Assembly: GCF_032191835.1 (NCBI RefSeq)
Contig: NC_083223.1
Span: 229,524,001 to 229,588,000, forward strand
Length of the DNA stretch: 64,000 bases
Direction: 5' to 3'
Source: Heteronotia binoei
Taxonomy: Eukaryota
In this document: positions 1-64,000 of the stretch, one piece after another
How positions within the stretch are numbered: position 1 is the first letter of the stretch
Layout of the letters: every line of letters begins with the position of its first letter
Made by a program: the position numbers and the translations under genes
Notes under the pieces: generated by a model
The model's database searches: none
Told to the model about the DNA's origin: nothing
What the model saw: only the letters and a program-made list of their open reading frames with translations

Positions 1-796
1 TCCTGGAGCTCAGCCTGCAGTGATGAGCTTCCTATTCTGAAGTTCAAAAGAAGGCTGATTTGTATCTCTGTGCTCCCTCCCCATCTCTCTGCTTTCCTGT
101 GCCTTTCCCCAACTGGGAGCAACAGGGAATGTGCGCAGCTCGTACACGCTGGCTGCGGGAGACATGTCCTGGCCACCCTCCTCTCTCCCCACTGTGAAAG
201 GACTCTAACTGTCCTTGCAGCCTGTGCAGTCTAGGGGCCTCTCCTTCAACCCACCCAAGAACTCACCATTCAGGCTCATGGTGATGGAAAACAAGGCAGC
301 ACATGGAGCCCCCAGCTCTTCATGGCCAGACTGAGGGCTGCTGGGAGCAGGGGGTGGGGCTGGCTGCCCACCTACCTACTCAATCTTTGGAATCTTGGAG
401 TCTCTGAGGACCGTAGTGCTCAGGCACCACCTGACCAGGCTCTGAGTGCTCCCACTGCAGCCATGACCATGCTCAGCCTTCCAGGGACCAGGAAGGCTGA
501 GCAAGGCTGGGGGGGGGGCAGTAGCAGTGAGTACACTTGAAGCCAAGATCCAAGCAGCCCGCTGCCATGCCTCCCCCCCACCACTGGAGGAAATGGCAGC
601 TCTGGCACACGGGGGTGGGGGGCAGGGCTCTGCCTGGGGCAGCAGAACCCCCATTGCCAGCACTTTTGTCAGCATTACAACTTATCTCCTGGGTTCAGTA
701 AAAGCAGACTACCTTCTGGTTAGCTGAAGGAAGGATGATATATTTCAGAATGAAGATCAATTAGAAAGCTGTTTCTTGTTGTGATGGTAGCATGGT

Positions 797-998
797 TAGG
801 TTTGCCAACTCTGGACTGAAGATTTTGTAGGTAGAGACTGGGTATGTTGGGGTTTGGAGAGTGGAGGGACCTCAGGAATCTAACGCCATAGAAACTACCC
901 TCCCAAGCAGCAATTTCTTCCAGGTGAACTGATCTTGGTTGACCGAAGATCAATTGTAGTTGGAGATTTCCAGGTGCCACCTGGAGGATGGCACCCTA
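797..998. mobile_element. hAT-type MITE of the abundant TAGGGTTGCCA family (other copies or pieces near 1707-1927, 3782-3950, 9135-9360, 31900-32082, 46335-46620, 53164-53539)
   Basis: TIR TAGGTTTGCCA/TGGCACCCTA; 8-bp flanks AGCATGGT/AGCATGGA; recurrent body. Confidence 0.78.
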
Positions 999-3000
999 AG
1001 CATGGAGAAAGTACCATGGTTTGTTGTGTGTAGATTCTGACACATTTCATTAGGTTTAAAATATACTGGAGAGACATTTGAGAAGTCTGAAGAATAAAGA
1101 TGTGATCATCTGCAAGCTTCATTATAGCCAGAGCCACACATCTTCCACCACAGCACTGAAATAATTAATTGGTAGAACTTGACGTGGGATGTGGACCAAT
1201 TCCCCAAATCAAAATAAGATATTAATGAGTGTGTGCCAAAGTCAAGCTGGCTGCTTCAGTATATACAGCTGACAATACAGCATACTTCTTACCACACCAC
1301 TGTACAATGTGCTTTCAATGGCTTTGTAAAGACTGTTCAGATGGCATATCAGGGGAGAATAAAATGTGCACAGGGGGCAACAAGACTGTACCTACTGGCT
1401 TTGTCTTGACTCTGTGCATTCTGTGCTATGTGTACAAACCTATGCATGTGCAAATAAATATGGACATAAGTTTGGAATGTGCCATCAGGAACTCTGCATT
1501 TGCCAGGAGTCTCCGTTGCATGAACAAAGCTGATTCTTGTAGGCTCTGTTCACAAGTTGTGCAGAATTAGATGGGAGGCATGATCCTTCTCCCCTTGCCC
1601 CATGGAACTTAGGAACAGTCCTGTATTGATGAGGTAAATGTGCTTCAACTGAGAATTAACTTTGGATATAAAAATCATATAACAATGTTAAACCCACATC
1701 AAATATGTAGGTTGCCAGCTTGGGCTTAGGAAATTTTTGGAGATCGGGGGAGTGATGGTACCTGCAGAGGGCAGAGTTGGGAAAGGAAGGAGCTCATCAG
1801 GGATGTGATACTATAAAATCTGTCATCCAGAGCTGCCATTTCCTCCAAGGAAACTGATTTCTGTAACCTGGAGATCACTTATAATTCCAGGAGAACTCCA
1901 GGGCCCACCTGGAGGCTGGTAACCCTACTAAATACTGGCTATTTTCCACATTCTAGTTGGGCTTTGTGAGTCAGCCACATTATCTGGGACGCCAGCCATC
2001 AATCCATTTCATTTATACCTTGGTCTGGAAAAACCAGCAGCCCTTTAAGAATTCAGCCATGAAATCATACTTTGGCCCATGGGATATTTTAATGCAAAGA
2101 TCTCATCACTGGCAACAAATGCCACCTTCTGTTTCCTCCCCCACCAGCACCTGAAGCTGTTATTCAGACACTTTATTATTTTTTTAAAAAGGTGGCAACG
2201 CCCTTAAGTGTTTCAATGTTATACATTCCGTGCATGTTTTTACACTTATGCTTTTCAACGTTAATCATCAAATTAAAATTAGAACACAAGTCACAAGGTT
2301 GATCAACTTCAAAGAGAAAAAAGGCCAATTGATTAAATAGCATGACTGAATAGGTAAACAGAAAGAGGTGAAGTTTTTTATTGAATGGATTCATCTTTTC
2401 TCCCTCACTGGCCAGTTATTACCACAAAAATGCTTTAAAGGGAACTACAGGTATCGATACCTTCAAAGGTAGTCCTGAGCAATTTATATTTCATCATGCT
2501 AAAGACAGGTCACTGGGCAGAAGGGCCATAGCCAGCAGTGGGGCACACAGGGCAGTGCCCCCTACTGAATTTGAGGCACCCCACCCCAATCTTCCCTGAT
2601 CAGCTGCTTAAGTTCCTTACCCCATGCCCGGCAGGCAGTCACCAGCTCTTCCTTCTTCTTGGCAGGCCAGGTGCTGTTTCTGCTGTGATGCTGCCATGCC
2701 AGCCTGAAGCAATTTCATGGCTTAAGCAATACATGGCATGCCAAGAAGCAGAAAGAGCTGGTGACTGACTGCCCGCTGGGCATGGGTTAAAGAGTTGCTC
2801 CTCTCCCTCCCTCCAATGTGCCTGTGCCAGGGCAGCAGGGGAGGATCTTACTGCTGGCATGATGTGACCCATCGTGGCCTGGGTCACATGATAGGTTACA
2901 TGACACTATCAGCAAGATCCTTCTCTGCTGTCCTGATACAGGCACACTGCAGTGAGACACAAGGGTGGGTCATTCTTTTTTTTCTTTTCTTTTCTTTTTT

Positions 3001-3268
3001 ACTGCAGATTTATATCCCGCCCTTCTCTCTGAATCAGAAACTCAGAGCGGCTTACGATCTCCTATATCTCTCCCCCAACAACAGACACCCTGTGAGGTGG
3101 GTGGGACTGAGAGAGCTCTCACAAAAGCTGCCCTTTCAAGGACAACTCCTACAAGAGCTGTGGCTGACCCAAGGCCATTCCAGCAGCTGCAAGTGGAGGA
3201 GTGGGGAATAAAACCTGGTTCTCCCAGATAAGAGTCTGTGCACTTAACCACCACACCAAACTGGCTCT
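3001..3268 (-). mobile_element. tRNA-headed SINE with L2-type tail (Squam3-like); further copies near 23305-23425, 25622-25822, 30772-31016 and 42500-42570
   Basis: Minus head AGAGCCAGTTTGGTGTGGTGGTTAAG...GGTTT.ATTCCCC and tail GGGCGGGATATAAAT. Recurs several times in the window. Confidence 0.75.
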
Positions 3269-4208
3269 GCCCTGCCATGCCTCATTTATTTAAATTCAAT
3301 TCAATTCAATTAGCAATGTGAGGTGCACCCCAGTGCCCTGGCACCCCCCCTGTGAAAAAATTAATGGCTATGACCTTATCCAGTCACTTTCACATAGCCA
3401 GAGGGATCTGTTTGGCTTTGTGGGTCACAATCTGCGCTTGTGCAGACCTGTTCTAAATCAATCTGAACTTGCTTCTTAAGAAATCATTACATGTCATACA
3501 GCACTTAGCATACTAATGGTGCTAATTAAGAGTTTAGAATTAGCAGTAGTATTTTTTTCAAGCAAAGCATGTTCCCTTTCTATGAAGACAAAAATCTCCA
3601 GCTGGTTGTAACCAGTCTTTCCCCAAGCATCAGTCTCTTTACACTATCTTGTATACTATACATGATTCCCGCCACCTCCCCCCCTCACCGCATTTACTTC
3701 AGTAGCCTCTACCAGTAAGTAAGGCTGGAGTATTGACAAGTACCTGTGAGGCTGGGGGGTGGTACAATGAGATTGGAGGAGGTAAGGTTGCCAAACCAAG
3801 TCTGGCAATCAGAGGAAGAGGTTGGGAGTGGGGACATGGGCGGGGAGGGTTTAAAAATTGTAGAGTTTCCAGTGATTCCTAGAGCTATCCACTGTTGTTT
3901 CCAGGTTGAACTCAGAAATGATATATCACACAGAGGATGCTAGCAGGTTTTTAAAAATTCTCCCAGGCAATGGCAGCAATTGGAAGGAGGCCTCCCTCCA
4001 CACTGGGAGGCCCGACAACCCTACGATAGAGGGGTTTTGACAACCTTTTGCACTTCTACTTATGCTGACAAGGTTAAGGCTTTCCAAGGCTCAGGGGCAA
4101 AAAATAAGTGTTCTGCAGATTTTAGGCAAAGTACCAAACACATTTTTGAATCAAGCCTCTGTGTGTGTGTGCACATGTTCCAAAAAGATCCACCAACCAC
4201 TACTCATG

Positions 4209-4494
4209 GGTAGTTTTCGTACTCACCTTAATCAGCAGCGACGACCCTCTTCACCGCGCAGGATCTGCGCGGATTTTGCACTAATTGCCGCGGAGCACCC
4301 AGAAGAGCCGGAAAGTCCCGGCGCTTTTGCGGCGCAAACGGAAACTGCCAAAAAACAGTTTCCGTTTGTGCCGCAAAAGCGCCGGGACTTTCCGGCTCTT
4401 CTGGGTGCTCCGCGGCAATTAGTGCGAAATCCGCGCAGATCCTGCGCGGTGAAGAGGGTCGTCGCTGCTGATTAAGGTGAGTGCGAAAACGACC
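4209..4494. mobile_element. Palindromic PIF/Harbinger-type MITE
   Basis: 139-bp arms with 4 mismatches around an 8-nt loop; GG...CC termini; 3-bp flanking duplication ATG. Confidence 0.8.
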
Positions 4495-4801
4495 ATGGAC
4501 TTGTCATTCCCTGTCCTCTAGGTATCCTGTTTTCCTCAAGGGAGCCCAACCACAGTTTGAGAACTACTAGCCTAAATCCAACCCCAGTGTCATTGAGCTA
4601 AGAATATTTCAGCCACCCCTCATATATTCTGCTTCATATCAGTAGGACTCACCTCTGTGTGATATGTTTTGAATCAAGTATAAGACTTGTGAATTGCAGT
4701 CATACTCAGTATTGCAAGCCTGCACAATTTGACCCTGCAAACTAAATGCAACCAGCCAATCACATATTGTTGCTTGCCTGCAGGGACACCAATAATGGAT
4801 G

Positions 4802-5248
4802 TCGTTTCAGATCGTAGCCATGTTGGTTCATAATAGGACAGCTAGATTTCAGTCCAATAGCACCTTAGAACCTAACAAGATTGGGGGCAGGGTATAAACT
4901 TTCAAGAGTCAAAGCTCCCTTCATCAGATATGAGTTGTGAATCAAGTTCAGCAGTCTCACAACACAAGTTCAGAACAATGGATGCATGCAGGATTGAATA
5001 GGGACATATCAGCCTTATCTCTCTACAGATGCTAATTTTTTGCCCCCATGCATTTCCCCTCTACTCTAATCAAGCTAATGCACATTGTATCTCTGCATCC
5101 TGAGTTCTTTGTTTGCAACACTTCTCCCACCTTCTAAATGGGATCTCCATTCCAAGTTGTATTCGATAAAGGGAGCTTTGACTTTTGAAAACATACACCC
5201 CCAGAATCTCATTGGTCTCTAAGGTGCTACTGGCATCAAATTGAGCAC
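4802..5248. mobile_element. Second Penelope-like remnant with inverted pseudo-LTRs (different family)
   Basis: About 4855-4927 is inverted relative to about 5160-5235. 9-bp flanking duplication TAATGGATG (4793-4801, 5249-5257). Minus-strand CTGATGA...GAAA core at 4927-4900. Confidence 0.72.
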
Positions 5249-6484
5249 TAATGGATGGCAATTTCAGGCATATGGTTGAGGCAACAGATGTACATGTAAC
5301 TTGGCCTCCCTACCACAGCCTTTCTCTGTATGGGCCAGTTCTGAGAAGTTTGTGCTCAGCGGCACTGGTCTCTGACTTTGTGTTTCCTAGCTGATGGCTT
5401 TTTGTTTAAAATTTTATTTTAACTGTTTAATACACTTATGCAGGGTTGTTTTGCAGAAAAATAGGTAGTGAAGCTCATCAGCATAACTCATTAGCATATG
5501 CTGCCCTCCCCCACCAGCCAAAAGCAACCTGATATAAGAAAAGAGAGCCCCTGGCGAGTGAGCCCGGCTTGGGCTGGCTAGAGCCCCTCACTCCCCTGGG
5601 GCTCTCCTGGGCCCCACAGTCAAAAGGCCAGCAAGCCACCTGCCGCCCAAAATCACATAAGAAGTGGAGAAAGGGTGGTGTGGGCTTCTCCAGGGGTTAA
5701 TGAGGGCTGCTGGGGGTGTGGCAAAGCTCCTGTTGGCTGACTGGCTGCCCATTCTCCAAATCCAGGGACTGTTATGCAGCTGCACCTACTATTCAATGGA
5801 CAAGGTAGGTGAAGAGGAGAAGGGGGGTGTCAGAAAAGTTCAGGAGCTGTGCTCCTATGAGCTCCTGCAGAATCTGAGGCCTGTACTTATGTTTTAACTA
5901 ATTATGTTATTTTTATATATTGTAATCCACTCTGAGCCTGCTTGTGAGGAGGGCAGAATATAAAAAAATAAAGGTTGAGGGCCCACTGCCTCAAGATGAT
6001 CCATCACGACCCATTAGCAAGCAATCTGTGACAATATCACTGCTTGGCCATAGAGGCAGCCTCCACCATATATCTTTGGGTCAGCATTGCAGATAGGGCC
6101 ATTTCAGATCCTGCCCCCTTCCAGAAGTCATGCTCTGCCATTGCCGTAAGTGGTATGGCAGCAGCTCCTCCAGCGCTCCAGATGTCCTTCAGGGTTAGAA
6201 GGTAGCCAAAAGCATGAACTGCTATTGTTTGGCACTGTTAGAAGTGAACCTTTGCCCTCTCAAGCACTCCTATCTGTAGTGCCACGGTGCTCCTTTCCAT
6301 AGCAGCCATTTGCTCACTCGTCCTTCTGAACTGCCAAGTGGTAGTAGCAACTGGAGTAGCAACAGCATCAGACTTTCCTGCTCCTTCTTCAGGGTGGCAG
6401 AAATTCCAGACTTCTGCTTTCTCACTACAGAACAGCCGAGTGGGTCGTACTTTTGCTAGTGAGCTGTCCCATTGTTTTTATTTA

Positions 6485-6680
6485 TTTTTATTTATTTAGA
6501 ATTTATATCCTCCATCTTTAAGGACGGCTCCAATAACACCCCCAAGCTCTTGACCCTGTCCGCCGCTACCAGCGGCGCACTGTCAAAGGCTGGTAGGGGG
6601 ATTCCCCTTCCCGGGCCGCTGCGACCCAGGCAAAGGACCTCTGTCTTCGCGGGATTAAGCTTCATGGTGTCAAACCAGGA
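6485..6680 (-). mobile_element. L2 LINE fragment (tail joined directly to the post-RT region)
   Basis: MKLNPAKTEVLCLGR...VKSLGVLLEPSL followed by a (TAAA)n-type tail. Confidence 0.75.
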
Positions 6681-7479
6681 AGGGTGGGAGTTTTGGAGGG
6701 TAAATGTATGATCAGTGCTAGCACCTGATTGCAGCACTGGCTGCAGGGCAAGCGAGGAAGGAGGAGTTCTTGTTTGATGCCTTTTTAAATCACAAGACAG
6801 CTTCTCAACACCAGAACTGGCCCTGCTTACCAAGCTCTTGACATTCTTACGTTGTGCCAGAGACACCAAGGTTGACTTAGATTTTTGTGCTGCTTGATGG
6901 CTGAGTCCAGCTTGAGACAATAACAGTTGTGCAAGCCTTGAATCCAACAGTAGTACAAACCACCATGGCATAGCAAGACAGCCTGAACATTTCATCCTGA
7001 ACACAACTTGCACTAAAAACGTGCATTTAAATTCAATTGGTTAATTTACACGTAAACTACCATTTAAGTGCTGTGATGATATAAAGTGCTGCATGGGAGC
7101 CAATTATTGCAACAATTAATTACAGTACAGCACAAACAAATGGAGACATGTAAATCAGCTTGTCGGCAGAGGAGAACAGACTCCGATGATTATATTTGAG
7201 AAGATAAGTTAACGTTCTCAGGTTCAATTTGTGCCATCAATGTACATTTCTCCATCAATGGCACCTCTGTTAATAATGTAAAACAAGTCCGGCTTACAGC
7301 TGTGGCACAGAACAAATAGTTGACAGCAGGCAAGATAGGAAACTGTCATCACTGGAGTGCAAATAAACAGAACACAGCAAGAGGGAGGGTACAGACATCC
7401 CCCCTCCCCAGGATCAGGTATAGAAATATTTAATTTGTATTAGAGGAGCATGTGACAAGATTACAAAACAGCTCTGTAC

Positions 7480-7653
7480 CTTCACATCCTCGTTCAATCT
7501 GCCCATTGCAAAACAGAGCATCTGAGATCAGGTCTGGAAGGCGCCCGTTCAGGTCCACCGAGGCAAGGCAGCCCTGAAACCCCTCCTTTGCATGGACCAG
7601 CTTCGGCAAGGATTTGTAGGTTTCTTTTGCCACTCCTCCAATGTACAGGTCAC
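7480..7653 (-). CDS. NRXN1: Neurexin-1-alpha internal coding exon (174 nt; end of LNS5, just before EGF3)
   Basis: Translates (S)[57 protein letters not shown](G), matching NRXN1 as I recall it. Acceptor CAG|GT at 7654/7653, donor GAAG|GTAC at 7480/7479. In frame with the 49013 exon. Confidence 0.97.
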
Positions 7654-10229
7654 CTGTGGAGCCAAGGAACACATTGAGTTTGAGTTGTTTTACCTTGCCA
7701 TATGGATTCCCAGTCTTTCCCTGAGAAGGACAGGATGGAACATGTGAAGGCTTACTTGCATTTCATCTTTATGGGAAAGGCTTGAAGATAACAACGTGTA
7801 AAAAGGAATCTAGTGGTCATTGTGACTGAGTTAGTAGAACAGCATAAAAGGAGTACTTCTGGTCACACTAATAGTTCATCTAGCTCAGCATCCTGTTTCC
7901 CACAGTGGCCAACAAGTTTCCTGGATGGCATTGCACAGTTGTCGCACTTAAGTACTTATAGTAGTATTTCTTTTGAGCATGGAGATTCCACGCAGACGTC
8001 ATGACTCTGTCTACTCCTGTTTTAAAGTTGTCTTAAACTAGTGGACATCACTATATCCCATGGTAGTGAGCTCCACAAGCAAATTATGCATTGTGTGAAG
8101 AATTACACATGGATACATGAAATGACTTTATACTGAGTTGCTCTTTTGTCTACTCTGAGTGACAGCAGCTCTTCAAGGTCTCAGGCAGAAGTAACATCAC
8201 CTGTTACTTGATCCTTTTAACTGGAGATGACAGGAGTTGGACCAATGGACTTTTTTTCCTATCCGAAATCCAAGGAAAATGACCAGCCGCACAGAAGTTT
8301 CTGTCTCTGGATTACACTTTCACTGCTGGGCATTTAAACCCAGATCTCCCTACTTTGTCAACACTGCCTCTTCAGATTATCTTCTTCTGAGGAAGCTATA
8401 AAGTGATGCTGTAGGTGTAATCACAGAATCTCCCCTATAATATAATTATCCAGACAGACTGGCCATGGGTTCACCTAATCTCCCATTGTTGCTCAATCTC
8501 AATGGAGAGCAACCCCCCACCCTCCAGCCCCAGGACAGACAAGGGTTGAGCCATTGTTTCACAGAGGAGAGAAAGAAACCCTTCCCTCAGTTGGCTGAGG
8601 GCTCCGCCATCTCCTCATCTGGAAGGAAAACAGCTAGAGACAGAGGGAAAAAATGGTGTCTTGTGGCAGCAGACCAGATTCAGGAAGGGAGGGAGGAAGG
8701 GAAAGAGAGAAGACCAACAATGTTACCAGAGAGACAGTGTTGTCTGAACATATCACTGAAGGCCTCTGAGGAAGAACTCATTGGGGCCAGTTGTGACTAG
8801 GGCTGCCAGTTCCAGGTTGGTGGGAAATTCCTGGAGATTTTGTGATGGAGCTTGAGGAGGGCATAGGAGTTAGGGCTTTAGAACAGGGTCTGCCAGACCA
8901 AGGTTCTTGCTGTGGAAGCTGACTGGGTGATTTTGGACCAGTCACATACTTTCAGCCTAACCTACCTCACAGGGTTGTGCAGACCAAAGTGGGTGGGGGA
9001 AGAGGAGAATGATGTAAGCTGCTTTGGTTCCCCCTCACTGTGAAGAAAGACTGCCCTTTTCCTAGGTAGAGGTTACAGGGAGAGGAGAGGTGATGGAAAG
9101 CTGAAGTCAAAAGGGCAGTTAAAGAGAAGGAGATAGAGTTGCCAACTCCGGGTTAAGAAATTCCTGGAGATTTAAGGGATGGAACCTGGAGGAGGTGAGG
9201 CTTGAGGAGAGGTGGGACCTCAGGCAGGTACAATGCCATACACTCCACCCTTCAAACCAGCCATTTCCTCCTAGGGAACCATTGCTGCCAATCTCCAGGT
9301 GAGGGCTGGAGATCACTCAAAATTACAGCTGCTCTCCAGATAGCAGAGATCAGCTCCCCTTGAGGTGGGGAGAGTGAATGCCTTCACTTGGGTGGGAAGG
9401 CAGCAAGGGTGGGGGGGCACTCACCTAGAGCCTCTTTCTAGAGCCCGTTATATTTTTTTCTTCACAACAGCCCTCATTTCGAGTTTAGAATAAAAATACA
9501 ATCCCTGCTTTAAAGAGCTAAAACAACAAGTATACCAAGACAACCAGCATTCTAGAAGAGGAAAAGACAGACCCTTTATGATTAGACTAGCAATACAATC
9601 CTAAGAACACTTTCCTGGGAATAAGCATCATTGGATAGAATGGGGTAGGACTATAAATATTGCAATTATAACCAGGTATGCCAAGATGTCACCAGGAACA
9701 GTAACTGTTTGGTACAGAGATCTTTGTTTGCTGATACATGTAATGATCTTTGAATCCAAGTTGTGAAGCATTAAGTCTCAGAGTTCTCTATGTTAACTGC
9801 TTACTATTAATAAATGTAGTGTGTGTGCATGTTTGTGTTTGTTTTGATGCCTTCTCTGATGTGCATAAACTCCATATGACAAGTATAGATATGGAGAATG
9901 GAGCAGGATCATTACAAAAAGGTTATATTTTCTGAGCAGAGTTGCTTTACATTAGGACCCCATTATATTGTTTGAAAGAATACATCACACATACAGGCAA
10001 ATTCATTTCATTCTGAATGAATTTAGCATGCTGAACTCTAAATCATTTTTATGATACTTGTCTAACATATGAATACATGATTGGTTAAGCCAACTAGTAT
10101 TTAGTCACTGGAGATCAATATGAAAAACTGACTCAGATAAAAGCTACCTTTGAATCCCTTCTCACCACTGTTTAAGTAATCTATTCCCAAACAACAAGGT
10201 GATGGTTACGGCAAGAGACAATGACTGAG

Positions 10230-10708
10230 TGTCAGCGTAGGGGCATTGGAGTTCCAAGAATGAATAGACTTATTTTAGTTTAAAAATAAGTTTCCATTTA
10301 TTGATTACAACAATGTTGCACAGCGCAGAGTCATTGATACTAATGACGAAAGGGGTTCAAGCATAAGCATTTATGGATACACATCAAAGCAAGGAGCCTT
10401 AAGTTGCTTCCCATAATAAAACCTGGGCTGTCTCGTTGACAGAGAGCATTTCTCTTATCTGTTATCTCCCCGGCATGGCCTGTCTCTCCTCCTCGCTGTG
10501 GCCTTGCTAGGCCGGCCTGAGAACGAGTTAGATGTTTAACACTTCAAAGCTCTCTGGGAAGCTCTCTGGCACCTGGACTGTCTCTCCCAGCTATCCTTCA
10601 CATTTCGTTACAGTTTCAGGGTTAGTGAGGCGAGGTGCGAGGGTGTTAGTTAGCATTCAGATAAACATTTAGGGCAATAAAGACAAGCTTCAATGCACAT
10701 AGCTGACA
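10230..10708 (-). repeat. Gypsy 3' LTR
   Basis: TGTCAGC...GCTGACA termini. 6 substitutions versus 15621-16099 by manual comparison (about 1.3%). Minus-strand AATAAA at 10302-10297. Confidence 0.97.
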
Positions 10709-10724
10709 TACTGCCCCCCCCCTA
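10709..10724 (-). other. Polypurine tract of the Gypsy element
   Basis: Minus strand TAGGGGGGGGGCAGTA directly precedes the 3' LTR and overlaps the pol stop codon. Confidence 0.85.
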
Positions 10725-13700
10725 AGCTCTTGCTCGGGGTTTGTCTGGGTGCAGTAGGTAAAATTGCTTTAACAGTTGAGGAGCGTTTAGGTCGGAGGAT
10801 TTCACCCACTCATCACAACTAGGCGGGAAGTGGCGCCAGCGGATCAAATACTGTAGGACACCCCGCTGCAGCCTAGAATCTAAGATCTCCTTCACCTCGT
10901 GATGTTTCTGGCCCCTCACTAGAATAGGTTCCGGTTCGGGGCTCCGGAGATGCCACTTCGACCCACCCGGATCGCGACGGATCAGACTGCAATGGAAAAC
11001 AGGGTGTATTTTACTGAACAGTTTGGGCAGGTCTAGTTCGACTGTCACCTTGTTAATCACCTTCTTTATTCAGAATGATCCCAAGAAATGATACGCTAGT
11101 TTCCTGGAGGTCTGAGGTAGCGGGAGGTTCTTGGTGGACAAGAATACAGTCTCCCCCACCTTGAAATCCCACCCTGGGCTATGTTTTTTTGTCAAACTAA
11201 GCCTTGTAATCCCTTTTTGCTTCCTCCAGGTTGTCTTGTATCATTTCCCAGGATTTCTCCAGGTTCCCCCACCATTGTTGGCATTCGGGAGATAATGGCG
11301 TGTCCGTCCCCTCTGGGAGGGAAGGGAACGGTTTGCCCTCATAGCCATTTACTGCTTGGAAGGGGGAGACCTTGATGGAGCTATGCAAGCTGTTGTTGTA
11401 GCTGTATTCTGCAAAGGGCAATAAGTCCACCCAATTTGACTGTTGAAAGTTTATATAGCAGCGTAAATACTGCTCCAGAAGTCCATTAACCCTCTCACTC
11501 TGGCCGTCCATTTGCGGGTGGTAAGCTGAGCTGAGCCCTTGTTCCATGCCCGTTAATTTGCAAAACTCCCGCCAGAAGTTGGCAACGAACTGTGGCCCGC
11601 GGTCACTAATGACCTTATCGGGGAACGAGTGAACCCGGACCACGTGGAGGAAGAACAACTGGGCCAGTTCTTTTGCAGTAGGGAGTTTGCGGCAAGGAAT
11701 GAAATGCGCTTGCTTCGAGAAGGTATCTACCACTACTAGTATTACCGTTCGGCCACGAGATGGTGGTAGCTCTACTATAAAGTACATTGACACTACCGAT
11801 CACGGCCGTTCTGCGGAGGAGAGGGGCTGCAATAACTCCGACACTTTGCCCCCCCCTCCGTTTTGCCATTAAGCAAGTCGGGCAAGTCTGGATAAATTCT
11901 GAAATGTCTCTTTTCATATGGGGCCACCAGAACTGCCGGTGGACTAGGTGGAGGGTCTTCACGTACCCAAAATGCCCTGCTAGTTTGTTGGTGTGGCAGT
12001 GTTGTAGGACTTCTACCCACAGGGATTTCGGGACGTAAAGTTTTCCTTCGTGGTACCAGAACCCCCCTTCCCCCTTCTCTATTCCCGCGGGGCGGCTTTC
12101 CCCCTCGGCCTCCGCCTCGGCTTTGAGCTTGTTCCCCCCACACGGAATTGTGTCTTGGTTGGTCCTTTTTGATCTGGTTTGTACTGCCCCCGCTACGGCT
12201 TCGGAGGGAATTAGTGAGTCTATGACCTCTTCGCGCTTGCTTTTGTGTTGGGGAAGCCGCGAGAGGGCGTCGGCTAAGAAATTTTTCAATCCCGGGATAT
12301 GCCGTAGTGTAAAGTCGAATTTGGCAAAAAAACCCCGCCCAGCGGATCTGCTTCCCCGTCAGTTTTCGGCGCCCCGTGAGAGCCTCTAAGTTTTTGTGGT
12401 CTGTCCAGATCTCAAAGGGGACCCGGGCGCCTTCTAGCCACGATCGCCATGTTTTTAAGGCAAATGTGACTGCATAGGCCTCCTTGTCCACACTGACCAA
12501 TTCCGCTGTTCGTTTGAGAATTTGCGGGAGATGTAGGCGCACGGTCGCAAGCGCCCTTCCCTATCTTTCTGCATTAATATCACTCCCATGGCCGTGTCGG
12601 AAGCGTCACACTGGACCACGAAGGGTTCGAGCTCGTTCGGGTGCACTAGCACCGGCTCGCTGGTGAACAGGCGTTTGAGGGTGTCGAACGCCTGTTGGCA
12701 TTGACTGGTACAGTTTAGCTTGGCCCTGGGTTTTTTTTGCTTCAGGCCCCTTTCCTTTGGTCTACAGGAGGTCGGTCAGGGGGAGGGCAACCTTAGCGAA
12801 CCCCTGAATGAACCCCCTGTAAAAATTTGCGAAGCTGAGGAACGATTGGAGCTGTCTACGTGTCCTCGGGGGTTCCCACTCTAGCACGGCTTGTATCTTT
12901 GCCGGGTCCATGGCTAATCCCTGACCGGATACCCTGAACCCCAGGTAGTCTAATTCCTTTTGGTGGAACTCGCATTTCGACAGTTTGGCATACAGTTTGT
13001 TTTTATACAGAGTTTCTAAAACTTCTCGAACCAACTTCACGTGTGAGGGGAGGTCTTTTGAATAAATAATGATGTCATCCAGGTACACCACCACCCCCTG
13101 GCACAAAAACTTTCTCAGCACGTCATTGATAAAGTTCATGAACACTCCCGGGGCCCCCTGAAGTCCGAACGGCATTACTAAGTACTCAAACTGTCCCATC
13201 GGGGTGTTGAACGCAGTTTTCCACTAGTCCCCCTCCTTAATCCTTACTCTGAAGTACGCGTCTCGGAGATCTAGTTTGGTGAAAATGGATCCCTTCGAGA
13301 CCTCACTCAGGAGGTCCTTGATAAGGGGGAGGGGGTATGCATTGGACATGGAAAGCCCATTAATCCCGCGAAAATCAGTACAAAGTCTCAGACTCCCATC
13401 CTTTTTCTTTCGGAACAGAACCGGCACCGCATGGGGGGCCGTGGCCGGCCGGATGAAACCCCGCCAGAGGTTTTTGTCTAGGAATCTACGCAGCTTCTCT
13501 TTTTCGGCCCACCCCATGGAGTAGAGTTTGGCTTTGGGCAGTGCCTGGCCTGGGATCAGTTCTATGGCACAGTCCGTGCTCCTGTGCGGCGGTTATTCGT
13601 CCACCTTGATCTCGCTGAAAGCTCCCTTCAGGTCTCGGTATTCCCGTGGGATAGACTTTACCTCCTCTATGGTTACACATAGTCTCTCGTTCTTGGGGGG

Positions 13701-14198
13701 CGGTTTGGGGCCCCACGCCTCTCTCCACAGGTGCGAGGTGCACCGTCGGTCAATAAAGTCTATCGTGTGTTCCGCCCAATCTATCTTTGGCTGGTGCCGA
13801 GCTAGCCACCCCACTCCTAACACTATATCGAAGGAGCACGACGGGGCAATAACAAATGTTTTCAGGTCCCAATGGTCGATTATGCCCATCGGGATCTCCT
13901 GTGTCTGCTCCGTACAGGGTTTCCCCCTCATTCTAGTCCCGTCCATCTGTTCAAACTCTAGGGGCCGTGGTAGGAGCTCTGTTGTGAGCTCCAGCATTTC
14001 TACAAATCAGGGGGTTATAATCTCTCTGGTGCATCCCGAGTCGATGAGGGCTCGAGCGTGCACGAATCTCTTCAGTTTTACATTTAGCAAAGTCAAGGGG
14101 ACAAACATAAGTTCTCCAGAAATTCTCACCCGTAGTGGTGCCGCTTTCTCCGGTACCTGCCGCTGGGCACCCTCTAGTGCAGGTCGGTCCCGTTTCCC
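10722..14198 (-). pseudogene. Gypsy pol (protease, RT, RNase H, integrase, chromodomain), disrupted
   Basis: LIDSGCT (Asp codon at 14042). RT LRLCTDFRGIN...KLDLRDAY and VVVYLDDIII. RNase H QCDASD and TDHKNL. Integrase HHCC, VVDTFSK...SDRGPQF...GQSERVN, HPVFHCSL. Chromodomain HEVKEILDSR...QYLIRW...EWV. Several frameshifts and stops. Confidence 0.95.
14137..14198 (-). promoter_or_regulatory. -1 programmed ribosomal frameshift signal (G GGA AAC plus H-type pseudoknot) at the gag/pol overlap
   Basis: The heptamer at 14198-14192 is in the zinc-knuckle frame. The -1 frame is open for 52 codons to the protease Asp. Stems: ACCTGC/GCAGGT and GGTGCC/GGCACC. Confidence 0.8.
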
Positions 14199-15566
14199 GC
14201 CGGCTCCGGCTCCCAGGGATAAGCGGTGCTGCTGCGGCTGGATTCCTTCGGTTTCTTGAGTCCCCCCGTGGGACCCTTAGCGGCTGGGGTGGTAGGTCGG
14301 GCGCGCTCAGGGCAGTTGGCAGCTAAGTGGTTCGGGTCCCCACACTGGTAGCACTTGCGGGGCCTAGGGAAGGGTTTGGTGGTCCCCCCCCCCTGGGTGT
14401 CTTCTTAGCCTTTACCTTTGGGGTTGATCGGCTCTCTTGGCTGGGCTTGCCCTGGTGCCCCTGGCGTTGGATGGCCACCTCCTTCATGTTCGTTTTGACT
14501 TCCCCGGCTAGTTGGATCCACCCAACGAGGTCGGCCAGCCTCGCCTGCTGGAGGACCCAATCCAGGATCCCGGCGTTCAGCCCTTTCTTGAATGCCCTAA
14601 TCTTCATGGCCTCGCTCCAGCCTCGGATTTTTCGGCAGTGGTTGTGAAACTCCAGAGCGTACTCCCGGATCGACCTGCTCCCCTGCCGGATTTCGTCTAT
14701 CGCGGCGATGGCTCGGATCTCCCGCAGCGGGTCCTCAAATTGGGATAGGAGGGCCTGCAGGAAACCCGCAACCATGGCCACGGCTGGCCCACGGATCTCA
14801 TGGAGGCTCACGTACCACAGTTGGGCATCCCCCATCATCCTCAACCCCATGTAGGCCACTCGGCTGTGCTTGTCTGGGAAAGTGTTCCCCCAGTAGTGCA
14901 TGTAGCTGGTGGCTTGGAGGACGAAGTACTCCACTTTGTCAGGGGTGCCATCGAAGGTGATATCCAGCTCCTGGGTCTTCACTTTTGGGGCGGCTGGCCC
15001 AGCCGGGGCCGCGGCTGCCCCCGTGCCCCCCGGCTGCACCGGTTGCACGAGGATGGACAGTGGCAGCACAACAGTTGCTCCCGGGGCTCATGGCAGGGCC
15101 CGTTCGATTTGCTTCTGCACCTCTCGCAGCATCAGAGTAAAGTTTGCCTTCATTTCTTGCCTCAGGTCGCACCCCAGGATTTCCATCTCTCTCCGCAGGT
15201 CCTCGGTGGGGTCGCGCTTCGGGGAGGAGGCCCTCGAATCGCACCCATCCTCGCCCTCCGAATCGGGTTGGCGGTCCCCCAACAGCGTATGCTCTCGGGC
15301 TCCCCCCTCTCCAACCATGCCGCTCCGCCAATCCGGGCTCCCGCGGTCCTCCGTCTCTCCGGGGGTGTGGAGGAGGTTGGCGTGCCTCGCCGCTGCCTCG
15401 TCCATCAGGGTAGTAGAAGTCTGAGATTCCAGGAGGCCTTTGGGGTGATGAACAGCGCGTGGCTGCTCACTTTCTTCGCCTTCCGCTCTGTGATGTAGCA
15501 CGGCGGGGTCTCCGGCTTCTGGTTGAGTGTAAAAGGCTCTCGGTCGTCGAGGACTTCTTCAGCCAT
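14174..15566 (-). pseudogene. Gypsy gag (capsid plus CCHC zinc knuckle), disrupted
   Basis: Likely ATG at 15566. Capsid motif TFDGTPDKVEYF...AQLWY and zinc knuckle CYQCGDPNHLAANC from 14353. In-frame TGA at 15090-15088, frameshift at the G10 run 14393-14384, natural stop TAG at 14176-14174. Confidence 0.9.
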
Positions 15567-15607
15567 TCGCTAATAAGTAACTCACGTCCGATAAGCCCCT
15601 TGTGAGG

Positions 15608-15618
15608 ATTAGTATCAA
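15608..15618 (-). promoter_or_regulatory. Primer-binding site of the Gypsy element, self-priming (non-tRNA) type
   Basis: Minus TTGATACTAAT begins 2 nt after the 5' LTR. It is the exact reverse complement of minus ATTAGTATCAA inside the LTR (15735-15725) and lacks the TGG start of a tRNA 3'-end PBS. Confidence 0.8.
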
Positions 15619-15620
15619 AA

Positions 15621-16099
15621 TGTCAGCTTAGGGGCATTGGAGTTCCAAGAATGAATAGACTTATTTTAGTTTAAAAATAAGTTTCCATTTATTGATTACA
15701 ACAATGTTGCACAGCGCAGAGTCATTGATACTAATGATGAAAGGGGTTCAAGCATAAGCATTTATGGATACACATCAAAGCAAGGAGCCTTAAGTTGCTT
15801 CCCATAATAAAACCTGGGCTGTCTCGTTGACAGAGAGCATTTCTCTTATCTGTTATCTCCCCGGCATGGCCTGTCTCTCCTCCCCACTGTGGCCTTGCTA
15901 GGCCGGTCTGAGAACGAGTTAGATGTTTAACACTTCAAAGCTCTCTGGGAAGCTCTCTGGCACCTGGACTGTCTCTCCCAGCTATCCTTCACATTTCGTT
16001 ACAGTTTCAGGGTTAGTGAGGCGAGGTGCGAGGGTGTTAGTTAGCATTCAGATAAACATTTAGGGTAATAAAGACAAGCTTCAATGCACATAGCTGACA
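15621..16099 (-). repeat. Gypsy 5' LTR
   Basis: 8-bp terminal inverted repeat TGTCAGCT/AGCTGACA. On the minus strand, CATAAAT (TATA-like) near 15765-15759 and AATAAA at 15693-15688. Confidence 0.97.
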
Positions 16100-16727
16100 C
16101 TGAGTCTTATTGCCTATTAATTTCAAAAAAGAGATGCATCGTAGGTTGATATATAATAGCACAATGCTGTATTTTACTCCATATACTTGAATTGGCTCTA
16201 TCAAGGCTTTTTTTGTAGCAGGAACTCCTTTGCATATTAGGCCACACACCCTTGATGCAGCCAATCCTCCAAGAATTTACAGGCCTCTTAGTACAGGGCC
16301 TACTGTAAGCTCCAAAAGGATTGGCTACATTAGGGGTGTTTTGACGTAAGTTTTATAGCGGGGCAGACATTGTAGCTCCAAAGCAGTGTGCACACACGCC
16401 AGCAGAGGTTGGTACTATTTACAATTTTATTTACAATATATATATACATAGTCCTTATAGTCAGTCAGAGTTCTTACTGACAAACTGCTTTACCAGACAC
16501 CTGATACCACAATGGCATAGACTGGCAAGTACAGCACAGACTTATATACAGAGTTATGTGTCCTTTTACCCAATCAGTGCAGACATGCTGAGTCACTGAA
16601 GTACCACCTGCAGGCTGATGCAATATGTCCAGTCATGTGATCTTTACCTGTCAGATTGATCAACATGATCTGTCTGCAAGTTGCTATCTTGTTAAGGCAT
16701 TTCTACTTCACATTTCTACTTCTACTT

Positions 16728-19325
16728 CTACTTTATGCCCAGGATAAAACTTGTTATACACAACTTACTTTGGAGATATTCGAACTTTTCCACAGTTAAG
16801 CATTTTGTATATATATGTCAGCTACATTATGTTCTGATGCACAGTGCTGCAAAGAAACAAATCCTCGAGACACAGCAGTCCATACATTCTGGTAGCGAAT
16901 ATTGATGTGTTTACTCCTTATATGGATTCCCTGATTGTTTGCCAATTGTTGAGCTGCTAAACTGTCGCAATGTATAATTACAGGCAATTTACAGTTTACA
17001 TGCATATCTATAAGCAACTGATAACACCACTCTAATTGTACCAGGCAATCACTAAAAGCTGAATACTCTGCTTCACATGAGCTAGTAGACACACGTGTTT
17101 GTTTAATTGACTTCCATAACACTAAGGCTTCAAACATGTAGATGGCATAACCAGACGTTGATTTACCATCTACTCTTTCTCCCCAGCTGGCATCACAATA
17201 GGCTAATAGTGCTTGTTCCTTATCTGAACTCAGGACTAGCTTATTGCTAACAGTTCCTTTTAGATATCGAAGGATTCTTTTTGCTGCTACCCAATCTTTT
17301 CTGTATGGACAGGCACTCTTTTGACACAACCAATGAACAGCAATACATATGTCGGGACGTGTCCAGCATGCTATGTACAGCAATGAACCTACTAATGATT
17401 GATATACTGCCTTGTGGGGAAATACCTCATCATGTTTCCCTACAATAACCAGTAGTCATTGGTGTACATGCACTGTGTGCTTCTGACATTCCATACTTGT
17501 CCAGAAACAGCTTCAGCCCAAAATGATATAGGAAGATTTGCATCTGTCAACATTGAATGCATCATCGTTTGTAGGAACCCTTCCTTTTGTTCTGCTACAC
17601 CATTCTCTTGGGGAGAGGCTACATTGGCAACCCTGTGCTCTATCCCTTGGGAGTTTAGCCAGTGCGTTAATTCCCCTGACATATATTCTCCACCCATATC
17701 TGACTGGAACGCACAGATCTCATGTCCTAATTGCTTTTGTACATTCCTTGCCCACAGTTTCACTGTAGCACATACCTCAGATTTTCTCTGAAGAGGAAAC
17801 ACCCATGTAAACCGAGAAAAATCATCCACCAACACCAACGCAAAATGTCGATTAGAATGACTGTGAGGATATGGCCCCACAACATCAGAGTGTACTAGAG
17901 CTAAGGGCTTTTCTGTTACCCTTACACTCTGTTTTGGTACTGAGTGTGCTTTGGATTTGGATTGCTTACAAACATCACAATCCAAGAATGTTTTACACTC
18001 CTGTACTACCTCTTTGCCAATTAATGCCAGAGTTTTGTTAATGGTGCTAAAACTAGCATGACCTAGATGTCTATGCAACAAATGAATGCAATCGTCATGG
18101 GGACTCTTATTGGTAACATACTGTGCCTTACCAAACCCGTTATCCATTACATACACATTGTTCTTGAGCGTTCCTACAGCAAGGACTCTTTCACCTTTGA
18201 GAATGTTACAGCATTTGTTTTTAAACACAACACTGAAACCAGCCTTGCCCAAGGCACAGATACTCAACAGGTTGTTTTCAAGGGATGGGACACAGAGCAC
18301 ATTGTAAAATACATGGTCCAAAGCTGGAAAACATGTGCTGCCTTGACACACTACGGCAGCAGAGCGTCCATCAGCCAGACTCACGTGTTCCAATGTAGAA
18401 GGATGAATATCCTGCAGAAGATTCTTGTCCTGGGCAAAATCCTGAGATGCACCCGAGTCAATAATCCAAACCTCCAGAGACAGTATATTTGCCATAACTA
18501 ACGTGGCTTGTAGCTTCTGCACAAAACAAGGCTTCCTTTCACCCCCATGTTTCAGTGTAGCCGTACATTCCCTTTTGAGATGATTTGTAGCTCCACAAAT
18601 AAAACAGCACCGCACTCTCAAAGCAACAGGCTCCTGAAGTTTCTTGCAGCTATCCATGTTGTCTTTGGCACGAAAACAGCTGTCGGCTCCTCTCCTCCTT
18701 TCTGGCTTGGCACGGTTCCTGGTCTTGTCAGCAACTACATCTCTCTGAAGCTGACGAGATTCCTCGTCCAGAAGACGGCCAGAAACATAACTTAAAGTGA
18801 ATTTTGTAGGTTCCATCGATTCCAGCGCAGTGGTAAGTGGGTCAAAATGCTTAAGATAATACAAACTTGATCATCTTCAGGCATCTGCTTCCCTCTCTGC
18901 ACAAGAAGCTGGAAATTGGTAGCCAAGGAATTTAGATGAGACTGAACTGACTGGCCTGCCTGCATAACCATCCTATACAGCCGCCTTGTTAAAGATACGA
19001 GAGAGCCAGCTGTCTGCTGAACATACACAGCCTTGAGGATATCCCATGCCACCTTAGCTGTAACTTTGTGTGCAACATGCACAAGCTGATCGTCAGCAAC
19101 ACTAAGTATGATTGTTGCCAAAGCCTTTTGGTCCTTGACGGTATCTTCAGCTGTTAGGCCTTGTGGAGGAAACGCAACATACTCCCACAAAGCCTTCTGC
19201 TTTAGATAACGTTCCATTTGGAGTGACCAAACCGTATAGGTGTCTGAAGTCAGCTTCTCCACATGCAAAGCCGTTGCCGCTTGGGCCATGGTTATCTCAC
19301 CAACAGGCACGCTCTGGTCACTCAT
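16728..19325 (-). pseudogene. Copia gag-pol, frameshifted and deleted
   Basis: Gag KLTSDTYTVWSLQM...AKVAWDILKAVY; knuckle CFICGATNHLKREC; protease WIIDSGAS; integrase LHRHLGH...CDVC, LVHSDVVGP, VDDFSRF, SDMGGEY, ENGVAE; RT tail TRPDI; RNase H YCDASW, SSCEAEY, SKHINIRY. No YVDD motif. Confidence 0.93.
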
Positions 19326-19454
19326 GGCCTCCTCCTCTGACTCTTCACAGTCGATTGCAGCACTGGCGGAAGACAGGTCACTGTCTGTTTTCACTGGCAG
19401 CAAAACATCCACCTCCGGACCTCTAGTAGAACCTCCACAGCTCAGTGCAGAGTT

Positions 19455-19469
19455 CTGGGCCCATAATCC
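19455..19469 (-). promoter_or_regulatory. Copia primer-binding site complementary to the internal (anticodon) region of tRNA-iMet
   Basis: Minus GGATTATGGGCCCAG abuts the 5' LTR. The canonical copia PBS is GGTTATGGGCCCAG, so this is a 12-nt perfect match plus a 1-nt insertion. Confidence 0.85.
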
Positions 19470-20257
19470 TGACGGAAGTTTTATAGCAGGGTAGACATTG
19501 TAGCTCCAAAGCAATGTGCACACACAGCAGCATAGGTTGGTACTATTTACAATTTTATTTACAATGTATGTACATAGTCCTTATAGTCAGTCAGAGTTCT
19601 TACTGACAAACTGCTTTGCCAAACACCTGTTACCACAATGGCATACACTGGCAAGTATAGCACAGACTTATATACAGAGTTATGTGTTCTTTTGCCCAAT
19701 CAGTACAGACATGCTGAATCACTGAAGCACCACCTGCAGGCTGATGCAATTTGTCAGTCATGTGATCTTTACCTGTCAGATAGATCAACATGATCTGTCT
19801 ACAAGTTGCTATCTTGTTTAGGCATTTCTACTTCATATGCTGGCATGTTTAGCCTAATATGCAAAGGAGTACCTGCTACAAAAAAAGCCCCAGGCTCCAT
19901 TGATTTAGGGCAATCATGATTTTTCTTCTTCTTTAAGTGCAAAACACCTCTGAGTTCTAAGGATGGTATGCTCCCTTCTGCTTTCCTTCATGTGTGACAT
20001 GGATACTGAAGGTTTCTGGATTCCCCAAATCACAATTTATTGTGATGTCCAGATCAGATAGAACAACAAACTGTGGGCTGTTCTCTCATTTCCAAATGAG
20101 GATTCTGAATTAAGGATAAACCATGACTGGAACCTTAGGATTGTAGACAATTAGTTTTCAGCAGGAAGTGCTGGTGAATTGTCTCATTACCTTTTCACCA
20201 GCAGTCCCCTTTGTCCACTTTTCATATTCTTCCTGAGGTATCAAGATCTGTCAGGAC

Positions 20258-20609
20258 AAGGAGTGGCCAAAACTGTGACTCAGGAGCCACACGTGGCTCT
20301 TTGACATATATTGTGTGGCTCTTGAACTCCCCACCGCCCTGCTGGCCTGCTTGGAGTAGGAATTTCTCTCTTAAAAAAACTACTCCAAGCCTAGCCAGTT
20401 GGTGCCTTGGAGAATGCATTTAAAGTTGCCTTTTTCTACCTCTCCTTCCCTCCCCAGTTTATCTGCCTGCCTGCCTATCTTGCAGCTCTCCAACATCTGA
20501 TGTTCATATCTTTCAGCTCTCAAACATCTGACATTCACGTCTTGCGGCTCTTAAACATCTGACACTTATTCTATGTGGCTCTTACATTAAGCAAGTTTGG
20601 CTACCCCTG
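20258..20609. mobile_element. hAT-Charlie-type MITE
   Basis: TIR (C)AGG.GTGGCCAAA / TTTGGCTACCCCTG; 8-bp flanks GTCAGGAC/GTCTGGAC resembling the Charlie target GTCTAGAC. Confidence 0.75.
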
Positions 20610-20853
20610 GTCTGGACCAATAGGCACATTGAGGACTGCAGTGAGGAGAGAGAAGGTTGCAAAATTGTTGCTTCCTCCCTCTTCTGTGCTCTGCTGACAG
20701 AAAAGGGTTGGTGGAGCACTTCTGACCCCTTCTCACTGCACACCTCAGCCTCTACAATTTGTCATCTACATGGCTCGTGCAACTACAATAACAATATTTC
20801 CAGTGATCATAAAGGACTGTTGTGGGGAGCAGAATGCAACACCCACCAGAAGA

Positions 20854-21245
20854 GGGGCTATGGTTCAGTGGAAGAACTTCTGCTTCTCATGCAAAAGGTC
20901 CCAGGTTCAAACCCTAGCATTTCTAGTTAATAGATCTAGGCAGTATGTGATGTGAAAAACACCTTCCAGAGACCCCAGAGAGATATTGCCAGTTTGTGTA
21001 GGCAGTACTGACCTTGATGGACTAATGGTGTAATTCAGTATAAGACAGATTTATGTGTCTTTTTCTTTTGCGAGCAGCTATGGCTCAGTGGTAGAACATG
21101 GAGAGGGCCCAAGGGTTAATTCCCAGTATCTCCAACTAAAAAGATCAGATGTTAGGTGATGTGATGGCCTGAGGTTCTAGAGAGTTGCTGTCAGTCTGAG
21201 AAGACAACACTGATCTTGATTGACCAAAGGCAGCTCCATATGTAC
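20854..21245 (+). mobile_element. Two adjacent decayed tRNA-headed SINEs (Squam2-like); another copy near 46645-46835
   Basis: Heads GGGGCTATGGTTCAGTGG...GGTTCAAACCC and GCTATGGCTCAGTGGTAGA; shared body ...ACTGACCTTGATGGAC. Confidence 0.7.
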
Positions 21246-23753
21246 TTTCTGCTCAGCAGTGGATACAAGTCTTTTTTTTTCTTTCAATAGAACAAATGAC
21301 AGCTTGTTGTTTCCTCCAATTTGGACATCAGAACAAACGGTGGTTTCTTAGGAACCTATAAATATTTCATATTGGGAAGATAGAAAACTCGAGCCCTAGG
21401 ACTGCTGTTGGTTCATTCTCATAATGAATAGACAATGGTTTTATATCTGAAAGTGTCTATTGTGACTCTAAATCTTGCTGGAATTTTCTAGTTTCTAAGG
21501 ACCACAGGTCACATGGAAATTAGGCCAGTATACAAAAGTCCTGCCAGGTAATAATATAATTCTTTCAGATTAATAGAATCAAACATGCCTCAGTTTTAAT
21601 CAAATTTATTCGAGGAAAAGCAAATATGGTTACTTAGAAACAGAGCCCAGAATAACATTTTCCTTATATGAGAGACCTTGATCAATTTTCGTAATTAAAT
21701 GGTTTCTGAATAGTAGGTTGTACCAAACATAAATATAGTTCCCATTTAATTCCTTATTGGGTGCAAGATACGTCAAGTCAGAGGTGGAGAAATAAGTCAA
21801 AGTCAATGAATGACATGAAAGAGAGTGCAAAGATATAAAGGCACTGCATTTCTCTGAATGCTTCCATTGGGAACATTAAAACAAGAGAGAGAGGTGGCGA
21901 CTCCATGGGCATAGTGGATATGGAGAAAGGTGAAGTTTTATGTGCAGACTGCTTGAATAACTTGCCCTTCTGCTAGCTGAGACTAAGGGAAATGCAGAGA
22001 GATCTGTCAAGGAAGTATCCTTTTACCAAAAGCCTGGAAAATACTTCCAGCACATGGCACATACTTCCAGGTCTGATCTGGTCACTTATTCAAGTTGCCT
22101 CCTTCTCCTGCGGTTCTACAGACATCATTTGCTACACTGGCACAGTCTGCAATTCCAAAGGCAGACTTATCTATCCAAAATAGAGGATTTCATTGCAAAC
22201 AGTGGTGTGCATGAACCCCTTCTAAAGATTGTATCATAGCCAGCGGGTTACATCTAAACTGCCTTTTGCCAAATAGAAGGTACTTCTGATTACAGAAGGG
22301 GAAGAGGCATGCTATCTACATGAATTTATCCCATGAGCTGCTGCCCCAAGCACTTTCCCCCAAGGTTACATGAACCCTCTGCATCTTTTCCGATGGAGAT
22401 CAGAAAGATCCATTTCACAAAAACTAGCAGTTCTGTTCAGATCCAACACAGTTTACTTTGATGCAATTTTATGTTGGGATGGGAGGAATACAGATTTCAG
22501 CTACGGCCTTTAACAATTTCTTTTCTTACATCCCACAGCCAGCTGAAGCAGAACAAGGCTTTTCACTATGCTTATAAACACTAGGGGTAAACCCTGCTTG
22601 TCTCTGAGAGTAATGATCTCTGGAAATAACGGGGGTCAGTCTGAATAGGTCACAGTGCAATACCAACTTAAGTTCCCTATTAATTTCCAAACTTAAAAAG
22701 ACAGAAATAAAGGTTTGGGTCTAAAGGCCTAAGTCTAATAACAAGCAAAAAGTCAGAGTTACCTTTGAGATGCTGATGCTAATTTTCTGGCCACAAATAA
22801 ATGTGTGTTTGGGAATCGTTCGTTCTTCTCTCCCTCTGTTAATTATTAACTCCCATTAGAGACATTTGTGCCTTTGTACAGCACAATATAAAAAGCAATC
22901 CACAAATGGCTTGTAACACTTTGTTGGATGATTTTGTGACTGCTTCACTGTCTTCTTTATTCTTCATTTTTAAAGAATTAGTGCCACTGTTGTCCTCTTC
23001 AACATGTTCAATAAAGGATGCTTTATGCAGATGTGATAATTTGCAAACTGCTTACATTTACTCATTGGTTACTTCCTGCATTAACAATGAAATGTTTGTA
23101 ATGAGATCTACACACTGAGATGCACACGCTGGGGGTGTGCACAAAAAAATAAGGACTTTTCTTATTTGGGTATAGTGGACCTGAAAAATATTGGTATCCC
23201 CAATATTCCCAAATTCCAATACTGGTATCATATTTGGATTTGGTAGTTTTGAGGGGAATCCTGAATTTTTGAGCTCCATTATACCCTATGGGGACCAAAG
23301 AAGACAACTTGGTTTTATACCCCACCCTTCACTACCTGAGAGAGTCTCAGAAAGGCTTACAATCACCTTCCATTCCTCTCCCCACAACAGACACCCCGTG
23401 AAATAGGTGGGACTCAGAGAGCTCTGTGAGAGGGAATAAATCAGGGGGTATCTGGTGGTTGGGGGGCTGTATTTTGAGGTAGAGGTACCAAATCTGTGGC
23501 ATAGCTGCTGGTGCCTCTCCTTAGAACCCACATATTTCAAAATTATTTGGACCTGGGGGTCAATTTTTTGGGCCCCCAAAGGAGGTACCCTCTTCCTCCA
23601 TGGTTTCCAATGGGAGAAACTGATGAAAAAAAAGCAGGGGCAAAATAAAAACTCTGCAGTTGAAACTGAAGATGGCAGGAGGGATTTTTGCAATGTATAG
23701 AATGCCCAGCAAACCCAGTGCCACTGTGGCAATGCCAGTTCAATGAATCCAAG

Positions 23754-24640
23754 TGTGACGGTAATGAACAGGTTAACATGAAAACTAAGGACGCATAGAG
23801 CCTGCGTCAGGTGACCTGAGGGTGGGGGCCAGAGTGCTCAGAACTCTCAGAAGTGATTAACAGCTAATGGCTGAGGGCAGTTAGTGTCAGACAGAGTCTG
23901 AGGGAGACTGCTGAAGAAAGCAATTGGACTGAGAAGGAGCTGAGACAGGAGCTGAAGAGAGTCTTCGAGAGAAGCAAAGCTCACTGTTCACTCTATTTAG
24001 ACAGCCACGGGGCTGTGTGTGACTAGAGAAGAGTCACAGTAAAAGACCTGAGAGGTCACAGACACAGATACACGTCTCTTAAGAGCCAAAGAGATGGTTG
24101 AGGGAAAGATGTGGGTCTAGAAGTCTGAAGGACTGGGAGAAGAGGCACCAGTCGACTTAAGGGACTTGGCACATTATACCCAAGAGGCGAACCTAGAATA
24201 GTGTTGGAGAGTGAATTTATATGATCTGTGACACCTGAGAGAACTAAGGGAATTTGATATTATAAAGCCTGAACTACAAAGAAACTGTTAACTGCTTGAG
24301 ATACAATATAGTCCATGTATATATTTCCCATTCCCCAGTTGAAGACGGTGTGTGTACGCTAATAAATTTCTGTGGTTTACTTTAAAGTTCTCTGGTGCCA
24401 GTATATTGGGAAAACTATCAAAGCTGCTGTGGTCCCCTACAAACTGAGTTTATATCCATCTGAAAGCAAAACAAAACCCCCGAAGACACTAGTAGTGAGA
24501 AATCCATATTACACCCACCCCTTGAATTCCATAGCCGTGAGGTAAAATTTTAAAAGAAGAACTGAGGCGGAAGAATGGCTGGGGTAGCCATAAGCCGCAT
24601 ATAGAAGCGATCCAGTGAGACCACGAGGCGCGCTGTTATA
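23754..24640 (+). mobile_element. Solo LTR (887 bp), family unassigned
   Basis: TGTGAC...TGTTATA ends (the terminal CA reads TA). 5-bp TSD CCAAG (23749-23753, 24641-24645). TATAAA at 24261, AATAAA at 24361. No coding remnant. Confidence 0.8.
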
Positions 24641-25139
24641 CCAAGCAAGGAAGGGGGGGGGCTATATTATCAGGCCCTTCGTGTGGGGTTCTGGCAGAAC
24701 CCCAATGTGCACCCCCCCCCAAAAAAAAGTTTTTGCATGCATGTTTTGCATGCGGCATGATGATGTCACAGTGATATCATCACGCTGGGCACTTGGAGGA
24801 TGCTGGGGAATGGAAATGCCACTCTTCCAGCTCTGAGGGATTGGGGGAGCTCCTCCAATCCCTCAGAGCTGAAAGAACACTTGGCCCTTTACTTCCCCAG
24901 TACCCTTGGAGGACGCTGGGGAAGGGAAATGCCACTCTTTCGGCTCTGAGGGATCAGGGAAGCTCCTCCGATCTCTCAGAGCCAAGAAAAAATGAGCCAG
25001 AGGCTCAGGGACAGTGTGAGCAAAGAGGGGGCACCCGCCCCCAGCCCCTACTGGGAACTGGCACCCTAGGCAATCGCCTAGTTCACTGACTCCCACACAC
25101 TGGCCCTGTATATTATGTTACCAGCAGATCCCAGAGAGG

Positions 25140-25620
25140 TTGGGTGCCTGGGGGCAGTTTGGAGATGGATGAGGGCTAATAAACTGAAATTTAATTCCAA
25201 CAAAAGATAGGTGCTACTGGTGTGTGGGGAATACCCTGAAATTGGGATATCTTCTGTTCTGGATGGGATCACACTCCAACTAAAAAGCAGATTATAGTTT
25301 TGGGGTGCTGCTGGACCCCAGGTGGCAGAAGTAGCTGGGGGGTCTTTTTCCAGCTTTCGCTGGTGACCCAGTTGCAGCCCTTCCTGGGCAGGAAGGATCT
25401 GTGCACTGTGGAGTATGCCCTGGTAACATTTAGATTAGATTACTGCAATGCACTCTACATGGGGCTGCCACTGAAAACTATCTAGAAGCTAGAGTTGAAT
25501 ATAGTGCTGCAGCCAAAATATTGATTGGAGTTGGTCATAGGGACCATATCACTCCAGCCTCGTTTAATCTAAAATGCCCCCCAATTTGCTTCCAGCTCAA
25601 TACAAAATGCTGGAATTAAC
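25140..25620 (+). mobile_element. Decayed L2 LINE fragment
   Basis: ALVTFRLDYCNALYMGLPLKT motif. Confidence 0.75.
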
Positions 25621-25822
25621 CTTTAGAGAAGACTTGGCTTTTATACCTCACTTTTTCTCTAGCATTATGAGACTCAAAGCAGCTTACAATCTCCTTCCCT
25701 TCCTCTCCCCACAACAGGAACCTTGTGACAGGTGGAGCTGAGAGAGTTCTGAGAGATCTGTGGCTGTCCCAGGGTCACCTAACAGACTTTATGTGAAGGA
25801 GTCGGGAATCAAACCCAGTTCT

Positions 25823-26375
25823 CTGCCACTGCACTGGCTGCCATTTGTATACCAGGTTCGCTACAAAGTGTTGGTTATTACCTTTAAAGCCCTATATGGT
25901 CGAGGACCTGCCTACCTGAAGGACCGTCTCTCCCCATATGAACCCCAGAGAGCACTGAGGTCAGTGGGGAAGAACTGACTATCCCCAGGCCGAAGGAGGC
26001 AAAATTAAAGAATACTCGTACACGGGCCTTCTCCATTGCAGCTCCACACCTACGGAACCAGCTCCCGGAAGAAGTGCGGGCCCAGCGGAGCCTTGAACAG
26101 TTCTGCAGGGCCTGCAAGACCTTCCTCTTTAGGATGGCCTTTACCTGACTGAATGACTGATGGACTCGTCTTAAGTGATTCCGCCATCATACATACTTGC
26201 ATCTAATAGAATAGCACCAGAAATGTTAATTTTAAATTGGAATGTTTTAAGTTGAATGTTGATTTTAAAATTTGTTGCATAACTCATTGCACAGACTGAT
26301 TATGTTGTTAGCCGCCCTGAGCCTGCTTCGGCGGGGAGGGCAGGATATAAATAAAATGTTATTATTATATTATTA
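25823..26375 (+). mobile_element. L2 LINE 3' end
   Basis: LHWLPFVYQVRYKVLVITFKALYG; ends GGGCAGGATATAAATAAAATG(TTA)n. Confidence 0.85.
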
Positions 26376-28619
26376 TTACTCTTAACCAGTACATCATCCT
26401 GACTATAAAGATCGATATAGCTTAGGGCTGCCATACCTTAAGCCTTAAGGACTACCTTCTCCCATATGAACCTATCAGTCTTTGGAGGCTTCTGTTGGGT
26501 GCTCCTGCCATCTGAGGGTAGATGGATGGCACCCTGAGAAAGGACCTTCCTGGCTCCTATTATTGTAAAACTCAACCTGGCACCCAGTTCCTTCTTGACA
26601 CCACCCAGAATTCAAAAGCTTATTCCAACAATTGCAGGAAAGCTTTAGAGCAGCAACTGATCTTGGGGGAAAACACTGCACCAGCATCACCAAACACCTA
26701 ATGGATTACAAATGAGAAAAACTAGTAGTCTGAAAGCCAAAGTGGTAAGTAGCCTCCCCTTTCCCAGGTGGCAGGGTCTTTATACTGAGATGGTGAGAAG
26801 TTTCTTAATGCCTGTCCATCTAATGATGGCTCTGGGATCAGTTAGCAATTTTTCTTCAGGCCAGATTGGTAGAGATTCTGGAGGTTTTTGCCATCTTTTG
26901 GCCATGGAGCAGGGGTCACTGAGGATGTATGTGTGTGGGGGAGGTATTTGTGAAGTTCCTGAATTGTGCAGGGGGCTGGACTATATGCCCTTGGATGTCC
27001 CTTTCAACTCTATGATCCTATGGCAATCTTAAGGAGCAAAGACCACTTGATGCTGTTTTTACCAGGCATATGGTGGAATTAAGTTCAGGATCTATTGCTC
27101 TTTTAACTTTCAGATGACTGTGTTTTATTTTAGTGGAACATTATTATTGTTTCTTTAAAAAACGTTGTGAGCTGCCTCAAGAACTCAGTAGTGAAACAGA
27201 AATGTGTTATATAAATTTAAGTTTTGCACTGGGGACATTGTAGCAGTAGAGGCTGAACACACTTCCTACCTTTGGGAATCTCAACCACTGAAAATAAAAC
27301 CTGGCTCTATTTGCATGTCCCTCCTCTTTATCTGCATAGTCCTCTCCTGAGTTCTGGTTTTGGTCACGGTTGAGTGACAGAATATGGCGCAGGTAAATGG
27401 ATAGGTGGCAGCAACAGACACACAGAGATCTGAAAAGGAATCTGCAATTCTTAACCAAATCCACTTTGTCTTCTCTGTGCTGCACAAACACATGCCCAAT
27501 CCTTCCCCTCTGCCTTCACCAACACAACTCTTTAATGTTATAAGGGAGTCTGACATGCCCGTCTGCAGTGACATGTCCAAAAGATATGATCAAGATGAAA
27601 TGGGTGCCTTGCAATGGTTCATTTCACTGGTTGAGGCAATGAGAAGGATGAAAGTTGCACCAGGATCTTCTGCAGCTAAATTGACAGTCTGTCAAAATCC
27701 AGGCTGAAGGTTAAACTACTTTTTAAAGTCCTGCTGCTACACTTGGCTCCTGTTCCCCTGATAGATGAATGTCATCTCACCACATTTTACTGCTTCCTTA
27801 CTTGGCAATGATGTATAGAGTTTCACAGACCCTCTCTTGCAGCCATTTTGTTTCCTGTCTGAGGTCATTGTAAGACCCTGTCAGGGAATTTGTTCACTAA
27901 CAGTCACATCTTATGCTTTGTGGCCCAACAACTAAAATGTATTATTTTTTGCTTGGCAACTTGGACCTGGGTGCAAATCAGTACTGAGCTATGATGCCTT
28001 TCCTTAGCTAGTCTTGTTTCTTAGCCTGACCTACTGTGCAGAATTGTTGGGAATTCACTGAAAGAAGGGTGGGGTTTGGAATGAACTGAAGAACAATTAT
28101 GACTGAGCAGATATTGTTCATTTCCTACTTTATTGTTCTGGCAATTCTCTTTGTGGTGTATCCTATTCCTTTTAATTCCAGCTTAGATAGGAGGATTTCT
28201 TCCAAAATTACTTCCAAAATTGAAACAAACATAGTTCTCCAGTTTTTAGATCAATTCCAAGTTTCCCTCTTCTGTATTATCAATGTATACATGAGTATTG
28301 ATAAAACAAAGACTTGATGTGATTACACAGGCTGATTGCATCAATGTTCTTTTTATGCATTGGTTCATTGATGAACACATGTGCTCATTCAGTGCACTGG
28401 CAAAACAAAACACCACACAGCAATAATCTTATATATATATATGATTGTATATCCCCCCTCTGCAGTGTTTTATCAATGCACAAATAGCATCAGCTAAGAT
28501 ATGGAAAATCAGCCATGGACAGGAATGTATGAAATAAAGAACTGAGAATCTCTAACATAATGGAAACACTTTGGAAACAAGATCAGCTCATTTAGAAATA
28601 TAAAATCTGCTGGAAAATT

Positions 28620-31560
28620 CATAGAAACATAGAACTAGAGGGGACTTTAAGGGTCATCTATTCCAATTCCAATACAGGAAATTCACAACTACTTCCCATC
28701 CCCAGTCCTCCAGTGACCCCTACTCTATGCCCAGAGGAAGAAAAAAAAAAAAAAGCTCCAGGATCATGGGTCTATCTGGCCTTGAGGAAAATTCCTTCCT
28801 GATCCTAAAATGCAGGGCTTTTTTTTGTAGAAGAAGCCCAGCGGAAACTCGTTTGCATATCAGACAACACCCCTTGGTGTCACCATTATTTCACACAGGA
28901 ATCATTTGCATATTAGCCACACCTCCTGACACCAAGCCAACTGGAACTGTATTCTTGAGTGTTCCTGCTCAAAAAAAGCCCTGCTAAAATGGCAATTTAG
29001 ATTACCCTGACCATGTAAGAAAGGACCATGAGAACCAAGCACTGACTCATCCCTTCCTATCCACCTTCTCAAAATCTGTCTAAATTTTCAGATTTGCAGT
29101 CAGGTTACTATTTAGCCTCTGCTTAAAAACCTCTAAAGAAGGAGAGCTTGCCACATCCTAAGGAATCCGTTCCACTGAGGAACTGCTCTGTCAGGAAGTT
29201 CTTCCTAACGTTAAGCCAAAAACTGTTTTGATTTAATTTTCATCAATTGGTTCTGGTACCACCTGCTGGAGCAACAGAAAAACAACTTCCCTCCATCCTC
29301 TATATGAAAGCCCTTTGAATACTTGATATCACCTCTCTGTTGTCTCCTCTCCAGGCTAGACATATCCAGTCCTTCAACTTTTCCTCGCAGGACGATCTCC
29401 AGACCACTCTACATCTTCAATGCTGTCCTCTGGACAATATCCTACTTAAATTGCGGTACCCAAAACTGAACACAATACTCCAAGTGAGGTCCAAATAGAG
29501 CAGAGTAAAGTAATACCATCACTTGCGTTAACTGGACACTATACTTCTGTTGATGCAGCCCAAAATCACATTTACCGTTTAAGTTGCCACATCACACTGC
29601 CAACTTATATTCAGTGTAAGGTTTACTAAGACCCCTGGATCATTTTTGCAGTTACTACTGCTAAGACAATTATCTCTAAGACAATTATCTCCCATACTAT
29701 AATTATGCATTTGATTTTTTCCTACCTAAATGCAGGACTTTACATTTTTCTTTGTTGAAATTCATTTTGTTAATTTTAAACCAGTTTTCCAGTCTGTCAA
29801 GTTCATATTGTATCTTGAGTCTGTCTTCTATGCATTTGCTACTCCTCCCAGTTTTATATCATCTGCAAATTTAATTAGCATCCCCTCTATTCCATAATCC
29901 AATACATTTATAAAGATGTTGAACAAAACAGGTCCCAAGACAGATCCCTGAGGCACTCCACTTGTCACTGCTCTCCCAGAGGATGTGGAACTATTAACAA
30001 GCACTCTTTGGGTAAGATCTGTCAACCAGTTAAAATCCACCTAACAGTAATAGGAGCCAAACCACATTTTACTAACTTGTCAGCAAGAATATCATGTGAA
30101 ACATTATCAAAATCCTTACTGAAATCAAGATAAACTATGTCCACAGTATTCCCTTGATCCAACAAGGCAGTAAGTCTGTCAAAAAAAAATAAATAAGATT
30201 AGTCTTACATGACTTGTCATTGAGAAACCCGTGCTGGCTCTTAATCACAGTCATCCTTTCTAAATGCTCAAGGACTGACTGACTGATGATTTTTTCTAAA
30301 ATCTTTCCAGGTATAGACATCAAGCTGATGAGTCAGTAGTTACCTGGATCCTTCTTTCCCCCATTCTTGAAGATGGGGACAAAATTTGCTCCTGGCACCT
30401 CACCTGTTCTCCAAGAATCTTCAAAAATAATGGTCAGAGACCCCACAATTACATCAGCAAGTTCTCTTAGTAACCTCAGGTGCAATTCTTCCAGCCCTGA
30501 GCATTTTACTTGAAGAAACTAGGCATTTATGTACCACCCCTATGCTTATCTTAGGCTGCAGCTCCTTTCCCTCATCATGTGTTCTCTTTTTGGCTGGACT
30601 GAGCACCATTTCTTTTGCAAGAGAAGAGTGAGGTAAAGAAAGAGTTGGGCAGTGCTGCCCTCTCTTCATCACCTGTTAAAGTTCCACTTTCCTCTCCCTG
30701 CAATGGGCTTACCACTTCCTCATTTCTTTTTTGCTCTGAACATAACCAAAGAACTTTTTTCTGTTGAGTTTAGAAGAGGAGATTGGATTTATACCCTGCC
30801 CTACACTCAGTGTCTCAGAGCAGTTTTACAATCTCCTTCCCTTTCTCTCCCAACAACAGACACTCTGTGAAGTAGGTGGGACTGGGAGAGCTCTGAGAGA
30901 ACTGCTCTTGAGAGAACAGGTCTGAGAGCGTTACCCAGCTGACTGCACATGAAGGAGTGTGGAATCAAACCTGGTTCTCCAGATTAGAGTCCACCACTCT
31001 TAACCACTATACCAAATTTAGCATATTTTGTTAGCCTAAACTCATATTGAGCTTTAGCTTTCCTAACTCTCTCCCTAACAGCACTGGCTATCTCACATTC
31101 ATGCTGGGTTATATAGCCCTCCTTCCATTTCCTAAATTAGTCTTTTTAAAAATTCTCAAATCTTTAGGAAGCTGTTTATGGAACTATCCTGGCTTCTTTA
31201 GGTTCCTCCCATTTTCCCTTCTCATTGGAATCATTTATGATTGTGCCTTCAATACCTTGCTTTTTAGAAACTCTCACCCCTCCTGAGCTCTCTCCTCCTT
31301 AGGTATTTCTGACCATTGTATTCTACCCAGCATAACTTTAAATTTGTTAAAGTTAGATTTTCTATAGTCCAACCTATATGTCTATGTCCAGCTTTTCCCT
31401 TCTCCAAGATCTTAAATTTCAAAATTACATGGTAACTGCAACCCAGATTATCCACTACATTCACCTCATCAACCAGTTCTTTCCCTTGGTGAGAATCGAA
31501 TCCAAGATAGCAGACCCTTTTGTTTCCTTCTCCAGCAGCTAAGGATGATTTTGGGAGCAT
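28620..31560 (-). mobile_element. Old, decayed CR1 LINE interrupted by a hAT MITE and a SINE
   Basis: ORF remnants [20 protein letters not shown]...KFADD (30040-29828) and SIPGKILEKII (30323-30135). CR1 3' tail at 28620. Confidence 0.88.
28813..28983. mobile_element. hAT MITE (CAGGGCTTTTTTT family; another copy at 43823-43937)
   Basis: TIR CAGGGCTTTTTTT/AAAAAAAGCCCTG; perfect 8-bp TSD CTAAAATG. Confidence 0.88.
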
Positions 31561-31588
31561 CCCTTTGCTACAAAACTCTACATGCACA

Positions 31589-31810
31589 ACATAGAATCAC
31601 AGAGTTGGAAGGGACATCCAGGGTCATCTAGTCCAACCCCCTGAACAATGCAGGAAATTCACAAATGCCGCCTCCTAAATTCACAGGATCCTCACTGCTG
31701 TCAGATGGCCATCTAGCCATTGTTTAAAAACCTCAAAGGAAGGAAAGCCCACCACCTCCTGAGGAAGCCTGTTCCACTGAGGAACCACTGTAATGGTCAG
31801 GAAGTTCTTC
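31589..31810 (-). mobile_element. CR1 3' fragment
   Basis: FWLNIRKNFLT...QWNRLPQEVVG remnant and an ATTCTATG-type tail. Confidence 0.8.
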
Positions 31811-33716
31811 CTAATGTTGAGCCAAAAACTCTTTTGATTTAATTTCAAAGCATCTGTTTTATCCCAAGAAGCTGATCTCTGTAGTCTGGAGCTGAAATAT
31901 AATTCTGATGGATCCCCAGGTACCACCTGGAGGCTGGCCTGGCATCCCTATCAGAGGGGTATAATGCCATAAAGCCCACCCTCCAAAGCAGCCATTTTCT
32001 CCAGGTGAACTGATCTCTGTAGCCTGGAGATCAGTTGTACTTCTGGGAGATCTTCAGCCATCACTTGGAGATTAGCAACCCTACTTACTTTTTAGTGTAA
32101 CAATTCTCAGGGTGGGAACAACAATCAAACTAAAATATCGATGAAACTATTTAATATGCAGGAAGAAAACCATAGCAGGTAATAAATCCAAACTGGAAAA
32201 TTAACAACAACTAGAACAACAAAAACCCTGCTTGCCTTAATAAATATGTCTTTGAACATCATTTAAAAGATCTAACATTTCAAATATGGCAAACCTGTGC
32301 AATCACATCAAAACTTTGTTTTATCAATACTCATGTACAGTAATGAGTTAAGCACCAGCATTAAGAAATCCCTCAATACAATGACCACTATAACCTAACA
32401 GAAGAACATGAAATGATCAAAAATTAATCTGTGCTAAAGTTTCAATTATATTACTTCAACTATATTATACTAAACAACATGAAGGAGGGAGGTTCCATCA
32501 AAACTAGAGATGCCAGGACTGCGTTTTCTGTTTTCTCTCTGCAAACTTGGTACTATTTTATGTCTTGTGCTGCTGAAGCAAGACATCGGCATTCAACTTC
32601 TAGTACTTTATTAATACTGTAATTGTATGCTTACTTTGTATCACTGCAGACATTTTTTATTTCCCTAGAAACTGTAGTTTAGTAAGCATGCCCAACTTTT
32701 CTATTAGAGATGAGTAGCCTCTGCTTCCTGAAATGAAGTTTACAGACTGTTTTCAGAGACATCACCACACACAAAGACTGGAGTAACAGTTTGGAGGACT
32801 ACTGATAGACAAGGATACTCTCAGACTGAGCTTCATCTTTCAAATCCACCAGAAGTTCTATATCTAGAGTTCAAAGTCTGGCTCTCACAGCTGTCTTTTA
32901 CTCTTTGCATACGTCTGGAACTAGAAGTGCTTATCTCTGCTTCCTGGATTATCTACTTGTAAGCCCTGTCTATCTACCTACTTATGCAAAGAACAGGTCT
33001 AAAAGTTATTGAGACTGAGCCCACAGCCCTAGCCCTCACCTTTGCCTTTTTCTCCTGTACCTTTTCTAAATACTGATACCTGCCTTTCTTTCTGCCTTCT
33101 CTTCCATTCTTATTATCTCATGTTTCATATAGATTATACATACATGCACATGTGTATACACACGTATATCTCAGGTGGCCTAGTCTACAGTATGTAGCAA
33201 GTAAAATATAAATTCCAGTCAGTTCCCTGGAAATCATTTCCCAAGTCATGAGCTGCCAGGAAGTGGAAAGCTTTCAGAACCCCATGAACAGAAGCAAGCT
33301 AGGCAAGTGTGTCATTAAAACGTAGCAAGAAAAATAGCCTTGTTTAATTGAAAAAACTGCCTAGTCTGGGGCAGAATTCTCACATTACATTAATCATCCA
33401 TATAATAGATGGATAGATGCACAGTGTGATGCATCTATGATACATTATCTGTCTGTACACCATCTTAGATGATTAACAGTGTCACACTAAGCAGTGTTAC
33501 AACCTTCTAAGCCTGTTAACTTAAATGGATTTAAAGAGGTGTAACTCTGTTCAGGATTGCAGTACTAAAAGGGGGGCTCAGAATGCTCATGAGGGAGGCT
33601 GATTCTCATTTCCTTATTCCCATCTCCCTCTTGTTTTTTCGCGCTTTGACCCCTATTGCAGTGCCTGCAGCTTCCCTTCTTTTCACCCACTCAAATCAAG
33701 TCAAATCGGTCAAATC

Positions 33717-33985
33717 AAGACTGAACTCTTCCTAGAAGCTAAAATGACTAAACTGAAGCTATCATTCTTTGATCACATTATGAGAAGACAAAGGCACTAG
33801 AAAAGACAATAATGCTAGGAAAAGCTGAAGGCAGCAGGAAAAGTAGAAGTCTTAGTATGAGATGGATTGACTCAATCAAGGAACTCATGAACCTTGGTTT
33901 GTAAGACCTGAACGATATCGTTAATGATAGGTCATTTAATTCATAAGGTCACCATAACTTGGAAGCACTTAATGTGCTCACATCT
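33717..33985 (+). mobile_element. BovB-like RTE LINE 3' fragment, decayed
   Basis: Frameshifted translation LEAKMTKLKLSFFDHIMRR..LEKTIMLGKAEGSRK...MRWIDSIKE. Confidence 0.75.
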
Positions 33986-34133
33986 TCTGATTCATACTCT
34001 TGGCTGTGTTTTATATCATATTCTGTTGCTTAAAAGGGTTGGATGCTGTGGCATCAAAATGCATAAAATAGAGGACAGCTAGGAAACAAATTTATTTCCA
34101 TGTAAAATGAAACTCCAGAATCTCAATGACTTT

Positions 34134-36330
34134 CAATCCAATCCAATCCAATCCAAATACCATTATTGGCATAGAAATAAAAAGTACAGCATAGCAAATT
34201 TACATGGAGTTTCAGCTATAAAAACCAGTCAAACATCAAGAAGGGGAGCTAGTCTTTTGCTCCCTGATTGTTATGGCAGCCAAAAGGTACTTTGCAACCA
34301 GGCTTGTGATATGGGAACATTGGTCAGATAGTAGAAAAAAAACGAACTTCGCTTCATGTAATTCATAAAAATTAGACAGAATAGGTTTGATTATACAGTC
34401 CCACACTTCCCCATAAAAATCACAATAAAGTAAGACATGGGCGACCGTTTCAAAATGCCTTCCATTACATGGGCAGACTCTATCCTGATAAGGGAATTTG
34501 GCAAACCTCCCAGACAATACTGCTGAGGGTAGAACATTGAGTCTTGCTAACATAAAAGAGCACCGTAACTGGGGTGATGTAATCTGGGAAAGGTAGGCAG
34601 CAGGCAGCCAATGATCTGGGAAGATACCAAATGCTAAAGGGGAACAAGTTTTATGTCCAGAAGAACAAAGGGACTGTTTCTCAATATCTAAGATCCTCTG
34701 TTTCAGGATTCTGAATCCCTGCGTTTCACTTAGCATACAGAGGTTGTCCAAGGGTACACCTATGGAATGTAAATTCTTTTGGATCTGACTATACCAAGTG
34801 GAAACGAAGGAATCCACTAGCATCATATGGATATAACCAGCAGGGTCTGCCCTAAAGTGTAGGCATAGCCAAAACTTTATAGTTAGTAGCCATGCCCTGG
34901 TCTCAATCAAATTGGTTTCAGTCTCTAGGCACATTGCAGCACAGCTGACACAGTTGGGGACCCCTAAAATATGGTGTAAAAATGCTGCCTGAATTTGTCC
35001 AAGTTGGAAATTGAGGGTGCAAACCCAAATGGGGATCCCATATATCAACTGAGAAACTGTTTTAGCATTAAAAACATGAATGGCAGCTGGGACAAATTGG
35101 TTGCCGTTCTTGTAAAAAAACCTAACCACCGCATATGAACTACACCTTGCTGAGATGACTGCTTGTTTGCGTTGTACTGTCCAGTTATGATTATGTTGGA
35201 AAAAGACCTCCAAGTATTTGAAAGATTTCACCTGTTCAATATTATTTCCCTTAGGCACCAGCTTTTGGATTTTACATCGTTTATAGACAGGAAATTTGTC
35301 TCACGGTATGAAAAAAAGCAAGTAACAGGCGCTTGAGGCCCTTCTGCGAATGTGACAGTACAACTGCATTGTCGGCGTATAGCAATAAGGGGATAACGGA
35401 TGGCCCAAATTTGGGGGCGTGACCATCAATAGCATTTAGAGAGGGGGCCAGATCATTCAGGAATAAATTGAACAAATAGGGGGCTAGAATCCAGCCCTGT
35501 TTGACTCCCCGATTGGAAATGATCTTTGAAGTTAATGCACCCAGGTCATTATATCGCACTTGACGCCTATTAAGGGAATACATTTTACAAATAAGAAAAA
35601 GTAGGCGTTTCTCCAGACCTATTATGTTCAATTTGTTCCAGAGAAGATCCCTGGGAATAGAGTCAAATGCCCTTTTAAATCAAGGAAGGCCACAAACAGC
35701 CTTCTCCCCCTTCTACCACTGTATTTCTCTATCAGATGGTTAAGAATTATACAGTGGTCCATTGTAGATTTTGTTCTTTTATTTTATTTGTTCTTTTATT
35801 TTACTTGGGAGATTTTGTTCTTGAGTTTTCCAAAGAGGTGTCTCGCATATAATTTGCCTGCTATGTCAAGCAGACTAATTGGGCGATAGTTCTCTGGTTC
35901 TTGTGGGTCACTCTTCTTATAAATTGGGACAACTATGGAATTTGTCCATGATTCAGGCATGGTCCCTGTTTTATCGATCACTGTGAAGAGAGTCGCCAGC
36001 AGGAAGGCCACCAGTCAGAATTGTTTGTAAATAATTCTGGTGCATCTGGGCCTGGGGCCTTCCCCACCTTCAAATGATTGATTAGATTATTAATCTCATT
36101 AGGACTAACAGGGGGCCATTCAGGTAGATCAGGGGGGATTTGTTCTTGCCGATCAGATACAATGGTCAGAGGGTAAAAAAATAAATGATGGAAATGGTCT
36201 ATCCAGACCTCGGCAGGAATGGAATGTCTAGAACAGTGGCTCTTCACATCAGAAGCACCAGTAACTAATGACCAGAAAAGCTTACTGTTAGAGGCAGTAG
36301 AGGCACTAATAAGCAAATCCCAGTTCTTAA
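34134..36330 (-). mobile_element. 5'-truncated non-LTR retrotransposon (RT plus C-terminal CCHC; RTE-X-like, clade uncertain)
   Basis: KAPGPD, NYRPISLL, GVKQGWILAPYLFNLF, LYADN (mutated YADD), C-terminal CPCN...ETVAHVLLYC. 3' tail GCCAATAATGGTATTTG(GATTG)4. Confidence 0.88.
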
Positions 36331-37164
36331 TGGATAATTGTCTGATTTAGAACTAGTGCTCTCTGTTTGTACAAGACTGTGAGAGGAAGGTGGTAGTGCA
36401 TGTGAAATGGTAAAAAGCATATAATGTAACTGCCATATATGTGCATGTTGCAACATGTATTTCACCTAACCAATGAGAAGCCAACCACAGTACTTGAGAT
36501 AGAAAAGAAGGAGGAGGAAGGATAGCCCAGCCTCCTTCTGTCAGGATTTTAAGCATCTCAAGTAAGGAGAAAATGACCTTGATATTTCTTTGCTCTGATT
36601 GAAATTATTTCAGAACAGTTCTGAAAAGTATATAAAAATTATTGCATATATACCTCACTTTTCAGCCTAGATTGGCTGTCAATGTCCATCATAAAAATGC
36701 AATATGAGGTATACATGTGGGTGAATGCTGTATATGAGTGTATATATTTGCAGCTACAGTTCAGATTTCAGAGTCTGCATTTCTTACGTGTTATGTTGCT
36801 CTTGCTACAGCCAGCCTGTCTAGTTGATTCCTTCTGTGCATTTTTAATTAAAGCCAATTGCAGAACCTTCATAAAATACACAATCAGTATTCTGATTATG
36901 GCAGAGAAATGTAAAGCCCTGTTTTTCGTTCTCCACAGGATGAAAGAAGTTTCACTATTACAGTAGCATCTGTTAGGGCCTACCAGAAAAAATAATAAGA
37001 TAGCAGTTTTATGACATTCTCATTGCTTTTATTTTGATCTGTTTTCTCCAGATATATTCTGCCACTCACTGGCAGTTTAAATTCCAGATTTTCCTATCCT
37101 TAGGTCTGAGTGACTCTTCTCTATCCAATATAGGAAGATGGCAGGCTGAGAAATCAGCTAGGGA

Positions 37165-37445
37165 AATTCATAGAAATGGAAGGGACCTCCAAGGTCATCT
37201 TGTCCAACCCCCTGCACAATGCAGAAGCCTTGCAAACAGCCACAGTGACCCCTCCAACAACCCCAGTGACCCCTTCTCCACATGCAGAAGATGACAAAAA
37301 ATCCTCCAGAATCCCTGGCCAAACTGGCCTGGAAACAATTGCTTCCTGACCCCAGAGTGGTGATTGGCATTTCCCTGGGTGTGTAAAAAAAAGGCCAAAA
37401 ACTAAGCACTGATGCAACCCTTCCTGCCTCATGATCTGGCTAACA
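37165..37445 (-). mobile_element. CR1 3' UTR fragment
   Basis: Shares CATAGA...GGAAGGGACCTCCAAGGTCATCT.GTCCAACCCCCTGCACAATG with the 31589 and 55833 copies. Confidence 0.7.
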
Positions 37446-37625
37446 ACATTAAGTAAAACCTTTTAAAGAGTCATATAATCTTTTGCACACATTATAAAGA
37501 AGTACAACATTACAAGAAAAGTCCAATCCAATGAGCACCCAGATATAGGATCATTTTATTAAAAAACTTCCTCAGAATTCAGAGTATTCCTATTTCCTTC
37601 AAGGTTATCAGCCTCTTGTTACAAT

Positions 37626-39910
37626 TAAGAACATAAGAGAAGCCATGTTGGATCAGGCCAACGGCCCATCAAGTCCAACACTCTGTGTCACACAGTGGCA
37701 AAAAATTTTATATACACACATACACTGTGGCTAATAGCCACTGATGGACCTGTGCTCCATATTTTTATCTAAACCCCTCTTGAAGGTGGCTATACTTGTG
37801 GCCGCCACCACCTCCTGTGGCAGTGAATTCCACATGTTAATCACCCTTTGGGTGAAGAAGTACTTCCTTTTATCCGTTTTAACCTTTCTGCTCAGAAATT
37901 TCATCGAATGCCCACGAGTTCTTGTATTGTGAGAAAGGGAGAAAAAGTACTTCTTTCTCTACTTTCTCCATCCCATGCATTATCTTGTAAACCTCTATCA
38001 TGTCACCCCGCAGTCGACGTTTCTCCAAGCTAAAGAGTCCCAAGCGTTTCAACCTTTCTTCATAGGAAAAGTGCTCCAGCCCTTTAATCATTCTAGTTGC
38101 CCTTCTCTGGACTTTCTCCAATGCTATAATATCCTTTTTGAGGTGCGGCGACCAGAACTGCACACAGTACTCCAAATGAGACCGCACCATCGATTTATAC
38201 AGGGGCATTATGATACTGGCTGATTTGTTTTCAATTCCCTTCCTAATAATTCCCAGCATGGCGTTGGCCTTTTTTATTGCAGATGCACAGTGTCTTGACA
38301 TTTTCAGTGAGTTATCTACCACGACCCCAAGATCTCTCTCTTGGTCAGTCTCTGCCAGTTCACACCCCATCAACTTGTATTTGTAGCTGGGATTCTTGGC
38401 CCCAATGTGCATTACTTTGCACTTGGCCACACTGAACCGCATCTGCCACGTTGACGCCCACTCACCCAGCCTCAACAGATCCCTTTGGAGTTCCTCACAA
38501 TCCTCTCTGGTTCTCACCACCCTGAACAATTTAGTGTCATCCGCAAACTTGGCCACTTCACTGCTCACTCCCAACTCTAAATCATTTATGAACAAGTTAA
38601 AGAGCATGGGACCCAGTACTGAGCCCTGCGGCACCCCACTGCTTACCGTCCTCCACTGCGAAGACTGCCCATTTATACTGACTCTCTGCTTCCTATTACT
38701 AAGCCAGTTTTTGATCCACAAGAGGACCTGTCCTTTTACTCCATGACTCTCAAGTTTTCTAAGGAGCCTTTGATGAGGAACTTTATCAAAAGCTTTCTGG
38801 AAGTCAAGGTAAACAACATCTATCGGGTCGCCTTTGTCCACATGTTTGTTCACCCCCTCAAAGAAATGTAACAGGTTAGTGAGGCAAGATCTTCCCTTGC
38901 AGAACCCATGCTGAGTCTTCCTCAATAACCCGTGTTCATCAATGTGCCTACTCATTCTGTCCTTGATAATGGTTTCTACCAACTTTCCCGGTATTGAAGT
39001 CAGACTGACTGGCCTGTAATTTCCCGGATCTCCTCTGGAACCTTTTTTAAAGATGGGGGTGACATTTGCTACCTTCCAGTCCTCAGGAACGGAGGCAGAT
39101 TTCAATGAAAGATTAAAGATTTTTGTTAGAAGATCCACAAGTTCAACTTTGAGTTCTTTCAGAACTCTCGGATGTATGCCATCCGGACCCGGTGACTTAT
39201 TAGTTTTTAATTTGTCTATCAGTTGTAGGACCTCCTCTTTTGTCACCTCAATCTGACTCAGGTCTTTCAACACCCCTTCCAAAATTAGTGGTTCTGGGGT
39301 GGGCAAAAATTTCTCGTCTTCCACAGTGAAGACGGAGGCAAAAAATTCATTTAGCTTCTCAGCCATTTCCCTATCCTCCTTCAATAATCCTTTTACCCCA
39401 TGGTAATCCAAGGGCCCCACTGCCTCCCTGGCTGGTTTCCTACTTCTAATATATTTGAAGAAAGTTTTATTGTTGGTCTTTATGTTTTTTGCAATATGCT
39501 CCTCATAGTCCCTTTTTGCCTGCCTGACACAGTCTTGCATTTGATTTGCCACAGCCTGTGTTCCCTTTTACTAATCTCACTTGGACTGGTTTTCCACCGC
39601 TTAAAGGAGTCCTTCTTACCTTTTACAGCTTCCATTACTTTGTTTGTTAACCATGCAGGCCTTTTCTTATGCCTGTTCATGCCTTTCCTAACGTGTGGTA
39701 TGTATTTTATCTGAGCTTCTAGGATTATAGTTTTAAATAGCGTCCAAGCTTCCCCGAGGGTTTTGACCGTATGTACCTTTCCTTTCAGTTTCCTCCTCAC
39801 ATGCCTCCTCATCTCAGTGTATTTACCCCTTTTAAAGTTAAACGTGGTTGTGGCGGTCTTTTTGGACAACTCCCTATTTATACAAACGGTGAAATCAATA
39901 ACATTATTCA
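37626..39910 (-). mobile_element. Young 5'-truncated CR1 LINE (ORF2 RT region plus 3' UTR)
   Basis: 557-aa ORF 39552-37879 with [42 protein letters not shown]. 3' end ...TCTCTTATGTTCTTA. Frameshifts near 39500 and 37940. Confidence 0.97.
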
Positions 39911-42900
39911 GTGTTAATGCTCTCTGCAACATCTTTATTTTCTTCAAAATCCCTCATCTTCTCAGTACCACTTAAGTGTTTATATTTATATTAGAAGCAA
40001 GTCAGTCCTGTACCTCTTCTCTAATCAGATGCAAAAGCCTTCTGGATAATAACGTTCTCTACCAAATGTTCTCTACAATATTTATATTAGGAGCAAGCAT
40101 TAGGAGAACATTTGCACCTGGTTAGAGAAGAGGTACAGGACAGGACTGGCTTGCTCCTGAACTATACATAAGTGGCATTGAGAGCATTTTGCTGTCAATC
40201 AGGAATGGCTTGCTCCTAATAAAAACTGTAGAGAGCATTTAGCCAGCAAAATCCAGAAGGTTTATGCATCTGGTAAGAGAAGAGGTTCATGACTGGCTTC
40301 CTCCAAAAGTAATACATGAATCGAGAGCATATTGTCATCAAAAGGAATGGCTTGCTCCTAATATAAATGTTTAAATGTCTGTTCTTTGTTTCAGATCTCT
40401 GCCTGTATTCAAATTTCTGTAGCCCAAATCCCAGTGCACTGTTTATTGGATGCCCCATCCCATTGATTGTATTTGATTCACACCATGTAAATCATCTGGA
40501 GTCTTAGTCCAAAAAGGCAGACTATAAGTACTGTAGATTAAAAAAAAAATTAAAAAATCCTCTGCTCACCCCCAAAACAAAGACAGAAGACACCCTGAAT
40601 TCCTCTCCAGAGTTCCCTAAACTATCCTGCCTCATCTCTGGTTGTATGCTCTGTGGATGTAATGACAAGACATGGCCACTGAGTTCTGTTCTTAGCAAGA
40701 AGATGACTGGTGCTATAGAGAGAGTTATGAGTGGGAGAGATATAACAGTAATTAGAATTCTGCAAATGTAAGATAATACTCTTGCTACATGGTCAGTTCA
40801 TCACCCTATGACAAGGTCACTGGGATTAACTTGTGCATGTTGATTTGGACAACAGACATGATAGCTGCTTGTTTGTCTGACCCCATATGCATTTCCTTTT
40901 GCCTTAATTTTTTTGCCCTCTCCTGTTGAATAAGAATTTCGGGTAGTAACTTGAAGAGACCTTCGCTGCTGACCTTGGAAGAGGAAAAACATACATACAC
41001 ACACAGAGGTAAAAATTAATAAGGGGCCCCTTATAAAAAACAATGGGAACTAATCTAATGGAAAATTGGAATCATTTGCAGTTCAGTTTCAACCTGCGAA
41101 AGGAGGCGACATGTTCAGTAAATCATTTGAAAGCACAAAATTTCTGCTCACTCTCTTGTGTGATATGAGAGGTAAGTAAAATACTGTTTGCTCTTTCATT
41201 ATCACTGGAAATCATCATACCGATGAACAGAGCAGAACAAGCTTGCAAGGGTTTGCTGACAGCAATGCTGTGCCCCTCTCATTAGTTGTAAAACCCAATC
41301 ACGGGCTGGTAAATGTAAATATGACCTTACAATGCTTGTGTTTGTAAACTGTGCTGTAACATCACAATATACACATACACACAAAATATATGGCTTGTGG
41401 GGTAAATACTGAAAATTTTTCAAAAGACAAGCTGTTGAGTTGGTTGGTTTTTATGTTGCTAGAAGGTCTGAACAAAGTATAGTCAATGGTGGTGACAAAT
41501 AAAAATACTGTAAGTTGGGAGCTCCTATTATCTTTGTGGATGTTTCACATTTGGAACATTTTGCTGTGAAGAAAGCAACCTTTTCCTCCTCTGAGATGAT
41601 GCAGAACTTTGCAAGCAGCAGCTGTACAAAGCTACCCTACATCTGGAACTCTTAATTCTCCCCAACTATGAAAGGCACACAAGCCCCATTCTCTATTTGC
41701 ATCTTGGTATCTCAACTATCTTCAGTTTAGATAACCAGCCTAGCACAATCTTGACAGCACTCAGCAGCTGAGCGGGACTGGCCATGAAAGCTCTTGTCTT
41801 GAAAACCCCATGATGGGATTGCCATAAATCAGTTTTCCCTGAAATCTCACTTTATTTTATCTCAGCTATGTGAGTTTAGATGGAATGAAGAAGGCCCTTG
41901 TGAGGATTCTGAAAACCTCCAACTTTGCTGTTCCCTATCCTCTCTTCTTCTGCACAGGGAAATATAGGGTGAAAAGTGCAGAGCGCCAATTAGAAAGGTA
42001 ACACCTAGAGGCACCCTTGGGTTTGCCAGCACTTAATCTGCTTTAAATCAAGTACTTTTGTGGGGGAAGAAACAATGGGTAGTTTAACCCGCAGGGGGTG
42101 GTAGAGAGGGGGATTCCCCCCTCCAGCTTATGTTAATTTAAAATATATTTATTTAATTAGTTATTATTAAATTCAAATACTATCCTTCCCTATAAACAGG
42201 GAAATGCTAAACATGGTGTGAAACATTATTTTATTGTTGCGTATTTTATTATGTTTTTATTATATTATATATGTATTATATCAGTGTTATAGTGCAAGCC
42301 AAGTGGCACAGAAATATGGATGGAAATATTGGCCAATGAATAAGGAAGTTTGTTTCCATTTCCCTGAAACTTTGGATTTTTCTTTGAATCAGTTAGGCTA
42401 CCTGTCATCTCTACCTACTTGGGGGGAATCCTGAATTTAGCCAACAAAGAAAGGGATGTTTCATTTGGAAGAAGTTGTCCTGTGATGGGCCTGTGCTTAT
42501 GAAGAAGAAGAAGACTGCAGATTTATACCCCGCCCTTCTCTCTGAATCAGAATCTCAGGGGTTTGCAATCTCCAATTTTAACAACCATAACATAATAGTG
42601 TTCAAGCTTCCAAGCTCTGTAGAACTCTTACTCAGACTGGGTGTTTGAAAGGTAAGTGGGAAAATATGTTTCAAGCCATGCTCTTACAGTGCCTTGGCTT
42701 TCTCTTGGGTGGGATATGCTGCAGATTTGGTTAGATAAGGTGCTGCTGGGAGGAACTGAATCAAGTTGCACTTTTGCATTCTGGGAGGAACAAGGCAAGA
42801 ATAGGTGTTTTTATTTGGGGGGGGCAGAATAATCTGTACAAATCAGCAAGTAATCTCTACCATTTACACAGAGCACACTGGTCCTTTAAAAGGCAGGGAC

Positions 42901-43033
42901 ATGGGACACACATGGGAGGCACTGTATGAATAAAACTGAAAATTAATTTAGATCATGCATTAGGTAAAGAGTCAAGGGAAGGTAGACTGAGCAACATTAC
43001 CAGGTGGGAATGGAATAAGAAATCCCTCCCTCT

Positions 43034-43769
43034 TAGGCTTCCCAACCCTCCCGCCCTGGCGGGGGACCCCAGGATTTCCACCCTCTTCCCCCGCTTCCCC
43101 AAAAAATGGAAGAGGGGGGAGGGGGGAAACGGCGCCGAGCTGCCGGATCCTGGAGCCGGCGAGGCCGCTGCGCCGCTGCCGCCCCCTCCCCGCCCACCGC
43201 AGTTTCTCCTCCGAGATGGGCCCAGGCTGAGCCCATCTCAGAGGAGCAGCCAAGAGGCGGCAGCAGCGCAGGGGAGGGCGAGGCAGGCCAGGAGCATGGC
43301 GAGCCGCGAATCCGGGCCCTTCTAGAACCCGGACTTGCGGCTCGCCACGCTCCCGGCCCGCTTCCCCCCCCCTCCGCTTCCGTCCCAGAGACGGAGCGGG
43401 CGAGGCGCCTGCGGCACGGCAGCCTCTTCTCCGCTCACCGTGGCTGCTCCTCCGAGATGGGTTCAGCCTGAGCCCATCTCGGAGGAGCAGCCACGGCGAG
43501 CGGAGAAGAGGCCGCCGCGCCGCTGCCACCTCTACTCTGCTCGCCGTGGCTGCTCCTCCAAGATGGGCTCAGGCTGAGCCCATCTCAGAGGAGCAGCCAC
43601 GGCGAGCGGAGCAGAGACTGCAGCTGCGGGGCGGCTCGCCACGCTCCCCGGCGCCGTTTCCCCCCTCCCCCCTAGCTCCACCCCAGTGTCTCCTGGCTCC
43701 ACCCCCAAAGTCTCCTGGCTCCACCCCCAAAGTCCCCAGATATTTCTGGGGTTGGATTTGGCAACCCTA
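43034..43769. mobile_element. Young CpG-rich non-autonomous hAT element with three internal hairpins
   Basis: TIR TAGGCTTCCCAA/TTGGCAACCCTA; perfect 8-bp TSD CTCCCTCT (43026-43033, 43770-43777). Confidence 0.88.
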
Positions 43770-44085
43770 CTCCCTCTCAATTTTCATATCCCCACAGACA
43801 CAGACAGTTGTTGATCTTTATCCAGGGCCTTTTTTGTAGAAAAAGCCCAGAAGGAACTCATTTGTATATTAGACCACACTTCACACCAAGCCAGTCAGAA
43901 CTGTGTTCCTGTGCATTCCTGCTCCAAAAAAGCCCTGAGTATATTCCCTACCTCCCCAGTAAAGTGGTCCAAGAACAGAAGGTGGACAGATTCATGTGTA
44001 TGTAGGACATTATTTTAAAAGTAGATTTTTTCCCCTTTATGATCTTTTTTTTTTTTTAGGGATTCACATAATGAGTAGTAATATC

Positions 44086-44351
44086 AAGGTAAAAGTAATC
44101 CCCTGCGCAAGCACCAGTTGTTTCTGAGTCTGGGGTGATGTCGCATCACAACGTTTTCATGGCAGACTTTTTTGCAGGGTATTGGCCATCTATACTTTAC
44201 CCCCAGCAAACTGGGCACACATTTTACCGACTGTGGAAGGATGGAAGACTGAGTCAACCTTGAGCCAGCTACCTGAACCCAGCTTCCGTCGGGATTGAAC
44301 TCAGGTCATGAGCAGAGCTTGGACAGCTTATCACTCTGTGCCATGGGGCTC
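44086..44351 (-). mobile_element. Sauria SINE
   Basis: ACCTTT-type tail, core GGAAGGATGGAAG.CTGAGTCAACC, and a tRNA-like head at the right end. Confidence 0.82.
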
Positions 44352-45205
44352 TTCGATTAGTAATATACCTTTAGTTTAATTGTATTAGCTACCGAATGGG
44401 CCTATTTCAGGCCAAAAAGCAGGACAGAAATAAAGATCAACAAACTGTCTGTGTCTGTGGGGATAAACAGGTCAGAAAGGGGGATCGGGCAGTGCTGTTT
44501 GCCCACTACTTTCTGTCACATTGTTTCTGCATCCACTATGATCAAATAAAACCCTGCCCAAAGGCAATTAACTCCTAATGCTGTGCAGAACAGCATGGTG
44601 TGTTTAGTCCCCAAATGTGTTTCCCATGTGCCCAGTTGCAGACTACAACTGCCACAAGTATTCACAATTCCATTATCTGGTTTATTGTACCAATGCGCTT
44701 TTGCCAATGGTTGCATTTGAAACCTCAAGGTTAGAACCCCTGTGGAAAAGAAAGCAACTTTGCATGGAAGGGTGGTTATTATTATGAAATTTAGAATATG
44801 AAGGGAACAAAGGAATGAGGCTTGATATTTCAGCCTAGTTTAACCACAGTTAGAGGTTTTCTTTTTTCCTCATCTCCGAGACTGCACCACGAATTATGTT
44901 TTGTGACATAATGGTGCCCTCTAGTGCTTTTATTAAGTATGGTAGCTTTCAGGTACACCGTTTGTAAAAGAAAGAATCAGGTGTATAAAGCTCTATTGAA
45001 TCATAATGTAACAAGGTGAGCAAGCAGCCCTTCAAGCTGTACAGAACTGTTCTCCCATAAGTCATCACCCGCGCTACAAAGCTCAAAACCTGGCAGTTTC
45101 AGCCCACAGGTGTTCTATAAAGACAGGAGGCTTCAGATTCTGACACTGGGAGCCTGGCCAAGTCATGAGAACAGCTGCCCAAGATGTAAAAAGAAAGGTT
45201 AAAAC

Positions 45206-45672
45206 GCTATCATGTCACCCCGCAGTCGATGTTTCTCCAAGCTAAATAGCTTGGAGAAACATCGACTGCGGGGTGACATGATAGCAGTTTACAAGATTAT
45301 GCATGGGATGGAGAAAGTAGAGAAAGAAGTCCTTTTCTCCCTTTCTCACAATACAAGAACTCTTGGGCATTCAATGAAATTGCTGAGCAGTCGGGTTAAA
45401 ACAGATAAAAGGAAGTACTTCTTCACCCAAAGGGTGATTAACATGTGGAATTCACTGCCACAGGAGGTGGTAGCAGCTATAAGCATAGCCAGCTTCAAGA
45501 GGGGATTGGATAAAAATATGGAGCTGAGGTCCATCAGTGGCTATTAGCCACAGTATATACCGGAACTGTCTGGGGCAGTGATGCTCTGTATTCTTGGTGG
45601 TTTGGGGGGGGGGGCAAAGTGGAAGGGCTTCTAGACCCACTTGTGAACCTCCTGATGGCACTTGGGTTTTTT
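45206..45672 (+). mobile_element. CR1 3' fragment (same family as 37626) with a fold-back inverted duplication at its 5' end
   Basis: LEKHRLRGDMIAVYKIMHGMEKVEKEVLF...; perfect 39-bp inverted repeat 45206-45244 / 45247-45285. Confidence 0.9.
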
Positions 45673-45763
45673 TGCATGCACACAAAGCATGCATGCAAAA
45701 ACTTTTCGGGGGGGGGGCGCACATTGGGGTTCTGCCTCTGGCACCAGAACCCCACGATATACC

Positions 45764-45904
45764 TGATCCCCTCGTCTGGTGAAGTGTGCTTAGAGAGCAC
45801 ATGAAAGCTTACGTTCTGAATAAAACTTGGTTGATCTTAAGGGTGCCACTTGATTCCTGCTTTGTTCAACTGCTTCAGACCAACACGGCTGCCCGCTTGG
45901 ATCT
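45764..45904 (+). mobile_element. Solo Penelope pseudo-LTR (same family as 52627-52768) with a mutated hammerhead core
   Basis: CTGGTGAAGTGTGCTTAGAGAGCACATGAAAGCTTAC...; the core reads CTGGTGA instead of CTGATGA. Confidence 0.75.
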
Positions 45905-48900
45905 ATTCTTTAACAATCTGTGTTTACTGTATACTGTATCCAGCACTGGGCCATATCATTTTGAATCAGAACTGCCCAAACTGTCTTGGAAAATTCCTTG
46001 AGACTTGAGGTCAGAGCCTGGGGAGGGCGGTATTTGGAAAGTGGAAGAAGCTCAGCAGGGATGTGAAGCTGCCATTTCCTTCATGGGAACTGATCTCTGT
46101 AGTCTGCAGATCAGCTGGAATTCCAGGAGCACCCCAGGTTCCACTGGAAGCTGGAAACCCTAGTCTGAATCTGCCGTCTCTTGAGTAAAACATACAATGT
46201 ATTCAGAGTGGCTTTACAAAGAGTAGGGGATATTGTGACCACTGGTTGCCAGAGTTCTCCATTTCTCTTGTCTAGAAAGTTGTTTTCCCCCACATGTGAA
46301 GAAGGATTTTCTTATTCTAACCACCCATCCCTCCTAGGGTTGCCAGGTCCCTTCCTTGGTCCAGTTGTGAGATTTGGGGGCATACCAGTGGTGGACAGGA
46401 TGTCACGTGCAACATCCCCAACAGGGAAGTGAGATTATCACATTGGTGACATTGCACACAATGCTCTGTTTTTAGGGCAAAACTGCTTTTTGCCTTCAAA
46501 ACATTAGAGTTTACAAAAAAAACCCCCAGAGTGTTGCCATGCAATGTTCCTGTTTGAGGGTGGGTCAAAGCCTCCAATAGCAAGGGAACCCCTGCTGAGA
46601 CCTGGGGGCTGGCAACCCTAAGTCCCTCCTTCTATATATTGAGGGGGAGCTGTCACTCAGTAGTAAAGCACCTGCTTTGCATGGGGAAGGTGCCAGATTC
46701 ATTCCTTGTCACCTTCAGTTAAAAGGATCAGGTGATATAAATCATCTTTACCCAATTCTACAGAAAGCCACTGCTGGTCAGAACACAGAGTACTGACCTT
46801 GATAGACTGATTGTCTGATTACAGCTTGTCTGTGTATATGTGTACGGTAAACCCTCAGGTATTATTAATCCTTTCCTTTGAACCATTTAATTAGCAAACT
46901 ATTTCCATAATAATTCAAGTCTAATCAGATTTCCTAGAGACCTACCAATAACCTTGCAAAGACTCAAATGAATCTCCAATGGCAAATTTTGATACACTAA
47001 GTGTCATTTTATCATTTTATTTACTAAAAAGGGCCTCAACCTAAACAAGTAATGATGGGCAAACGTCTCTCAGCCCAGCTTGGAATTCTGTCTATTTATA
47101 CAAACATAACTGAAGAATACATTGAGGGGGGGGGGTGAATCTCTGGAACCTTCAAGATCACCCTTTGCTCTTTCTCTAAGCCACACTTTTTGGACTAAAA
47201 TTGCTTTTGAGCACCACCATTTTGCATTCTGATCACTTGGCGTGAAGTGATGTTCAATTTGTAGTATAGTCAAGGATTGCAACTATGCAAATTTGTGTTC
47301 TACATGAGGTAATTATAAATGTTTGCAGCATCAATGCTGTGAACCATAGCATTAAATGAAAGAAGAAGACAGGGCACAGTAACTTAATCCAACACAAGGT
47401 CCAAGGAGTCTCCAATCAGTCAGAATACAGTAACCCTACATTTCAGATATGGATGAGCCACTGGCATCCTGTTCTGTCACAAGCATTTTCAATAATGTTA
47501 ACTTTTAGATTCTCTCTCAAAATGCCATTGTCCATAATCAGCCAGGGTGTACAGAACACAACCGAACCCAGCTTGAAGTGATAGCAATGAATGTTTTCTG
47601 ACATTAAAGCCAATGACACTGAAGTACTATTTTTAGAGTTAGGTATTTGATCACAATGGCAATTTATGGTGGCACAAACCTGAAAAACTTCTTACAAATG
47701 TGAAATAATTGTCAACTTCAGTTTCTTATAATTAGCTCAGAAACTGGAAGCAAAACTAGAAATCATGGAATATTAATGGCCTATTCAGATAACCTAGTTT
47801 TTTGCCAACCGATGGCAGGATCAGAAAACATACCATTTGAGATATTAATATAAGTTTTCTAAAGTGTTATGTGAAATCTGGATGAAATGTTCAGGGTGAG
47901 ACTGAGTACCATTCCTACTTGAAGGGTGTTGCTGGCTCATGATGAAAACAATTTAGTGTACTGATTAATGATTAGAATGTTATATTTGTATTCATAATAT
48001 ATACTAGCACAACACATACCTCTGGAACATGGATATAGGATGGATTTCATATCTGAATATGCCAAAGGCACAGATTTCTGTCCCTCCTGTTATTGTTCTG
48101 TGGGGTTTTACTATGATCTATATAGAGTACAAAACATGGAAATATGCCTACAAAGCCAGCAAAGGTATATGGGGACATCAAAATGGTTGTTCCTTGTCAA
48201 GTGGATGAAGGACTTTTTACTGCAAGAGAAGATGCTGTTATCTGCAAAACATCTTTATGGGAAATTTATCTTCCTCACACTGTAAAGTCTTTTGAGTAGA
48301 GTCTGCAACAGGGGAACACATGTCCTGCTCCCTCCCTTAAGGGTTCCCCAGGTTAAAAAATGTTCAAAAAAGGGAATATGCTTCTTACATCTACCTTCCC
48401 CATGAATAAATAAATAAACACAAGATCTACCTCCTTTCTCTCAGAGACATGAAGAGCAGACAAAGCAGTATCAAGAGTCTTCCATATTGCAGCTCCTTTT
48501 GTTCTCCAGCTGTGGTGAAATCCCTTTAAACCACCTTTTTAAAAACCTTTAAATACTGCAGCATATTTGAGGCAATTATCTATCTGAAAGAATATGCTAT
48601 GTTCACTGTAGAAAGGGATATTCATAAATGTTTATGGCAACTCTGTGTCTGAATCTCAAGCAAAGAGAAAACAGAGACCAGGAGTAGTTGAAGTAGAGCC
48701 TAACCATGAGTTTGTGTGACAGTGTCTTCTCACTGCCTGCCTGAAGCAATGAAAGCCAATCCAGTCCAAATCAAGCTTTTTATCTCAGATCAATATTGTG
48801 CAGAAAGACCTGAATTCAGAATGAATAGCCACAATGAATCAACTTGCTTTTAATTTTGCCTCTCGATATCTATGGCACTTTGGTGAACCCTGCACAGTTT

Positions 48901-49012
48901 GCAAGCTTGCAAATATTGTTCAGATGGAGACAACCAATAAATATGGTGTTATGTTCTTCACCAGTATGAAGGGTCTAGTAGAATTGTTTTTGTGCATAGT
49001 GCTGTCACCTAC

Positions 49013-49203
49013 TTTTCAGATCCAGGTTTCTTGCTCCTGCTGTGCTCTGTGTTGTGATTTTTGTGTCAATCTTCACCGTATGAAGATTATTGGTATCCCG
49101 CGATATCATCACATTGTGCCACTGGTTGTCATTCAGAGGCTTATTGGAACTTCCTTTGATCAGGTTGGCACCATTGCCCAGATCAAACACATAGTGTAAA
49201 TAC
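49013..49203 (-). CDS. NRXN1: Neurexin-1-alpha internal coding exon (191 nt; LNS5)
   Basis: (G)[63 protein letters not shown](S). Acceptor TTTAG|G, donor AAAA|GTAGGT. Split codon A+GT gives Ser with the next exon. Confidence 0.97.
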
Positions 49204-50649
49204 CTAAAAACAAAGAGTAAAAATAGGCAAGCTTAATATATTGAACAAGAAGCTGGATGAAACAGTCACTTTTTCATTTCTTTTCTTTTCTTTTACTTTA
49301 TTTAGAGACAAACTAGATGTGGTAGTATGTATTTGCATCTGTCGTTCCTATATAAAGCAGGGGTGATTAGTTTTTCTCACCCATGTGCTTTCCCAAGCAA
49401 AAAAACAATGACGTGTCAAAGTATGTGAGGGAAACTGAATCTTTTTCCTTCTCCTCTTTGTGTTGTGAGGAAAATAGAGCCTGTTTCCTTTACATCTTTG
49501 CTGGTCTCCATTGCTTTAAATGTAATTTTCCAGCATCTAATTTCTGATAGGGAGGCTGGAATGATAGGGAGGCTGGAATGCAGCAAGGTGACCTGATGGA
49601 AGGGTTCATGTCCCTTCACCAGATTGCTTTTCATAAAGAAATACTAGACAGGTTGCCACTCCACTAACTCCTAGTTTATACATATATCAGAAGGATTCAA
49701 ATTTAGTTTTCCCTTAGACCAGCTGAATATTCAGAAAATCTTCACTTACTGCATTGTTAACCGATACTTTCACTTGTATCTTCTACAACAAGCAGTTCCT
49801 ATGACAGTGACCCAAACATATATGGGATCCATATTCCAAAACAGATAGAACTTCTATCGCTTTAGGACATACCCACCCTACAGATTTATGTCGGTTAACT
49901 GCCATAGGTTAGGTTAAATTCCTCAAAGAAACCTGCAGAAATAAATAATAATAGCTTCTTAAAGGTGCTATGAATTCTATCTTCAAAGGTCCTAAGCTTC
50001 CCTGAGGAGACGAATCAGGGGCAAGGGCTCCTAAACAAATTTGCACTGTGGATTATGCCCTACTACTTTCATTACATACACTTTTTTCTCCATTAATCCA
50101 TAACTGGGATGGAAGAAGATGCACTTGGGAGACTTTTAAAGACTTTTTCAAGAAAGGGTTCAGCTCCAACACAAAAAATTACTTCAAATAGCGGATTCCA
50201 AAGACAGCACTAATTTCCTAATTCAAATTTCAATGTTCTATTTAAAAATAGTGATTTTCCATCCAGAGAAAGGGAATATTGTATTCATTTTTTGCTTTTA
50301 ATTGCTGAGATACCTAATCTTAACAAACCTTTAATATACTCTAATTTCTGTGCAAGGTCAACTGAGACCTGATAGATGGCCATTGCCTGGAATTTTTGGA
50401 AGGGAAAATCAACTTCCCTTCCCTCATTGCCTCAAAAGACATTCTGATTTTTAAGTTTGCTCTAATATACCTCCCTTGTTGTTAAGCTAGGATCTCAGTA
50501 CATCAATCATGTCTAAAGTACCCTTACCTGTTGGATTACAATAACCAGAGAAAGTGAGATGTCTCTGCCTCAGCTCATGCAGTTTACTTCATTTCCACAG
50601 ACTTCAAACCCAACTCTCTGCTTTGATTGTACTTGAACTGTATACATAC

Positions 50650-51031
50650 CCTTTCACTAACTCAACCACGATAAAGTCGTTCCCATCCCCACTGTTGTAG
50701 AGTATTAACCCATCAAATGATGTTGTTTTGAACTGGAAAAACAGGTGCATAGAGGTGTAGGCTTGCAATGTGGCAAGAGCGACGTAGCTGGCTTTCGTCT
50801 TAAAGGTGACTGGATCAGCTATGATGTTCCTGAAGCCAAACCGGGCATTTAGTTCACAGTAATCAATGTCCCCATTTTTACACAAGTCAATGTATGCCAT
50901 GCCATTAAAGGTGAGGCTTTGCAGATGGCCAATGAAGTTGGAAGGGACTGAGGACAAATAACGGCGTTCTGTTATGATTCCCGTCTCTATATTATGAAAT
51001 TCCAGTCTTGTGTGATCCCCAGCCATTTGAC
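50650..51031 (-). CDS. NRXN1: Neurexin-1-alpha internal coding exon (382 nt; LNS4/LNS5 junction)
   Basis: (G)[77 protein letters not shown]...[10 protein letters not shown](G). Acceptor TAAG|GT, donor AAGG|GTATGT. Confidence 0.97.
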
Positions 51032-52340
51032 CTTAAAAAAAAATGAGTTTGGGGGAAGTTAATATTGGAGACAAAACACAGAACTGGTTCCAATACTTGC
51101 TTATACAAATTTGTTCAACCCTTCTGCCTGTACTACCTGAGTTTTCATGCAAGATGGCAGTGAAAGCTCCATAAGGCAGCTAATAATGTCATCAGGGCAT
51201 GTGGACCCAGAGTAAGGTTTATTGGTTATTATTTCTTTAGAACATTCATGTACCATTTGTATATTGAAATTATGCTCAAAGTAGGTTAAATTAAACCACA
51301 ACAGATAACGATACATGATAAAAGACAGCATGACAATAAACCAAGACAGAACCATCACATAGAAGGAAGCAATACAAATCAGAAACTTAAAGGAAATCTC
51401 AATTAACAGAAAAAACACCCCAAATCCCCAAAAGTGGTCAAATTTAGTGCAGACAGGAGAGGAGACAAAAATAATTTTAATAAATTGGTTTGGGAGCAAG
51501 ATTAAATGTGGGTTATGTATCCATATAGACTGATTCTCACTGGTCTTAACTCAAGCATGGGCACAATGCTTCCAACATCTAGAGCCCTCACCTTTGCCCA
51601 GCCTTACTCTGCACTTGTCCCCTGTCAATCTAAGCTGACTAGTACACAGCACCTGGATTATATCTTCAGCATTCTAAACCATGAAGATAATAAATCTGGC
51701 ACAGAATTAAGCATGATTCTCTCCCCCCCACAGCTGATTTTTAAGGATGCTTAAATTCATGTAACTGCAGCTGTATGCTGGGCTTCCTCTTCACAAGTTC
51801 TGCTCTGAGCTGTTGTGCGGATGAGGAAATGCAATTATATTTAAGTGCACTCGCAGCAGTAAGAATAGAAAAATTGCTGGTGTTACTATAGCACTTTTTG
51901 TCAAATAAATTCTGAACTTGCTTTTCATTTAAAAAAATGAATGACATTCTGTGAACTTTATGAAAGCACTAAGGCATGGGGAGGGGAGTTTTTGTGGAAA
52001 CACTGAGAAGTACCTCCCCTTTTAGAAACCAGAGGTGAGCACTCTGCAAGGAGGTGAACGTGTTTTCCCATTCAGAGTGAGGAAAATGCTGATCAAGGAA
52101 GGATTTCTCTCCTTCTCAGTTGACTTTGTGATCACTGTACACACAAATCTGATTGGCTATGCAGAACTACTCACTATTAAGATGGCTGTGATCACTGTTC
52201 TTATGAAGAGCCAGGATTTTTTAATGGTTCTGACACAGAAACCAATCAGGGAATAGAGAATGAAATAATTACATGTGAATGGGAGATGATGGGAATGCTT
52301 CCCCTTGCAAATATTTAGTGCTGAACTACTTGATAGCTTG

Positions 52341-52768
52341 GAGTCAAGCTGCACCTTTAAGACCAACTTAGTTTTATTTAGAATGCAAACTTTCGTGTGC
52401 TCTCTAGGCACACTTCATCAGACAAGGAATCCAGTACAGTGAGCAAACCACACATAGCTGGTAATCAGTGGCTCAGAATGCAAAATGGTACAAATTTAAG
52501 ATTTAGGTAATGACAGAATAGTAAAATTAACAAATTGAGCAAACCTTTGATATGAGTAGCATAAGCATGCAAAAGCAATAAAACAGTAATAACTATTGCT
52601 TTTGCATGCTCATGCTACTCAGATCAAAGGATTCCTTGTCTGATGAAGTGTGCTTAGAGAGCACACGAAAGCTTACATTCTAAATAAAACTAAGTTGGTC
52701 TTAAAGGTGCAACTTGACTCCAATTTTGTTCTACTATACTTCAGACCTACACAGCTGACTACTTGGAT
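52341..52768. mobile_element. Penelope-like element remnant: two inverted pseudo-LTRs
   Basis: 52341-52432 is the reverse complement of about 52627-52720. 15-bp flanking duplication CTACTTGATAGCTTG (52326-52340, 52769-52783). Hammerhead cores in both arms. Confidence 0.82.
52629..52690 (+). ncRNA. Minimal type I hammerhead ribozyme motif (Penelope type)
   Basis: CTGATGA (52640-52646), extra A, stem II GTGTGCT/AGCACAC, GAAA (52667-52670), palindromic AGCT helix III, and stem I TGT/ACA. Confidence 0.7.
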
Positions 52769-53813
52769 CTACTTGATAGCTTGAATTCAACTGAGGAATA
52801 AACTTTTTAAAAAATGGAGCAGCCATCCTCAAGAAATGATGTATAATGATGTATAATACAATGATGTATAATACACAGACTACATACAGTTGTCAACAGG
52901 CCTGTGCACAAGTCTGGTGATATCATGGCAGTGTTGCAGAAGGAAGAATGCCATTTGGTTGTATCATATAACTTCTGTTAGCACAAGTCACATATTTTGT
53001 TTGGAAATCACTCAGACCTACCACATCAATTCCATATGTCCAGATTACTTAATCAGGACCTGAAGGTGTTTGTTCATCCTTAGTGACTTTAAAGCCACAA
53101 ACCAGGAACTGGCGGGGGAGAGGGGAGATCATTATGCAGACATTATCTCTCATTGTCTGAGACTAGTGTTGCCAGGTTGCTCAGACCTGCCAGTGGGGAA
53201 TGGGAGGTGAATTTACTGGAAGTGGGAAGGAGCCCTGAAAATAAACACAACATGCCTATGTGACCAGGAAGTGATGTAGGCACTTCAGGGATGTTGGGTG
53301 GTGATGTTCTGGTTTTGGGACAAATCTCTATGGTAAAATTAGCTTCTACTATAGAGTTTTGCCCAAACACCAGAATGTCACCCCTGACATCACCAATGTG
53401 CCTACATCACTTCCAGGTCATGTAGGCATGCCATGTTTATTTCTAACTTACCTATTTGGGGGTAATTGGGGGAGCAGAAAGGTGTGCTCACAATGGGGTA
53501 ACCCCATCTGCACTGCGGGAGGGGGATCTGGCATCTCTATCTGAGACAGAGATTTGTGATCTCTGTTCAGTTCCTTGGACTATCTGACTCTGGCCCTCTT
53601 TAGTATTTGGCCAGTTCAGCCAATAGGAACCACAATAGTTCTTAGGATAAGAGCAGCTTAGTGGCAGAAAAAGGTCCTTCTGGTCAATCAGCCTCTCTGT
53701 GATGTGCAGGCAGATCAGCCAATCATTGCCTTTATTGTGTCTACCACAAAAATCACTGTATTGGATTAGATTGAATGAAGGTAAGATAAGTCAATATTCA
53801 TGTTTATTATTAC

Positions 53814-53936
53814 CTGTCATGGCTTGTTGGTCATCCACCATTAACTTTAAGCTTTTTCCACGTCGAACCACACGTACCGTGTGCCACTCATTGTCATTGA
53901 GGTTATAGCCAGCAAAAAGGGTTTCTGGACCTTTGC
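53814..53936 (-). CDS. NRXN1: Neurexin-1-alpha internal coding exon (123 nt; LNS4, directly after alternative splice site SS3)
   Basis: Not in the ORF track; translated by hand: [40 protein letters not shown](G). Acceptor TACAG|GC, donor ACAG|GTA. In frame with the 51031 exon. Confidence 0.96.
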
Positions 53937-55832
53937 CTGTAGGGTATGCCAAACAGTTATTATGGAATCTTTAACTCAGTCAACATGTGAACCTCACAGA
54001 GAGAGAGAAAGAGAGAAAAGGAGACAGAGAGAAACAGAAGAAAGAAACTGGCTGGAACAAACATTTAATATATATCTATATATATATATATTGAAAGACA
54101 CAACAAGCTGGAAAAATATCAAAGGATATGCAAGCTTCAAATTATAAGTATGTTATTTTACAACATTCACAGAATAGATTTTAAAATTCACAAAGTTGGC
54201 AAATTGGCTTTTCATAAATGGGCACAGTCAATACAGAAGTAGTTATAAATTTCAAAGGTTTGTTTAGGCTGCGCTTGTTCAGACAAAGGTTCTAAATTGG
54301 TACTAAGAAATTAACTCTGTTCTGGAGTTGAATATTTATTTTTATTTATTTTATCAGATTTATATCCTGCCCTCCCCTAACGGGCTTTTTTTTTGTAGCC
54401 CTTCCCCCTCCCCCCCAAAAAATAGTTAAAGGTGGTGTGTGAGAGAGATATTATTGTTTATGCTGCACTCATGCAGTAATTCTGCTGCATTAATAAAAGA
54501 TGTTTAATTAAAACCATACTGGTTATTTAATGAAATCTTTTGACCATCCTTTCAATACACTTCAGCCATAATATCTGAATGGAGAGGATCATAGGAGGCT
54601 TATGAGCGGGTCATAAATCTATCAGTAGAATTCTGACCTCTAGATAAGGGGAGCCATTCTGCTTTCTGTGTGGCTGAGAGGATAGTGATATGCCAAGAAT
54701 GAAGCAAAGCACCAGAGCATTATTGCACAGAAACTGGAGGCACCCTGGTCTTTTCATTGGGTAGACAGCATCCAAGTTCACATGCACACTACAGCTTTGT
54801 TCATACATTAGAGTGAATGCATACACATCCTTTGTATTTGTAAGAAAGAGCCAACACCCATTCATTTAATATTGAGTTTAAATCATACATTCAGCTGTAC
54901 ATGTGCTGAATGTAACATGAAACCCTTTTCAGTCACTACATTTTATCATGTATATCAGCATTTTATCTGCAAAGGGCAACAAACATAATTTCAGCCTTAA
55001 TACACATGTATCAGAACCCTGATCTTCCAGGGTTCTTGTTCACATGTACTGAAGTTGAAAATATGTACATGGGAAAATTTCATGTAGTGCATTGCCTTCA
55101 TACATATGTTAAAATATGACTGAGAAGGGCTAGAAAATTTCTCAAAGTGTATACAGTGAAAAATCAAATGTACACTTCTCACAGATTGTTCTTGCATCAC
55201 TGTACTGCGAGAGTATAGCCTATGCCTATCAGGAACAGAAATGCAGGGCACTATTTTTTTGTTTGCTCAAATTTTACATCACTTTGCAGTCTGGACCAGG
55301 ACAACCATGGCTTTCATTGGTGCCTTGAGAGGGAGTGTGGAAGCCAGGAAGCAGGGGCATGAAGAAGGGAGGATGCTGGGGCGGCCTTCTTCCTCCTTTC
55401 TCTGCCTCCTGCTTGCCACTCAACCAAAGCAGCCTATTATGGAGGGGTGGTGTCACCATCAGGCCACCACTGCTGAGTGGCAAGTCAGAGGAGGCAGAAG
55501 GAAAATAAATAAGCAGATTGTCCAAGGTTCCACCTTGTAGTCTTATACCTACAATCTGTCTGCACACTGCTCCTCTTGATTGTAACCGAACTGTGGATTC
55601 TAGATCTGGTAGAAAGATTTATATAACCTGCAGTAAATAATCCAGGCATCAATCAAACTGTGAAGAAAGTTTCTAGTTCCCATACTTGTAGACAAAATCT
55701 TTGAGAAATGTGACTTTTAAAATGTACTCTCAACTGGGAGTTTGTATCTTCTTTCAGTTTCCCTGGAACTTTGAATGAAACCAAAAAGACCATTTCAGGA
55801 TGCTCAGAACCAGAATATGCATGTAGTCTTAA

Positions 55833-56555
55833 ATCATAGAATAGAATCATAGAGTTGAAAGGTACCTCTAGGGTCATCTAGTCCAACCCCCTGCACAATG
55901 TAGGAAACTCACAAACACTTCCCCCTAAATTCACAGGATCTTCATTGCTGTCAGATGGCCATCTAGCCTCTGTTTAAAAACCTCCAAGGAAGGAGAGCCC
56001 ACCACCTCACGAAAAAGCCTGTTCTAACAGTCAGGAAGTTCTTCCTAATGTTGAGCCGGAAACTCTTTTGATTTAATTTCAACCCATTGGTTCTGGTCCT
56101 ACCTTCCGGGGCCACAGAAAACAATTCCACACCATCCTCTATATGACAGCCCTTCAAGTACTCGATGGTGATCATATCACCTCTGAGCCGCCTCCTCTCC
56201 AGGCTAAACATGCCCAGATCCTTCAACCTTTCCTCATAGTACTAGGTCTCCAGACCACTCACCATCCTCCTACGGACCCGTTCCAGCTTGTCTATATACT
56301 TCTTAAAATGTGGTGCCCAAAACTGAACACAATACTCCAGATGAGGTCTTACCAGAGCAGAGTAAAGCAATACCATCACATCATGTGATCTGGACACTAA
56401 ACTTCTGTTGATACAGCCCAAAATTGCATTTGCCTTTTTAGCCACCGCATCACACTGTTGACTCATGTTCAGAGTATGATCCACTAAGACCTCTAGATCC
56501 TTTTTGCACATACTACTGCTAAGACAAGTCTCCCCCATTCTATAACCATGCATGG
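55833..56555 (-). mobile_element. CR1 3' fragment
   Basis: [30 protein letters not shown]; tail CTATGATTCTATTCTATGAT. Confidence 0.9.
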
Positions 56556-57049
56556 GAGCTCATTCATTGTATTTTAATTAAGTGGCAAGTATGACACTAA
56601 ACTCAGTATTGGTCAACTTGCACAGAAGTGCTGTGTTTACTGCCCCCATCCTGAAGAGAGAGCTATGTGTGGAAGCAGGCTTTCATTTATGCCACTGATG
56701 CAAACACAGCTTGATTCTGGATGCACATCTGTATTGCAATGCTCTTTCAGGGTCTGTTGACAAGGCTGGCTGACCCTTATGATACAGATGGGGATACACA
56801 AGTAGTATCACATGTCTAGTTTCACTAGACTAGAGCTGCATGATTGAGCAGATGAAATGTTCTGGTTGCCCTCACAGATGATCTCAAATCTTTCGTTTCT
56901 GGGCAAGGTGACTGAGAGAGTGGCAGCAAAACAGTTACAGTTCTGGGATGACATATTGGTGCTAGACCCACCCCAACCATGGGATGAAGATGACTCTGGT
57001 TGCCCTTACAGATGATCTCCACTTACAGGGTGGCACTTGGAAAGAGGTT

Positions 57050-58500
57050 CTCAACTAGGCACCCTCTAGTGTGTGGGGTTCCTCAGGGCCAGTCCTCTCT
57101 CCAATGTCTTTAGCATCTACATGCACCTCCTTGCCCAACTGATGTGGAGTTTTGGCTGGCCAACAGCTGTATCTTTGGATGGATACCTGGCCAAATACTG
57201 CTCCAGCAAATTTGTCTGAGGGTTTGGAGGCTGTGGTGGGTTGGTTAAAGCAGAGCCAGCTGAGACAGAATCCGACTAAGATTAAAGGTCTGTGGCTGGG
57301 AAGGGAGGACTCAGGGTTGGAATGCCATCTCCTACCTCTTAATGGTGTGCCCTTGACACCAGCACCAACTGCCAAGAGCCTAGATGTGATTCTGGACATC
57401 TCCTTATCAATGGATGCCGAGATCATAAATGTTGCCAGACTGGCATTTTTTTTTTCAGCTCTGCTAGGCCACGCAATTGGCCCTCTACTTGTCTTGTCCT
57501 GACTTTAAAAAGGTAAAGGTAGTCTGCTGTGCAAGTACTGATTTGTTACCAACCCATGGGGTGTCGTCACATCAGGACATTTTCTTGGCAGACTTTTTAT
57601 GGGGTGATTTGCCACTGCCTTCCCCAGACATCTACACTTTACCCCCAGCAAGCTGGGTTCTCATTTTACTGACCTCGGAAGGATGGAAGGCTGAGTCAAC
57701 CTCGAGCTCACTACCTGAACCCAGCTTCCACCAGGATTGAACTCAGGTTGCAAGCAGAGCTTGGATTGTAGTACTGCAGCTTACCACTCTGCACCATAGG
57801 GCTCTCTACCTTGACTTAACCACTATAATTCATGCAATGGTCACATCCAAACTGGACTATTGTAACTCACTCTACATGGGGCTACCCCTGAATCTGACCC
57901 GGAAACTCCAGCTGACCCAAAACACAGCGGCATGAGTCCCAACAAAGACCCCACATACTGATCATATCCATCTTGTGCTTCATGAGCTGCACTGACTTTC
58001 AGTGGAGTATTGGATCAGGTTCAAGGTTATGGTTCTAACCTTTAAGGCCCTATGCTGTCAGGGACCCATGTATCTTTGGAAATGCCTCTCCTGGTATATC
58101 CCCCAAAGGGCATTACACTCTGCTCAGAAGAACCTGCTGGAGGAACCTGACTCAAGAGACATCTGGCTGTCCTTTACCAGGACTAGGCATTTTCAGTCCT
58201 GGCCTCTACCTGATGGAACTCTCTGCCAAATAACATCTGTGCCCTATGGGACTAAATACAGTTCCACAGGGCTTACAAGGCAGATATGTTCTGCCAGGTG
58301 TTTGGTTGAGGACAGCAGTGTTTTTTTTAATCTGTCTGGCATTTCTACTTTCCCTGCCTCTCCCCTCCCCACAAGGCAGCTTTACCATCAACTGATTGAT
58401 ATTACTGAATTTTATGATTTTATTGTATTTTATGAGTATTTTTATATATACCACCCTGAGCTCTGTCCTATGGGGGAGGGCAATTTAAAAATTGAATGAA
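57050..58500 (+). mobile_element. Decayed L2 LINE interrupted by a Sauria SINE
   Basis: GVPQG-like start, LRQNPTK, LDYCNSLY-like segment, IRFKVMVLTFKAL; (AAAT)n tail near 58495. Confidence 0.8.
57508..57805 (-). mobile_element. Sauria SINE
   Basis: (ACCTTT)2 tail and the same core as 44086-44351. Confidence 0.82.
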
Positions 58501-60919
58501 ATAAATAATACATAAATGCTGAAATGTAGTAGGAATACCAGAAAATTAATGTTGGGCCTCTGGATTTGTTTCTAGCTGTTACAGTGCACATTAAATTGTC
58601 ATTTTAGATTCATAATTTCATTAGCTGTTTATTCATTAGAATGCAGCTGAACATTTAAGCCTATATCCAAGAAAGATCACACTGGATTATTTGTATATCA
58701 TGGCATTTTAGCCAATCATCTAGGATTAAACAAAAACTATGCATATTGACCTAGGAATTTACTGAAATACCCTTTCTGACACACAGGCTGGGTACCAATG
58801 GGCAGCTTGAAGCAGCAGCCTCTTGGCTCAGGAAAAAGCCAGCATAGGTTGAGGCGCTGCAGGGCAGTCAGACAGTGCGTTTCCTGCTGCCAGGGAAGGG
58901 ACGGGCTGTGTGTGCCCCCATGGAGTGGTCACATCACTCGGGTGCTTGCGATGAACTTCCCTGCAGCTCCCAGGCCGTTCAGATGACAGGGAAAGGCGAC
59001 AGGGAAGTACTTCAGAGATTTACCACCAGTTAGGAACTGGTAGCTTTTTAAAACAGGAAAAAGACAGTGGAGGATGAGGTAAGGGTGGGAGTGAGGCAGG
59101 ACCCAGATGTGTGTGTCTGAATGCACCATTTTAATCCAAACATGGGGGGTGCCTATCAGCCCAAATTGACCATCTGAATTCAGCCTCAGTGTACATTCTA
59201 CAACATTATGTGAAGGCCAAGTATAATACATGAACATTCACATTTCAGTTTTATATTTGTATATGTCTGTGTAAATCATAAATGATAACATTCTATTCAA
59301 TACATTCACAATTACCTCTCATTTTTTAGGGAAGACTAGCTGCCTTTGTAGCAGTGTATGCCCTTGATCCAGCCTATAAAAACATCAAGTTCAGCAGCCT
59401 ATTATAATATGGTGTGATCCTTATTGGATTCCTTAAAATAATGTCTCTGTGGTAATGATTTGGTCATTTAGTTTTACTGTGGCTGTCTGGTAATGTACAC
59501 TTTTGTGATTAATGGGCCAGATATAATGGGTACACTAAAATAACTGCACAGTTGCCCAAACAAATGGTACATTTGCACTTGCCTATTCATTTACATAGCT
59601 TTCTATGTATTTATTAGCATAACATTGTCAGGACTTGAGATAGCAATGTTGAATTGCTAAAATATCTGTGGCTTCCTTTCTTGCAATTACAAATATAACT
59701 GTTTTCAGCAGACTTTTCCCTAAAAAAATTCTTTGCTAGGAAAAAAATAATCCCCTTCCCCAGAATTATTTCTTTGAATTGTTGTCAGACTTTCTGTCTC
59801 TGAGGAATCTCTTTCTGTATTTACTTGTTTGTTGAGGAACCAGTGCATTTCCTCACCTGCATATCATAGAGATTTGTGGAGAGTGTTCTGTGGCACCAAC
59901 TTAATTCATGCAGGTTGCTGGATGGGCATCAGTGCCATTCTACATGAATTGAGAGTATACCCTGAAACACCCAGCATTCCACTGAAGCTGCACATTGCAG
60001 GGTGAGATCAACAGCACGGACAATCTTATAAATAACTAAAATATCCAGGACAACAGCTTGGAATTCAAACCAAATATAACCCTTAATTGTAGGCCTGTTA
60101 AAAATCAGATTGATCTTCATGTCACTTGACCGCACGGGAAGCTGCTCCTATGCAGTAATTTTACAAACTTGATTGTAATGACTAGTGAATCATGCCATGC
60201 TGTTTCTGCCACTTGAATATAGACCATCTATGCCAGCACTGGATGGTCCTATAGGTGAGCCTTGTAAATAAAATGAAAATGGGCTGTGACTTTTGACTCC
60301 ACAGGAATTTCTATAAAATCTTACCTGCTTCAGCAGAGCCTCAAATGAGACACAGGCAAGACCTCACTATTTAATTAGCATTCACAGTAAGACTTTGCCT
60401 ATAAGTGATGTACTTATGTCAGAACTCATCAGGTTATTATAAACAAAACATTAAATCATAGGGTTGCCACAGCTGAAAAGAGCAATGATGGTAAGTGGGG
60501 TCACGGACAAGGAAATAAAAGAAGACTAAAGATGGCAGCCAGTAAAAAACAAATTGGCACTGAAGAGATTCCAAATGACATGAATGTGTTCTCAACAAAT
60601 GTTGAGAAATGCTAAGAGTTTTCAATATTCATGAAAACAATCACAAAAGTGGTAAAGTGGTTTTAGCTCAATTCAGTCTACAGCCAAGCACAGAAAGCTG
60701 TCACACAGATGTCGGATGAATCAACAAGACTGCTTTGGAGTAAGAAGACTGAAGGGCTGCAGCTTATGATGTCTAATAAGCATGGATAATAGAAACAGAA
60801 CAACTCCTGTGACCTGTTCAAGAGGTATTTATGGATAACTGTGCCTGATTTGTCCAGTATTAGAAAGGCATGCATTGTTGGTTCACATAGACATTCTTGC
60901 ATCTACACCAGGCTAGATC

Positions 60920-61670
60920 ACTAGCTCCCTATCTGCCTCGCCAAGACATGGCCACAGTGATCCATGCTATGGTCATGTATTACAGTAACTTGCTCTAAGA
61001 AGGGCTTCCATTAAGGCTGATCCAGAAATTGCAGCTGGTTCAGTATGCAGTTGCATGGGTCCTCATGAGTACCCCGCTGAAGGTACATGTTCAACCAGTG
61101 CTCCGCCAGCTACACTGGCTTCCAGTTGAATACTTGTTCAGGTTTAAGGTTTTGGTCCTTTATTTAATTAATTTATATCCCCGCAAAGCAGGCTCAGGGC
61201 AGCTTACATAGCCATGCAAATACATGGAACATAAAACCACATTTAAAATATAAAAGACACAAAAACATAAAGACATAAAACCATTTCAGGTACTATAGTG
61301 ATCTTTAAATTTCCATTTGTTATTCCAGATGGATGTTCTTATGGAAAGACCAATCTTAGGTTCTTGTTCAAGGTGGCCCAGTTGTTTCGGGGTCTGTTGC
61401 AGCCTGCGGCCTTAATTTCCAAGTGCCTGGTGGAAGAGCTCCGTTTTACAGGCCCTGCAGAATTGTGTGAGCTCTCGCAGGGCCTTAACCTCCTCAGGGA
61501 GCTCATTCCACCAGCTTGGAGCTGCAACAGAAAAGGAGAACATGTGAGGAAAGGTGGTCCCTAAGGTATGCAGGTCCCTGGCCATATAGGGCTTTAAACG
61601 TAACAACTAGCACCTTGAAACGGATCCGGTATGTCAGGGGCAGCCAATGGTAGCTCTCCAGATGTTTTTT
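60920..61670. mobile_element. Two L2 fragments in opposite orientation (about 60920-61160 plus, about 61160-61670 minus)
   Basis: LQLVQYAVAW...LHWLPVEYLFRFKVLVL on plus; HWLPLTYRIRFKVLVVTFKALYG on minus. Confidence 0.75.
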
Positions 61671-61678
61671 GCCTACAA

Positions 61679-61845
61679 CAGACAGGTTAAAACGGATAAA
61701 AGGAAGTACTTCTTCACCCAAAGGGTGATTAACATGTAGACTTCACTGCCACAGGAGGTGGTGGCGGCCACAAGCATGGTCACCTTCAAGAGGGGTTTAG
61801 ATAAAAATATGGAGCAGAGATCCATCAGTGGCTATTAGCCACAAT
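61679..61845 (+). mobile_element. Short CR1 3' fragment ending in (TG)n
   Basis: Nearly identical to the reverse complement of about 37735-37885 and similar to 45390-45550. Confidence 0.85.
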
Positions 61846-61887
61846 GTGTGTGTGTGTGTATACACACACACACAAACATATATATAA

Positions 61888-62364
61888 ATGGAGGTTACCA
61901 GCATCGAGGCACTGCTGTTGAAGACGCAGCTGCGCTGGGCAGGGCATATTTCTAGGATGGAAAACCACCGCCTTCCCAAGATTGCCCTGTATGGCGAACT
62001 CTCCACCGGCCATCGAAATAGAGGGGCACCAAAGAAGAGGTACAAGGACTCCTTGAAGAAATCCCTTGGCACCTGTCGCATCAACCATCACCAGTGGTCT
62101 GATCTAGCCTCAGATCGCAAAGCATGGAGGCACACCATCCACCAGGCTTTTGAGAACGCACGCATAGCTGGTCTTGAGGACAAAAGGAGATTGAGGAAGA
62201 ATCGCACTGCTACAGCACCAACCCTAAATCAGACTTTTCCTTGCAGCCACTGTGGCCGGACCTGCCTGTCCCGCATTGGTCTTGTCAGCCACCAGCGAGC
62301 CTGCAGCAGACGTGGACTATTGCACCCTTCTTAAATCTTCGTTCGCGAAGTCAAGCCGAGAGAG
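61888..62364 (+). mobile_element. RTE-clade (RTE-1-like) LINE 3' fragment
   Basis: LRWAGHISRMENHRLPKIALYGEL...RGAPKKRYKDSLK and C-terminal CSHCGRTCLSRIGLVSHQRAC. CpG-rich and stop-free. Confidence 0.88.
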
Positions 62365-64000
62365 TATGTATATTGGTTATCACCTAGAAGAATGGGCTAC
62401 AGCAATGGAACTCATGGGCAATATGAAGCCATTGATAATTAAGCAACTTTGTTAAGCAAAAATGGAGGAAGGAATAATAATGTTGTAAGCAGCTTTGGGG
62501 TCCACACTGAGGAGGGAAAAGCAGGGTATAATAATCTAAATAAACAAACAAGCTAAGAAACTAATGCATTTTCACCAGTCCTTTGCCTTTCCAGAATGTG
62601 TAATCTGCGCAGGGAGAAATACAATACAATTGTTTTGCACAGATGGAGCTTCATTTGTTACAGAAGAGGGGGAAAAAATCAAAACAAAACTAAAAGCATG
62701 CCTTGATTAAAATTTGGTAGTACCACCTGAGACCATATAAAATTGCTTCAAGGGCCAAATCTGGCCTATAAATTGCCATCTGGCCATCCGTGTGCTACAG
62801 AATATAATTTTTATGTAGCAGTCAAAGCTTCCTTGCTGAAATAAATAATAATAAAAACCCTAGGACATTGGTCTGTTTTAAAAAGACCTATGAAGTAGTG
62901 TTATATTGAATGGTGTGTTAATTGAAACCCACACTGTTTTCTTCCATTCCTGAATTTCTCAAGGGATTGTTATTCTGCTAACACTTACAATGGGGCTATG
63001 GTACACATCTGCAATGTATCTGGTCAGAGCCCCAAAACATTTTGACTTCATTCAAATGAATGGCACTAGAAACGTGGCACAAGAACAAACTCAAACTGTG
63101 TACTACACTTCTGTAGCACTGAAGCTAAAATGGCTGTTTCATAACATGTATACCTCATGCAGTTAGATATACAGTATTCCACTAATGACAATCATGCTTT
63201 CTTATTTGCCTGGAGGAATGCTGTTCTCTGGAATGCTCTCTTTCTCGTATTACACAAAATTCCATTTCAACAAGACTAAAGATTTACATAGTGAGAAGCA
63301 CAAAAAAATCAGTTTTTTAAAACTTTATCGACCAACAAACATAACCATCCTAAAAAGAATTATATCCTTCGACGGCCATTAAAGTTAATGGATTTAAAAG
63401 AGCATATCTCAGCTTGGGATGGCACTTAAACACACATACACACACAAACACAAAAAAAATTCCTGAAATCTGAGTCAACCAAATTAAAGCTCAGAAACAG
63501 ATACATTATTATATACACGATTATCTGGATTCTATGACTTCTTCTGAATGAGGAGTTTTTACCTAACATATAATTTCCTCCTCTGAAGAGCAATCTTTAC
63601 TTAGTGGTAGGGAGTTTTTGGCAACAACCCAATATGTAAAATTTTACTAGATATTTACAGCCAATTTTTTTGATTATTATTTTAAGCTAAAAAGCAAAAT
63701 GTAGGTCCTCTCCATATACAGTCTCTCTATTCCATCTGGGCTACTATTCCTGTCCAGCAAGCTCTCTGATCTTCATGAGCTTTCCCACCATAGCACACCT
63801 GTCCTGATAAATGAAGGACCTTGCAAAGCACCTATCTTTCCCATTGACTCCTTGTTCCCTTATTATCCTGTTTATTCTAGGACTTACGGGATAGAAAGAA
63901 AGATGCTGCTTATGAGGTACTGTAGACAGAAGCTGATAAAATCAGGTAGTTAGGCTGTGAATAGAGCAGGCTAGTTTGCAGGAGGAAAGTCTAGTGAAGA

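Follow-up and report, generated by a model that had tools for sequence, protein, structure and literature searches.

The minus strand of a Heteronotia binoei locus carries what is probably a programmed −1 frameshift site of a squamate chromovirus family of the sushi type, stimulated by RNA structure and preserved in a copy of the element that is itself dead. The locus lies in a window of 64,000 nucleotides on contig NC_083223.1, and all coordinates refer to this stretch. The heptamer GGGAAAC is very likely the slip site of the family, and a predicted two-stem pseudoknot downstream of it is, with moderate confidence, the stimulator. We infer both that ribosomes would slip at this site and that the stimulus would come from the knot and not from a different fold. 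The proposal builds on the observed anatomy of the element and its reading frames, on a pairing potential above chance, and on the recurrence of Gag C-termini that consist of Gly-Asn plus about five residues, those of PEG10 included.

The junction between gag and pol is made up of two overlapping frames and the heptamer that stands in their overlap.

14192–14198, minus strand: slippery heptamer GGGAAAC, read G_GGA_AAC in the register of the zinc-knuckle gag frame
14010–14276, minus strand: first part of the pol (−1) frame, 89 open codons with the protease motif LIDSG at 14048–14034 (ORF translation)

Since the gag frame is broken upstream, at a run of ten Gs (14393–14384), the term gag frame denotes at the heptamer the frame of the zinc knuckle. 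An earlier sequence-only reading of this DNA had placed the heptamer in the gag frame and had gag terminate after five further sense codons. Both statements agree with the present translation, in which G_GGA_AAC (14198–14192) stands in the CCHC frame, the stop TAG follows at 14176–14174, and the C-terminus of Gag reads ...AGNGTDLH. The same reading let the −1 frame run open into LIDSG. This is accurate from 14276 through the motif, but it left out the stop at 14009–14007, which closes the −1 frame 63 codons past the slip site. The gag and pol frames overlap by approximately 100 nt, and the open stretch of the −1 frame begins 78 nt before the heptamer. Such is the layout of a canonical −1 cassette, with an X_XXY_YYZ heptamer in the zero frame and a downstream gene that is open in the −1 frame and overlaps the upstream one. 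GGGAAAC occurs twice in the element, and the occurrence at 14198–14192 alone has the frame and position of a slip site. The other one (13919–13925, minus strand) lies within the protease region and reads GGG_AAA_C in the pol frame; as it is out of slip-site register, no role is seen for it.

Downstream of the heptamer, two stems can be drawn whose topology is that of an H-type pseudoknot. Their parts, together with a competing partner of stem 1, are as follows.

14185–14191, minus strand: spacer, 7 nt (sequence)
14179–14184, minus strand: stem 1, 5′ arm ACCUGC, six Watson-Crick pairs with 14160–14155
14172–14178, minus strand: loop 1, 7 nt, containing the gag stop TAG at 14176–14174 (sequence)
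14166–14171, minus strand: stem 2, 5′ arm GGUGCC, six Watson-Crick pairs with 14142–14137
14161–14165, minus strand: inter-stem loop, 5 nt (sequence)
14155–14160, minus strand: stem 1, 3′ arm GCAGGU, paired with 14184–14179
14143–14154, minus strand: loop 3, 12 nt (sequence)
14137–14142, minus strand: stem 2, 3′ arm GGCACC, paired with 14171–14166
14128–14132, minus strand: CGGGU, which competes for bases one to five of the stem 1 5′ arm and pairs with them in the nested minimum-energy hairpin

The 7-nt spacer and both stems had been given in the sequence-only reading with the same coordinates, and each stem indeed consists of six Watson-Crick pairs. The frequency at which such a structure arises was estimated in several ways. 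When the 92 nt that follow the heptamer were shuffled 5000 times with dinucleotide content preserved, nine shuffles contained an H-type knot that starts 4–9 nt downstream and has two perfect stems, each 6 bp or longer. A crude knot score, which admits stems of at least 4 bp, permits G-U pairs and sums the energies of the two hairpins, gave −17.4 for the real sequence, and the best knot consisted of the two stems already named. Shuffled sequences scored −4.9 on average (sd 4.8; z −2.6), and 19 of 2000 reached an equal or better value. In the real element such a knot begins at just two positions; expressed as anchor positions that have one at that spacing, this corresponds to 0.2% of the element, and the figure for the whole window is 0.7%. 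The pairing potential is hence real and above chance, and several folds are possible for the region.

The cassette sits in an LTR retrotransposon that occupies 16099–10230 on the minus strand (5,870 bp) and is complete in structure.

15621–16099, minus strand: 5′ LTR, 479 nt, with TG...CA ends (local alignment of the element ends)
10230–10708, minus strand: 3′ LTR, 479 nt, preceded by a purine/G-rich tract (local alignment of the element ends)
16100–16104, with a second copy at 10225–10229, minus strand: target-site duplication CTCAG, 5 bp (flanks)
14326–15087, minus strand: gag capsid piece, 254 aa (Pfam Retrotrans_gag 3.4e-12, Ty3_capsid 7.4e-07)
14384–14393, minus strand: ten-G run with a one-base change of the gag frame, between capsid and zinc knuckle
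14177–14404, minus strand: C-terminal piece of gag with a CCHC zinc knuckle (Pfam zf-CCHC 4.8e-06)
10725–14006, minus strand: rest of pol (Pfam RVP_2, RVT_1, RT_RNaseH_2, Integrase_H2C2, rve and Chromo; tblastn with squamate Gag-Pol proteins)

Pfam domains follow one another along the minus strand in the order gag, zf-CCHC, protease (PR), reverse transcriptase (RT), RNase H (RH), integrase (IN) and chromodomain. The last of these (Chromo, 4.4e-09) is found on the piece 11069–10725, at the integrase C-terminus. DUF4939, the gag domain of PEG10/RTL type, scores 25.3 bits on the capsid piece, which is under the cut-off. The presence of gag, PR, RT, RH and IN domains together with a chromodomain puts the element among the Ty3/gypsy chromoviruses, the group that includes sushi-ichi, and its LTRs and complete set of domains are those of sushi-ichi and other vertebrate chromoviruses (Ty3/gypsy, Metaviridae). 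Judged by these domains and by its gag relatives, the nearest of which are all squamate, the element is classified as a sushi-type Ty3/gypsy chromovirus, in line with the sushi-type retrotransposon that the sequence-only reading had recognized.

At least ten disabling lesions affect this copy, and only the local cassette is intact. In the N-terminal part of gag, an in-frame stop (15090–15088) lies immediately upstream of the capsid piece. Capsid and zinc knuckle share one frame in relatives, so the frame change at the ten-G run reflects either a lesion or a misassembled homopolymer. One contig of the RNA run X1, described below, terminates at 14386, within this run. The pol region contains stops at 14009–14007, 13595–13593, 13226–13224, 12764–12762 and 11072–11070, further ones between 12457 and 12359, and three frame changes. 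On account of these lesions, the gag frame break and the protease stop among them, the copy cannot make Gag-Pol. The two LTRs match at 473 of 479 positions (98.7%) without a gap, which indicates a young insertion, and yet stops and frame changes in the coding part number at least ten. A copy that was already defective may have been mobilised in trans and inserted in that state. Just inside the 5′ LTR, the primer-binding region (15590–15620, minus strand) begins TTTTGATACTAATCC...

Because G_GGA_AAC encodes Gly-Asn, the C-termini of Gag proteins can serve as a proxy for slip sites in relatives. A HMMER scan of 1.84 billion representatives returned 850 gag relatives. The best of these, which come from squamate families, are only 33–37% identical to the gag of the window. 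Named squamate relatives belong to Anolis carolinensis, A. sagrei, Sceloporus and the geckos Eublepharis, Paroedura, Sphaerodactylus and Heteronotia, and some of those from Anolis carry the automatic name 'PEG10'. PEG10 RF1 of ten marsupial species (P0083) was also matched, with an E value of 3e-11 and 28% identity. The survey set comprised the 52 gag representatives that end no more than 130 residues past the zinc knuckle and are without a protease motif. GN followed by zero to six residues forms the C-terminus of 15 of the 52, against 0.77 expected from the frequency of GN elsewhere in the same proteins (binomial p ~1e-15). Among these 15, five is the commonest number of residues after GN. 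Marsupial PEG10 RF1 ends in GN+SLAPL, with five residues as in the GN+GTDLH of the present element. Two further endings, GN+GQDLL in a gecko protein (P0024) and GN+GRDLLQ in a Logan protein (P0038), resemble GN+GTDLH. P0026 and the Anolis protein P0002 likewise have five or six residues after GN. The Asp-Leu that P0024 and P0038 have in common with the window gag falls on the 5′ arm of stem 1, an overlap that is at most suggestive.

A quick maximum-likelihood tree of 102 gag proteins, unrooted and with many weak forks, places the window gag among squamate families and marsupial PEG10 in the other major clade, with 96% SH-aLRT for the split. GN endings are present in both clades. An ending of GN plus about five residues is therefore a general trait of these vertebrate elements and points to no special link with PEG10. 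The spread of the layout 'Gly-Asn, about five codons, stop' over both clades, PEG10 included, argues that it was already present in mobile ancestors.

The nearest neighbour of PEG10 on the gag tree is a Logan protein of 313 aa from a 4,538-nt contig (P0072). Over 254 columns it shares 50% identity with marsupial PEG10, and its C-terminus reads GN+GPGLA. As a mobile stand-in for the PEG10 ancestor, this protein could come much nearer than the present element. Pairs of Gag and Gag-Pol proteins in Anolis (P0155/P0004 and P0167/P0011) were rejected as a source from which to read a slip site. The members of each pair differ within the same frame, so they represent separate copies or gene models, as opposed to a single sequence read in two frames.

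In a working copy, ribosomes translating gag would arrive at G_GGA_AAC, where the tRNAs on GGA and AAC would sometimes shift back by one base and re-pair on GGG and AAA. The slipped fraction would continue through protease, reverse transcriptase, RNase H and integrase to yield Gag-Pol, and the remaining ribosomes would terminate five codons on and yield Gag. The pause that favours slipping would most likely come from an RNA structure whose first stem begins 7 nt past the heptamer. For this structure the best candidate is the predicted H-type pseudoknot, in which each of the two stems has 6 bp and loop 1 contains the gag stop.

Other readings of the same region differ in what they make of the structure. 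The slip site could be real and its stimulator another fold, either a bulged hairpin formed by the 5′ arm of stem 1 with 14132–14128 plus stem 2, or a simple stem 1 hairpin; we regard this as possible but doubtful. Nested folding of 72 nt has such a bulged hairpin as its minimum-energy structure (−20.3 kcal/mol), with the same 7-nt spacing. In the nested ensemble stem 2 is paired at 88% and stem 1 at approximately 5%, the latter being scarce because its 5′ arm can pair with 14132–14128 and thereby close the long bulged hairpin. However, the nested fold is not unusual by comparison with shuffles (z −0.03), whereas the two-stem knot is rare in them. The pairing with 14132–14128 also consists of five pairs only, one of which is G-U, and pseudoknots are what PEG10 and retroviral sites of such type use. 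It appears quite improbable that the two stems arose by chance in a GC-rich stretch, with low frameshifting caused by the heptamer alone or by something unseen. The region does have 58% G+C, no Rfam family matches the cassette, nested folding gives no signal, and the stems were originally found by a reader who was looking for them. The shuffle and positional controls nevertheless yield p values of ~0.002–0.01, and the stop in loop 1 and the spacer of 5–7 nt match the PEG10 signal that has been studied experimentally.

A further alternative, which we consider highly improbable, is that there is no recoding site at all, the offset between gag and pol being one more indel lesion and the working form having had both in one frame. 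Several stops and four other frame changes are present in this copy, and gag and protease are fused in closely related squamate families: in a Logan protein (P0007) and a protein of Sceloporus undulatus (P0013), one open frame leads from the zinc knuckle into the protease. Families that use a frameshift and families with a fused gag-pol would thus coexist in the squamate clade. What a lesion would leave to coincidence is the canonical heptamer in the correct frame, the five codons before the stop, a spacing more frequent than any other in the 15 relatives, out of 52, that have GN endings (PEG10 included), and the knot at the right distance. Moreover, the −1 frame opens well before the heptamer, as it does where gag and pol genes overlap. 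A programmed −1 site with a structural stimulator, most plausibly the two-stem knot, is the reading we prefer.

The closest point of reference is PEG10/Edr of therian mammals. Its −1 frameshift takes place on GGGAAAC, followed by a 5-nt spacer (PMC2800197), and PMC13622457 describes a pseudoknot of H-type whose loop 1 holds the gag stop. Both sources concur with the sequence-only reading, which had credited PEG10 with GGGAAAC plus a pseudoknot. Approximately 80 nt downstream of the slip site are required in vitro (Mikl et al.). The present element has in common with PEG10 the heptamer, a −1 frame that leads into a DSG protease, a homologous gag, and a gag stop located in loop 1 of an H-type pseudoknot, the fold being predicted here. 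The five sense codons from heptamer to gag stop, which the sequence-only reading had also ascribed to PEG10, recur in marsupial PEG10 RF1 with its GN+SLAPL ending. In other respects the two differ. The spacer measures 7 nt in the element and 5 nt in PEG10, the gag of the window belongs to a different major clade, and a dead mobile element with LTRs, reverse transcriptase and integrase contrasts with a domesticated single-copy gene. The description of the cassette as PEG10-like hence stands for the heptamer, the five codons and the stop in loop 1, but not for the spacer or the gag clade.

An unlikely extension of this comparison is that the cassette is a letter-level homologue of the PEG10 knot, with stems in register and only compensated substitutions between them. 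If it were true, squamate sushi-type families would have retained, as mobile elements, the recoding signal that was passed down to PEG10, and the evolution of this mammalian signal could be followed further back than the mammals. Henriques et al. (2024; PMC11011659) state that the mobile ancestor of PEG10 'almost certainly' frameshifted and that their proxy, Gypsy-15_Ano, does not; the present family would then supply the frameshift-bearing 'ancestral proxy' which theirs is said to lack. Stems that could be aligned with those of PEG10 would also provide a natural variant series for studying how the mammalian signal works.

Pseudoknots at the gag-pro junctions of SRV-1 and MMTV offer a second comparison. 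They share with the predicted structure an X_XXA_AAC heptamer, a spacer of 5–8 nt and two stems of about 6 bp. In the SRV-1 knot, too, the stems measure 6 bp and the loop that crosses stem 1 has 12 nt. Unlike knots of this type, the candidate has a loop 1 of 7 nt and an inter-stem loop of 5 nt, both long for a compact frameshifter knot, and tight coaxial stacking is less obvious. GGGAAAC is used as well in other genes derived from Metaviridae, namely PNMA3 (Ma3), PNMA5 and rodent Rtl3 (PMC11299033), but these are independent domestications.

Reviews hold that the PEG10 frameshift was inherited from a sushi-ichi-like element (PMC3406341, PMC10570562), and a −1 frameshift between gag and pol is regarded as typical of LTR retrotransposons and kept in PEG10 (PMC3406341). 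In the light of the literature on PEG10 frameshifting, a GGGAAAC cassette in a reptile sushi-type element is what the field expects. The cassette is an expected example of a known mechanism and not a new mechanism. With it, the known rule of Gag-Pol synthesis by a −1 slip on GGGAAAC, which covers sushi-type retrotransposons as well as PEG10, their domesticated descendant, gains a squamate example. The survey of C-termini at the protein level is the more useful result, and the cassette as it stands amounts to a routine annotation of a dead element.

A word-index protein search with the gag piece gave no match, and the same search with an Anolis gag protein (P0002) retrieved only that protein itself. 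Viral contigs held no relative by gag query, RT query or a degenerate DNA pattern of the cassette. The same was found for metagenome contigs, queried with the protease piece and a gag alignment, and for prokaryote genome contigs. In the PDB, a sequence search with gag matched neither PEG10 nor another capsid.

Only one public run, X1, contains the stretch, and it is a metatranscriptomic RNA library. Compared with 10200–16150, it yielded 969 contigs that are alike by 80% or more, and for 96 of these the figure is 99% or higher. Two contigs span the junction between gag and pol (13228–14151 and 13891–14215). The element family and its kin are abundant in this sample, with either transcripts or carried-over DNA as the source.

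Within the 64-kb window, no second copy of the element was found. Three other direct-repeat pairs, 88–93% alike, occur at 16438–16629 and 19564–19755, at 31591–31774 and 55841–56024, and at 45388–45552 and 61679–61843, and these are probably parts of other interspersed repeats.

What the first reader, a model, noticed from the sequence alone, without database searches (positions are those of the whole stretch)
15596..15766. tRNA-independent self-priming signature (11-nt LTR-PBS complementarity)
Seen: the PBS position holds TTGATACTAAT (15618-15608), exactly complementary to ATTAGTATCAA in the LTR (15735-15725). That segment sits about 25-30 nt downstream of a CATAAAT box and upstream of the AATAAA, where a transcript 5' end is expected. 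A second pairing is possible between CCCCTT (15746-15741) and AAGGGG (15601-15596). Established: fission-yeast Tf1 primes reverse transcription with the first 11 nt of its own mRNA, and this has been proposed for fish sushi elements. Inference: an amniote lineage recently hosted an active self-priming chromovirus. This predicts a start site at or near 15735.
Basis: partly seen in the sequence, partly recalled or inferred. Interest (0 to 1): 0.75.

Follow-up and report, generated by a model that had tools for sequence, protein, structure and literature searches.

The report
Self-priming site in a squamate chromovirus
A young but broken Gypsy-type jumping gene in this reptile genome has, where a tRNA primer site normally sits, an 11-base site that pairs with the predicted start of its own RNA; this tRNA-free priming is already regarded as typical of its group (Tf1/sushi), so the finding is real but ordinary.

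Summary
A 5,870-bp Ty3/gypsy chromovirus lies on the minus strand. Its LTRs are 16099-15621 and 10708-10230 (479 nt, 6 differences), with a CTCAG target duplication. The order is gag-PR-RT-RNase H-integrase-chromodomain.

Two bases after the 5' LTR, TTGATACTAAT (15618-15608) is exactly complementary to ATTAGTATCAA (15735-15725). That segment starts 30-31 nt after a CATAAAT box and lies before AATAAA. A match this long occurs in about 0.15% of shuffled LTRs. The duplex is exactly 11 bp, bounded by mismatches, and appears in both the lowest-energy and centroid RNA folds. No TGG (tRNA 3'-end) site follows the LTR.

Distant relatives from metagenomes show the same layout with different sequences. 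One pair differs by two compensatory changes; a control locus has a tRNA-iMet-type site.

The most likely reading is Tf1/sushi-type self-priming. The literature already treats this as common to that group, vertebrates included, and active chromoviruses are known in squamates. This scan has noted the same signature at least eight times elsewhere in this genome.

This copy is dead: it has several stops and frame changes.

The parts
15621..16099 (-). 5' LTR, 479 nt, TGTCAGC...GCTGACA ends
   Evidence: Alignment of the two LTRs; 6 differences in 479
10230..10708 (-). 3' LTR, 479 nt
16100..16104 (-). Target-site duplication CTCAG, 5' side
   Evidence: Flanks in the alignment
10225..10229 (-). Target-site duplication CTCAG, 3' side
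15760..15766 (-). TATA-like box CATAAAT; its first base is 31 nt upstream of 15735
   Evidence: Sequence read; role as promoter is inferred
15725..15735 (-). Proposed self-primer ATTAGTATCAA, predicted first 11 nt of the RNA (start of R); CA initiator dinucleotide at 15736/15735
   Evidence: start site not tested
10334..10344 (-). Same 11-mer in the 3' LTR
15688..15693 (-). AATAAA polyadenylation signal in the LTR
   Evidence: Sequence read
15659..15682 (-). Perfect 9-bp hairpin just after AATAAA, near the expected R/U5 border
   Evidence: I4; present in the folds
15608..15618 (-). Primer binding site TTGATACTAAT, 2 nt after the LTR end
   Evidence: paired with the RNA 5' end in the lowest-energy and centroid folds
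15741..15746 (-). CCCCTT, upstream arm of a possible second helix (in U3 if the RNA starts at 15735)
15596..15601 (-). AAGGGG, downstream arm of the possible second helix
10714..10723 (-). Polypurine tract AGGGGGGGGG, 5 nt before the 3' LTR
14323..15566 (-). gag region in three ORF pieces: one frame change and one in-frame stop at 15088-15090
   Evidence: Retrotrans_gag, Ty3_capsid
10722..13997 (-). pol in eight ORF pieces: protease, RT, RNase H, integrase zinc finger and core, SH3 and chromodomain. In-frame stops at 13593-13595 and 13224-13226; five frame changes

Best explanation
This is the primer site of a Tf1/sushi-type self-priming chromovirus. Shown: it is an integrated LTR retrotransposon of the chromodomain-bearing Ty3/gypsy kind. 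No tRNA 3'-end site follows its 5' LTR. An exact 11-bp complement links the PBS position to an LTR segment that starts 30-31 nt after a TATA-like box. Inferred: transcription starts at about 15735, so the 11-mer is the 5' end of the RNA. The RNA folds back over about 106 nt so that its first 11 bases pair with the PBS. The element's RNase H cuts after base 11, and the freed 3' end primes minus-strand DNA synthesis, as demonstrated for Tf1. Because plus-strand strong-stop synthesis copies the primer, the PBS would be rewritten from the primer at each cycle. That would keep the pairing perfect and exactly as long as the primer. This particular copy is a dead relic, inserted recently in evolutionary terms.
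For: LTRs, target duplication, polypurine tract and TG..CA ends. Domain order gag-PR-RT-RNase H-integrase-chromodomain. Exact 11-nt complement 2 nt after the LTR, p about 0.0013-0.0017, bounded by mismatches on both sides. No TGG in the 40 nt after the LTR. The 5'-end/PBS duplex is in the lowest-energy and centroid folds, z -3.3. It is the longest inverted repeat of the LTR plus leader. Relatives fetched with this element's integrase show the same layout with other sequences: L042 13 nt (p 0.0003), L026 10 nt, L080 and L048 10 nt each. In L080 and L048 the segment lies 72-73 nt before the LTR end and about 33 nt after a TATAAG box, and the two differ by two compensatory transitions. The method also picks out a tRNA-iMet-type PBS in L047 as a control. 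Literature: the first 11 bases of Tf1 RNA pair with the PBS and RNase H cuts between bases 11 and 12 (PMC7175516); self-priming is likely common to Tf1/sushi elements, vertebrates included (PMC6317226, PMC4600332).
Against: No transcript start, cleavage or cDNA data. No second copy of this family was available, so covariation within the family is untested here. The relatives that show covariation are distant (37-52% integrase identity) and lie in the other half of the tree. Five of eleven relatives with LTR pairs gave no significant complement. The species' tRNA set was not available, so priming by an internal tRNA piece is not excluded.
Confidence: 0.75

Rival explanations
1. Self-priming with a longer, two-part fold-back. 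The RNA starts at or before 15746, and both CCCCTT/AAGGGG (6 bp) and the 11-bp helix clamp the 5' region onto the PBS. The primer would then be made by an internal cut after 15725, as proposed for Tj1 of S. japonicus, rather than being the first 11 bases.
For: A 22-nt imperfect inverted repeat (I1). The fold from 15750 contains both helices, z -4.3, and no shuffle of 200 folds as well. The second helix has p about 0.01-0.02. Tj1 is drawn with an upstream complementary region and a proposed cleavage site (PMC4600332).
Against: The only TATA-like box would then lie just 14-20 nt before the start. If a primer of 22 nt or more were copied into the PBS, the 5-6 unpaired bases between the helices should have been made complementary, and they are not. 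No second helix is seen in L080 or L048 (read).
Confidence: 0.1
2. The complement is a chance match or serves another RNA function such as dimerisation, packaging or end-to-end contact. The true primer would be a host RNA, for example an internal piece of a tRNA.
For: Some LTR retrotransposons use half-tRNA primers (PMC6317226). The species' tRNA set was not screened. An event with p of 0.0015 does occur by chance among thousands of elements in a genome.
Against: There is no TGG after the LTR. The one tRNA-like gene in the window shares no more than 5 nt with the region. The match sits at the canonical PBS position, pairs with the canonical start position, has the same length as in Tf1, and recurs in relatives with compensatory changes. 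Unverified scan notes report the same signature in other Gypsy families of this genome.
Confidence: 0.08

Closest known systems
Tf1 (and Tf2) of Schizosaccharomyces pombe, the founding self-priming LTR retrotransposons
   Same: Ty3/gypsy element with a chromodomain integrase. No tRNA PBS. An 11-nt complement links the PBS to the (here predicted) first bases of the RNA. Weak match to the Tf2-1-type SH3 domain.
   Different: Vertebrate host and a distant sequence. The start site and the RNase H cut are demonstrated for Tf1 but only inferred here. This gag and pol lie in different reading frames in a broken copy, so the original frame layout was not worked out. No Tf1 reference sequence was compared here.
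Vertebrate Tf1/sushi group (V-clade: sushi-ichi of fish, Amn-ichi/-ni/-san), with self-priming proposed by Butler et al. 2001 as cited in PMC6317226
   Same: [quoted passage not shown] The clade is reported in amniotes and sauropsids (PMC2774666, PMC3670739).
   Different: A squamate family whose nearest available relatives are unnamed snake proteins at about 54% integrase identity. Placement relative to named V-clade references was not tested.
Tj1 of Schizosaccharomyces japonicus
   Same: Self-priming inferred from complementarity between an upstream LTR segment and the PBS (PMC4600332).
   Different: Fungal element shown to be active in a transposition assay. This copy is dead and nothing here was tested at the bench.

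Membership tests
Chromovirus (Ty3/gypsy with chromodomain integrase) | Order gag-protease-RT-RNase H-integrase | tested here: met
   Pfam matches along the minus strand in that order
Chromovirus (Ty3/gypsy with chromodomain integrase) | Chromodomain at the integrase C-terminus | tested here: met
   PF00385 E 4e-9; HP1/CBX5 chromodomains E 4e-8
Chromovirus (Ty3/gypsy with chromodomain integrase) | LTRs with TG..CA ends, target duplication, polypurine tract | tested here: met
Tf1/sushi self-priming group | No PBS complementary to a tRNA 3' end (no TGG after the 5' LTR) | tested here: met
   No TGG in the 40 nt after 15621. Internal tRNA pieces could not be screened, because the species' tRNA set was not available
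Tf1/sushi self-priming group | PBS complementary to about 10-11 nt of the LTR downstream of the promoter | tested here: met
   11 of 11, p about 0.0015; 30-31 nt after CATAAAT
Tf1/sushi self-priming group | The complementary segment is the actual 5' end of the RNA | not testable with these tools
Tf1/sushi self-priming group | RNase H cleavage after base 11 and self-primed minus-strand cDNA | not testable with these tools
   Needs a bench assay
Tf1/sushi self-priming group | Primer and PBS covary among copies and subfamilies | tested here: inconclusive
   No other copy in the window and related squamate loci could not be fetched. Covariation was seen only in distant relatives L080 and L048
Tf1/sushi self-priming group | Pol phylogeny places it among Tf1/sushi (V-clade) elements | tested here: inconclusive
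   It groups with snake proteins at 100/98 support. No named Tf1 or sushi reference was in the tree. The SH3_Tf2-1 match is below the Pfam cut-off

The most novel reading that the evidence does not exclude
The 22-nt two-part inverted repeat (6 bp, internal loop, 11 bp) is functional. One possibility is a longer fold-back with an internal cut that makes the primer. Another follows from CCCCUU plus the 11-mer lying together at the U3/R junction near the 3' end of the genomic RNA: the 3' end could pair with the PBS region and bring the two RNA ends together for the first strand transfer. Either would be a variation on Tf1-type priming that has not been described.
Probability: 0.08. Interest if true: 0.45.

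Novelty: new member of a known kind. Interest (0 to 1): 0.2.

Why it matters
It adds a squamate example to the Tf1/sushi self-priming group and gives a sharp prediction: RNA start at 15735 and an 11-nt primer. A reptile element that was active recently could serve as a vertebrate model for tRNA-independent priming. It could also help annotate LTR elements that PBS-by-tRNA pipelines miss. It does not change what is already believed about this group.

Tried and rejected
- The gag piece found no homologues at E <= 1e-5 and no solved-structure relatives.
- A viral-contig scan with the integrase piece found nothing.
- There is no other copy or solo LTR of this family in the window.
- A look-up of earlier scan findings by sequence was blank, which means nothing according to the operators.
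- L028, one of the nearest non-squamate relatives, shares only a 114-nt repeat between its ends and gave no usable LTR/PBS pair.
- Two primary papers (PMC1369541, PMC109269) are not held. Their content is cited only through PMC7175516 and PMC6317226.
- The bacterial-type promoter scan has no bearing on a eukaryotic LTR.
- The tRNA-primed reading is rejected for the tRNA 3' end because no TGG follows the LTR.

Full report
**The observation.**
- ATTAGTATCAA at 15735-15725
- its exact reverse complement TTGATACTAAT at 15618-15608
- CATAAAT at 15766-15760
- AATAAA at 15693-15688
- CCCCTT at 15746-15741
- AAGGGG at 15601-15596

**The element.**
- Direct repeats of 479 nt lie at 16099-15621 and 10708-10230. 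They differ at 6 positions, which is 1.25%.
- They begin TGTCAGC and end GCTGACA and are flanked by a 5-bp duplication, CTCAG.
- A polypurine tract, AGGGGGGGGG, lies at 10723-10714, just before the 3' LTR.
The 11-mer begins 2 nt after the last LTR base.
- The internal region gives Pfam matches in the order Retrotrans_gag/Ty3_capsid, RVP_2, RVT_1, RT_RNaseH, Integrase_H2C2, rve, SH3_Tf2-1 (weak) and Chromo. The chromodomain also matches HP1/CBX5 structures at E 4e-8.
- It is therefore a chromovirus of 5,870 bp.

**State of this copy.** It is broken.
- In-frame stops lie at 15088-15090, 13593-13595 and 13224-13226.
- The reading frame changes between successive domain pieces: N-terminal gag, RT to RNase H, within RNase H, RNase H to the integrase zinc finger, zinc finger to integrase core, and core to SH3/chromodomain.
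- With 1.25% LTR divergence, the insertion is a few million years old if squamate neutral rates are near 1-2e-9 per site per year. Both that rate and the date are my assumption.
- The amount of damage is not far from what such an age would give, so the copy may have been intact when it inserted. That is an inference.

**More than chance?**
- I shuffled the LTR and asked for a complement of 11 nt or more starting 0-8 or 0-10 nt after the LTR. This gave 0.17% and 0.13%.
- The duplex cannot be extended. C faces C on one side and T faces T on the other. It is exactly 11 bp, the length known for Tf1 (PMC7175516).
- It is the longest inverted repeat in the LTR plus leader.
- An RNA from 15735 to 15590 puts the 5' end on the PBS in both the lowest-energy and the centroid structure. 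The z-score is -3.3.
- The 11-mer starts with the A of a CA dinucleotide, 30-31 nt after the first base of CATAAAT. This is the usual TATA-to-start spacing (established knowledge, not tested here).
- AATAAA follows 42 nt later, then a perfect 9-bp hairpin (I4). R would be about 60-70 nt and minus-strand strong-stop DNA about 106 nt.

**tRNA alternative.** No TGG occurs in the 40 nt after the LTR, so a tRNA 3' end cannot be the primer. The only tRNA-like gene in the window shares no more than 5 nt with the region. The species' tRNA set was not available, so an internal tRNA piece is not formally excluded.

**Relatives.**
- The integrase core piece finds 720 proteins. The best are hypothetical proteins of Crotalus adamanteus and other snakes at about 54% identity. 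In a tree the element groups with them at 100/98 support. This fits a squamate genome, as the scan's own notes say.
- A metagenome scan with an integrase alignment gave 80 loci at 37-52% identity. Eleven have LTR pairs.
- Applying the same test to them gave:

| Locus | Result |
|---|---|
| L042 | 13-nt complement, p 0.0003 |
| L026 | 10-nt complement, p 0.013 (its decayed relative L059 keeps 7 nt) |
| L080 | 10-nt complement, p 0.005 |
| L048 | 10-nt complement, p 0.007 |
| L047 | TGGTATCAGAGC, a tRNA-iMet-type site (control) |
| L007, L045, L054, L062, L028 | nothing significant |

- In L080 and L048 the LTR segment lies 72-73 nt before the LTR end and about 33 nt after a TATAAG box.
- These two loci are related but differ at two adjacent positions on both sides: ATCAAGTTCT with AGAACTTGAT against ATTGAGTTCT with AGAACTCAAT. 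These are compensatory transitions.
- So the layout recurs, with different letters, among elements retrieved by this element's own integrase.
- These loci sit in the other half of the tree. They support the class, not this family.

**Mechanism.**
- Self-priming is described as likely common to Tf1/sushi elements of fungi and vertebrates (PMC6317226, citing Butler et al. 2001; PMC4600332).
- The window element fits this in every feature that sequence alone can show.
- One further inference follows from the general scheme of reverse transcription. Plus-strand strong-stop DNA copies the primer, so the PBS is rewritten from the primer each cycle. This predicts a perfect match that ends exactly at the primer's 5' end. 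That is what is seen, and it favours a start at 15735.

**The second pairing.**
- CCCCTT/AAGGGG is real and modestly unlikely by chance (p 0.01-0.02). An RNA starting at 15750 folds with both helices, z -4.3.
- However, CCCCTT lies upstream of the predicted start. A start at or before 15746 would be only 14-20 nt from the TATA-like box. The unpaired bases between the two helices argue against a primer longer than 11 nt.
- I leave it as unexplained. It could be chance, or a contact made by the U3/R junction at the 3' end of the RNA.

**Comparison and novelty.**
- Chromoviruses of the V-clade are reported in amniotes and sauropsids (PMC2774666). Full-length, presumably active chromoviruses are reported in squamates (PMC3670739).
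- AATAAA close to the LTR's 3' end is a noted trait of Sushi LTRs (PMC3601003).
- In a full-text search, none of the 12 top-ranked papers that were listed contained the term self-priming together with the reptile terms. This is no proof of absence.
- The scan itself has noted the same signature at least eight times on other DNA of this genome. Three follow-ups judged it real but ordinary. These are unverified AI notes, and I could not check them.
- My verdict is a new member of a known kind.

Noticed in passing
window 16342-19838 (minus strand): About 240 nt from the chromovirus lies a 3.5-kb truncated Ty1/copia element. Its direct repeats, 16342-16713 and 19470-19838, are 91-95% identical. 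Its ORFs match Retrotran_gag_2, Pol_BBD, gag_pre-integrs and rve, but no RT was found. It is older than the chromovirus.
   Followed up: partly
window 20852-20924 (+): ARAGORN calls a tRNA-Glu (CTC). Its sequence looks degenerate, so it could be a SINE head or a pseudogene. It has no complementarity to the PBS.
   Followed up: partly
window 10709-15620: The internal region of the element has 53-57% G+C, against about 40-45% for the surrounding DNA and the LTRs. Five of the six LTR differences are transitions, several at CpG-like sites.
   Followed up: no
L080:2407-2730 versus L080:7872-8195: In this metagenome contig the 5' LTR carries ATCAAGTTCT, which matches its PBS. The 3' LTR carries ATTGAGTTCT, the variant that pairs with the PBS of L048. 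The contig may be a chimera of two family variants, or the site may have been converted.
   Followed up: partly
L028:1149-1262 and 5947-6058: In this near relative, only a 114-nt stretch containing AATAAA and ending CCTAACA is repeated at both ends. The sequence upstream of the two copies is unrelated. This suggests a truncated or recombinant 5' LTR, or a misassembly.
   Followed up: partly
window 43161-43613: Tandem-like repeats of about 106 nt (three copies, 74-85% identical).
   Followed up: no
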